A stretch of 32,000 nt of DNA from Schaalia odontolytica (GTDB taxonomy: Bacteria > Actinomycetota > Actinomycetes > Actinomycetales > Actinomycetaceae). The notes under the pieces were generated by a model, which was given only the letters and a program-made list of their open reading frames with translations, was not told the DNA's origin and searched no databases. This document shows positions 1 to 32,000 of this stretch, piece after piece. The stretch spans positions 2,010,001 to 2,042,000 of the forward strand of contig NZ_CP040006.1 in assembly GCF_005696695.1 (NCBI RefSeq), read 5' to 3'. Made by a program: the position numbers and the translations under genes. How positions within the stretch are numbered: position 1 is the first letter of the stretch; each line of letters opens with the position of its first letter.

Positions 1-1
1 A

Positions 2-88
2 GATCCCCTCGATGAATTTGTAAGAACCTTTCGCATTGAAAACAAACAGGATGTTAAAACTCAGCTGATTTCAGGGAATTACTTTTAG
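2..88 (+). CDS. 3' end of an unidentified CDS truncated by the window edge (DPLDEFVRTFRIENKQDVKTQLISGNYF*)
   Basis: The frame is open from base 2 to TAG at 86-88 inside the AT-rich segment. There is no start codon in the window and no recognisable family. Weak call. Confidence 0.2.
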   Translation, partial: DPLDEFVRTFRIENKQDVKTQLISGNYF

Positions 89-210
89 GTACTTTCAATG
101 TCAGGATTTTAAAATGGGGTAAAAGCGAGACAATAACGAATGACTCCCATTTGGTTCGAAAATCTACAATACCTAAGGAAGTTGATAGACGAATAATGGG
201 CAAATTTAGT

Positions 211-1356
211 TTAGAAGAACCACCAGTAAGGCACGGAATACCGTTTAGTACGCGCAACCCAGAAAGAAATAAAATGACTAGCTATAGCTAGAGTAAAAAC
301 GGTTGCAACACTCAACACTGTTATAGGATTAGAGGCGAAAAGCAAAGAGAGAATCAAGGCAGCCAGATAGAGTGTCGCTTGAGCACAGTAGTAACTTCTC
401 GAATAGCGAAGATAGTTTTTGTTATAGGGCCCATTTGCTAGGACAGCAGCTTGGAAGAGGCCAATCCCGATATAAAAGAGGCTGATTGCAACGAGAAGAT
501 TAGCATCAGGATTCAGAAGAAAACCCATCGAAACTGTCATCAACATAAGCCCGATGAAAATAGGATAGTGACTATAAATTATAAATAATCCCTTTTGATT
601 GGATCCTTGATCAATAGCATGGTCAAATTCGCCAAAATAAAACAAGAACAGGGAAAGCATGATAACGAAATTAAGAACCGAATAAATCGAGAAATTCTCA
701 ACTGTAAAGAAGCTAACTAGCCCAATAACCATCTCTCCAAACGTAATAATGACAAGAAGGGAGACGCGCTCGATTAAATGGGGAAGATTTACCTGGAAAT
801 GCTCATCTTTAGTAATCAAGAAAATTGGCACAATAAATGTTAGCAGAATACTAGCAATAAAGATATAGACTCCAACGTAAATAGGAAAAAGAGCTGCCAG
901 ATAGACTCCTAAGCTTTGCAGACCTGTTAACCATAGAAAACCTTTGATACTTTCCCGATCAGCATTATCGGTTGATCCTCTAAAAAACTGAACCAAATAT
1001 TGAAAAAATAAGGTAAGGGTTAATGTGCCAACAGCCCAACAGGTATGATAGTACCATTGTTGCCAATTGTATCCAATCATATTGGATATAAAGAGCATAA
1101 GTCCCATGTTGACAAACATGATCACCATGTTAAATAACGAGTTCGTTCCATAGCGATTGGTATAAATGGTTTGAATCATCCAGGAATTGATGATAACCAT
1201 GACAGAGATGAAGAAATCAAGTAAAGAATCCCAAGCCAAAACACCGCTATGAAGAGGGTGAATTAAAGCAGTTGCTTTTGAAATTGCAAAAACAAACACT
1301 AGGTCATAAAATAGTTCTGAAAATTCTACACGTTTATGCTTAATAAGAGTTGCCAT
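211..1356 (-). CDS. ltrA: Low temperature requirement protein A (LtrA) family integral membrane protein, 381 aa
   Basis: Intact ORF. The N-terminal signature SELFYDLVFVFAISKA matches the LtrA-family ELFFDLVFVFA motif. The protein is multi-pass and hydrophobic throughout, with AT-rich codon usage unlike the rest of the window. A GAAAGG Shine-Dalgarno lies ~8 nt upstream of the ATG at 1356. Confidence 0.8.
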   Translation of the reverse strand: MATLIKHKRVEFSELFYDLVFVFAISKATALIHPLHSGVLAWDSLLDFFISVMVIINSWMIQTIYTNRYGTNSLFNMVIMFVNMGLMLFISNMIGYNWQQWYYHTCWAVGTLTLTLFFQYLVQFFRGSTDNADRESIKGFLWLTGLQSLGVYLAALFPIYVGVYIFIASILLTFIVPIFLITKDEHFQVNLPHLIERVSLLVIITFGEMVIGLVSFFTVENFSIYSVLNFVIMLSLFLFYFGEFDHAIDQGSNQKGLFIIYSHYPIFIGLMLMTVSMGFLLNPDANLLVAISLFYIGIGLFQAAVLANGPYNKNYLRYSRSYYCAQATLYLAALILSLLFASNPITVLSVATVFTLAIASHFISFWVARTKRYSVPYWWFF

Positions 1357-1570
1357 CTTAAGACCTTTCTGTTGTATAGGTGCAAGTTATCACAACATAC
1401 ACTATAGAGCATAGTGCAACAAATGAACTCATAGCGCTTCGATAGAAAAGTGAGATTATCCCCACTTACTATTAAATCTAATAGCTCCTCGTTTTCAATC
1501 AAGAGCTCTAATGGAGATTTTTTCTCGCTACAATAAAACCGGGTTCATTTTGGTTATGAAATGTCCTTTT

Positions 1571-1891
1571 CTAAGCAGTTGAATCAACATACAACTCTCT
1601 TCCGTGTTCTGTGTATAGCTGATTGCCTCTTGGTCGGTTAAGTAAATCCTCTAAGTGTTGCCCATCCACATGTGGGAAATGCTCGATAGATTTGACAGCT
1701 TTTAAGATTTCACCTATTTGATCAGAGCATTTATTAGATTCAAGAACACGCTTTTCTAACTCAATCTCTTTACTAATTCCAAATAGTTAGGTTGGAGTTG
1801 CATTGAAACATTCCGCTATATTATCCATGATTTATAAAGGTAGGATAGCCATTTTGTATTTCGTAATCAGAGATGGACTATTTACTGATTC
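1571..1891 (-). pseudogene. 5'-truncated XRE/HTH_3-like regulator remnant with two in-frame TAA codons
   Basis: The minus-strand frame reads ESVNSPSLITKYKMAILPL*IMDNIAECFNATPT*LFGISKEIELEKRVLES...YVDSTA*. The stretch IAECFNATPT*LFG resembles the C-terminal helix signature of HTH_3 domains (IA..F.VS.DYLLG), with TAA where Tyr (TAT/TAC) is expected. In-frame stops sit at 1832-1834 and 1787-1789. The N-terminal helices are missing beyond the composition breakpoint. Confidence 0.4.
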
Positions 1892-1899
1892 CTACACCG

Positions 1900-2593
1900 T
1901 CCATCTGAAAGACCTCAACATTCCCAGTACCATCTGTGATCGCCCCGATCTGAGCGCGGGCGCTCGCCCGGATGACCTGGGGTTGGAGGTGACGGGTCAG
2001 CGCATTGAGCCAGACCCTGCAGTGTTGGTATGCCATATTGCTGGTGAGGATCGGTGGTGCCGACGCTGCGCGTGCCTGGGAACTTCTTGTGGCACGGCGG
2101 TCAGGCGCTTGGCTCACGTACCCTGCGGGTGGCGTCCCACATCTGGCTGGCCTCCCAGCCCAACACGTAACGCGAGCGCATGGAGATCGCCGCGATGGAT
2201 CGATTTACCGGGTTCACAAGCGCAGCCGCTGAAGAACTCCCCGGCGCGAGGGCGGTCATGGATCTCTTCCACGTCGCGCACCTGGCCGGGGATGCTCTCG
2301 ATGAGTGCCGGAGGCACATCGGGCAAGAACGTCACCAGCGACGCGGGCATCCCTACCGCCCTCACGGAGATCGTCACACTGGGAAGAACGCTCAAACGGT
2401 GATCCAGAGATATCCTGGCCTACTTCGACCAGCCCCCACACCACAGGCGATCCCACCGAAGCCATCAACGGCCACCTCGAACACCGACGCGGCTCCGCAC
2501 TCGAACTTGCGAAACCTCACCAACTACACCACCCGAGCACTCCTCGAAACAGGAGGATTCAAAACCCAACTACACCCCCAACTATGAAGAGCC
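1900..2593 (+). mobile_element. Degraded ISL3-family insertion sequence remnant: right end retained, left end deleted
   Basis: Transposase fragments are described in the next entry. The sequence ends ...CTATGAAGAGCC at 2593, whose reverse complement GGCTCTTCAT... matches the GGCTCTTC-type terminal inverted repeat I recall for ISL3 elements. No matching left IR was found near 1880-1940. Confidence 0.7.
1925..2587 (+). pseudogene. ISL3 family transposase pseudogene with internal deletions and several frameshifts
   Basis: Fragments lie in three frames. (1) STICDRPDL..LGLEVTGQRIEPDPAVLVCHIAGEDRWCRRCACLGT..RRLAHVPCGWRPT, the N-terminal zinc-finger region. (2) RERMEIAAMDRFTGFTSAAAEELPGARAVMDLFHVAHLAGDALDECRR. 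(3) TEIVTLGRTLKR / DILAYFDQP / PTEAINGHLEHRRGSAL / RNLTNYTTRALLETGGFKTQLHPQL*. Only ~215 of the ~430 aa expected for an ISL3 transposase are present. Confidence 0.8.
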
Positions 2594-3192
2594 ACTTTTT
2601 CCAGTTGACTTAGATGCCCCCTACAGGCAATCGCAGCGGCCTCGCGGGCCACCACGCTCGCCCAGCGCGCGCTTGCAGCACCGGGACGACGATAGAGGAG
2701 GTTGACGAGGTTTCATCACCGCGTGACACTGACCACCGTGACCACGTCGCGCATGACCCCACTCAGCATCGGCTCAAGCCCGGCTGATTTCCACCCGCAC
2801 CCGACCATCGCGTACACTGGTCCCACACCAATACAATGTGACTCAAAATACATTAGATTGAGGGCGCTGCACCTCGCAATGATGTATCTTGATCTGTTCG
2901 CCACTAACCGAGGAGGATCACATGCCGCGGATTCGAGACTCTCGAACACGTGCGTGCAATGAGAGCCAGGCCAAATGCCACGCTCGATCCGCTTCGCTGC
3001 GCGTGGCACCACTCGGGAGAAACACACTCAGCGTGATGGCACCCCAGTCCCCCACACACACTGATCCAACAACCGGTTCGGGCAACTCGTAGCCCACCCA
3101 CCAATCGCGCGAGGCCTCATCTCGCTCACAACCCGCGCACACGCGCACCAACCCAAACCGCGCAGATGCGCACCACCTCTAAGGAGAACATC

Positions 3193-3918
3193 ATGGCCGA
3201 AAAGCAGACGATCCTGGGCCGCATTGCTCAGCTCGCCAAGGCGAACATCAACGCGCTCCTCGACAAGGCCGAGGACCCGCAGAAGATGATCGACCAGCTC
3301 ATCCGCGACTACACCAACTCGATCATCGAGGCCGAGAACGCGATCGCTCAGACCCTGGGCAACCTGCGCATGGCCGAGCGTGACTACGAGGAAGACGTTA
3401 AGGCCGCCGCCGACTGGGGCCAGAAGGCCGCCGCCGCGTCCGCGAAGGCTGACTCCCTGCGCGCCGCCGGCGACGAGGCCGGAGCCGACAAGTGGGACAA
3501 CCTGGCCAAGGTTGCCCTCGGCAAGCAGATCCAGTTCGAGAATGAGGTCAAGACCGAGGAGCCCGCTCTCGCTTCTCAGCGCGATGTCGCCGAGCGCCTG
3601 AAGACCGGCCTCGCTCAGATGAAGGACAAGCTCTCCGAGCTCAAGAGCCGCCGCGACCAGCTGATCGCCCGCGAGAAGACCGCTAAGGCTCAGGCCCAGG
3701 TCACGGAGGCCCTCGGCTCCATCAACATCCTGGACCCCACGAGCGAGCTCGGCCGCTTCGAGGACCGCGTGCGCCAGCAGGAGGCCCTCGCCCAGGGCAA
3801 GATGGAACTGGCCGCCTCCTCGCTGGACGCCCAGTTCGCTGAGCTGCAGACCGACTCCTCGCAGGTGGAGATCGAGGCTCGCCTGGCCGCCCTGAAGGGC
3901 AACAACACCCAGGCGTGA
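3193..3918 (+). CDS. pspA: PspA/IM30 family protein (phage-shock protein A-like), 241 aa
   Basis: MAEKQTILGRIAQLAKANINALLDKAEDPQKMIDQLIRDY matches the PspA/IM30 N-terminal signature (..NINALLDKAEDPEKM..). The rest is Ala/Glu/Lys/Gln-rich and coiled-coil-like. AAGGAG at 3181-3186 precedes the ATG at 3193; the ORF track's upstream ATG at 3166 lacks an SD. Confidence 0.9.
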   Translation: MAEKQTILGRIAQLAKANINALLDKAEDPQKMIDQLIRDYTNSIIEAENAIAQTLGNLRMAERDYEEDVKAAADWGQKAAAASAKADSLRAAGDEAGADKWDNLAKVALGKQIQFENEVKTEEPALASQRDVAERLKTGLAQMKDKLSELKSRRDQLIAREKTAKAQAQVTEALGSINILDPTSELGRFEDRVRQQEALAQGKMELAASSLDAQFAELQTDSSQVEIEARLAALKGNNTQA

Positions 3919-3949
3919 GCAACGCGGCCCAGCCGCACACATAGACAGG

Positions 3950-3977
3950 CCGGGCGGCCCCTCGCGGGGCCGCCCGG
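3950..3977. terminator. Bidirectional GC-rich hairpin between the convergent pspA and NYN genes
   Basis: CCGGGCGGCCCC-tcgc-GGGGCCGCCCGG forms a perfect 12-bp stem with a 4-nt loop, followed by TTCGTC on the plus strand. Confidence 0.7.
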
Positions 3978-4026
3978 TTCGTCATGTCGGTGCCAACGCG
4001 TCCGCTCGCGGACGCGGGGCCAGGGT

Positions 4027-4599
4027 TTACAGGAAGGACATCGGGTCGAAGTCGTCGATATCGATGATGTGGAGCCTGGGTAGGCGCACCTGGAAGGCGT
4101 GCACGTCGTATTCGAGGTCGATGATCTCCAGGCCTCGTTCCTCCAGCTCGTGGAGCTGGGAGGAGAGGAATTCCTTGAAGCACATGACCGCGACGCGGCG
4201 GCCCTGGTCGAGGAGGGTCTCGATCTGGGGCAGGAAGTCGGCATCGTGGCTGGCCAGGATCACGTCGCCCGTACCGAGCTGCGCGATCGCGTCCATGGTG
4301 CGCTGGAGGCCGACGTCGACGACCTTCATGTCGGCCGGACCCGACAGGGGGATGACCGAGTAGTCCATGGCCGTGAGCGCCTGGACGAAGCCCATCGGCA
4401 GGAAGCCGGAGGAGCCGTTGAGGAAGAACAGGCCCTTGGCCTTCTGGCCCCAGCGGCCGTGCGCGCTCTCGAGGACACGATCCCAGCGGGGGCGCTCCTC
4501 GGGGTTCGGGCGCCGATCAAGGACAGAGAGACCCAGCGTGGCATCGATATTTTCGCCGTCTACGACGAGATATGTTGTTTGATTATTAGGGTTTTCCAT
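4027..4599 (-). CDS. NYN (LabA/DUF88-like) domain protein, 190 aa
   Basis: The N-terminal YLVVDGENIDATLG and the later ILASHDADFLP are typical acidic-residue motifs of NYN/LabA-like PIN-fold nucleases. There is no clear SD, so the transcript may be leaderless. Confidence 0.75.
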   Translation of the reverse strand: MENPNNQTTYLVVDGENIDATLGLSVLDRRPNPEERPRWDRVLESAHGRWGQKAKGLFFLNGSSGFLPMGFVQALTAMDYSVIPLSGPADMKVVDVGLQRTMDAIAQLGTGDVILASHDADFLPQIETLLDQGRRVAVMCFKEFLSSQLHELEERGLEIIDLEYDVHAFQVRLPRLHIIDIDDFDPMSFL

Positions 4600-4666
4600 G
4601 GGAATAGAGTAACTGACGATTGTCCATACCTATGCGGCCTTGAGTCCTATGTATAACCCGATAGAG

Positions 4667-4701
4667 CGAGGCCGGGACTGCTCAGCGCAGCCCCGGCCTC
4701 G
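4667..4701 (-). terminator. Hairpin downstream of glpK
   Basis: CGAGGCCGGGaCTGC-tcagc-GCAGcCCCGGCCTCG forms a 15-bp stem with one mismatch, 22 nt after the glpK stop. There is no strong U-tract. Confidence 0.6.
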
Positions 4702-4722
4702 TCAATTTCTATGGAGTGACAA

Positions 4723-6243
4723 TCACTTCACGTCGTCGTCAACCCAGTCGAGCGTACGCGTGACGGCCTTCTTCCACAGGCGGTAGGTGCGGTCGCGCTC
4801 GGCCGGCTCCATGGACGGCGTCCAGCGCTTGCCTTCCTGCCAGTTGGCCACGACGTCCTCGGTGCCCGACCAGTAGCCCACGGCCATACCGGCGGCGTAG
4901 GCGGCACCCAGGGCGGTCGTCTCGATGACCTTCGGGCGAACAACGTCGACGCCGCACAGGTCGGCCTGGAACTGCATGACCAGGTCGTCGTGCGTCATGC
5001 CGCCGTCAACCTTGAGCTCCTTGAGCGGCACGCCGGAGTCTGCGTTCATCGCGTCGAGGACCTCGGCGCTCTGGAACGCGGTCGACTCCTCGACGGCGCG
5101 GGCGATGTGGCCCTTGTTGACGTAGCGGGTGAGACCCACGATCGCGCCGCGGGCGTCCGCGCGCCAGTAGGGGGCAAACAGGCCGGAGAAGGCGGGGACG
5201 AAGTACACGCCGCCGTTATCCTCGACCGTGCTGGCCAGCTCGCCAATGTCCGAGGACTTGACGATCATGCCCAGGTTGTCGCGCAGCCACTGGACCAGCG
5301 AGCCTGCAACGGCGATCGAACCCTCGAGGGCGTACACGGCCGGCTGATCGCCGATCTTGTAGGCGACCGTGGTGAGCAGGCCGTTGTTGGAGAAGACGGG
5401 CTCGGTGCCGGTGTTCATGAGCATGAAGCAGCCGGTGCCGTAGGTGTTCTTCGCCATGCCCTTCTCGAAGCAGGCCTGGCCGAAGGTGGCCGCCTGCTGG
5501 TCGCCGAGGATTCCGGCGATCGGGGTGTCGATGAGCAGACCATTCTTGCGGCCGTAGCCGTAGATCTCGGAGGAAGACTTGATCTCGGGGAGCATCGACA
5601 TCGGGATGCCGAAAATCTCGCAGACGTCCTCGCGCCACTGCAGCGTGCGGATGTCCATGAGCATGGTGCGCGAGGCGTTGGTGACGTCGGTGCAGTGCAC
5701 GCCGCCGTTGACGCCGCCCGTCAGGTTCCACAGGACCCAGCAGTCGGTGTTGCCGAAGAGCAGGTCGCCGGCCTCGGCGCGCTCGCGAGCGCCCTCGACG
5801 TTGTCGAGGATCCACTTGATCTTGGAGCCGGAGAAGTAGGGGGACAGACCCAGGCCACAGATCTGGCGGAAGCGGTCCGGGCCCTCGTCGCCCTCGAGTT
5901 CCTTGACGATGTCGGAGGTGCGCATGTCCTGCCAGACGATGGCGTTGTAGACGGGCTCGCCGGTGTTCTTGTCCCACACGACGGTGGTCTCACGCTGGTT
6001 GGTGATACCGACGGCCGCGAGGTTGTGGCGGTTGATTTCCGCCTTCTGCAGAGCCTCGGCGACGACGGTACGGGTGGTCTCCCAGATTTCAATGGGGTTG
6101 TGCTCGACCCAGCCCGGGTTCGGGAAGATCTGGGTGAATTCCTTCTGTCCGACGGAGACGATCTCGCCGGAGTGGTTGAAGATGATCGCACGGGTCGAGG
6201 TGGTGCCCTGATCGATGGCGAGAACGAACATTTCGGTGGTCAT
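4723..6243 (-). CDS. glpK: Glycerol kinase, 506 aa
   Basis: Full-length FGGY kinase. Recognisable stretches include [24 protein letters not shown] and GDQQAA. It lies directly downstream of glpF. Confidence 0.97.
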
Positions 6244-6356
6244 GAGTGTCCTTTCGGAGGCGTTGTCACGTCATTGTGTGTGCCGCGTCGAGCCACCTGC
6301 GCGGCAAGCGGGACTTCGCAGTCCCACAAAATGTCACCCCGGCGGCGGGGTATGAC

Positions 6357-6385
6357 GCGGGCGAGGCCGCGGAGGCCTCGCCCGC
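6357..6385 (-). other. Strong intercistronic hairpin between glpF and glpK
   Basis: GCGGGCGAGGCC-gcgga-GGCCTCGCCCGC forms a perfect 12-bp stem, 11 nt after the glpF stop. A second small hairpin, GGGACT-tcgc-AGTCCC, lies at 6310-6325. No U-tract follows, so this looks like a stabiliser, processing site or partial terminator rather than a canonical intrinsic terminator. Confidence 0.5.
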
Positions 6386-6395
6386 GCACTCACTC

Positions 6396-7181
6396 TCAGG
6401 CGAGAATGAGGAAGTAGAGAACGGTACCGACGATGGCGCCGATGATCGGGCCGACGACGGGAACCCAGGAGTAGCCCCAGTCGGAGCCACCCTTGCCCTT
6501 GATCGGGAGGATCGCGTGGGCGATACGGGGGCCGAGGTCACGGGCCGGGTTGATGGCGTATCCGGTGGGGCCGCCAAGCGAGTTACCGATGACAACGATA
6601 ATCAGCGCGACGCCGAGGGGGCCGAAGTGGGTCTCGGTGTAGCCGGAGACGTAGACCCACAGGATCAGGACGGCGGTGCCGATGGCCTCAGTGAGGCAGT
6701 TCCAACCGTAGGAGCGGATCTCGGGGCCGGTGGAGAAGACGCCGAGCTTGAGGGCGGGGTCGCAGTCCTCGTCGAAGTGCTTCTTGAAGGTCAGCCAGCA
6801 CAGGACAGCGCCGACGAAGGCGCCGAGGAACTGAGCAACGATGTAAACGAGGATGTTGGTCGCGTTGACCGCGACGCCGGGGGCGAGCTCAACAGAGGAG
6901 TCGAAGGCGTGGCCGACAGCCTTGGCGATCGTCACGGCGGGGTTCAGGTGACCGCCGGAGCGGAATGCAACGTACACGCCGGCGAAGACCGCGAGGCCCC
7001 ATCCCCAGTTGATGAGCAGCCAGCCGCCGCCCTTACCCTTGGACTTGGGCAGCAGGTTCGTCGCGACGACGCCGCCACCGAGGAGCAGCAGCACGGCCGT
7101 GCCGAGGAATTCGGACCAGAACAGCTGGGCCGTGGTGAAAGCAGCCGTGTCGGCGGCTGCCGGGAGCAGTGTTGTGAGCAT
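6396..7181 (-). CDS. glpF: Glycerol uptake facilitator (MIP/aquaporin family), 261 aa
   Basis: Both NPA boxes are present (HLNPAVTIA and AINPARDLGPR), the hydrophobic pattern is consistent with six TM segments, and the gene sits upstream of glpK. Confidence 0.95.
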   Translation of the reverse strand: MLTTLLPAAADTAAFTTAQLFWSEFLGTAVLLLLGGGVVATNLLPKSKGKGGGWLLINWGWGLAVFAGVYVAFRSGGHLNPAVTIAKAVGHAFDSSVELAPGVAVNATNILVYIVAQFLGAFVGAVLCWLTFKKHFDEDCDPALKLGVFSTGPEIRSYGWNCLTEAIGTAVLILWVYVSGYTETHFGPLGVALIIVVIGNSLGGPTGYAINPARDLGPRIAHAILPIKGKGGSDWGYSWVPVVGPIIGAIVGTVLYFLILA

Positions 7182-7328
7182 GTTTCCCTATCTTTCTCCA
7201 GCGCGTCGTCGCGCCGGTCACCGGTGGTTTCCCACCGCGAACAATGTGCCAGCGAACACTATCAACTGAGATAGCGATCCGTGGGTCACACCAAGTATGT
7301 CACTTGTTGCACGTTGGCCCAAACTGAG

Positions 7329-7342
7329 TGCACATTCGTGCA
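7329..7342. promoter_or_regulatory. Palindrome TGCAC-ATTC-GTGCA in the glpF/sorC divergent intergenic region (candidate operator)
   Basis: The 5+5 inverted repeat is perfect. A second copy with the same arms lies 97 bp away at 7426-7439. Confidence 0.35.
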
Positions 7343-7425
7343 GCCCCAGAGGTGTGACCCTGACCATCTGACGAAGATTAATCTACTCACCCCCGCACGG
7401 AAGTCAATGTTCAAACACACACATC

Positions 7426-7439
7426 TGCACGCTTGTGCA
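7426..7439. promoter_or_regulatory. Palindrome TGCAC-GCTT-GTGCA (second copy of the candidate operator)
   Basis: The arms are identical to those of the 7329-7342 site. The site overlaps the most upstream candidate GTG start of the SorC-family gene. Confidence 0.35.
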
Positions 7440-8435
7440 TGGCACACTAGAAAACGTGACAATACGTGACGAACAGGCGCATGAGGCCGCCTCGATGTAC
7501 TACCTCCAGGGGCAGACGATGGAGACAATCGCCCGCCACCTGCAGATATCACGCTCCTCGGTCTCGCGACTTCTCGCCCACGCGCGGGAGGTCGGCCTGG
7601 TGCGCATCTCGGTGTCTGCCTCCCCCGGCCTCAAGGGCACCCTCGCAGGACAAATCGCCGACCTCTTCGGCGTCCAGGTTTCTGTCGTTCCCGTTCACGA
7701 CGTCCACACCGAGGTCAACCGCCTGCACAACGTTGCGCTCGTCGCGGCGGAACACCTTATCGACATGCTCTTCCCCGGCGTCACCCTCGGCATCGCCTGG
7801 GGAAACACCACCGCCGAAGTGACGCGGGCCATGCCCCACGTGTCTTTTGCGGGTTCCACAGTCGTCCAGCTCAACGGAGCGGCCACCGCCACCGAGTCGG
7901 GCATGCCCTACGCCGAGGCCATCATCGCTCGTGCCGCGAAGGCCATCGGCGGGCGCATCGTCAACTTCCCGTGCCCGCATTCTTCGACTACGCGGACACC
8001 AAAGAGGCGCTCTGGCGCGAACGCTCCGTCCAGTCGGTCCTCAACACGATCGACAGCGCAGACGTCGCCCTGTTCGGCGTCGGCTCCATGTCGGCCCGCC
8101 TCCCCTCTCACGTCTACTCGGGGGGGTTCCTCGACCCCAACGAGATCGCGGCGGCCCAGAACGACGGGGTTGTCGGCGACGTGTGCACCGTCCTCATCCG
8201 CGAGGACGGCTCCACGAACATGCACCTCAACGAGCGCGCCTCGGGCCCGAGCCCAGCCACGCTCAAGAAGATCCCACGCCGCCTCTGCGTCGTCTCCGGC
8301 GCCTCGAAGGCGCTACCGCTCCTCGGGGCACTGCGCGCAGGGGTCGCCACCGACCTCGTCCTCGACGACGGGGCCGCGCACGAGCTCCTCGACCTCGTCC
8401 ACACGCGCATGGCTCCCCGCCGCTCCTACATCTGA
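7435..8435 (+). pseudogene. SorC/DeoR-sugar-binding family transcriptional regulator, split by a 1-nt frameshift near 7968-7971
   Basis: The N-terminal part carries the HTH (AASMYYLQGQTMETIARHLQISRSSVSRLLAHAREVGLVRISV) and reads through to ...GGRIVNFP. The continuation VPAFFDYADTKEALWRERSVQSVL...DDGAAHELL, the conserved SorC sugar-binding domain including the P(V)PAFFD motif, is in the -1 frame from 7971 to the TGA at 8433-8435. AACTTCCC|GTGCCC appears to lack one base in a C run. The start is uncertain: GTG 7435, GTG 7456 or ATG 7495. Confidence 0.8.
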
Positions 8436-8461
8436 GCAGAGGCCACACCGACGCACAAGAC

Positions 8462-8503
8462 AGGACCCCGACCTCGTCCATGATGGAACGAGGCCGGGGT
8501 CCT
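8462..8503. terminator. Bidirectional terminator hairpin between the SorC-family gene and lysS
   Basis: AGGACCCCGaCCTCGT-ccatgatgga-ACGAGGcCGGGGTCCT forms a 16-bp stem with one mismatch, followed by TTTCTC. Confidence 0.8.
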
Positions 8504-8516
8504 TTCTCAGCTCAGC

Positions 8517-10136
8517 TCAGCTCAGGCGCTTGACCAGCGGGAACGGAATCGTCTCGCGGATGCCCTGGCCGGTGAGGACCATGAGCAGGCGGTCGATGCC
8601 CATGCCCATGCCGCCGCACGGCGGGAAGCCCTGCTCCATGGCGATGAGGAAGTCCTCGTCCATGACCATGGCCTCGGGGTCACCGTTGGCAGCCGCGAGG
8701 GCCTGCGCCTCGAAGCGCTCGCGCTGGACGACCGGGTCGGCCAGCTCGGAGTAGGCGGTGCCCGTCTCGAAGCCGCGCACGTACAGGTCCCACTTTTCAG
8801 TGAGGCCGGGGCGCGAGCGGTGGTAGCGGGTCAGCGGGGAGGTGTCCTCCGGGAAGTCGTAGACGAAGGTCGGCGCCCACAGCTTGGAGGCGACGAGCTC
8901 CTCGAAGATGTCTTCGACGATCTTGCCGGACACGGCGTAGTCGTCGACCTCCAGGCCGATGCGCTCCGCGTACTTGACGAGGGTCTCGCGCGGCGTCTCC
9001 ACCGTGATCTCCTCGCCCAGGGCCTCGGAGGTGGAGCCGTACAGGTCGATGCGGTCCCACTCGCCCGACAGGTCGTACTCGGTGCCGTCGGCCAGGCGCA
9101 CGATTTCCTCGCCCTCGGACAGGTCGAAGGCGTCGCGCGCGGCCTGCTGGATGAGGTCGCGGGTCAGCTCAGCCATGCCGTTGTAGTCCGAGTAGGCCTC
9201 GTAGGCCTCCAGGGACGTGAACTCGGGGCTGTGCGAGGAGTCCATGCCCTCGTTGCGGAAGTTGCGGTTCATCTCGAAGACGCGGTCCACACCGCCGACG
9301 ACCGCGCGCTTGAGGTAGATCTCGGTCGCAATGCGCAGGTAGAGATCGGTGTCGAGCGCGTTCATGTGCGTCGTGAAGGGGCGGGCAGCCGCGCCACCGT
9401 GGATCATCTGCAGCATCGGCGTCTCGAGCTCGATGTAGTCGCGGCGGAAGAAGTTCTCGCGGATCGAGCGGTTGACGGCTGCGCGGATGCGGACCATGTC
9501 GCGCGCGGCGGGGCGCGTGATCAGGTCGAGCTCGCGGCGGCGGATGCGCTGGTCCTCGGACAGGGTGATCTCTTCGCCGTCCTCGGTGGTCCAGGTCTTG
9601 GGCAGGGGGCGGATCGCCTTGGAGGCAATGGCCCAGGAGGCGTCGGGGGCGGGCAGCGCGGTGGGCGCGGCGTCGTACTCGGCCTGGGCCTCGGGCGTGA
9701 CCTCGGCGGGGGTCGCGAAGATCGACAGCTCGCCGCGGCGCGAGGAGATCACGCGGCCGTGAACGAAGAGGTGATCGCCCAGGTCGACGTCGTTCTTGTA
9801 GGCGGCCAGGGACTCAGCGCCGACGGAGGCAGCCGAGAGCATGACCTGGATCTTGTTGCCCTCACCGTCCATGAGGGTCGCGAAGCAGAGCTTGCCGCCG
9901 TTGCGCGCGAGGATGACGCGGCCCGCCAGGCCCACGTAGTCCTCGGTCTCTTCGCCAGGCTCGAGGTGGGCGTACTTCTCACGCACCGCCTTGATGGTGG
10001 TCGTGATCGGCAGGCGCACGGGGTAGGCGGGGATGCCGGCCTCCATGAGGCGCGCGCGCTTGGCCGCGCGAACCTTGACCTGCTCGGGGGTGTCGTCTGC
10101 GGGTGCTTGCGTGGGCGTGGAAGAAGAATCGGTCAT
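8517..10136 (-). CDS. lysS: Lysine--tRNA ligase (class II), 539 aa
   Basis: An OB-fold N-domain is recognisable (GLAGRVILARNGGKLCFATLMDGEGNKIQVMLS). Class II motifs are present: NRNFRNEGMDSSHSPEFTSLEAY and GGMGMGIDRLLM. I chose the start at MTDSSSTP (ATG 10136) rather than the ORF-track ATG at 10196, which would overlap the upstream gene's stop. Confidence 0.95.
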   Translation of the reverse strand: MTDSSSTPTQAPADDTPEQVKVRAAKRARLMEAGIPAYPVRLPITTTIKAVREKYAHLEPGEETEDYVGLAGRVILARNGGKLCFATLMDGEGNKIQVMLSAASVGAESLAAYKNDVDLGDHLFVHGRVISSRRGELSIFATPAEVTPEAQAEYDAAPTALPAPDASWAIASKAIRPLPKTWTTEDGEEITLSEDQRIRRRELDLITRPAARDMVRIRAAVNRSIRENFFRRDYIELETPMLQMIHGGAAARPFTTHMNALDTDLYLRIATEIYLKRAVVGGVDRVFEMNRNFRNEGMDSSHSPEFTSLEAYEAYSDYNGMAELTRDLIQQAARDAFDLSEGEEIVRLADGTEYDLSGEWDRIDLYGSTSEALGEEITVETPRETLVKYAERIGLEVDDYAVSGKIVEDIFEELVASKLWAPTFVYDFPEDTSPLTRYHRSRPGLTEKWDLYVRGFETGTAYSELADPVVQRERFEAQALAAANGDPEAMVMDEDFLIAMEQGFPPCGGMGMGIDRLLMVLTGQGIRETIPFPLVKRLS

Positions 10137-10192
10137 GCGCCTATCGTACCGGGATTTGGCCTCGTGACGAGGCAGGGGCCCGGTTGGGCTGC

Positions 10193-11080
10193 TCACGCAC
10201 CCGGGAGGTCAGCCGCGTAGGGGGCCGAGGAGGATCCGCCGATCCCCTGCGTGGAGTGTGCGGCGGCCTCGCAGGCGAGGGCGAGCGCCTCGGGCCACGG
10301 CATGCGGCGCGTGCGGCGCGCCCAGGCCAGCGCCGCCGAAAAGACGTCCCCCGCGCCCGTCGTATCCACCGCCTTCACGGCGGGTGCGGGCACACGCAGG
10401 ATCTGTCCGTCGACGCACGCAATCACGCCGTTCTTGCCGCAGGTAACCACGCAGTCGCACCCAAAGGACGCGAACCACCGCGCAGCTTCCTCCACGCTGT
10501 CGGTGCGCGCGTAGGCGAGCGCCTCCTCCTCGTTGGGCGTGCACACGTCGGCCAGGTGCAAGACCTCCAGGTCGGCCGGGTCCCAGGCCCCGGCCTCGTC
10601 CCAGGCTGTATCCGCCAGCACCCAGGTCCCGCGCTCGCGCCAAGACGAGACAACCTCGCCGTTCTCGCTGATTCCCCGCACATCCGCGAGCAGGCACGCC
10701 GGCGCGTCGCCTCCCAAGCGTGGCAGCGCGGTCGTCCCGCGCGTCGTCATCGCGCGATCGCCATCAAAAGACAGGGAGACGGTGACGTTTTGATCGCCCA
10801 CGCGCTCGCACGAGGAGGTGTCCACGCCTTCGCGCGCGAGCATCTCGTCCACGAACGCTCCCATCTGATCGACGCCCACGCGGCTGTGCAGGCGCACGGG
10901 CGCACCCAAGCGAGCCAGCGCAATCGCCTGATTGGCCGCGCCGCCCGCGCACATGAGAGCTCCCTCCACCCAGGCCTCGCGGCCGGGAACCGGAGGACCG
11001 TCGAGGGGACCCATCACGACGTCAAGAAACGTCGGACCATACACCGCGAACTGAGATGCGGCGGGTAGATGAGATGCCAC
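10193..11080 (-). CDS. PfkB-family carbohydrate kinase (ribokinase-like), 295 aa
   Basis: The N-terminal GG motif (CAGGAANQAIALARLGA) and the C-terminal anion-hole/catalytic motif (DTTGAGDVFSAALAW) are both present. The GTG start is preceded by AGGAGG. Confidence 0.85.
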   Translation of the reverse strand: MASHLPAASQFAVYGPTFLDVVMGPLDGPPVPGREAWVEGALMCAGGAANQAIALARLGAPVRLHSRVGVDQMGAFVDEMLAREGVDTSSCERVGDQNVTVSLSFDGDRAMTTRGTTALPRLGGDAPACLLADVRGISENGEVVSSWRERGTWVLADTAWDEAGAWDPADLEVLHLADVCTPNEEEALAYARTDSVEEAARWFASFGCDCVVTCGKNGVIACVDGQILRVPAPAVKAVDTTGAGDVFSAALAWARRTRRMPWPEALALACEAAAHSTQGIGGSSSAPYAADLPGA

Positions 11081-11156
11081 GGGTCCTCCTAGACGTGAGC
11101 GCGACTACAATATGTCACTGAGCCACCACTATACGTATCCAGAGAGGATGCCCGCC

Positions 11157-12530
11157 ATGCAGCTCACCATCGTCGGAGGAGGGGGCTTCCGGGTCCCCGC
11201 GATGATCGACGTCTTGGCCCGTTCGCGGTTGGGTCAGGGAGCCTACGCCTCCCTCGACGTCGACCGCGTCGTCCTGTACGACACCGATGCGCGCAGGCTC
11301 GACGCGATGATGGCCGTGCTTTCCTCGCTGGACTTCCCGCACTCCCCCACCGTTCGTGCGACGACGGACATCAACGAGGCGCTTCCCGGAGCCGACTTCG
11401 TCTTCTCCGCGATGCGCGTGGGCGGGACCTGCGGAAGGGTCCTCGACGAGCACTGCGGCCTCGACAACGGCTTGTTGGGGCAGGAGACCGTCGGCGTGGG
11501 CGGCTACTGCTACGCGTTCCGCTCGCTCAGACCGGCACTCGAGCTGGCACGTGCCGCCAAGCGCCTGTGCCCGGGCGCCTGGCTCATCAACTTCACGAAC
11601 CCGGCCGGGATCATCACCCAGGCGATGCGTTCCGTGCTCGGCGAGCGCGTCATCGGCATCTGCGACACCCCCATCGGCCTCGTCAACCGCACGCTGAACG
11701 CCCTGGGCGTTGCCGAAGATGAGCGCACCGACGTGTCCTTCGACTACGTGGGCCTCAACCACCTCGGCTGGCTGCGCTCGCTCTCAGTCGACGGCCGCGA
11801 CATCCTCCCGCGCCTCTTCGCCGACGAGGCGGCCCTGGGGTCCATGGAAGAATCCCGCGCCATCGGCACGGACTGGATTCGCGCGCTGGGTGCCCTGCCC
11901 AACGAATACCTCTTCTACTACTACTGCCATCGCGAAGCCATGGCCCGCATCCACCAGGACCAAACCCGCGGCGAGTACCTGCGCGATCAGCAGGAGGCCT
12001 TCTACAACGCCGTCCTCGCGTGCCCCGAGCAGGCGGGACGGACATGGATCGATGCGCTCGCCGACCGGGAGGCGACGTACATGGCCGAGGCCCGCGACGT
12101 CGACGAGCGTTCCGGCAGGCGTGCCGAGGACATCGCGGGCGGTGGCTACCAAAAGGTGGCCCTCGACCTCATGAACGCTCTCGCTACGAATACTCCGGCG
12201 CGCATGATCCTCAACGTCGGTAACGGCGACGGCGGGTTCTCCTCGATTCCGACGCTGCGCGACACGGACGTCGTCGAGGTTCCCTGCGACGTCGACGCCT
12301 CCGGCGTGCATCCGATTCCGGTCGCTCCCTTGGAAGGGGCCGCTCTCGGCCTCGTCCAATCCGTGAAGGCCTGCGAGAATCTCGTCATCGACGCCGCCCG
12401 CGAGCGCGACCGCAGCCTCGCGTGGCAGGCGCTGGCGCTGCACCCCCTGGTCGACTCGGTCAACGTCGCGCGCGCCGTACTCGACCAGGCGATCCGCACA
12501 AACCCGCTGGTCGCCGCTGCCTTCGACTGA
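11157..12530 (+). CDS. Glycoside hydrolase family 4 (NAD/Mn-dependent 6-phospho-glycosidase-like), ~457 aa
   Basis: A Rossmann-type start (MQLTIVGGGGFRVP) and a GICDTPIG motif, at the position of the GH4 Cys-Asn/Asp-x-Pro catalytic signature, are present, and the length is typical of GH4. Alternative starts are at 11112 and 11148; 11157 has GAGAGG about 9 nt upstream. Confidence 0.8.
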   Translation: MQLTIVGGGGFRVPAMIDVLARSRLGQGAYASLDVDRVVLYDTDARRLDAMMAVLSSLDFPHSPTVRATTDINEALPGADFVFSAMRVGGTCGRVLDEHCGLDNGLLGQETVGVGGYCYAFRSLRPALELARAAKRLCPGAWLINFTNPAGIITQAMRSVLGERVIGICDTPIGLVNRTLNALGVAEDERTDVSFDYVGLNHLGWLRSLSVDGRDILPRLFADEAALGSMEESRAIGTDWIRALGALPNEYLFYYYCHREAMARIHQDQTRGEYLRDQQEAFYNAVLACPEQAGRTWIDALADREATYMAEARDVDERSGRRAEDIAGGGYQKVALDLMNALATNTPARMILNVGNGDGGFSSIPTLRDTDVVEVPCDVDASGVHPIPVAPLEGAALGLVQSVKACENLVIDAARERDRSLAWQALALHPLVDSVNVARAVLDQAIRTNPLVAAAFD

Positions 12531-12544
12531 GCGGCGCCCATCAA

Positions 12545-12590
12545 CGCACTGTGCCCCTGCCTCGTACGGACGAGGCCGGGGCACAGTGCG
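12545..12590. terminator. Long hairpin between the convergent GH4 and PIG-L genes
   Basis: CGCACTGTGCCCCtGCCTCGT-acgg-ACGAGGCcGGGGCACAGTGCG forms a 21-bp stem with one mismatch. No U-tract is present on either side. Confidence 0.7.
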
Positions 12591-12614
12591 GCAAACAGGC
12601 CGGCTAGCGGGCCA

Positions 12615-13310
12615 TCACCCGCGCGTGTCCCAGCGGAAGAACTCTTCTCCCCCTGCGTAACCGTGGGGACACCCCGCGTCGCGGGTGCCCTGTCGGATCC
12701 AGGACTCCATCCGGTCGAGGTCGTCGAATTGGGTGACGTGCTCGCGCACTGCCCTGACCTTGGCCTCGATGTCTGCCTGGTCCAGCTCGACGACGTGATT
12801 CGTCGACGGGCCGCCTTGGAACCACACTTCTTCGACGACGTGGGGGTCCAGGCCCTCGTCGAGCAGCTCGGGGAACGCGAAGGGGTTGCGCGCGGCCGGG
12901 TAGACGGCGTCCGTGACCGCGGCGCCCACGGCTCGGTGGTCCGGGTGATTGGCGTAGATGGACGACCAGTTGTATTCGGGCGAGAGGGTGAGGATCAGGT
13001 TCGGTTTCACGCGCCGAATGAGGGCGACGATATCGCGCACGAGCCCGTGGGACGGGGTCACCATACCGTCGGGGTAGCCGTCGAAGAAGACGAGCTCCGT
13101 GACGCCCAGTTGCTCGCACGCGCGGCGCTGTTCATCGCGACGCAACTCCCCCATCTGCTGATGTAGATCCTGGTCGGAGCCGCCCGCGTCACCGTCCGTG
13201 ACGACTGCGACGACGACCCTCGATCCTTCGCGCACGAAGCGAGCCAGCGTCCCGCCCGCGTCCACGTCCGCATCATCGGGGTGGGCGTAAATGCCCAGCA
13301 CGGTATCCAT
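12615..13310 (-). CDS. PIG-L/LmbE family N-acetylglucosaminyl deacetylase, 231 aa
   Basis: The signature AHPDDADVDAGGTLA at the N-terminus and the zinc-ligand motif HPDHRAVG are both present. AAGGAG lies 8 nt upstream of the ATG. Confidence 0.85.
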   Translation of the reverse strand: MDTVLGIYAHPDDADVDAGGTLARFVREGSRVVVAVVTDGDAGGSDQDLHQQMGELRRDEQRRACEQLGVTELVFFDGYPDGMVTPSHGLVRDIVALIRRVKPNLILTLSPEYNWSSIYANHPDHRAVGAAVTDAVYPAARNPFAFPELLDEGLDPHVVEEVWFQGGPSTNHVVELDQADIEAKVRAVREHVTQFDDLDRMESWIRQGTRDAGCPHGYAGGEEFFRWDTRG

Positions 13311-13327
13311 TCGTGTACTCCTTATTG

Positions 13328-13360
13328 AGGCGCCGGCGAGATCATGTCCCGCCGGCGCCT
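13328..13360 (-). terminator. Hairpin between the ABC binding-protein gene and the PIG-L gene
   Basis: AGGCGCCGGCG-(11 nt)-CGCCGGCGCCT forms a perfect 11-bp stem, lying between the SBP stop (13379) and the PIG-L SD. It may act as a partial terminator or mRNA stabiliser. Confidence 0.5.
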
Positions 13361-13378
13361 GTCCCGAGTCTGTGACGA

Positions 13379-14701
13379 CTACTGATCAATCGCCGCGTTG
13401 GCGGCGTCCTGAGCGGCCTGGACGCCCTCATGCACGCCGGTGCGTCCCAGGAAGACTTCCTTGAGCACGCCGTTGTACGCGTCCATTGCCGCGCCCAGCT
13501 TCGCGCCGAAGGGAGCCATGATCGTACCCGAAGGAGTCTTCGCCATCACCGAGGTGTCGACGCCCTTGTCCGACCAGTAGGCGGTCCACGTCGCCTGGGC
13601 CTTCTCGTTCGCGGGGAAGCCGGCGCCGGTCTTACCCAGCGCGGCACCGCCGTCCTTGCCAGCCAGCCACGCCAGCAGCTTGTGCTGAGCCTCGGGGTTT
13701 GCGCTCGCCGTCGAACCGGCGGCGACGACGGAGTTACCGACCGTCACGGCACCGGCGGGACCCTTCGGCTGGGGAGCCAGGCCCCACTCGAAGGAAGCGC
13801 CCTCTGCCACGTTCGCCAGGTTGTAGGAACCGGACTGGAACAGAGCGATCTTGCCCTGCAGGAACTGGTCGCGGCTGAAGTCGCCGTTGTCGTTCGTATC
13901 GGCCGCCGAGGGGGCCACGTGCTCCTTGTTGATCAGGTCCACCAGGTAGCCGACCGCGGCGTCACCCTCGGGGCTCGCGAACGTAAAGCGACCACTCTCG
14001 TCCTGCAGGGTGGCACCGGCCGAGCCCAGGTACGGAATGAACATGGCCTGACCATCCAGCGCAGCGTTGTATCCGTACTGGACGATGTGGTCCGCGTCAA
14101 AAGCGGGGTCAGCCGCGTTGCGGCCCGACGAGTCCAGCGTCAGCTTGCGGGTGATCTCCCGCAGAGAGTCCGTGGAAGCGCTCGGGTCCCACGACAGGTT
14201 CTGCAGGTCATCGATGCTCACGCCGGCCGCGTCCAGCAGCGACTTGTTGTAGTACACCGCGATCGACGGGTCGGTGAGGACCGGGACGCCGTAGAGCTTT
14301 CCGTCAACCGTGTACTGATCGATGGCACCCTGAAGCCAGCCGTCACGCTCGGAGGCGGGGAACTCCTCGTCAATGTTGACAATCTTGCCGCCGCGCGCGT
14401 ACTCCGTGTAGTTGTTCGTGTTGGACCAGAAGACGTCCGGCCCGGTGCCCGCGGCGAGCTCAGAACGCAGGCCCGTGAAGTAGTCCGACCACGGGACGAC
14501 CTCGACGTTGACCGTGATCCCCGTTTCCTCGGTGAACGCGGGGAGCGCCGCCTCGTACGCCTGGGCAGCCTGATCATCCCACAGACGCAGGGTCAGGGAC
14601 GTGCCCGCCTCGCTCGACGCGCTGCCACCCTGCGAGCAGGCGGCCATCAGCATCGACGCGGCACCAATCAGAGCGGTAGCGGTAACAAAACGCCTTTTCA
14701 T
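13379..14701 (-). CDS. Extracellular solute-binding lipoprotein of a CUT1-type sugar ABC transporter, 440 aa
   Basis: A signal peptide with a lipobox is present (ASMLMAAC-SQ). The length and composition are typical of family-1 SBPs. GGAGG lies 6 nt upstream of the ATG. Confidence 0.9.
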   Translation of the reverse strand: MKRRFVTATALIGAASMLMAACSQGGSASSEAGTSLTLRLWDDQAAQAYEAALPAFTEETGITVNVEVVPWSDYFTGLRSELAAGTGPDVFWSNTNNYTEYARGGKIVNIDEEFPASERDGWLQGAIDQYTVDGKLYGVPVLTDPSIAVYYNKSLLDAAGVSIDDLQNLSWDPSASTDSLREITRKLTLDSSGRNAADPAFDADHIVQYGYNAALDGQAMFIPYLGSAGATLQDESGRFTFASPEGDAAVGYLVDLINKEHVAPSAADTNDNGDFSRDQFLQGKIALFQSGSYNLANVAEGASFEWGLAPQPKGPAGAVTVGNSVVAAGSTASANPEAQHKLLAWLAGKDGGAALGKTGAGFPANEKAQATWTAYWSDKGVDTSVMAKTPSGTIMAPFGAKLGAAMDAYNGVLKEVFLGRTGVHEGVQAAQDAANAAIDQ

Positions 14702-14731
14702 GAAGACCTCCAGTTGTGATGGGTTGTGTTG

Positions 14732-15577
14732 TTACTTGATGCCCGTCAGGGCAATCGATTCAACGATGTGTCGTTGAAAGACAATGAACAGAGCGATCAG
14801 CGGTACGAGCGCGATGGTCGTCGCCGCCATGACGTACGTCCAATTCGCGTTGTACTGGCTCTGCAGGGCGGCCGTCGCAACCGTGAGGACGCGTGGCCTG
14901 GTCGCGGCGATGATCCGCGGCCACATGAATGAGTTCCACTGGCTCACAACCGTGATGAGCACGAGCGTCGAAATGATCGGCTTCGACACGGGAACGACGA
15001 TGGAGAAGAGGATACGCATCTGCCCGGCGCCGTCCATGGTCGCCGCGTCGATGATTTCCTGGGGGATCTGGCGGAACGACTGACGCAGCAGGAACACCGC
15101 GTAGGGCGAGGCGAACACGAAGGGCAGGACGATGCCCCAGAAGGTGTTGTTGAGCCCCATCTTGGCCATCATGAGGTACAGCGGGATGACGAGGACCGAC
15201 GCCGGAATCATCATGGTGCCCAGGAAGAGCCAGAAGATGACCTCGCGCCCCGGGAACTCGATGCGGGCGAACGCGTATGCGGCCAGCACGGAGGACACCA
15301 GCTGCCCGACGACCATCACCACGACCATGAGAAGCGTCGTGATGATCGCGTCGCCGAAGTTGACCCGTCCCGTGAGGATCGCCTGGAACGAGGCCAGGGA
15401 GGGCGGGGAAGGCAGCGCGAAGGGCGAGTGTGATGCGAAGTCCTGCGGCGACTTAAAGGCCGTGACAAAGCTGAAGAGGAGCGGGACGACCATGATGAAC
15501 GCGGCCAGCGAGAGCCCCGCGTAGATCCCCATGGTCGACCACCAGGGCCGGCGCGACTGCGACTTAGACGAGCTCAT
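14732..15577 (-). CDS. Carbohydrate ABC transporter permease (MalG/BPD_transp_1 type), 281 aa
   Basis: The protein has six predicted TM segments and an EAA-like loop (DAATMDGAGQMRILFSIVVP). It overlaps the upstream permease gene by 14 nt. Confidence 0.9.
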   Translation of the reverse strand: MSSSKSQSRRPWWSTMGIYAGLSLAAFIMVVPLLFSFVTAFKSPQDFASHSPFALPSPPSLASFQAILTGRVNFGDAIITTLLMVVVMVVGQLVSSVLAAYAFARIEFPGREVIFWLFLGTMMIPASVLVIPLYLMMAKMGLNNTFWGIVLPFVFASPYAVFLLRQSFRQIPQEIIDAATMDGAGQMRILFSIVVPVSKPIISTLVLITVVSQWNSFMWPRIIAATRPRVLTVATAALQSQYNANWTYVMAATTIALVPLIALFIVFQRHIVESIALTGIK

Positions 15578-16442
15578 ACGTGGTCCTCTTCCGGAAGTAC
15601 AGGTTCTGGGCCAGCGTCAATCCCATGAGGAGCAGCATCATCACGCACGCCATGACTGCGGCGCGGCCGACGTTTCCGGTCTCGAAGGCCTCCTTGTAGA
15701 TCAGGTAGGCGAGGACCTCGGTGGAGCCGGATGGGCCTCCCTTGGTGAGGGCGTAGATCTGGTCGAAAACGTTGAAGACCGAGATCACGGAGGTGACCGA
15801 GACGAAGAAGAAGGTCGGGCGCAGGAGGGGCATCTTGATGTGCCAGAACACCTGCGAGGAGGATGCCCCGTCCACGGTCGCGGCCTCGGTGAGCTCACGC
15901 GGGATCGCGAGCAATCCCGCGATGAAGAAGAGAGCCGTGTACCCCACGTTCGACCAGACGACGACGAAAGCCGCCGCGGGCAGCGCCCAGGTGGGCGACA
16001 CGAGAATTTCTAGTCGAGTGCCCGCAAGCGCCGAGAGGAGGCCACCGGTGGGGGCAAAGATCCACGACCATACGACGCCGAGGGCCAGCGGAGGCGCGAT
16101 CCACGGGATGACGATGAGCGTGCGATAGACGACGGTTCCTCGCACGCCTTTCGTCAGCAGGTTCGCGAGGAGTAGGCCCAGGATGATCTGGATGGGGACC
16201 ACGAGGAGGACGAAGAGAATCGTCGTACGCAGGGACGACAGGAAGGCCGGGTCGCTCAGCACGTTCGTGACGTTGGCCAGGCCCACGTATCGCGTGTCCC
16301 CGATCAGATCCCACCGGTACAGGCTCACCCACATGATGACGCCGATGGGGACAACCATGAAGATGAGGACGCCGATGAGGGCAGGCGACAGGAACGCGTA
16401 TCCGACGAGCGCGTGGCGCGTCCGAGACGCTCGCTTGGTCAT
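15564..16442 (-). CDS. Carbohydrate ABC transporter permease (MalF type), 292 aa
   Basis: An EAA loop is present (EAATVDGASSSQVFWHIKMP). I chose the start at MTKRASRTRHALVGYAFLSPAL (ATG 16442), which is preceded by AAGGAAGG. The ORF-track extension to 16589 runs through the panD terminator. Confidence 0.9.
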   Translation of the reverse strand: MTKRASRTRHALVGYAFLSPALIGVLIFMVVPIGVIMWVSLYRWDLIGDTRYVGLANVTNVLSDPAFLSSLRTTILFVLLVVPIQIILGLLLANLLTKGVRGTVVYRTLIVIPWIAPPLALGVVWSWIFAPTGGLLSALAGTRLEILVSPTWALPAAAFVVVWSNVGYTALFFIAGLLAIPRELTEAATVDGASSSQVFWHIKMPLLRPTFFFVSVTSVISVFNVFDQIYALTKGGPSGSTEVLAYLIYKEAFETGNVGRAAVMACVMMLLLMGLTLAQNLYFRKRTTYELV

Positions 16443-16571
16443 GCCCCACCTTCCTTTCGTTCGGTTCTTCGAGGATAGGTGTGACGGGTGTATCAGCGCC
16501 GGACGGAGACAAGGTATGGACAATTGTGAACAGCGCATGCCGTCAAACGAGCAAAGGTGCACGAAACGAGG

Positions 16572-16608
16572 CAAAAAGGGAGCGCCCACTCAGTTGAGTG
16601 GACGCTCC
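16572..16608 (-). terminator. Intrinsic terminator after panD
   Basis: On the minus strand, GGAGCGtCCACTC-aact-GAGTGGgCGCTCC is followed by CTTTTTG. Confidence 0.85.
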
Positions 16609-16622
16609 TGCCGGTGCGTCAA

Positions 16623-17057
16623 TCAGACGCCGGAGCTTTTCAGCCCCAGCTCGCGGGCACGGGGCGAGTCCTCGGGGACGGTTCCCGCGTGGTCGCCGGC
16701 GCTGACGATCCTGTTGGCCTCGTCGACGAAGACGACGGAGGGCTTAATCGTACGCACGAGAGATTCGGGCACCTGAGCGTAGGCCATGATGATGACGAGG
16801 TCGCCGACGGTCACCTTGTGGGCAGCCGCCCCGTTGAGCTGAATCGTGCCGCTGCCTCGCTCGCCCGCGATCGTATAGGTCGAGAGGCGCTCGCCGTTGT
16901 TGACGTCGACGATGTCGACCTTCTGCCCGGGCACGATGTTCGCGGCGTCCAGCAGGTCCTCGTCCACCGTGATCGAGCCGACGTAGTGCAGGTCGGCGCC
17001 GGTGACGACGGCGCGATGGATCTTGCCGATGGCCATCTCGCGGGTCATTTCCATCAT
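16623..17057 (-). CDS. panD: Aspartate 1-decarboxylase proenzyme, 144 aa
   Basis: [25 protein letters not shown] contains the G-S self-cleavage site, and the gene is the typical length. Its start overlaps the panC stop as ATGA. Downstream Met codons are alternative starts. Confidence 0.95.
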
Positions 17058-18007
17058 GCGAGGTCCCCCGCGCGTTCGGCGAGACGGCCGGCAGGATCGG
17101 AAGCGTCGCGCAGCGGCACCTCCATGTTGTCGATGAGGCGCGTCGTGCCCACCTTGGCGGCGATGAGGATGCGTCCCTCACGCGAGCCGTCGGACAGGAT
17201 CGTGGGCGCGGCAGTGCCCTCGCCGACGGGCACGGACTCGGTGCCAGCGAGGATTTCGAAAGTTCCCGCGTCCACGAGCGCGATGTAGTCCAGGTCGATA
17301 CTGCCCTCGGCGTCGATAACCGAGCGGCACTGCGCGATGATCTCCGCGGGCTGTGCCCCGGCCTCGGCGGCCTCGGCGCCTCGACGCAGCGCACGCGAGA
17401 GGGCACGGGCGCGGATACGCTCATCGTCGCTCAGGTACTGGTTGCGGCTGGACAGGGCGACCCCGTCCTCGGCGCGCACGATCGGCACGGGGTGAACGCG
17501 CACGGGGATGTCCAGCTGGGAGAAAACGGTGCGCAGGACGGCCAGCTGCTGGGCGTCCTTCTGACCGTAAAGGGCCACGTCGGGGCGCACAAGGTTGACG
17601 ACCTTGGTGCACACGAGCGCGACGCCCGCGAAGTGCGTGGGGCGCGTCTTGCCCTCAAGGACGCGCGCGATGGGGCCCGGGTCGATCGTCACGGTCGCGG
17701 GCGTGGGGTACACGTCCTGGGGCGCGGGCGCCCACACAAGGTCCGCACCCACCGTCTCGAGCGCGTCCATGTCCGCGTCCAGGGTACGCGGGTAGGCGTC
17801 GAAGTCCTCGCCGGGCGCGAATTGCGTCGGGTTGACGAAGATCGTGACGATCACGTGATCGGCCAGTTCGCGGGCTTCGCGCACGAGCTGCAGGTGCCCG
17901 GAGTGGAGGGCACCCATGGTCATCACGAGGGCCTTCGTGCCGGGCAGGCGCGACAGGGCGTCGGCCAACTCGGCACGCGTGTGGGTCAGGACGGGACGGT
18001 GAGTCAT
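17054..18007 (-). CDS. panC: Pantoate--beta-alanine ligase, 317 aa
   Basis: [14 protein letters not shown] (a HIGH-like motif) and [10 protein letters not shown]-type motifs ([12 protein letters not shown]) are present. Confidence 0.95.
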
Positions 18008-18139
18008 AGTTCTATTCTTGCAACTTCGGCCCGCCGGTGCGCAATCGAGTCGCTTTCCTCACGCCTCGCGTTTTCGCGACGAGGCCGGGGTTGCGCGCAT
18101 TCTCTCTCCCGCGTTTCGGGCTCGTTGGGTGTGTGGCGA

Positions 18140-19027
18140 TCAGGCGCCCGGGTCGAGGAGGGCGGCCTCGACGCTGGTGGCGGCCCGTTCGTCGAGGAGA
18201 CGCGCGTCGCGCAGCAGGCGGGTCAGGGCGCGGGTCATGTCCGCGTAGGTGTCGCGTTCCCCCGAGAGACCTTCCCTAGCCCCGAGGCTGCGTGCGTGCG
18301 CGGCGATCGTTCCCACGTCCCCGCGGGCGGCGGGCCCGGAGATGCCCACAACCCCCTCAGTGAGGGCCCGGTCGAGGGCGGCCTCGAGGAGGGGGCGCAC
18401 GTACAGAGCGGGGTTCTCAATGCCGGCCTCGGCGAGAATCCGCGTCGTCTGCACGGTGATGCCCGCGATGAAGTTGGCGCCGTGGGCGAGGCCCGCGTGG
18501 TAGAGGGGGCGATCCTCCTCGGCGACGACGACGGGTTCGCCGCCCATTTCGACGACGAGGGCCTGGGCGATCGGCAGGAAGGGTGCCGCAGCCGTCACCG
18601 CAAAGGGCGTGCCCACGAGGCGCGCCACATCAACGCTGGTGCCGGTGAAGGTCATCGCCGGGTGGATGGCGAGCGGGATCGCTCCCGCGCCCGCAGCGGC
18701 GCCGAGCAGCCCCACGCCGGAGGCACCCGACAGGTGAATGACGATGTGCCCGCTCTGCCAGGCCCCCAAGTCGGCCAACCCGCTCACGAGGGGGCCGATC
18801 TGGTCGTCAGGGACGGCCACGATGACCACCTCGGAGCGTCGCACGACCTCCTCGGGCGTGGCGATCGGCACGCCGGGGAGCATCGCGTCGGCACGCTCGC
18901 GCGAGGCATCCGACGACGCGGAGACGGCGACGATCTGGTGCCCGACCGCGCGCAGCGCAGAGCCGATGACGGGCCCGACGTGGCCCATGCCGATGATGCC
19001 GATTCCGAGGCGTCCGGGGGTACTCAT
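18140..19027 (-). CDS. Rossmann-like / DUF2520 domain protein (putative oxidoreductase associated with pan genes), ~295 aa
   Basis: A dinucleotide-binding start is present (LGIGIIGMGHVGPVIGSAL). The gene occupies the position upstream of panC that I recall as conserved in actinobacteria. The start is ATG 19027 (MSTPG) or ATG 19048. The ORF-track extension to 19369 overlaps the upstream gene and is Arg/Ser/Pro-rich, so I treat it as spurious. Confidence 0.75.
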   Translation of the reverse strand: MSTPGRLGIGIIGMGHVGPVIGSALRAVGHQIVAVSASSDASRERADAMLPGVPIATPEEVVRRSEVVIVAVPDDQIGPLVSGLADLGAWQSGHIVIHLSGASGVGLLGAAAGAGAIPLAIHPAMTFTGTSVDVARLVGTPFAVTAAAPFLPIAQALVVEMGGEPVVVAEEDRPLYHAGLAHGANFIAGITVQTTRILAEAGIENPALYVRPLLEAALDRALTEGVVGISGPAARGDVGTIAAHARSLGAREGLSGERDTYADMTRALTRLLRDARLLDERAATSVEAALLDPGA

Positions 19028-19052
19028 GCCTCCATTGTCGCCGATCATCGGG

Positions 19053-20612
19053 CTACTTGTCGTCCTCCGCACGCTGCGAGGTCGCCTCAACGATCTCGGT
19101 GACGCGAGAGAGCCAGCGCTCGGGAACCTCGGCCTCACGGCGGACCTTCGAGGCCTGCGACAGCTGCGCCCACAACTCCAGAGAGCGGCCCGCCTCGACG
19201 TGCTCGGCCATGGACGCCACCGGTCCGGGAACCAGCGCGGCGCGCACCGATGCGACGCGGCGCCAGCGCTGAATGGGTCCCTGATGCAGCGACACCGACT
19301 GGATACGCGTGAGCGGGATGATCGAGAAGCGCAGGTTGAAGAAGCCGTCGCGGATCGCAAACACGGCATCGGTCAGGCCGAAGGCTCGGCGCTTATACAC
19401 GAGAGGATCCAGGATCCTCGCGCGCTGGGGGATCGGTGTCATCCAGCGGTCCTCGCCCGTGCCCACGCGAAGGGACTCGAGGAAGCCGTCGGGATCCTCG
19501 ACCCCCAGGTCCGGGATCGCCATCGCAATCGCCTGGATGACTTCCACGCGGCTGCCGACGGGAAGCAGCACGTCGGAGGCCACATCCACCTGCATGCCCT
19601 TGTTCTTCTCGTCCGTCGTATGCGCCGAGTTGCCGGCCTGCGTGATCTCCACGCGATACCAGCCAAACAGTCGCCAGATCAGCGGCTGCGTCACCTCGAT
19701 GGCGTGAATGCGCCCCGGAGGGATCGTCACGTGACGGCGAGCCGTCAGGCCGCGGTCGATGCGCACGCCATCGGCAGCGATCGCCGCGGTGAAGCCGAAC
19801 TCTCGATCGAAACGCGCCCAGACACCCGCCAGGAGGCTGAACGCACCCGCCAGGATGCCCAGGAAGCTCATGATCGACGACACCCCGACAACACCCACGA
19901 GGAAGCCGTTGAGACCCAGGAGGAAGATGCCGAAGAACAGGGCGATCGCATTGTCGATGGTCGCCAGCATGGACACCAGGAGCTTGACGAACCCGACCTT
20001 GAATACGGGGCGCTCCGGGGCCTCCAGCGGGGTCTGTGCCGTCGTCACTCGGGCCGAGGCCGGGGTAAGGTCGGCGGGATCCACAGCCTCGTCAATCGCA
20101 CCCGAAGCGAGCGCGAGGAGCAGGGCACGCAGTTCCTCGAGGCGCTGCGCGGGCAGCAGGCCCAGCTTGATACTCGAGTCAGCGCCGCCGGCGACCTCGA
20201 TGTCCAGATAGCCCAGGCGCAGGAGGCGCCCGATGAGCGAGTAGGACACGTTGATCGTCTGGATGCGCGTCAGCCTCGCATGGCGCTGCGTGCGCTTCAG
20301 GATGCCGGCGCGGTACCAGATCGCGGTGTTGCTCACCGCGTAGCGAGTCTTCGTCCACGACAGGTAGCAGTACGCACCCGCGATGGCTAGGACGATGCCC
20401 GCGATAATCAGAAGGCCCAGGAAGATCCCGGTCGTCGCGAGCCACGCGGGCGCCTCACCGTTGAGCAGGCGCTCAATCGCGGACGCATTACTCAGGGACA
20501 CGAGGCCACCAACACCCGTCACGCTCCCTACGACGCGGGGAACGTAGGTGAGCGGGTGAAGCGGCTTCCAGTCCTCGGGGGCGATGCCGTCGGAGGAAAG
20601 GTCCGCGCTCAT
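19053..20612 (-). CDS. YdbT-like membrane protein with repeated bacterial PH (bPH_2/DUF304) domains, 519 aa
   Basis: Three repeats of the pattern TM hairpin + ...R..(L/V)..RIQ..(v/s)..(Q/S)..(I/L)(G/W)R(L/W)(L/F)G(L/W)... are present, for example LTRIQTINVSYSLIGRLLRLGYLDIEV, GRIHAIEVTQPLIWRLFGWYRVEI and LTRIQSVSLHQGPIQRWRRVASV. Confidence 0.8.
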   Translation of the reverse strand: MSADLSSDGIAPEDWKPLHPLTYVPRVVGSVTGVGGLVSLSNASAIERLLNGEAPAWLATTGIFLGLLIIAGIVLAIAGAYCYLSWTKTRYAVSNTAIWYRAGILKRTQRHARLTRIQTINVSYSLIGRLLRLGYLDIEVAGGADSSIKLGLLPAQRLEELRALLLALASGAIDEAVDPADLTPASARVTTAQTPLEAPERPVFKVGFVKLLVSMLATIDNAIALFFGIFLLGLNGFLVGVVGVSSIMSFLGILAGAFSLLAGVWARFDREFGFTAAIAADGVRIDRGLTARRHVTIPPGRIHAIEVTQPLIWRLFGWYRVEITQAGNSAHTTDEKNKGMQVDVASDVLLPVGSRVEVIQAIAMAIPDLGVEDPDGFLESLRVGTGEDRWMTPIPQRARILDPLVYKRRAFGLTDAVFAIRDGFFNLRFSIIPLTRIQSVSLHQGPIQRWRRVASVRAALVPGPVASMAEHVEAGRSLELWAQLSQASKVRREAEVPERWLSRVTEIVEATSQRAEDDK

Positions 20613-21109
20613 AGGCCCATCAGCTCCGCCGAGCCACGCTCCGCCAGGACGTCACGCAGACGGGCCGCGTCCGCGACGGGCACACCACTCAGCGTCGCGT
20701 CGGTCTTCGCGCTCGCGGTCGACAGCTTGATCGTGGAGATGCCAAGCAGGCGCAGCACGGGGCCCTGGTAGATATCGACGTACTGGATGCGGCCATAGGG
20801 CACGAGGGTCAACGATCGATTGAAGACGCCGCGGCGGATGACGAAGTCCGTGTCGGCCAGTGCGTAGCGCAGGGCGCGCACCTGGGCGGGCACGAGCCAC
20901 AGGCAGAAGAGTGCGATGGCGGCGGGCACGAGCATGAGCCACCACAGCGCCGGAATATCGACGACGAGGACGAGCGCGGAAATCGCGCCACACAGGGCGC
21001 CGCACAGCGCGAGGGCGTTACCGAGGCGCAGGGTCGCGAGTTTGGGGGACACGTGCTGGAAGTCGACGCCGTCGGGAGACATGACGTCTGCTGCGTTCTG
21101 GGATGACAT
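20609..21109 (-). CDS. YdbS-like membrane protein with a single bPH_2 (DUF304) domain, 166 aa
   Basis: Two TM helices are followed by YGRIQYVDIYQGPVLRLLGISTIKLSTAS. Its stop overlaps the ydbT-like start as ATGA. Confidence 0.8.
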   Translation of the reverse strand: MSSQNAADVMSPDGVDFQHVSPKLATLRLGNALALCGALCGAISALVLVVDIPALWWLMLVPAAIALFCLWLVPAQVRALRYALADTDFVIRRGVFNRSLTLVPYGRIQYVDIYQGPVLRLLGISTIKLSTASAKTDATLSGVPVADAARLRDVLAERGSAELMGL

Positions 21110-21237
21110 GCTTCAATTCTTGCACATCTTTTCCGCGCCTTTTCCTGTCCTTTGTTTCCGCGCGACCAACCGAGGTGACGAAGCAAACAGAAGTCGCGTC
21201 ATTACTCCCACCTACCTCACAGGAAACATTCAGACAC

Positions 21238-21960
21238 ATGGGCGACACTAGTTGCATGAGTACCCCGGGAACCGAAGCAAAACTGCTCGTCGTCGACGAC
21301 GAGCCCAACATCCGCGACCTCCTCGCCTCCTCCCTGCGTTTCGCCGGCTTCGACGTCGTCACCGCCGAGGACGGCAGCGGCGCATTTCACGAAGCCCAGG
21401 CCTCGCGCCCCGACCTCATCGTCCTCGACGTCATGCTCCCCGACATGGACGGCTTTACCGTCACCAGGCGCCTGCGCGACGCCGGCATCACCACCCCGGT
21501 CCTCTTCCTCACCGCGCGCGACGACATGCGCGACAAGATCCAGGGCCTGACCGTCGGCGGCGACGACTACGTCACCAAGCCCTTCGGCCTCGAAGAGGTC
21601 GTCGCCCGCATCCGCGCCATCCTGCGCCGCACCATGGGTTCCGAAGAAGACGACGCATTCCTGCGCGTCGGAGACCTCGTCATCGACGAGGACGCCCACG
21701 AAGTCACGCGCGCCGGCGTGCCCATCGACCTGTCCCCCACCGAGTTCAAGCTCCTGCGCTACCTCGTCATCAACGCTGGACGCGTCGTCTCCAAGATGCA
21801 GATCCTCGACCACGTGTGGGAATACGACTGGGACGGCGAAGTCGCCATCGTCGAGTCCTACATCTCCTACCTGCGGCGCAAGCTCGCCGTCGAGGGGGCC
21901 TCCGGGGAGCTGATCCACACCAAGCGCGGGGTCGGCTACATCCTGCGCGCTGAGGACTGA
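21238..21960 (+). CDS. OmpR/PhoB-family response regulator
   Basis: The receiver domain shows LLVVDDEP, DLIVLDVMLPDMDG, LFLTARD and DDYVTKPF. The winged-helix output domain ends in KRGVGYILR. An alternative start is ATG 21256 (MSTPGTEAKLLVVDD). Confidence 0.9.
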   Translation: MGDTSCMSTPGTEAKLLVVDDEPNIRDLLASSLRFAGFDVVTAEDGSGAFHEAQASRPDLIVLDVMLPDMDGFTVTRRLRDAGITTPVLFLTARDDMRDKIQGLTVGGDDYVTKPFGLEEVVARIRAILRRTMGSEEDDAFLRVGDLVIDEDAHEVTRAGVPIDLSPTEFKLLRYLVINAGRVVSKMQILDHVWEYDWDGEVAIVESYISYLRRKLAVEGASGELIHTKRGVGYILRAED

Positions 21961-21961
21961 C

Positions 21962-23428
21962 GTGCACCGCAGCCTGGCCCAACGCATCGAGGCATGGTGG
22001 GACTCCAAGCCGCTATCCGCGCAGCTCGTCACGCTCATCACGCTGCTCCTGGCCATCGGACTCTCCCTGTCCGGCACGGTCATGATCGGCCTCCTCCAGC
22101 GCCACCTCACCTCTCAGATCGACGACCAGCTCGTCGCCACCGCGCATACCATGCAGATCTCCGGATCGGCGGCGACATTCTCCGCCGACGGTCAGGGCGG
22201 CATCCCCACCCTCTACTACATCCACATCCACGACACCGGCGGGGGCGACCGCTACTTCTACTCCGAGGACACCCTCAAGGCCTCGGGCAAGCCCCACCTG
22301 CCCGAACTCGTCGACACGAGCTCCGCGCCCATCTCCTCCTTCCGCACCCTCCCGGTCACCGTCTCCTCTTCCAAGGCCGGCCTCGGCTGGCGCGCCCTCG
22401 TCGTCCCCGTGTACGAAACGGACTCCGGCCACTTCTCCGGATACATGACGATCGCCCTGCCCCTGTCGGACATGCAGCACACTCTGCGCACCACGGCCTC
22501 ATACTTCGCGGTCGCCGGCATCATCATCGTCCTCATCGGAGGCTGGACCGGGCGCGTCCTTGTGCGCCGCGCCCTCCTCCCCCTGCGCTCCATCGAATCG
22601 ACCGCCGGAAAGATCGCCGCCGGCGACCTCACCAAGCGCGTCACCCCACACCCTCCCACGACCGAGGTTGGCTCCCTCTCACTCTCACTCAACGCCATGC
22701 TCACCCAGGTCGAGCAATCCTTCGAAGCCCGCCAGGCCTCGGAACAAAAGATCAAACGATTCGTCTCCGACGCCTCCCACGAGCTGCGCACCCCCCTCGC
22801 GGCCATCTCCGGCTACTGCGAGCTCTACGCCATGGGCGGCGTACCCGCCGAGCGCATCGAGGAAGTCATGGGGCGCATTGCTTCCGAATCCTCGCGCATG
22901 GCCACCCTCGTCGAAGACCTCCTCACCCTCGCGCGCCTCGACGAAGGCCGACCCCTCGAGATCACCGACATCGACCTCGTCAAGCTCGCCGATAACGCCG
23001 TCTTCGACCTCCAAGCCCTCGACCCCACGCGCACGGTCGGACTCACCGGCATCAACAGCCGCACTCCCCCGATGACCCTCATCGTCCCCGCGGACCGCGA
23101 CCGCATCTCGCAGGTGTTCACCAACCTCATCGGCAACATCGTGCGCTACACCCCCGAAGGCTCCCCCGTCGAAATCGCGCTCGGACGCAGCGGCGACACC
23201 GCCATCGTCGAACTGCGCGACCACGGGCCCGGCATCGACGAAACTGACCGCGGACGCGTCTTCGAACGCTTCTACCGCGCGGACACATCGCGCAACCGCA
23301 AGTCCGGGGGCTCCGGCCTCGGCCTCGCAATCGTTTCCGGCATCCTCGCAGCTCACAAGGGCAACGCATCACTCACGAAAACGAAAGGCGGCGGCCTCAC
23401 CGTTCGCATCGAACTCCCCACAGCGTGA
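21962..23428 (+). CDS. Sensor histidine kinase (two TM segments, HAMP, HisKA, HATPase_c), 488 aa
   Basis: The H-box (FVSDASHELRTPLAAISGY), N-box (LIGNIVRYTP), G1 (DHGPGI) and G2 (GGSGLGLAIV) are all present. The GTG start lies 1 nt after the regulator's stop. Confidence 0.9.
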   Translation: MHRSLAQRIEAWWDSKPLSAQLVTLITLLLAIGLSLSGTVMIGLLQRHLTSQIDDQLVATAHTMQISGSAATFSADGQGGIPTLYYIHIHDTGGGDRYFYSEDTLKASGKPHLPELVDTSSAPISSFRTLPVTVSSSKAGLGWRALVVPVYETDSGHFSGYMTIALPLSDMQHTLRTTASYFAVAGIIIVLIGGWTGRVLVRRALLPLRSIESTAGKIAAGDLTKRVTPHPPTTEVGSLSLSLNAMLTQVEQSFEARQASEQKIKRFVSDASHELRTPLAAISGYCELYAMGGVPAERIEEVMGRIASESSRMATLVEDLLTLARLDEGRPLEITDIDLVKLADNAVFDLQALDPTRTVGLTGINSRTPPMTLIVPADRDRISQVFTNLIGNIVRYTPEGSPVEIALGRSGDTAIVELRDHGPGIDETDRGRVFERFYRADTSRNRKSGGSGLGLAIVSGILAAHKGNASLTKTKGGGLTVRIELPTA

Positions 23429-23603
23429 ACGACATAACGCACCGGTCAGCACACACGGCTTTTTCGCTCAGTTTTCGCCATTTTTCACCTGACAGTTTCA
23501 CGAAATCTATCGGGATTTTCCCCGATTTTTTACCAACGAACGTGACCTTCGCTCAAAAGCGCACTAGCATGGCTCGGGTATTCCTCAGCAAGGAGAGTGG
23601 CCC

Positions 23604-24566
23604 ATGGGTGCTCAAGCACCTCAGTGGCTGCTGACGTCTTTCGTTGACGCCATGCAGCAAATCGGCGCGACCGCGACCGACACAGACCTCGAACATGAGG
23701 GCACGGACCTCATGCAGCGGTGGAGCGCGCCCAACCGGCAGTTGCACAACCTGCGTCGGCTCATGAACACGCTCACCCATATCGATGAAATCTCGTCGTC
23801 CGCGCACGACCCCGACATCCTGCGCGTCGCTGCGTGGTACCACGGCGCCTTCCTCAACAAGGCGCTCGAGATCAAGCTCGGCGGGTTCCAAGCAAACTTC
23901 GCCTCCACCCGATGCATCGATCACGCGCACAACCGCCTCACCAACCTCGGTGTGCCCGAGGAGGTCGTCGCCCGCATCGACGAGCTGATCGCGTTCCTCA
24001 CGCGCCACCGCGCGCCCCGCACCGACTTCGACGCGCAGGTGCTCGTCGACGCGGACCTGGCGGGCCTGGCCTGCAGCCCGCAGGACTACAAGAAGCTCCG
24101 CACGTCGCTGCGCGCCGAACTCAGCGAGCTCGACGACCTACAGTTCACCAAGGCTCGTATGGCACTCGTCAAGAAGCTCCTGAGCTACGAGACGATCTAC
24201 CAGTCCCCCCTCGGTTCCGCGTGGGAGGATACCGCCCGCGCAAACCTCGAGGTCGAGCTGACCCGCCTTGAGCGCGAGAAGGCCCAGCTGTGCCAGGCCG
24301 CCCAGGCCGAGGACACGGACGACACCGAGGACACGGACGACACCGACGAGGTCGTGGAAGACTCCACGACGACGACCGGCACGCTGATCATCAAGCGCCG
24401 CTCAATCAAGAAGCGCATCCCCGTCGCGTCCCCGGACGACGAGGCAACGTCCACCGGCATCCTGCCCCGCAAGATCGAGGAAGATACCGAGTCGGACGAG
24501 GACGAGGAGGCAACCTCCTCCCTCGAGTCCGCCGTCGAATCCCTGGACCTTCCCACGTCCGACTGA
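23604..24566 (+). CDS. COG4339-like HD-superfamily protein with substituted HD motifs and an acidic low-complexity C-terminal tail, 320 aa
   Basis: AAGGAGAG lies 6 nt upstream of the ATG. The layout resembles predicted metal-dependent phosphohydrolases of the W..Y..R.YH..RH...AAWFHD..YD...DADL..L...Y..Y...R.EY......W...ARANL..EL type. The matching stretches are RWSAPNRQLHNLRRL, AAWYHGAFLN, LVDADLAGLA and SAWEDTARANLEVEL. The tail is rich in D/E/T/S. Confidence 0.6.
   Translation: MGAQAPQWLLTSFVDAMQQIGATATDTDLEHEGTDLMQRWSAPNRQLHNLRRLMNTLTHIDEISSSAHDPDILRVAAWYHGAFLNKALEIKLGGFQANFASTRCIDHAHNRLTNLGVPEEVVARIDELIAFLTRHRAPRTDFDAQVLVDADLAGLACSPQDYKKLRTSLRAELSELDDLQFTKARMALVKKLLSYETIYQSPLGSAWEDTARANLEVELTRLEREKAQLCQAAQAEDTDDTEDTDDTDEVVEDSTTTTGTLIIKRRSIKKRIPVASPDDEATSTGILPRKIEEDTESDEDEEATSSLESAVESLDLPTSD
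24309..24344 (+). repeat. Perfect in-frame 18-bp tandem duplication (GAGGACACGGACGACACC x2) encoding EDTDDT-EDTDDT
   Basis: The two units at 24309-24326 and 24327-24344 are identical by direct reading. Confidence 0.95.
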
Positions 24567-24570
24567 CGAG

Positions 24571-24700
24571 GCCTCGGCCGCCCGCGAAACTAGGCGACCT
24601 CGCTTCGCTCGGTGCCGCGTCTCGAAGCCCGCCCGTGCCCTCCGGTCCCTCCGGCGCCCTCCAAACCTGTGGAGCCTGGCCACTGTGTGCGCTGGTGGGC
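24571..24700 (-). repeat. Inverted, shortened copy of the GC-rich intergenic repeat family found at 27179-28126
   Basis: The reverse complement reads ..GGTTTGGAGGGCGCCGGAGGGACCGGAGGGC-ACGGGC-GGGCTTCGAGACG..CCGAGCGAAGCG.. This aligns with GTGTGGAGGGCGCCGGAGGGTCCGGAGGGC...GGGCTTCGAGCCGACGCGCCGAGCGAAGCT in the 27986 copy, with a ~34-nt internal deletion. Confidence 0.75.
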
Positions 24701-24868
24701 GGCGGCTCCTCACCCGTCAGCAGCACGGGTATACCCTGGCCTATCCACAGGCATTTTTCGGCGCGGGCGGTTATCCACAGGGCTTCGTTTCTGCCTGGAT
24801 CACGCGTCGTCACGCGCGTAGCGTCGATGTCGACGGACCCACCCGGGGTCCCACAAAGGAGTGACATC

Positions 24869-25162
24869 ATGACCGCATACGCCGTCGACGCCGAACAAAT
24901 TGCTGCCGCCTCCGCGCAGGCCTGCACAACCGCATCCACCATCCGCACCGAAGTGGACACGATGATGGCCCAGCTGCTCGCCCTTCAAGACACCTGGACG
25001 GGCGGGGCGCAGGTGAACTTCCAGGCTACTATCACGCAGTGGCAGGGCATCCAGGCGCAGACACACGACGCCTTGGACGCTATCTCCTCGCAGATGCAGG
25101 TTGCGGCCTCCACCTACGCCGACGCAGAAACCCATTCCGCTTCCCTCTTCGCGGGGGTCTGA
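24869..25162 (+). CDS. WXG100-family (EsxA/EsxB-like) small protein, 97 aa
   Basis: AAAGGAG lies ~9 nt upstream of the ATG at 24869. A central W-x-G (LQDTWTGGAQVNF) sits in a ~100-aa helical hairpin-sized protein. The C-terminal STYADAETH fits the YxxxD/E secretion-signal pattern. Confidence 0.85.
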   Translation: MTAYAVDAEQIAAASAQACTTASTIRTEVDTMMAQLLALQDTWTGGAQVNFQATITQWQGIQAQTHDALDAISSQMQVAASTYADAETHSASLFAGV

Positions 25163-25230
25163 CACCGCGCGCTACGCCCCGTTCCCCCGCGAGGCGCCAC
25201 GACCTCGTGGCACACCGGCGCAGACAGACA

Positions 25231-25278
25231 GAAACGCCTGGGGGCGGGACCCTCACGAGTCCCGCCCCCAGGCGTTTC
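25231..25278. terminator. Bidirectional intrinsic terminator between the WXG100 gene and groEL
   Basis: GAAACGCCTGGGGGCGGGAC-cctcacga-GTCCCGCCCCCAGGCGTTTC forms a perfect 20-bp stem, with an A-tract and a T-tract at the two ends. Confidence 0.9.
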
Positions 25279-25296
25279 AGCTTAACGCCGAGCGGA

Positions 25297-26997
<1,701 letters not shown>

Positions 26998-27014
26998 TCA
27001 TCGAACCGGTGGTC

Positions 27015-27041
27015 TTATCACTCTCCATGTCGGAGTGCTAA
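27015..27041. promoter_or_regulatory. CIRCE operator 1 (HrcA binding site) upstream of groEL
   Basis: TTATCACTC-N9-GAGTGCTAA compared with the consensus TTAGCACTC-N9-GAGTGCTAA shows 1 mismatch. Confidence 0.85.
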
Positions 27042-27049
27042 CTACGATT

Positions 27050-27076
27050 TTGGCACTCACCATCCCAGAGTGCAAG
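27050..27076. promoter_or_regulatory. CIRCE operator 2 upstream of groEL
   Basis: TTGGCACTC-N9-GAGTGCAAG shows 3 mismatches to the consensus. It lies 8 bp from CIRCE 1. Confidence 0.7.
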
Positions 27077-27090
27077 GCGAGGTCACGGGG

Positions 27091-27111
27091 CTTGAGTCCG
27101 CTGCGCTCAGG
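27091..27111. promoter_or_regulatory. HAIR-like inverted repeat (possible HspR site)
   Basis: CTTGAGT-N7-GCTCAGG compared with the HAIR consensus CTTGAGT-N7-ACTCAAG has a perfect left arm and a 5/7 right arm. Tentative. Confidence 0.3.
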
Positions 27112-27178
27112 GCGTAACAATCAACGACGAGGCCGGGGCCGGCCCACTGAGCGCACCTGCACACCAAGCGCGGCCGGC

Positions 27179-27319
27179 GTGGAAGGCGCCGGAGGATCCG
27201 GAGGGCCTGGCTGCGGTGCCCGTGGGCGGCGGCGAGGCCTGGCCGGGCTTCGAGACGACGCGCCGAGCGAAGCTCGCGGCGCGGACGGCTCGCGGGCGGG
27301 CCGCCGCCCACCGGCACAC
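27179..27319 (+). repeat. GC-rich intergenic repeat, full-length copy R1 (141 nt)
   Basis: By eye it differs from the 27986-28126 copy at only 5 positions. It contains the hairpin GCGCCGAGC-GAA-GCTCGcGGCGC. Confidence 0.85.
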
Positions 27320-27796
27320 ACAGCGGCCGGGGCCTCCGGCGCCCGGAACACCCGTGGGTAGACACAGCAGCCCGCCGAGCGGGCGGCCGGGCCATCCGGC
27401 GCCCAGAACACCAGCGGCAGAACACAACTTGCCCTGTGGGATCCCACGACTGCCGGTCCGCGACAAAATTCGCCCAGCACTGCCCCTCCAGCGGCATTTC
27501 CGCGAAAATATTCGCCCTGCTCATATAAAAACGCTGTTTTTGGGGCATTTTGCGCGCGCTGGGCGAACTTTTTCGCACACGAGGCGCGACAACGTGGCGA
27601 CGTTGAAACCAACAACACCACTGCTCGCCCCCAACAAGGGCCCCTTGAAACCGACATCACCTTTGCACCCGAAAACTGCACCAAAAACACCCATTTCTCA
27701 CCCGCAAAGGCGATGGCGGTTTCACTCCCACACGGATACCAGCAAGCAAAGGTGATGACAGTTTCAGACAACCGGCCCACCTGGTCGACAGGGCCA

Positions 27797-28126
27797 GGCG
27801 GCGGGGCTGGCCGGGCTTCGAGACGACGCACCAGTCCACACGCCAGCACGCTAAGCGCCGCCGGTGTGGAGGGCGCCGGAGGGCCCGGAGGGCCTGGCTG
27901 CGGAGTCCGTGGGCGGTGGCGGGGCCTGGCCGGGCTTCGAGACGACGAGCCAAACAACGTCAGCAGCACACCAGGCCCCACTGGTGTGGAGGGCGCCGGA
28001 GGGTCCGGAGGGCCTGGCTGCGGTGCCCGTGGGCGGCGGCGGGGCCTGGCCGGGCTTCGAGCCGACGCGCCGAGCGAAGCTCGCGGCGCGGACGGCTCGC
28101 GGGCGGGCCGCCGCCCACGGGCACAC
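27797..28126 (+). repeat. Tandem array of the same repeat with a 120-bp period (partial unit 27797-27829, unit 27866-27947, full unit 27986-28126)
   Basis: The landmark GGGCTTCGAG recurs at 27812, 27932 and 28052. GTGGAGGGCGCCGGAGGG recurs at 27866 and 27986. Confidence 0.85.
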
Positions 28127-28194
28127 CAAGTAGCCCGGCCCCACAGCCGGATCCGACGGCGCCCGGAACACCAGCGGAGCAAGACGCAACCTAG

Positions 28195-28232
28195 GCATAA
28201 CAAAGCCGCCCGGCCCCACAGGGGCCGGGCGG
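28195..28232 (-). terminator. Intrinsic terminator after the LytR_C gene
   Basis: CCGCCCGGCCCC-aca-GGGGCCGGGCGG forms a perfect 12-bp stem. On the minus strand it is followed by CTTTGTTAT. Confidence 0.8.
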
Positions 28233-28251
28233 TTCAGTCAGTATCAGTGGT

Positions 28252-28830
28252 TCATCGCAGGATCACGATGATGTCGGGGTCTCCGAGGCCGCTCTCCTGG
28301 CGAACGTTGGAAATACCGAGCTTGGCGGCAACGTCCTTCGCGGTTCCCTCCATGCGGGGATCCTCGTAGAAGACGGTGGAGGTCTGCGTGGCCCAGCCGT
28401 CAGCGTTCGCGGCGGAGGTGCCTGCGTAGCCGGCCTGGTTCAGGATCTGAGCCTGCTGGCCAGCAAACCCTTGCGTTCCAGTGCCGTTGAGGACCTGGAT
28501 GACGGCTCCGTGGTCGGGCTCAGAGGAAGCCGACGGGGAGGAGGAGCTGGCGGAAGGCGTGGGCTCAGCGGACGCGGGGGCCTCGGCCGTGGGCGACGCG
28601 GAGGGAGCGGAGGCGCTCGGGGTGGTCGCGGCGGGGCTGGGCGCGTTGCTGACAGTGGCCTGCTGGCGCGACAGGGCGGTCGCCGCTGCCCATCCGAGGG
28701 CGGGAACGATCACGAGGATGGCCAGGAAAGGCCAGACGTTCTTCCACTTGGACGGCTTGGGGCGGTGCATGCCGACGGGCATATCTTCGCCGGCGCGGTC
28801 AAATTCATCCCTGGGGTACTGAGAACTCAC
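28252..28830 (-). CDS. LytR_C (LytR/CpsA/Psr C-terminal) domain membrane-anchored protein, 192 aa
   Basis: The architecture is an N-terminal YPRDEFD...HR motif, one TM helix (WPFLAILVIVPALGWAAA), a Ser/Ala/Pro linker and a C-terminal domain (VIQVLNGTGTQGFAGQQAQILNQAGY...VFYEDP...AKDVAAKLG). It has a GTG start. Confidence 0.8.
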   Translation of the reverse strand: MSSQYPRDEFDRAGEDMPVGMHRPKPSKWKNVWPFLAILVIVPALGWAAATALSRQQATVSNAPSPAATTPSASAPSASPTAEAPASAEPTPSASSSSPSASSEPDHGAVIQVLNGTGTQGFAGQQAQILNQAGYAGTSAANADGWATQTSTVFYEDPRMEGTAKDVAAKLGISNVRQESGLGDPDIIVILR

Positions 28831-28916
28831 GCGTTCAGACTATCGGAAAAGAGGGAGTGGGGCGCGGGTGGCGCGCGGGGAATGTGGCGTGGCCTGTGCG
28901 GCATTAGGCTGGTGCT

Positions 28917-29627
28917 ATGAGTGAACACAATCCGCGTCCATTGGCCGAGTTGATTGATCCGGGCTGGGCTCGGGCGCTGGCTCCGGTGGAGGGGCGTGTC
29001 CACGAGTTGGGCGCGATGTTGGCCGCTGAGGTCGAGGCGGGACGCGGCTACCTGCCTGCGGGCACGGATGTTCTCCGCGCCTTCACGTACCCGTTCGACA
29101 AGGTGAAGGTCCTGATTGTCGGGCAGGATCCGTATCCGACGCCGGGGCACGCGATGGGGCTGTCGTTTTCGGTGCACCCGGGGGTGGCGTTACCCAAGTC
29201 GCTCATCAACATTTTCCGCGAGCTGAGCGAGGACATGGGTGTTCCCGCTCCGACGTCGGGTGATCTGACGCCGTGGTGCGAGCAGGGCGTGTGCCTGCTC
29301 AACCGTGTGTTGACGGTGCGCCCGGGCGCTCCCGCGTCGCATCGAGGTCGCGGCTGGGAGGAGGTGACGCAGTGCGCGATTGACGCACTGGTGTCCCGGA
29401 AGCGTGCCGATGGCTCGCGCGCTCCCCTCGTGGCGATTTTGTGGGGCAAGGACGCGCAGTCGCTCGCGCCGCGCCTGGGTGACACGCCGATTATTGCGTC
29501 CGCCCATCCGTCGCCGCTCTCTGCGTATCGAGGGTTTTTCGGGTCGAAGCCGTTCTCGCGTGCAAATGAACTGTTGGAGGCGCAGGGCGCGTCGGGCGTG
29601 GATTGGTCGCTGGGCGCTTCTCATTGA
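28917..29627 (+). CDS. ung: Uracil-DNA glycosylase (family 1), 236 aa
   Basis: The motifs [18 protein letters not shown] and [19 protein letters not shown] are both present. Confidence 0.95.
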
Positions 29628-29696
29628 CGAGGCCGGGGCACCCCACCCGAACGGGCGAGGTGGGCGGCGGCTGCGGTGCCGCGGTGAGGGACTCCG

Positions 29697-29772
29697 TGGA
29701 GCCGGCTATCGGACTCGAACCGATGACCTGCTGTTTACAAGACAGCTGCTCTACCAACTGAGCTAAGCCGGC
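29697..29772 (-). tRNA. tRNA-Thr (anticodon UGU), CCA encoded
   Basis: The minus strand reads GCCGGCT-TA-GCTC-AGTTGGTA-GAGC-A-GCTGT-CTTGTAA-ACAGC-AGGTC-ATCGG-TTCGAGT-CCGAT-AGCCGGC-T-CCA. This is a perfect cloverleaf with a 7-bp acceptor stem, a GTTCGAGT T-loop and anticodon TGT. Confidence 0.95.
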
Positions 29773-29936
29773 GGCGGACACTAGTGTGCCACAGGTAGGG
29801 GCTCGCGCGCGCGGGCGAGCCAGATCGAGGTCAATGAGCGCGCAGCAACGCGATTCCCCATTGCGTAGTGCAGATAACTGGCGCGCGCCTCAAGGCCCTC
29901 CAATGAGCCACAGGGATTTGACGTTCGCACCAAAGA

Positions 29937-29972
29937 AGTGAGGGGTGGGACCACATGGCCCCACCCCTCACT
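29937..29972 (-). terminator. Intrinsic terminator after the DsbA-like gene
   Basis: On the minus strand, AGTGAGGGGTGGGgCC-atgt-GGtCCCACCCCTCACT is followed by TCTTTGG. Confidence 0.8.
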
Positions 29973-29982
29973 GATTGAAGGC

Positions 29983-30915
29983 TCAGTTGGAGCTGTCGGT
30001 CGTCTCGGAGCTCTGGGCTTCGCCGGCGCCGCTCTGGGAGGGCTCGGTGGCCTCGGGTGCCGGGGTCTCGGCGGGGACCGGGCTCGCGGAATCGGTGATG
30101 CCGAATACCTCCGCGATCGTCTGCTTGGCTGAGGTCAGCGGGGTGTGCAGCGCGATGACGGTCGAGTGATCCTTGATCAGCTCGGGTGTGCCGAGCCCGT
30201 TGTTACGGCCGCTGTAGTTGGCATTCTGCCAGGCGGTGGTTGAGGCCTTGAGGTAGTCCTCGGCGGCGTTGAGCGGGAAGGTATCGATGACGTCGGAGGG
30301 AACGCCCACCTCGGCGGCGATCGTCTTGACCTGCTTCCAGGAGGCCTCGAGGTTCTGGACGACGGTGCCGTTGGACGCCTGGTACTGGGAGGCGAAGTAG
30401 GCGAGCAGCGCGTGGTGGAAGTCCACCCACTTGTCGGGCGCCTTCTGGGCAACGATCAGCGACGCGCTGGTCGCGGGCTTCAGGTAGTCCATGTTGACGG
30501 TAATGACCGGCTGGAGCTCGAGGTTGTAGTACCCCTGGGCAGCCCAGGTGGTGAGGTCCTTGCCGACGGCGACATCGAGGTCGGAGCACACGTGGCAGGT
30601 GTAGTCAAAGTATTCGGTGAGGGTAGGCAGGTTCGGATCCGCCTCGGTGACGACGCCGTTCCCATTGACGATGACCGGTCGACCGTCGGCGTAGATGCCG
30701 AGGACGTCGGAGGCGTCGACGTTGCGCGCGGCGTTGACCTGCGCCTGCTGCTTCCAGATCACACCGCCGACGGCTGCGACGACCGCGAGGACGATCGCGA
30801 CGACGGCGGAAATGACGATGATGCGGGTGCGGCGGTCAGCGCGCTCCTGCGCCTGGCGCATCTGCGCGGCTTTGGCGCGCACGGGGTCGACGGCCGGCTT
30901 CTTCTTCTGAGCCAT
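29983..30915 (-). CDS. Membrane-anchored DsbA-family thioredoxin-fold protein, 310 aa
   Basis: The protein has a basic N-terminus, one TM helix (IIVISAVVAIVLAVVAAVGGVIW) and a CxxC active site (YFDYTCHVCSDL). AAGGTGAG precedes the ATG. Confidence 0.8.
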   Translation of the reverse strand: MAQKKKPAVDPVRAKAAQMRQAQERADRRTRIIVISAVVAIVLAVVAAVGGVIWKQQAQVNAARNVDASDVLGIYADGRPVIVNGNGVVTEADPNLPTLTEYFDYTCHVCSDLDVAVGKDLTTWAAQGYYNLELQPVITVNMDYLKPATSASLIVAQKAPDKWVDFHHALLAYFASQYQASNGTVVQNLEASWKQVKTIAAEVGVPSDVIDTFPLNAAEDYLKASTTAWQNANYSGRNNGLGTPELIKDHSTVIALHTPLTSAKQTIAEVFGITDSASPVPAETPAPEATEPSQSGAGEAQSSETTDSSN

Positions 30916-30975
30916 GGACTCACCTTCCGAAAGTAGTTGAATGTTGTAAGAATATCGAGCGCAGCGTGATCACGC

Positions 30976-32000
30976 TTAGTGCGACAGCCCACCTGTGACG
31001 ATGAACCACGCACCCGCAAGGAACCCCACACAGCCTACCGCGAGGAGGCCTCGACCCCAGGCAGGACGCACGATCGTGCGCAGCGTTGTGGATACGCCAA
31101 CCCTCAGATCGGCGGCAAACGGCATGAGCCAGGCAGTCAGCATCATGAGCGCGGCGAGTGCCCACACGACGATCGTCCCGCGCGGGTCGCTCAGCCAGTA
31201 GTCCGTGCGATCAACTCCGGTGGACGCGACGACATCGGCGGGCCATGACCACAGGACGCGCCCCTCGCGCGAATAGGACACAAAGGCCCAGATCCCGTAT
31301 GGAACGAGGCCCCCGACGACGAGGCCGAGCGCCGTCGACAGGATCGAGCGCACCAGCAGGATCGGCGACATGGCGATGACGGCCGCCGTGTCGCTGGCCT
31401 TTGCTCCTCGCAGGATCCGACGACGCTCCAGCCACCGCGACATAGCACCGATCAGGCCGAAAGCGGTGAGAGCGATCCCCACGATCATGGATCCGGTGAG
31501 TCCAAAAAGGAAGGGCAGGGAGGCCAGGAGGGCCATCAGCGCACCGCCCGAGATCCACGTCCCCTTCGCGGTGGACGAGGACCCCTCCGCCGAAGCGGCG
31601 CCCATCCCCATCGCCGGGTTGGGGTTCCACTGCGGGCCCGTCGCCATCTGCTGTGCGGGGACGCCGGCCTGCGGATAGGGCTGCTGCCCGTAGCCGGGGG
31701 CAAAACCTGGATCATACGCACCCTGCGGCCCCGGGTACTGAGGCTGAGCGTAGGGGGCTATGACCTCGGTGGGATCCGAGTCGTCGACGCTCTGCCAGGT
31801 GTCGGTGGCGTCGTCGTGCCAGGCGACTTCCCCGGTGTCATCGGACCAGTCGCCATACCCCTGCGCCACCGACGCAGTGTCCACCACGTCGGTATGGTCG
31901 TTGGCCGCGGTGAACTCCGAGGCGTCGCGGCGCGGGTGCTGCGGATAGGAGACGGCGCGCGCGCCGGAGGCATCCGGGCGCTGCCCCGCATCCTCCCACT
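30976..32000 (-). CDS. Hypothetical membrane protein with a Pro/Gln/Tyr/Gly-rich disordered N-terminal region and ~5 C-terminal TM helices; possibly 5'-incomplete in this window
   Basis: The ORF track starts it at GTG 31887, but by manual translation the same frame has no stop up to base 31998. The true start may therefore lie at 31887 or beyond the window edge. No family was recognised. Confidence 0.55.
   Translation of the reverse strand, partial: WEDAGQRPDASGARAVSYPQHPRRDASEFTAANDHTDVVDTASVAQGYGDWSDDTGEVAWHDDATDTWQSVDDSDPTEVIAPYAQPQYPGPQGAYDPGFAPGYGQQPYPQAGVPAQQMATGPQWNPNPAMGMGAASAEGSSSTAKGTWISGGALMALLASLPFLFGLTGSMIVGIALTAFGLIGAMSRWLERRRILRGAKASDTAAVIAMSPILLVRSILSTALGLVVGGLVPYGIWAFVSYSREGRVLWSWPADVVASTGVDRTDYWLSDPRGTIVVWALAALMMLTAWLMPFAADLRVGVSTTLRTIVRPAWGRGLLAVGCVGFLAGAWFIVTGGLSH

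Follow-up and report, generated by a model that had tools for sequence, protein, structure and literature searches.

The window analysed here, a 32,000-nucleotide stretch of Schaalia odontolytica contig NZ_CP040006.1, opens in AT-rich DNA. GC content was 36.9% for bases 5–1888 compared to 0.624–0.708 (mean 0.664, SD 0.019) for 1884-bp windows across 2628–32000, placing the AT-rich block ~15 SD under the backbone. A preliminary description had reported this compositional switch (G+C of 22/60 at 1–60 and 42/60 at 5041–5100, exactly the counts that we obtained), an intact LtrA-family gene with AT-rich codon usage, decayed regulator fragments, and a Firmicutes-like origin, all of which our analysis bore out. 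Foreign DNA runs from ~base 5 to base 2627, and the AT-rich stretch is probably the complete remnant, ~2 kb long, of a Streptococcus integrative mobilizable element (IME) carrying ltrA.

The intact gene is ltrA (211–1356, minus strand), the cargo of the element, which encodes a 381-aa LtrA family membrane protein. The protein matched Pfam PF06772 over its full length (E = 5e-58; 197.5 bits against a cutoff of 31.9; residues 9–352 of 381, profile positions 1–354 of 356); a PDB sequence search returned no match. GC3 was 0.38 for ltrA and 0.85–0.92 for pspA, glpK, and an NYN-like gene. The gene is 94–96% identical in nucleotide sequence to ltrA of oral streptococci, with dN/dS values of 0.26–0.44. 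On its 3' side lies the noncoding right (cargo-side) arm of an IME_tRNALys-type element (10–210, minus strand), assigned by homology to streptococcal arms: window coordinates (w) 5–179 are homologous to repeated arm segments in ~35 Streptococcus loci, published IME_Ssal*_tRNALys sequences have the same ends, and the paired TTTGCCCCA arm repeats persist in it as one degenerate copy. The upstream (promoter) region of ltrA (1357–1442, minus strand) is AT-rich and streptococcal, with homology to streptococcal loci extending to ~1397; a scan for consensus promoters and terminators found sites no more numerous than in shuffled sequences. The regulator fragments are an XRE/HTH_3 pseudogene (1443–1894, minus strand) that is 85% identical at the nucleotide level to the gene for a 170-aa XRE protein in an S. 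salivarius element (L017); six-frame translation showed that it lacks ~30 N-terminal codons and contains one in-frame stop and one frameshift. Its truncation point at 1894 coincides within 1–6 nt with a truncation upstream of ltrA in several streptococci, which counts against this truncation having arisen in Schaalia. We found no ORFs for an integrase, DUF3173, or Rep_trans protein between 1 and 2700 and no related integrase in the 32-kb window.

The AT-rich DNA adjoins a 62% GC remnant of an actinobacterial ISL3-family insertion sequence (1889–2594, plus strand), recognised by Pfam PF01610, by a tblastn match to the M. avium ISL3 transposase, and by comparison with a 1439-bp near-intact copy in a metagenome contig (L072). 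The remnant retains 706 of these 1439 bp, spread over three frames with stops. The first 88 bp (left inverted repeat and part of the leader) are missing, two internal deletions removed ~409 and ~231 bp, and the transposase start codon has changed from ATG to ATT. A functional ISL3 element has two inverted repeats and an intact ~430-aa DDE transposase; here, only the right repeat is intact (..CTATGAAGAGCC). The two homologies meet in a 6-bp overlap, TTCCTA: the ISL3 match starts at 1889, and the Streptococcus-type XRE match extends to 1894. Thus, a breakpoint previously placed at 1892–1925 is real, but the joint is sharper and falls within 1889–1894; it does truncate the XRE 5' end and the left ISL3 repeat, whereas the first ISL3 codons, thought to be lost, are present with a mutated start. 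Past the right end of ISL3 lie 33 bp of streptococcal element DNA (2595–2627), consisting of a tRNA-Lys 3'-end core and the start of the left arm, and ISL3 was therefore inserted into the foreign block. Nested in this way, the remnant is not the island border that had been proposed; the junction is at 2627/2628. Composition-based island callers would set the border at the ISL3 joint, 730 bp short of the true one.

The attL'-like end of the element (2595–2627, minus strand) contains a 16-mer, CCTGTAGGGGGCATCT, at 2612–2627 (minus strand) that perfectly matches the 3' end of streptococcal tRNA-Lys(CTT), being identical to it in L020, L025, L037, and L038, and that has no other match with ≤3 mismatches in the 32 kb. 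This core overlaps the first ~20 nt of the left arm (TCTAAGTCAACTGGAAAAAGT, ~2595–2615). Immediately to the right of the 2627/2628 border, 2628–2695 (plus strand) holds the displaced last ~22 codons (..AIAAASRATTLAQRALAAPGRR) and stop codon of a host TPM-domain gene and aligns to the end of an intact 603-aa ortholog in two related Schaalia contigs (L066 and L067). In both relatives, this gene is followed by pspA, neither ltrA nor ISL3 is present, and the two window flanks abut with an overlap of ~14 bp. The insertion target was thus codon ~581 of the 603-aa gene, which is reduced to 517 aa in the window strain.

At the opposite end, an attR'-like hybrid junction, AGATCCCCTCGATG (1–14), joins host TPM-gene sequence (..GACGAAGATCCCC) to the right end of the streptococcal element (..ATGAATTTGTAAG), and the empty sites of L065, L066, and L067 abut at this position. 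The open frame at 1–88, previously read as the tail of another CDS, is instead the disrupted TPM-domain pseudogene reading into the noncoding arm of the element. Most Schaalia copies of attR' read CATCTAGGGGATCTTCG on the ltrA strand, and streptococcal modules terminate ..CAAATTCATG(T/C)AGGGGG(C/T)ATCT; at two positions the window strain departs from this streptococcal consensus (CATCG compared to CATG(T/C)). The block stops within the tRNA-Lys core (CAT(C)TAGGGG/ATCTTCG, with the slash marking the end), and this attR' core is imperfect, having two bases fewer than the tRNA core. From the flanks and L065/L066, we reconstructed a native target of GA(T/C)CCCCTACAGGC, for which the tRNA counterpart is GATGCCCCCTACAGGG, and the reconstructed Schaalia site reads GCGATTGCCTGTAGGGGATCTTCGTC; within the crossover region, the two empty sites match neither each other nor the reconstructed target. 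Apart from the core look-alike, the host sequence shows neither loss nor duplication of bases. The target is a protein-coding gene rather than the 3' end of tRNA-Lys, and a tRNA scan of the window found tRNA-Thr at 29697–29772 and no other tRNA, leaving none close to the block. A repeat search of 1–3200 turned up nothing meaningful, whether direct or inverted; for the tool used, the att cores are too short or gapped.

The donor family is found in oral streptococci. The block from w0/5 to w1894 is colinear with oral Streptococcus loci (84% identity over w0–179, 95% over w211–1397, and 85% over w1442–1894), in which ARAGORN placed the ltrA modules next to tRNA-Lys(CTT). Several of these loci (L020, L025, L038, and others) have ltrA modules in arrays beside the tRNA, and in S. 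salivarius KSS6 (L017) the module lies within an element that encodes a tyrosine integrase, DUF3173, a Rep_trans-like protein, and XRE. Fifty-five tRNALys-targeting IMEs in S. salivarius, and 12 elements carrying an LtrA homologue, have been described (Lao et al., 2020; PMC7563491). The deposited sequences of these elements start TGTAGGGGGCATCTAAATCAACAGGAAAAAGCC (other strand, TGCCCCCTACATGAATTTGTAAGAAC), matching window 2627–2595 and ~5–30. Two hallmarks of the family, a boundary core equal to the 3' end of tRNA-Lys(CTT) and arms that match the family ends (window 2595–2615 and ~5–180), are present in Schaalia; the integrase and relaxase of the element itself are not, and with no mobility genes the Schaalia relic is at most a derivative (CIME-like or a decayed IME) rather than an IME. 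None of the sampled Firmicutes carries exactly the actinobacterial-type ltrA variant, and a metagenome scan for AAAGGTTCTTACAAATTCATGNAGGGGG, in which a right arm of the actinobacterial type runs into an intact core, gave zero matches; hence, we found no direct donor of this variant. A Fusobacterium nucleatum plasmid, the only match when 1–1925 was searched against a plasmid database by megablast, was informative on distribution and was rejected as donor; the match covers ltrA alone.

These features are best explained, in our judgement with good probability, by integrase-type insertion of a tRNA-Lys(CTT) IME at a secondary site, followed by ISL3 insertion and decay to the present relic. The source would have been a family whose members carry a tyrosine integrase, a DUF3173 excisionase-like protein, a Rep_trans-type relaxase, an XRE regulator, and cargo, in this case ltrA. 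Such an element, or an integrase-less att-flanked derivative moved alongside an intact one, would have passed from an oral streptococcus, or a near relative of one, into a bacterium ancestral to one sublineage of Schaalia odontolytica. The integrase would then have recombined the element core, which copies the 3' end of tRNA-Lys, with a chromosomal site that resembles this core by chance (..GCCTGTAGGGGATCT.. when read on the strand of ltrA, encoding ..EDPLQ..) 22 codons before the stop of the 603-aa TPM-domain gene, leaving core copies at both ends and host DNA intact. We infer this catalytic step solely from junction anatomy because no integrase, excisionase, or relaxase gene is left in the Schaalia locus. 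A host ISL3 element next inserted 20 nt inside the left arm, and a deletion from ISL3 base 88 to the XRE gene, joined at the 6-bp TTCCTA microhomology, would have removed the left end of ISL3, the 5' end of XRE, and everything between; if the whole element had arrived, its integrase, excisionase, and relaxase genes would also have been lost. Subsequently, ISL3 would have decayed further and the interrupted TPM gene would have gained nonsense mutations, with ltrA remaining intact in this lineage. The donor family, element ends, core sequences, empty site, ISL3 nesting, and junctions common to several lineages are direct observations, and integrase catalysis, arrival as a full or reduced element, the entry route, and any benefit of ltrA are deductions. 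ISL3 and both junctions are common to Schaalia lineages that are 85–97% identical in the flanks, indicating a single old event.

Because the window begins in AT-rich DNA, it could not by itself exclude a larger island upstream, and the preliminary description had taken bases 1–1890 for the right-hand edge of such an island. Directly upstream of window base 1, however, the source contig (L001) is host sequence of 60–70% GC that encodes two TPM-domain paralogs, CSD, and DUF3027; over the 10 kb upstream, GC is 53–72% with conserved host genes, and relatives with the empty site join both flanks directly. The low-GC stretch of the contig is only ~2 kb, has host genes on both sides, and stops ~5 bases into the window. 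As the contig returns to host GC and host genes there, the block is not the edge of an upstream island, and the signature of a large genomic island (low GC for many kb beyond base 1 and an integrase, relaxase, or att site close by) was not seen. Thus, acquisition from Firmicutes stands, with oral Streptococcus as donor, and the large-island interpretation is exceedingly improbable. An assembly chimera that fused a Firmicute contig to an actinobacterial one, which had been raised as the alternative, is refuted as well and is given equally little credence. In two metagenome contigs, L103 and L095, a long AT-rich stretch lies upstream and ltrA is a mosaic that switches allele type in its last sixth, showing that ltrA can host streptococcal–actinobacterial joins; both contigs may be assembly chimeras, and we therefore left them out of the evidence. 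The Schaalia joins, however, recur in the GenBank assembly of an isolate (99.99% identity over 11.4 kb). Five Logan assemblies, built from different SRA runs, also span base 1 and 1889–1894 at 100% identity, and another four reach the block only in part. Diverged Schaalia lineages (L040, L064, and L069–L071; 92–94% identical) have the same junctions with lineage-specific substitutions and deletions. Foreign origin would also have been in doubt had high-GC actinobacteria supplied the best hits and had every relative shown the same flanks; L066 and L067 instead have empty sites. The ltrA gene is equally AT-rich in every actinobacterial host.

ISL3 might itself have been the vehicle, the AT-rich DNA having come in a composite transposon or ISL3-adjacent translocatable unit whose end the remnant marks. 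The AT-rich DNA does directly adjoin ISL3, and in L072 a near-intact ISL3 abuts an ltrA block with a second, inverted ISL3 end 6.6 kb away. Yet element DNA lies on the far side of the right inverted repeat (2595–2627), neither host/foreign junction coincides with an IS end, and the 62% GC ISL3 is closest to actinobacterial copies. Moreover, the L072 copy includes 235 bp of the Schaalia TPM gene and the Schaalia-type attR', so it derived from the Schaalia insertion and not the reverse; transport by ISL3 is accordingly very unlikely. Somewhat less improbable, and still unlikely, is uptake of naked streptococcal chromosomal DNA, for example from lysed plaque neighbours, with illegitimate, microhomology-mediated integration and no integrase. 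Under this model, coincidence with the att core would reflect a short G/C-rich microhomology, CCCCT/AGGGG. The sequence shared at the junctions is indeed short (~10 + 4 nt), the locus retains no integrase, and its ISL3/XRE joint is a microhomology joint. In addition, copies in Rothia (w175–1370) and on the Fusobacterium plasmid (w263–1397) end outside the cores, indicating that non-site-specific capture of ltrA also happens. Against this model, the block begins and ends at the pair of core copies that bound the unit in streptococci, so that it is exactly one element from first to last base, and host bases were neither lost nor duplicated beyond the core look-alike. Furthermore, the Actinomyces sp. 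ph3 lineage has copies with a different flank that break off at this same nucleotide of the core (CATGTAGGGG/TGGCGG, slash at the stop). Chance double illegitimate crossovers at both att cores are improbable.

The ph3-lineage and Schaalia copies belong to a wider group. Actinobacterial ltrA copies and their arms form their own clade with a common C-terminus, ..RTK(Q/R)YSVPYWGFF. Right-arm identity is 95% for Schaalia against Actinomyces sp. ph3 and only ~84% against sampled streptococci. The other junction of the ph3-lineage copy is inside the XRE gene, not at a core; the gene upstream of the insertion is a truncated FtsX-like permease, and the intact orthologs (L108–L110), relative to which this locus has undergone rearrangement, yielded no clean empty site. 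A second core remnant was sought in the ph3, Rothia, and L072 loci, and none was found. Scanning metagenomes with the variant-specific 3' end of ltrA recovered 35 contigs with two recurring junction classes, Schaalia-type and ph3-type; the remaining contigs have no recognisable right-arm end, and none of the 35 has a genuine low-GC host context. Overall, ltrA occurs in oral Schaalia, Actinomyces, and Rothia, in a Veillonella bin, and on a Fusobacterium plasmid. A tentative, rather doubtful reading is that the module is cross-phylum cargo still circulating in the human oral microbiome, through at least two core-mediated actinobacterial insertions, spread to Rothia and Fusobacterium, and re-mobilisation by ISL3. 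On this reading, the ..YSVPYWGFF variant left streptococci as an att-bearing unit and integrated at least twice in Actinomycetota via the streptococcal att core, once in the Schaalia TPM gene and once in the Actinomyces sp. ph3 lineage. The variant would also have reached Rothia, with a sister allele on the Fusobacterium plasmid, and ISL3 would have carried the module and 235 bp of Schaalia DNA into another organism of 50–60% GC (L072). If this were true, the streptococcal IME integrase would be functional in high-GC actinobacteria and LtrA would give a strong niche-specific benefit.

The Schaalia locus provides a base-pair-resolved case of a Firmicute IME in an actinobacterial chromosome, in which one can follow the donor family, the junctions on either side, the empty site, and the subsequent decay. 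Cross-phylum cases so resolved are rare, and full-text literature searches found no report of this one. The kinds of event are already well known (IME/CIME decay, secondary-site integration, and IS nesting). The case suggests that the att core of a streptococcal tRNA-Lys element is usable at look-alike sites in distant hosts. LtrA, a poorly understood membrane protein, appears to have been acquired repeatedly by unrelated oral bacteria and is therefore a candidate niche-adaptation gene.

Known systems resemble the relic in different respects. ISL3-family elements of Actinomycetota (ISPfr2-like, and the M. avium pMARIA copy) have the same zf-ISL3 and DDE_Tnp_ISL3 segments and GGCTCTTC terminal repeat at a full length of ~1.4 kb, whereas the window copy is a dead 706-bp remnant lacking the left inverted repeat. 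Pseudo-att (secondary-site) integration by tyrosine integrases is classic in phage lambda and several ICEs and is usually seen when the primary site of the normal host has been deleted. The Schaalia insertion likewise shares ~10–14 nt with the core, has hybrid cores at both ends, and shows no loss of target, but it occurs in another phylum; the tRNA-Lys of Schaalia itself presumably lacks the streptococcal core. The IME_tRNALys elements of S. salivarius (IME_PF02486 superfamily; PMC7563491) share with the relic the attachment core, the start of the left arm, the right arm, an XRE regulator directly upstream of the cargo, and LtrA as reported cargo. The relic differs in lacking integrase, excisionase, and relaxase genes, in being interrupted by an ISL3 remnant, and in residing in an actinobacterium of 66% GC at a look-alike site in a protein-coding gene, not in tRNA-Lys. 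CIMEs, att-flanked derivatives of ICEs or IMEs without an integrase, are described as abundant and tandemly arrayed at the tRNALys CTT gene of S. agalactiae (Puymege et al., 2015, as cited in PMC7563491). Like a CIME, the relic is a unit between two att-core copies, one full (2612–2627) and one a hybrid partial core (1–14), that has no mobility genes and holds only a regulator remnant and cargo. Known CIMEs, however, occupy bona fide att sites in the normal host genus of the element and can be re-mobilised by a resident related element, whereas the Schaalia relic is probably immobile by such a route because one core is a degenerate hybrid and no related integrase is known in Schaalia.

The GC content of bases 5–1888 is 36.9%, compared to 62.4–70.8% (mean 66.4, SD 1.9) for all 1884-bp windows across 2628–32000, and GC at third positions is 0.38 for ltrA versus 0.85–0.92 for neighbouring host genes. 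The compositional switch noted in the preliminary description is real and large, and the counts given for it (22/60 G+C at 1–60 and 42/60 at 5041–5100) are exact. The LtrA-family gene reported as intact is a 381-aa ORF (211–1356, − strand) that is full-length against PF06772 (E = 5e-58), and the decayed regulator fragments correspond to an XRE/HTH_3 remnant at 1443–1894 (− strand) with one stop and one frameshift; a decayed ISL3 transposase, detected by PF01610 and tblastn, begins at ~1889. What had been taken for the tail of a CDS at 1–88 is instead a TPM-domain pseudogene that runs on into the element arm.

The same description read this DNA as the edge of a large low-GC island with its body upstream, or as an assembly chimera. 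A GenBank contig (L001, GCA_001462375.1, 1.17 Mb), found by an exact LtrA protein match, is 99.99% identical to the window across 11.4 kb; NCBI assigns the identical protein to Schaalia odontolytica. Immediately upstream of window base 1, the DNA of this contig is 53–72% GC, with two TPM-domain/coiled-coil paralogs in tandem (517 and 698 aa) and, beyond them, CSD, DUF3027, and transporter genes. Because both composition and genes there are host-like, the low-GC DNA starts ~5 bases inside the window and is an islet of roughly 2 kb, with no island body upstream. A chimera is contradicted by the recurrence of the same joins in five Logan assemblies of separate SRA runs and in diverged Schaalia lineages. 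The five Logan assemblies match window positions 1–2559 or 1–2451 at 100% identity and run on into host sequence upstream, covering base 1 as well as the 1889–1894 joint, and the same junctions occur in ENA/GenBank contigs L040, L064, and L069–L071, which have their own substitutions and deletions and flank identities of 85–97%. L040 (NZ_JVKM01000049.1), deposited as Xylanimonas cellulosilytica strain 352_XCEL, is colinear with the window at ~93% identity over 5.3 kb, insert included, and is probably a mislabelled Schaalia-like genome.

Foreign DNA extends past the ISL3 remnant. Just beyond the ISL3 right inverted repeat, the 33 bp at 2595–2627 are 94% identical to streptococcal DNA at 13 loci, in all of which the counterpart lies ~88 bp past the XRE remnant and consists of the tRNA-Lys(CTT) 3′ end together with the initial 20 nt of the element left arm. 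The 16-mer attachment core CCTGTAGGGGGCATCT is present without mismatch at 2612–2627 (− strand), and no second copy was found in the window at up to three mismatches. Thus, ISL3 is nested in foreign DNA, and the right host/foreign junction is 2627/2628. At their other end, streptococcal modules read ..GTTCTTACAAATTCATG(T/C)AGGGGG(C/T)ATCT, a second copy of the core, and the Schaalia block stops inside this copy, where ..GTTCTTACAAATTCATCGAGGGG is followed directly by ATCTTCGTC or, in most Schaalia copies, by CATCTAGGGG. As both ends fall at core copies, the block coincides precisely with one element, opening at the first left-arm base and closing at the final right-arm base. In the Actinomyces sp. 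ph3 lineage, the copies lie beside another flank but stop at the same core nucleotide (CATGTAGGGG joined to TGGCGGCC).

The unoccupied target is preserved in related metagenomic Schaalia contigs, in which orthologs of the 517-aa TPM gene are 603 aa long. In two of them (L066 and L067), pspA comes immediately after this gene, and neither ltrA nor ISL3 is present. Window positions −2499 (upstream of base 1) to 7 align with L066 6255–8737 and 2605–2707 with L066 8724–8824, so both window flanks meet there with an overlap of ~14 bp. The empty site reads ..GACGAAGACCCCTTACGAGCG.. in L066 (encoding ..DEDPLRA..) and ..GACAAGGACCCTCTACAGGCG.. in a third contig, L065 (encoding ..DKDPLQA..). The target rebuilt from the window flanks, ..GACGAAGATCCCCTACAGGCAATC.., has GAT and CCCCTACAGG in common with the tRNA end GATGCCCCCTACAGGG, and the reconstructed Schaalia pseudo-site is GCGATTGCCTGTAGGGGATCTTCGTC. 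Insertion occurred 22 codons ahead of the TPM stop, and the severed gene end remains readable at 2628–2695; in the window strain, later nonsense mutations left the 517-aa ORF. The target gene is one of the two tandem paralogs (L001 11526–15391), and in L065 further paralog copies separate the 603-aa gene from pspA; the family expands and contracts at this locus, which may explain why the insertion was tolerated. Contigs L069–L071 have the same insert and ISL3 remnant and a further 372-bp deletion (−171 to 200) that took out attR′ together with the right arm and the tail of the TPM pseudogene, leaving a 538-aa TPM ORF whose end lies 1 bp from the ltrA stop.

When one genome per species was scanned with LtrA, the matches were mainly in oral Streptococcus (salivarius, oralis, mitis, infantis, parasanguinis, sanguinis, gordonii, and cristatus) at 90–93% amino-acid identity, with other matches in Rothia, Actinomyces sp. 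ph3, Actinomyces MAGs, and one Veillonella MAG. Colinearity with streptococcal loci covers the whole block rather than ltrA alone, bearing out the suggestion of a Firmicutes-like origin; identity to S. salivarius KSS6 (L017) is 84% over 0–179, 95% over 211–1397, and 85% over 1442–1894. Both flanking segments recur several times within single streptococcal loci, suggesting that modules are arranged in arrays. In KSS6, the ltrA module is part of an element adjoining tRNA-Lys(CTT) that encodes a tyrosine integrase, a DUF3173 protein, a weak Rep_trans-like protein, a 170-aa XRE regulator, and DUF308/DUF1269 cargo, followed by a truncated XRE and then ltrA. This element belongs to the published IME_tRNALys family; 55 tRNALys-targeting IMEs have been described in S. 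salivarius, and 12 integrative elements carry an LtrA homologue (Lao et al., 2020, PMC7563491). The termini of the element sequences deposited in that study are the sequences at both ends of the window block. A direct donor variant, with an actinobacterial-type right arm and an intact core, had zero matches in the metagenome scan. Judged against the published IME_Ssal27945_tRNALys, two integrase-less streptococcal modules (L020 ~5270–5300 and L038 ~7370–7400) have the integrase gene 3′ end (..GAGCAATCTTTCCAGACATCTCT) fused to XRE codon ~37 (..CATCTCTGATTACGAAAAAC) with microhomology of roughly 9 bp, which suggests that such CIME-like modules arise from IMEs by recurrent int-xis-rep deletion.

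Element ends that are exact to the base on both sides, hybrid cores, a lack of host loss, and a core-like target support secondary-site integration by a tyrosine integrase, which we consider the likely origin of the insertion. A complete IME could have arrived and later lost int-xis-rep in an ISL3-associated deletion, or an integrase-less module could have arrived alongside an intact element. The main rival is that naked streptococcal DNA was captured through microhomology. Copies in Rothia and Fusobacterium, which end away from cores, make this plausible in principle, but it fits poorly with the exact coincidence of both ends with cores and seems unlikely here. ISL3 as the vehicle is contradicted by its position inside the foreign block.

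The ISL3 element had been described as truncated, and comparison with a near-intact relative (1439 bp, GGCTCTTC inverted repeats) in metagenome contig L072 confirms this: the initial 88 bp are missing from 1889–2594, left inverted repeat included, there are two internal deletions (~409 and ~231 bp), and the start codon has changed from ATG to ATT. Every Schaalia lineage examined has the right inverted repeat joined to the left arm at the same point, 20 nt from the core; the IS therefore inserted only once, long ago. The ISL3/XRE joint lies at a shared hexamer, TTCCTA. The Schaalia XRE remnant begins (TAGGAATC..) within 1–6 nt of the start of the truncated XRE that precedes ltrA in several streptococci (L017 ~7365, L037, L041, and L060, compared with 1889–1894), but its start point, unlike theirs, is a joint with ISL3. 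In L072 (ENA ERZ28664686 scaffold_5, 274 kb, GC ~50–60%; 1–8200), positions −235 to 1434 are present at 94% identity, comprising 235 bp of the Schaalia TPM gene, a Schaalia-type attR′, the arm, and ltrA with its promoter. This block adjoins the right inverted repeat of the near-intact ISL3, and a second, inverted ISL3 right end lies at the contig start, enclosing ~6.6 kb that includes ABC-transporter genes; the arrangement has the appearance of an ltrA block re-mobilised, in association with ISL3, out of a Schaalia-type locus.

Among Schaalia lineages, block identity (91–98%) and flank identity (85–97%) are of the same order, which fits one insertion followed by vertical descent. The ltrA gene is intact in the window strain and the L069–L071 lineage and frameshifted in L040, with dN/dS of 0.26–0.44, indicating moderate constraint. 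By neighbour-joining without bootstrap, ltrA copies of Schaalia, ph3, Rothia, and L072 form one clade within streptococcal diversity, and the actinobacterial copies have a distinctive C-terminus (..YSVPYWGFF) in common; these sequences could reflect a single entry that then spread through Actinobacteria, or repeated entry from one unsampled donor.

Other ltrA loci vary in extent and setting. Rothia genomes (R. mucilaginosa DY-18 and Rothia spp.; L012, L018, and L046) have only 175–1370, with ispH on one side and, on the other, an ABC-transporter/two-component cluster near ychF; an IME left-arm piece and ~20 nt of an integrase 3′ end lie downstream of ltrA, but no right arm or core. The Rothia copy is a differently trimmed fragment, and in L046 ltrA is 5′-truncated. 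Fusobacterium nucleatum plasmid pKCOM1250 (CP077157, L011) carries ltrA at 2067–3253 with 88% nucleotide identity to the window, as a GC-richer islet (32–41%) in a 20–25% GC plasmid, compositionally foreign in the opposite direction, beside Fic, recombinase, and relaxase genes. In Actinomyces sp. ph3 (L013/L015 4961–5755), a truncated FtsX-like permease of 264 aa (orthologs ~455 aa) lies upstream of the ltrA block, and the locus has undergone rearrangement compared with intact orthologs (L108–L110). In two metagenome contigs, L103 and L095, there are 4–5 kb of streptococcal array upstream, and the initial five-sixths of ltrA matches, at 95–99% identity, a second group of streptococcal alleles (S. 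infantis OMI813, S. wuxiensis, and the Fusobacterium plasmid); the last sixth and downstream flank are Schaalia-type in L103 and Rothia-type in L095, and these contigs may be assembly chimeras or real homology-anchored recombinants.

The donor element family is known, as is LtrA as cargo of IME_tRNALys elements, and CIME-like decay, tRNALys tandem arrays, pseudo-att integration, and IS nesting likewise have precedents. This particular cross-phylum case, with its resolved pseudo-att site, appears to be unreported in the full-text literature searched, as does the breadth of ltrA spread across oral phyla.

Follow-up and report, generated by a model that had tools for sequence, protein, structure and literature searches.

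Dispersed foldback repeat modules occupy the groEL-upstream spacer of Schaalia odontolytica

BOX elements of Streptococcus pneumoniae are composites of the form boxA-boxB(n)-boxC, and the MIRUs of mycobacteria are direct repeats of 40-100 bp that lie within operons and lack long foldbacks. REP sequences are recognised as short palindromes, 20-40 nt in length, that bear GTAG or CGTC as a conserved end tag, and a survey of their superfamilies recorded them in no actinobacteria (PMC3733652). Most work on intergenic repeats that form palindromic mosaics concerns proteobacteria, firmicutes and neisseriae; the present analysis places them in an oral actinobacterial genus, a finding that opens no long-standing question. 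The window analysed here, 32,000 nucleotides of Schaalia odontolytica and identical to Actinomyces odontolyticus XH001, contains a 1.1-kb gap upstream of groEL that is filled with copies of three palindromic modules, which we call A, B1 and B2. The searchable literature yielded no description of these repeats, and the XH001 genome announcement leaves them unmentioned; they are apparently an undescribed repeat family of a familiar bacterial kind. We conclude that the region is probably a mosaic nest of Schaalia/Pauljensenia foldback repeats, similar to BIME, BOX and ERIC elements, selfish or structural in character and reshaped by recombination.

The features of the locus are collected in Table 1. 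All repeats that a first-pass annotation of the sequence had listed are present in the gap, well above chance, and needed only small coordinate corrections. The two 141-nt units (27179-27319 and 27986-28126) differ at exactly 5 positions, as described, and belong to repeats that are really longer, 181-220 nt (27154-27363 and 27961-28182), each a full copy of module A. The tandem array has a period of 120 (TRF, 2.3 copies, 27797-28071) and consists of duplicated left arms of A. Its landmark GGGCTTCGAG is found at 27245, 27813, 27932 and 28052; the last two positions agree with the annotation, which had placed the first copy of the array at 27812. Successive array copies thus lie 119 and then 120 apart, and an exact period of 120 does not hold along the whole array. 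The 17-mer CCGGCGCCCRGAACACC recurs as reported at 27336, 27396 and 28156, the third copy with one mismatch (ACGG... for CCGG...), against 0.05 matches expected from shuffles. Two pieces 60 nt apart carry it, at 27323-27366 and 27383-27426: the first is the true right end of A copy 1, and the second is a solo A end of the kind seen as a deletion remnant in locus L087 when compared with locus L104. The hairpin GCGCCGAGCGAAGCTCGCGGCGC (27260-27282 and 28067-28089) was likewise recovered, and is the mere tip of a foldback of about 180 nt (DNA fold z of about -4). The lower-GC core at about 27430-27790 is real (GC 0.52-0.63, compared with 0.77-0.82 in its flanks); overlooked had been that it is built from two further repeat families, B1 and B2, and that a fourth, diverged copy of the GC-rich unit lies on the other side of groEL. 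This fourth copy sits between a 321-aa gene (23604-24566, +) and a WXG100 gene (24869-25162, +), in a spacer that ranges from 303 to 650 bp among strains. The nest is bounded distally by the intrinsic-terminator-like hairpin that belongs to the LytR_C gene and proximally by two CIRCE-like elements, and so occupies the space between them. The unique segment on the groEL side (26925-27139) retains 99% identity in strain 352_XCEL.

Table 1 Repeat modules and flanking features of the groEL-upstream spacer (positions in the window).
Feature	Position	Strand	Remarks
Diverged, truncated A	24578-24708	-	nhmmer E 3.7e-9; two aligned relatives have longer versions
GroEL gene	25297-26925	-	
Two CIRCE-like inverted repeats, proximal nest edge	27015-27041 and 27050-27076		Unique DNA just upstream of groEL; context, not repeat members
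Module A, full copy 1	27154-27363	+	nhmmer family profile E 3e-54; in register with 37 other copies; DNA fold
Solo right-end fragment of A	27383-27426	+	Repeat family D3; 17-mer search
Module B1, AT-richer palindrome	27445-27580	+	Direct ~20-bp motifs at 27459 and 27501; A/T-rich centre; one inverted copy at 27561
Module B2, palindrome, C/A-rich on + strand	27600-27772	+	Inverted repeat I6; both strands folded
Partial A (profile positions 77-113) fused to B2 end	27797-27832	+	Conserved junction of the B1-B2-A composite
Left-arm-only A unit (profile positions 3-119)	27836-27957	+	Forms the 119/120-bp tandem array with the next copy
Module A, full copy 2, subfamily 1	27961-28182	+	nhmmer E 1e-59; DNA fold
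Intrinsic-terminator-like hairpin of LytR_C gene, distal nest edge	28206-28232	-	12 G-C pairs then CTTTGTTATG; inverted repeat I14
LytR_C gene	ends at 28252	-	

Module A is a foldback of about 200 nt and 80% GC, with two arms of about 90 nt closing on a GAA loop that varies among family members. Two subfamilies are separated by changes that compensate one another across the arms, at pairs 85-203 (UA/CG) and 94-190 (CG/GC). A copy 1 is a hybrid of the two, its left arm belonging to subfamily 1 and its right arm to subfamily 2, with the resulting arm mismatch GTGCCCGTGGGC / GCCCACCGGCAC. Alignment of 38 copies from many species revealed a core in which about 50 nt beyond the search pattern are almost invariant. 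Judged from the sequences, this near-invariance suggests either sequence-specific constraint or homogenisation, and some conservation of this kind counts against purely neutral junk.

B1 (about 130 nt) and B2 (about 165 nt), both palindromic, share one plan: two direct copies of a motif of about 20 bp, 40-42 bp apart, an A/T-rich centre, and inverted copies of the motif. The arms of B1 covary, with a score of 0.121 compared with 0.086 ± 0.011 in shuffles (none of 500 shuffles scored as high), and this also exceeds slid controls. In B2 the motifs read TGAAACC-N7-CCNNTGC, with direct copies at 27604-27624 and 27646-27666 and inverted copies at 27704-27724 and 27746-27766; the motif halves are invariant, the centre is variable and unpaired, and covariation is not above shuffles. 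The two strands of B2 are asymmetric, the + strand being C-rich, G-poor and weakly folded and the - strand G/U-rich and strongly folded. An RNA selected on the - strand was considered and rejected: raw fold energies of the strands lie 25 kcal/mol apart, their z-scores are similar (-6.1 and -5.1) and covariation is absent, and we therefore treat the asymmetry as mainly compositional. It is not predicted by pure selfish DNA. The B motifs also bear some likeness to ISL3 ends, parS half-sites and LexA boxes, which we take to be too weak.

The repeats are dispersed and strictly intergenic, their module order is conserved and their arms co-evolve. A 21-mer from the A core matched at least 120 stretches in the species-representative genome set, and 109 stretches among the matches listed came from about 26 Schaalia, Pauljensenia or 'Actinomyces' odontolyticus-group assemblies; a single draft genome holds at least 19 A-core loci. 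Profile searches identified 191 copies of A (52 full, 139 partial), 50 of B1 and 45 of B2. They group into 133 intergenic nests, which lie on 110 stretches of DNA drawn from about 26 Schaalia/Pauljensenia assemblies. Even the seemingly unique low-GC core matches 20-30 other loci. The first-pass annotation had named uniqueness to this locus, together with lack of transcription, as an observation that would count against it; the modules are instead found at dozens of other loci. Strongly coding ORFs contain none of the Schaalia copies, and the genes beside nests include highly expressed ones (groEL, ribosomal proteins, aldolase, tRNA genes). Many A-core matches lie at contig ends, and an exact look-up of the LytR_C protein returned one 947-bp contig only, ending near the repeat; one contig stops 108 bp beyond the LytR_C gene. 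The repeats break short-read assemblies. A lies within 400 bp on the same side of B2 in 18 of 32 copies, on the same strand in all 18, and B1 adjoins the other side of B2 directly in 20 of the 32; the frequent order B1-B2-A recurs as a composite unit, with an identical junction at several non-orthologous loci within single genomes. BLAST of the whole nest against plasmid and phage collections gave no match. A scan of viral contigs returned three high-GC matches, all prophages of Schaalia-like hosts in which the nest sits in host DNA beyond the tRNA-derived attachment site; low-GC viral matches to the B2 motif were discarded as chance hits to collagen-like Gly-X-Y repeats in tail-fibre genes.

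We then compared the groEL locus among strains and species. In ten assemblies that share an identical GroEL protein the spacer measures 576-1608 bp, which makes it a strain-discriminating length marker. B1, B2 and one A are absent from three of the ten, which differ from the window by a 728-bp deletion with its ends within two direct A copies, and even a strain 99.8% identical to the window shows a 59-bp difference in its A array. At this locus four lineages have nests of differing module content. These comparisons show rapid turnover of the nest among strains, brought about by recombination, unequal or homologous, between direct copies. Divergence of the orthologous A copy equals or exceeds that of groEL third positions and of the unique spacer. 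Every strain and species examined has at least one A at the locus, and a local role is therefore possible. The Saccharibacteria epibiont TM7x has XH001 as its model host, and the transcriptomes and genetics available for that reason would allow a test of whether nests affect highly expressed neighbours.

A protein-coding gene hidden in the gap is scarcely credible, and the annotation's statement that no credible gene occupies it holds. Long ORFs are present on both strands, such as a 360-aa ORF at 27121-28203 (-) and a publicly annotated 89-aa ORF at 27864-28133 (+), and gene callers place hypothetical proteins here in several assemblies; long ORFs are, however, expected in palindromes of 80% GC. 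None of the five ORFs of the region that were tested matches Pfam, and their codon-position-2 GC is 0.66-0.71, compared with 0.36-0.58 in the real genes of the window. The called ORFs change from strain to strain in strand, length and position (89, 203, 265, 286 or 429 aa, or none), the public annotations of ten strains show differing spurious ORFs on both strands with no Pfam match among them, and A copies differ from one another by indels not divisible by three. The repeats seed spurious 'hypothetical protein' annotations.

The suggestion of a structured non-coding RNA locus fared poorly. Predicted folds are very stable, and wobble-type pairs favour one strand: for 33 of 38 A copies the + strand RNA is predicted to be the more stable, and for all 23 B2 copies the - strand RNA. 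Such folds are, however, typical of generic palindromes, the B2 asymmetry is largely compositional and unaccompanied by covariation above shuffles, and the collinear A and B2 prefer opposite strands. Rfam 15 at gathering scores, applied to the whole window, passed only the tRNA at 29700-29772; at E up to 10 the best hits in 26850-28350 had E of 0.06-8, far under gathering scores. The LytR_C terminator separates the nest from the upstream gene, three strains with identical GroEL miss most of the region, and orthologues evolve at or above the synonymous rate. A scan of the nest found no promoter-like and no extra terminator-like site; since not even groEL yielded a sigma-70-like site, the scan carries little weight as regards promoters. 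One or more small RNAs that would act at the locus, for example on groEL, appear quite improbable.

We further considered whether the modules transpose actively but non-autonomously, in the manner of MITEs or REPINs, with the groEL spacer as an insertion hot spot. The enzyme would be encoded elsewhere in the genome and would recognise either the A core or the 20-bp motifs repeated in B1 and B2. The many copies per genome across the genus, the near-invariant A core, the shared B1-B2-A junction at non-orthologous loci of one genome and the presence/absence polymorphism among strains agree with this reading, as do the terminal or subterminal inverted motifs, which are IR/DR-like with two direct and two inverted sites 40-42 bp apart. 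Against it, recombination or deletion between direct repeats accounts for the strain polymorphisms examined, and several species carry nests at orthologous positions, so those insertions are old. No target-site duplication is visible around solo B1 copies. All-against-all comparison of loci revealed no clean empty site and two informative pairs, both fitting deletion or variation within a nest; in the only full-versus-short pair, L104 and L087, the two share CGAGGCCG, a microhomology typical of deletion. Neither a transposase nor Y1_Tnp appears among the families listed for the neighbouring genes scanned. Transposases are absent from the 25 commonest of the 102 Pfam families matched by 130 nest-adjoining genes; the 36 smallest nest neighbours matched 26 families, and the 25 of these that were listed contain none either. 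The families listed are all housekeeping. Clustering of all ORFs at 109 loci returned only ABC-type paralogues and spurious ORFs over repeats, with no multi-copy gene adjoining the nests. A search of about 1.1 Mb of sampled Schaalia DNA for an inverted B1/B2 motif pair around a transposase-sized ORF, as a parent IS would have, found none, and the plasmid and phage collections hold no copies. We regard active transposition as a tentative and rather doubtful explanation. The annotation's term 'MITE/REP-like repeat nest' fits as a description (interspersed, intergenic, hairpin-forming and multi-copy across the genus) without implying membership proper of MITEs or REPs; the loci, neighbours and DNA scanned yielded no target-site duplication, parent IS or RAYT. 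Its further proposal, the scar of an excised element, finds no support, given the same modules at dozens of loci and the nest at this position in several species.

The modules could instead be cis-acting functional sites, either protein-binding arrays, with the B1/B2 motifs on one helix face, or hairpins that terminate or insulate transcription and stabilise mRNA 3' ends, here protecting the CIRCE-controlled groEL promoter from read-through. Full A copies lie between convergent genes in 11 cases, co-directional genes in 14 and divergent genes in 2, which indicates a preference for gene 3' ends and scarcity between divergent genes, although the counts are small and made non-independent by orthologous loci. 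The highly expressed neighbours, the retention of an A in all strains and species seen, and the strand asymmetry of B2 in composition and folding point the same way; the invariant motif halves of B2 around a variable, unpaired centre look more like a protein site than a helix. On the other side, the LytR_C gene already has its own canonical terminator before the nest, the scan found no promoter-like or extra terminator-like sites within it, B1, B2 and one A are missing from three identical-GroEL strains, orthologous A diverges at least as fast as groEL third positions and the unique spacer, and no binding protein is known. We consider such a role unlikely.

Equally unlikely, and argued by analogy with REPIN-RAYT, is that Actinomycetota have a vertically inherited repeat-host system of which the modules are the half now visible. 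The modules would be copied or homogenised by a putative single-copy enzyme or DNA-binding protein that recognises the A core and the phased 20-bp motifs in B1 and B2; such a protein would account for cores that are near-identical across species beside orthologous flanks that diverge.

Under the preferred reading, a recombination-reshaped nest of foldback repeats, the modules would be non-coding, non-autonomous and largely selfish DNA that spread in the past through some mobilising activity or through recombination. They may persist where they are harmless, here between the LytR_C terminator and the HrcA/CIRCE-controlled groEL promoter, and any effects, as extra hairpins that block read-through or as recombination substrates, would be generic and not specific to the locus.

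Comparison with known systems separates architecture from membership. A CRISPR array, in which identical repeats of 24-48 nt are separated by unique spacers of comparable size, does not fit: the units here are 120-220 nt long and the 'spacers' are repeats found elsewhere. Like REP and REPIN sequences, the modules are extragenic and multi-copy, but at 130-220 nt they exceed REP size, and the GACG/CGTC-like bases beside the 23-nt hairpin do not hold a tag-like position. What defines a REPIN is its cognate single-copy RAYT together with short REP ends, and neither was found here (for the RAYT, among the families listed for scanned neighbours); A is likewise one long foldback (about 180 nt) with co-varying arms, a likeness in architecture only. 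The imperfect intergenic palindromes of 100-130 nt or longer known as ERIC/IRU in enterobacteria, and the REPINs of Pseudomonas, resemble the modules in their tens or more of copies per genome, long persistence, vertical inheritance and co-evolving arms; A exceeds them in length and often has a tandem duplication of its left arm. With MITEs the modules share inverted ends, small size and lack of an ORF; A, B1 and B2 are palindromic throughout their 130-220 nt. No autonomous IS with matching ends was found in the partial sample of about 1.1 Mb of Schaalia DNA. Small size, lack of an ORF and inverted ends also characterise the Correia elements of Neisseria and the ends of foldback or IR/DR-type transposons, and the two direct and two inverted motifs of about 20 bp around an A/T-rich centre in B1 and B2 resemble ends with several transposase-binding sites; they differ in that here no target-site duplication or related autonomous element was found and the insertions are old. 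MIRU-type VNTRs share an actinobacterial host and intergenic tandem units that vary in number between close strains, whereas here whole modules vary as well as the 120-bp unit. Like the BOX element, the nest is a fixed-order composite of three units, one in variable tandem number, intergenic and with a stable predicted fold; its sequence is unrelated, its modules are each palindromic and also found alone, and its host is GC-rich. The BIMEs (bacterial interspersed mosaic elements) of Escherichia coli and relatives are similarly extragenic mosaics of palindromic unit kinds and linker motifs; they lie mainly at the 3' ends of genes, and strains differ in how many units they carry. Their REP units are about 35-40 nt compared with 130-220 nt here, the sequences are unrelated, and the present host is actinobacterial. 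With intergenic modules in a preferred order and variable copy number, the nest thus has a BIME/BOX-type architecture, as a matter of organisation and not of sequence family.

The gap of ~1.1 kb between the LytR_C gene and groEL holds a cluster (nest) of interspersed, intergenic foldback repeats, which we resolved into three modules, A, B1 and B2 (see table). The repetition described in the first-pass annotation is real and was well described: its 141-nt unit recurred with exactly five differences (the alignable repeat is longer, 181-220 nt), its 17-mer and 23-nt hairpin lay where it had placed them, neither being expected in shuffled sequence, and GC content fell from ~0.8 to 0.52-0.63 in the lower-GC core. 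Tandem Repeats Finder recovered the proposed tandem array with a period of 120 bp (2.3 copies, 27797-28071); however, the period was not exact throughout, as the landmark GGGCTTCGAG occurred at 27245, 27813, 27932 and 28052, placing one earlier coordinate off by one and giving a spacing of 119 and then 120 bp.

Repeats and neighbouring features in the window (A', partial A).
Feature	Coordinates	Strand	Description
Second A-family site	24578-24708	-	diverged and truncated; between a 321-aa gene (23604-24566) and a WXG100 gene (24869-25162, +)
groEL	26925-25297	-	
Two CIRCE-like operators	27015-27041, 27050-27076		just upstream of groEL
Repeats (nest)	~27154-28190		between the terminator-like hairpin and the CIRCE-like operators
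A, copy 1	27154-27363		full copy
A, solo right end	27383-27426		extra copy of the 17-mer
B1	~27445-27580		two direct motifs (CGCGAAAAAGTTCGCCC-like, spacing 41-42 bp) and one to three inverted motif copies, flanking an A/T-rich centre
B2	~27600-27772		B1-like plan: TGAAACC-N7-CCNNTGC twice, A-rich centre, two inverted copies
A, copy 2	27961-28182		full copy
Terminator-like hairpin	28232-28206	-	with T-rich tail, after the LytR_C stop codon
LytR_C-domain gene	ends 28252	-	

The window was identical to contig LLVT01000001.1 of assembly GCA_001462375.1 (6 kb compared; at ~304-313 kb of the contig), part of the draft genome (LLVT00000000) of Actinomyces (now Schaalia) odontolyticus subsp. actinosynbacter XH001, the strain that hosts TM7x, a Saccharibacteria epibiont. 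Interspersed repeats occurred at only two places within the window, the nest and the diverged A copy, and thus groEL and the WXG100 gene are bracketed by oppositely oriented A-family repeats. The CIRCE-like inverted repeats carried 1 and 3 mismatches to TTAGCACTC-N9-GAGTGCTAA, which makes HrcA the probable regulator of groEL. A tRNA lies 1.5 kb away from the nest, at 29700-29772 (-). In the LytR_C terminator hairpin, the left arm (28200-28221, ACAAAGCCGCCCGGCCCCACAG) was 86% identical to a stretch (28125-28146) in the right end of copy 2 of A; the terminator may have arisen from a right-end fragment of A, or vice versa.

Module A in full is a foldback of ~180-200 nt (z ~-4 versus shuffles, DNA fold), and the GCGAAGC hairpin highlighted earlier is only its tip. 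The 120-bp array consists of A left arms plus a ~30-nt linker, with only the last copy running on into the centre and right arm; the 17-mer marks the right end. Module arms co-evolve. Two A subfamilies were set apart by compensatory changes linked across the two arms, GTGCCCGTGGGC pairing with GCCCACGGGCAC and GTGCCGGTGGGC with GCCCACCGGCAC, and further out by a T-A/C-G swap; the evolutionary events behind these changes are few. In the window, copy 1 is recombinant, joining a left arm of one subfamily to a right arm of the other. About 50 nt of the A core, outside the search pattern, were near-invariant in 38 copies across the family, attributable either to homogenisation or to sequence-specific constraint.

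The lower-GC core matched 20-30 fetched loci and resolved into the two further palindromic modules. B1 arms covaried above all 500 shuffles and above slid controls, and the direct motif copies within one element carried the same variants, a pattern compatible both with homogenisation inside the element and with selection for pairing. In an apparently orthologous solo B1 of two species (L062 3554-3679 and L023 6081-6212), both direct copies carried a lineage-specific base (GACAACATT versus GACAAAATT), suggesting homogenisation or re-duplication within the element after the species split. For B2, 87% of cells paired, covariation was no greater than in shuffles, and the variable centre of the motif was mostly unpaired.

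A structured non-coding RNA had been one of three readings offered for the region. As RNA, A was slightly more stable on the + strand (−142 versus −135 kcal/mol; 33 of 38 copies) and B2 much more stable on the - strand (−80 versus −55 kcal/mol; all 23 copies). The z-scores of the two strands were similar for the window B2 copy (−6.1 and −5.1), so much of this energy gap reflects G/U-rich versus C/A-rich composition. That A and B2 favour opposite strands though collinear argues against one functional transcript, and Rfam returned no known RNA family for the region. The second reading, a MITE/REP-like repeat nest, proved right in kind.

The repeats were found at many loci of the Schaalia/Pauljensenia group. 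One genome per species was scanned for a 21-mer of the A core, which matched at least 120 stretches, 109 of them in ~26 assemblies of this ('Actinomyces odontolyticus') group and at least 19 in one draft genome; many were at contig ends. Eleven matches in other phyla were due to chance: none fitted the family profile, and all four checked lay inside long ORFs. Profile searches of the fetched DNA revealed 191 A (52 full-length), 50 B1 and 45 B2 copies in 133 nests with a median span of 224 bp; the window nest, at ~1040 bp, lies above the 90th percentile. Modules were found alone and as a recurring composite, in which B1 lay directly on one side of 20 of 32 long B2 copies and A lay within 400 bp on the other side of 18, on the same strand in all 18. 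The junction between B2 and partial A was identical at several non-orthologous loci within single genomes, indicating that the composite was copied as a unit.

No Schaalia copy fell within an ORF with strong coding character. Where the flanks could be resolved, full A copies were situated between convergent (11), co-directional (14) or divergent (2) genes, and the window's + strand was antisense to the genes in 11 of the 14 co-directional contexts, counts that are small and not independent across orthologous loci. Genes next to the nests had ordinary housekeeping roles (ABC transporters, GroEL, glycosyltransferases, DnaB, aldolase, ribosomal proteins); the neighbour-gene families listed included neither transposases nor recombinases, and no multi-copy gene accompanying the repeats was found. 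The repeats were also carried by assemblies labelled 'Xylanimonas cellulosilytica 352_XCEL' (JVKM01: L013, L017, L030, L038, others) and 'Sanguibacter keddieii 250_SKED' (JVOJ01: L012, L021, L034, L082). The 352_XCEL flanks were 95-98% identical to the window, and therefore at least this label looks wrong.

At the groEL locus itself, a nest was present in four lineages with differing module content: A-B1-B2-A'-A'-A in the window, A'-A-B1-B2-A'...A in strain 352_XCEL, A-B2-B1-B1...A'-A in one MAG (L051+L109) and A-B2-B1-B2...A'-A'-A in a further MAG (L028), the flanks of the other nest-bearing lineages being ~81-98% identical to the window. The third reading, simply the scar of one excised element, was rejected, given that the modules are also found at other sites and that the nest at this locus is old.

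The nest is quickly remodelled by recombination between direct copies. Spacer length and module content varied among strains; in ten assemblies encoding exactly the window's GroEL protein the spacer measured 576, 576, 576, 1123, 1267, 1326 (window), 1392, 1412, 1528 and 1608 bp. The three 576-bp spacers retained one full and one partial A, and differed from the window by a 728-bp deletion with end points in two direct A copies; a strain 99.8% identical in the flanks showed a 59-bp difference within the A array. In one locus pair, a full A in one member corresponded to a solo right end in the other and both break points carried CGAGGCCG, a pattern typical of deletion between short direct repeats. 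Strains with identical GroEL had 303-650 bp in the spacer that holds the diverged A copy, the window version being shorter at both ends than in two relatives. Against two relatives, an orthologous A copy was 90.3% and 93.4% identical, compared with 94.7% and 95.6% at the variable codon position of groEL and 90.7% and 99.1% in a unique upstream segment; in 352_XCEL the unique CIRCE-bearing segment (26925-27139) was 99% identical to the window and the adjoining repeat 93%. The repeat at a single locus is therefore no more conserved than neutral sites.

Further identities were rejected. The repeat structure of the region ruled out a CRISPR array. That no credible gene occupies the region was upheld, as none of five tested ORFs matched Pfam; annotation of the ten strains placed ORFs of 89, 203, 265, 286 or 429 aa here, on one strand or the other, or no ORF at all, and those called had no Pfam matches. 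Public 'hypothetical protein' calls of 89-429 aa inside the nest (window 27864-28133, +; the L145-L152 spacers) are probably annotation artefacts of GC-rich palindromes. The nest is not plasmid- or phage-borne: the whole of it had no match in plasmid and phage collections. In the three prophage contigs that carry modules, these are located in host DNA, on the far side of an attachment site derived from a tRNA. Two IMG/VR prophage contigs with Schaalia-like hosts contained a B1-B2-A nest in host DNA: that at L139 11900-12900 lay immediately past a tRNA-derived attachment site that adjoins the integrase gene, and that at L141 9441-10800 beside a tRNA-Asn gene. Dozens of matches to the B2 motif GCAAAGGYGAYNNNGGTTTCA in low-GC viral contigs (L122-L124, L127, L128, L134, L135, L137) are chance resemblance; in those contigs the motif codes for Gly-Ser-Lys-Gly-Asp-Thr-Gly-Phe, a repeat of collagen-like type in tail-fibre-type genes.

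We infer that the modules are non-autonomous, largely selfish DNA, the original spread of which would have needed a mobilising activity; no target duplication or neighbouring transposase was seen, nor any parent element in the sampled DNA. They would persist at this locus because a site between terminator and promoter tolerates them. They may also exert a generic effect in cis, candidates being additional hairpins that limit read-through, arrays of binding sites or, on the antisense strand, a C-rich surface for Rho loading. No account of repeats of this kind in Schaalia or Actinomyces emerged from literature searches, actinobacteria are absent from a survey of REP superfamilies (PMC3733652), and the XH001 genome note makes no mention of repeats. 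As a hypervariable marker and an undescribed repeat family, the region is moderately interesting; it is not a new kind of system. Neither the defining features of REP/RAYT systems (short tagged units, flanked RAYT) nor those of MITEs (target duplication, parent IS) were established for A, B1 or B2, and we therefore filed the modules as a new family within the general kind 'interspersed mosaic palindromic repeats', not within any named family. Architecturally, the repeats come closest to BIMEs, BOX elements, ERIC elements and REPINs, and B1 and B2 also resemble MITE ends with several binding sites.
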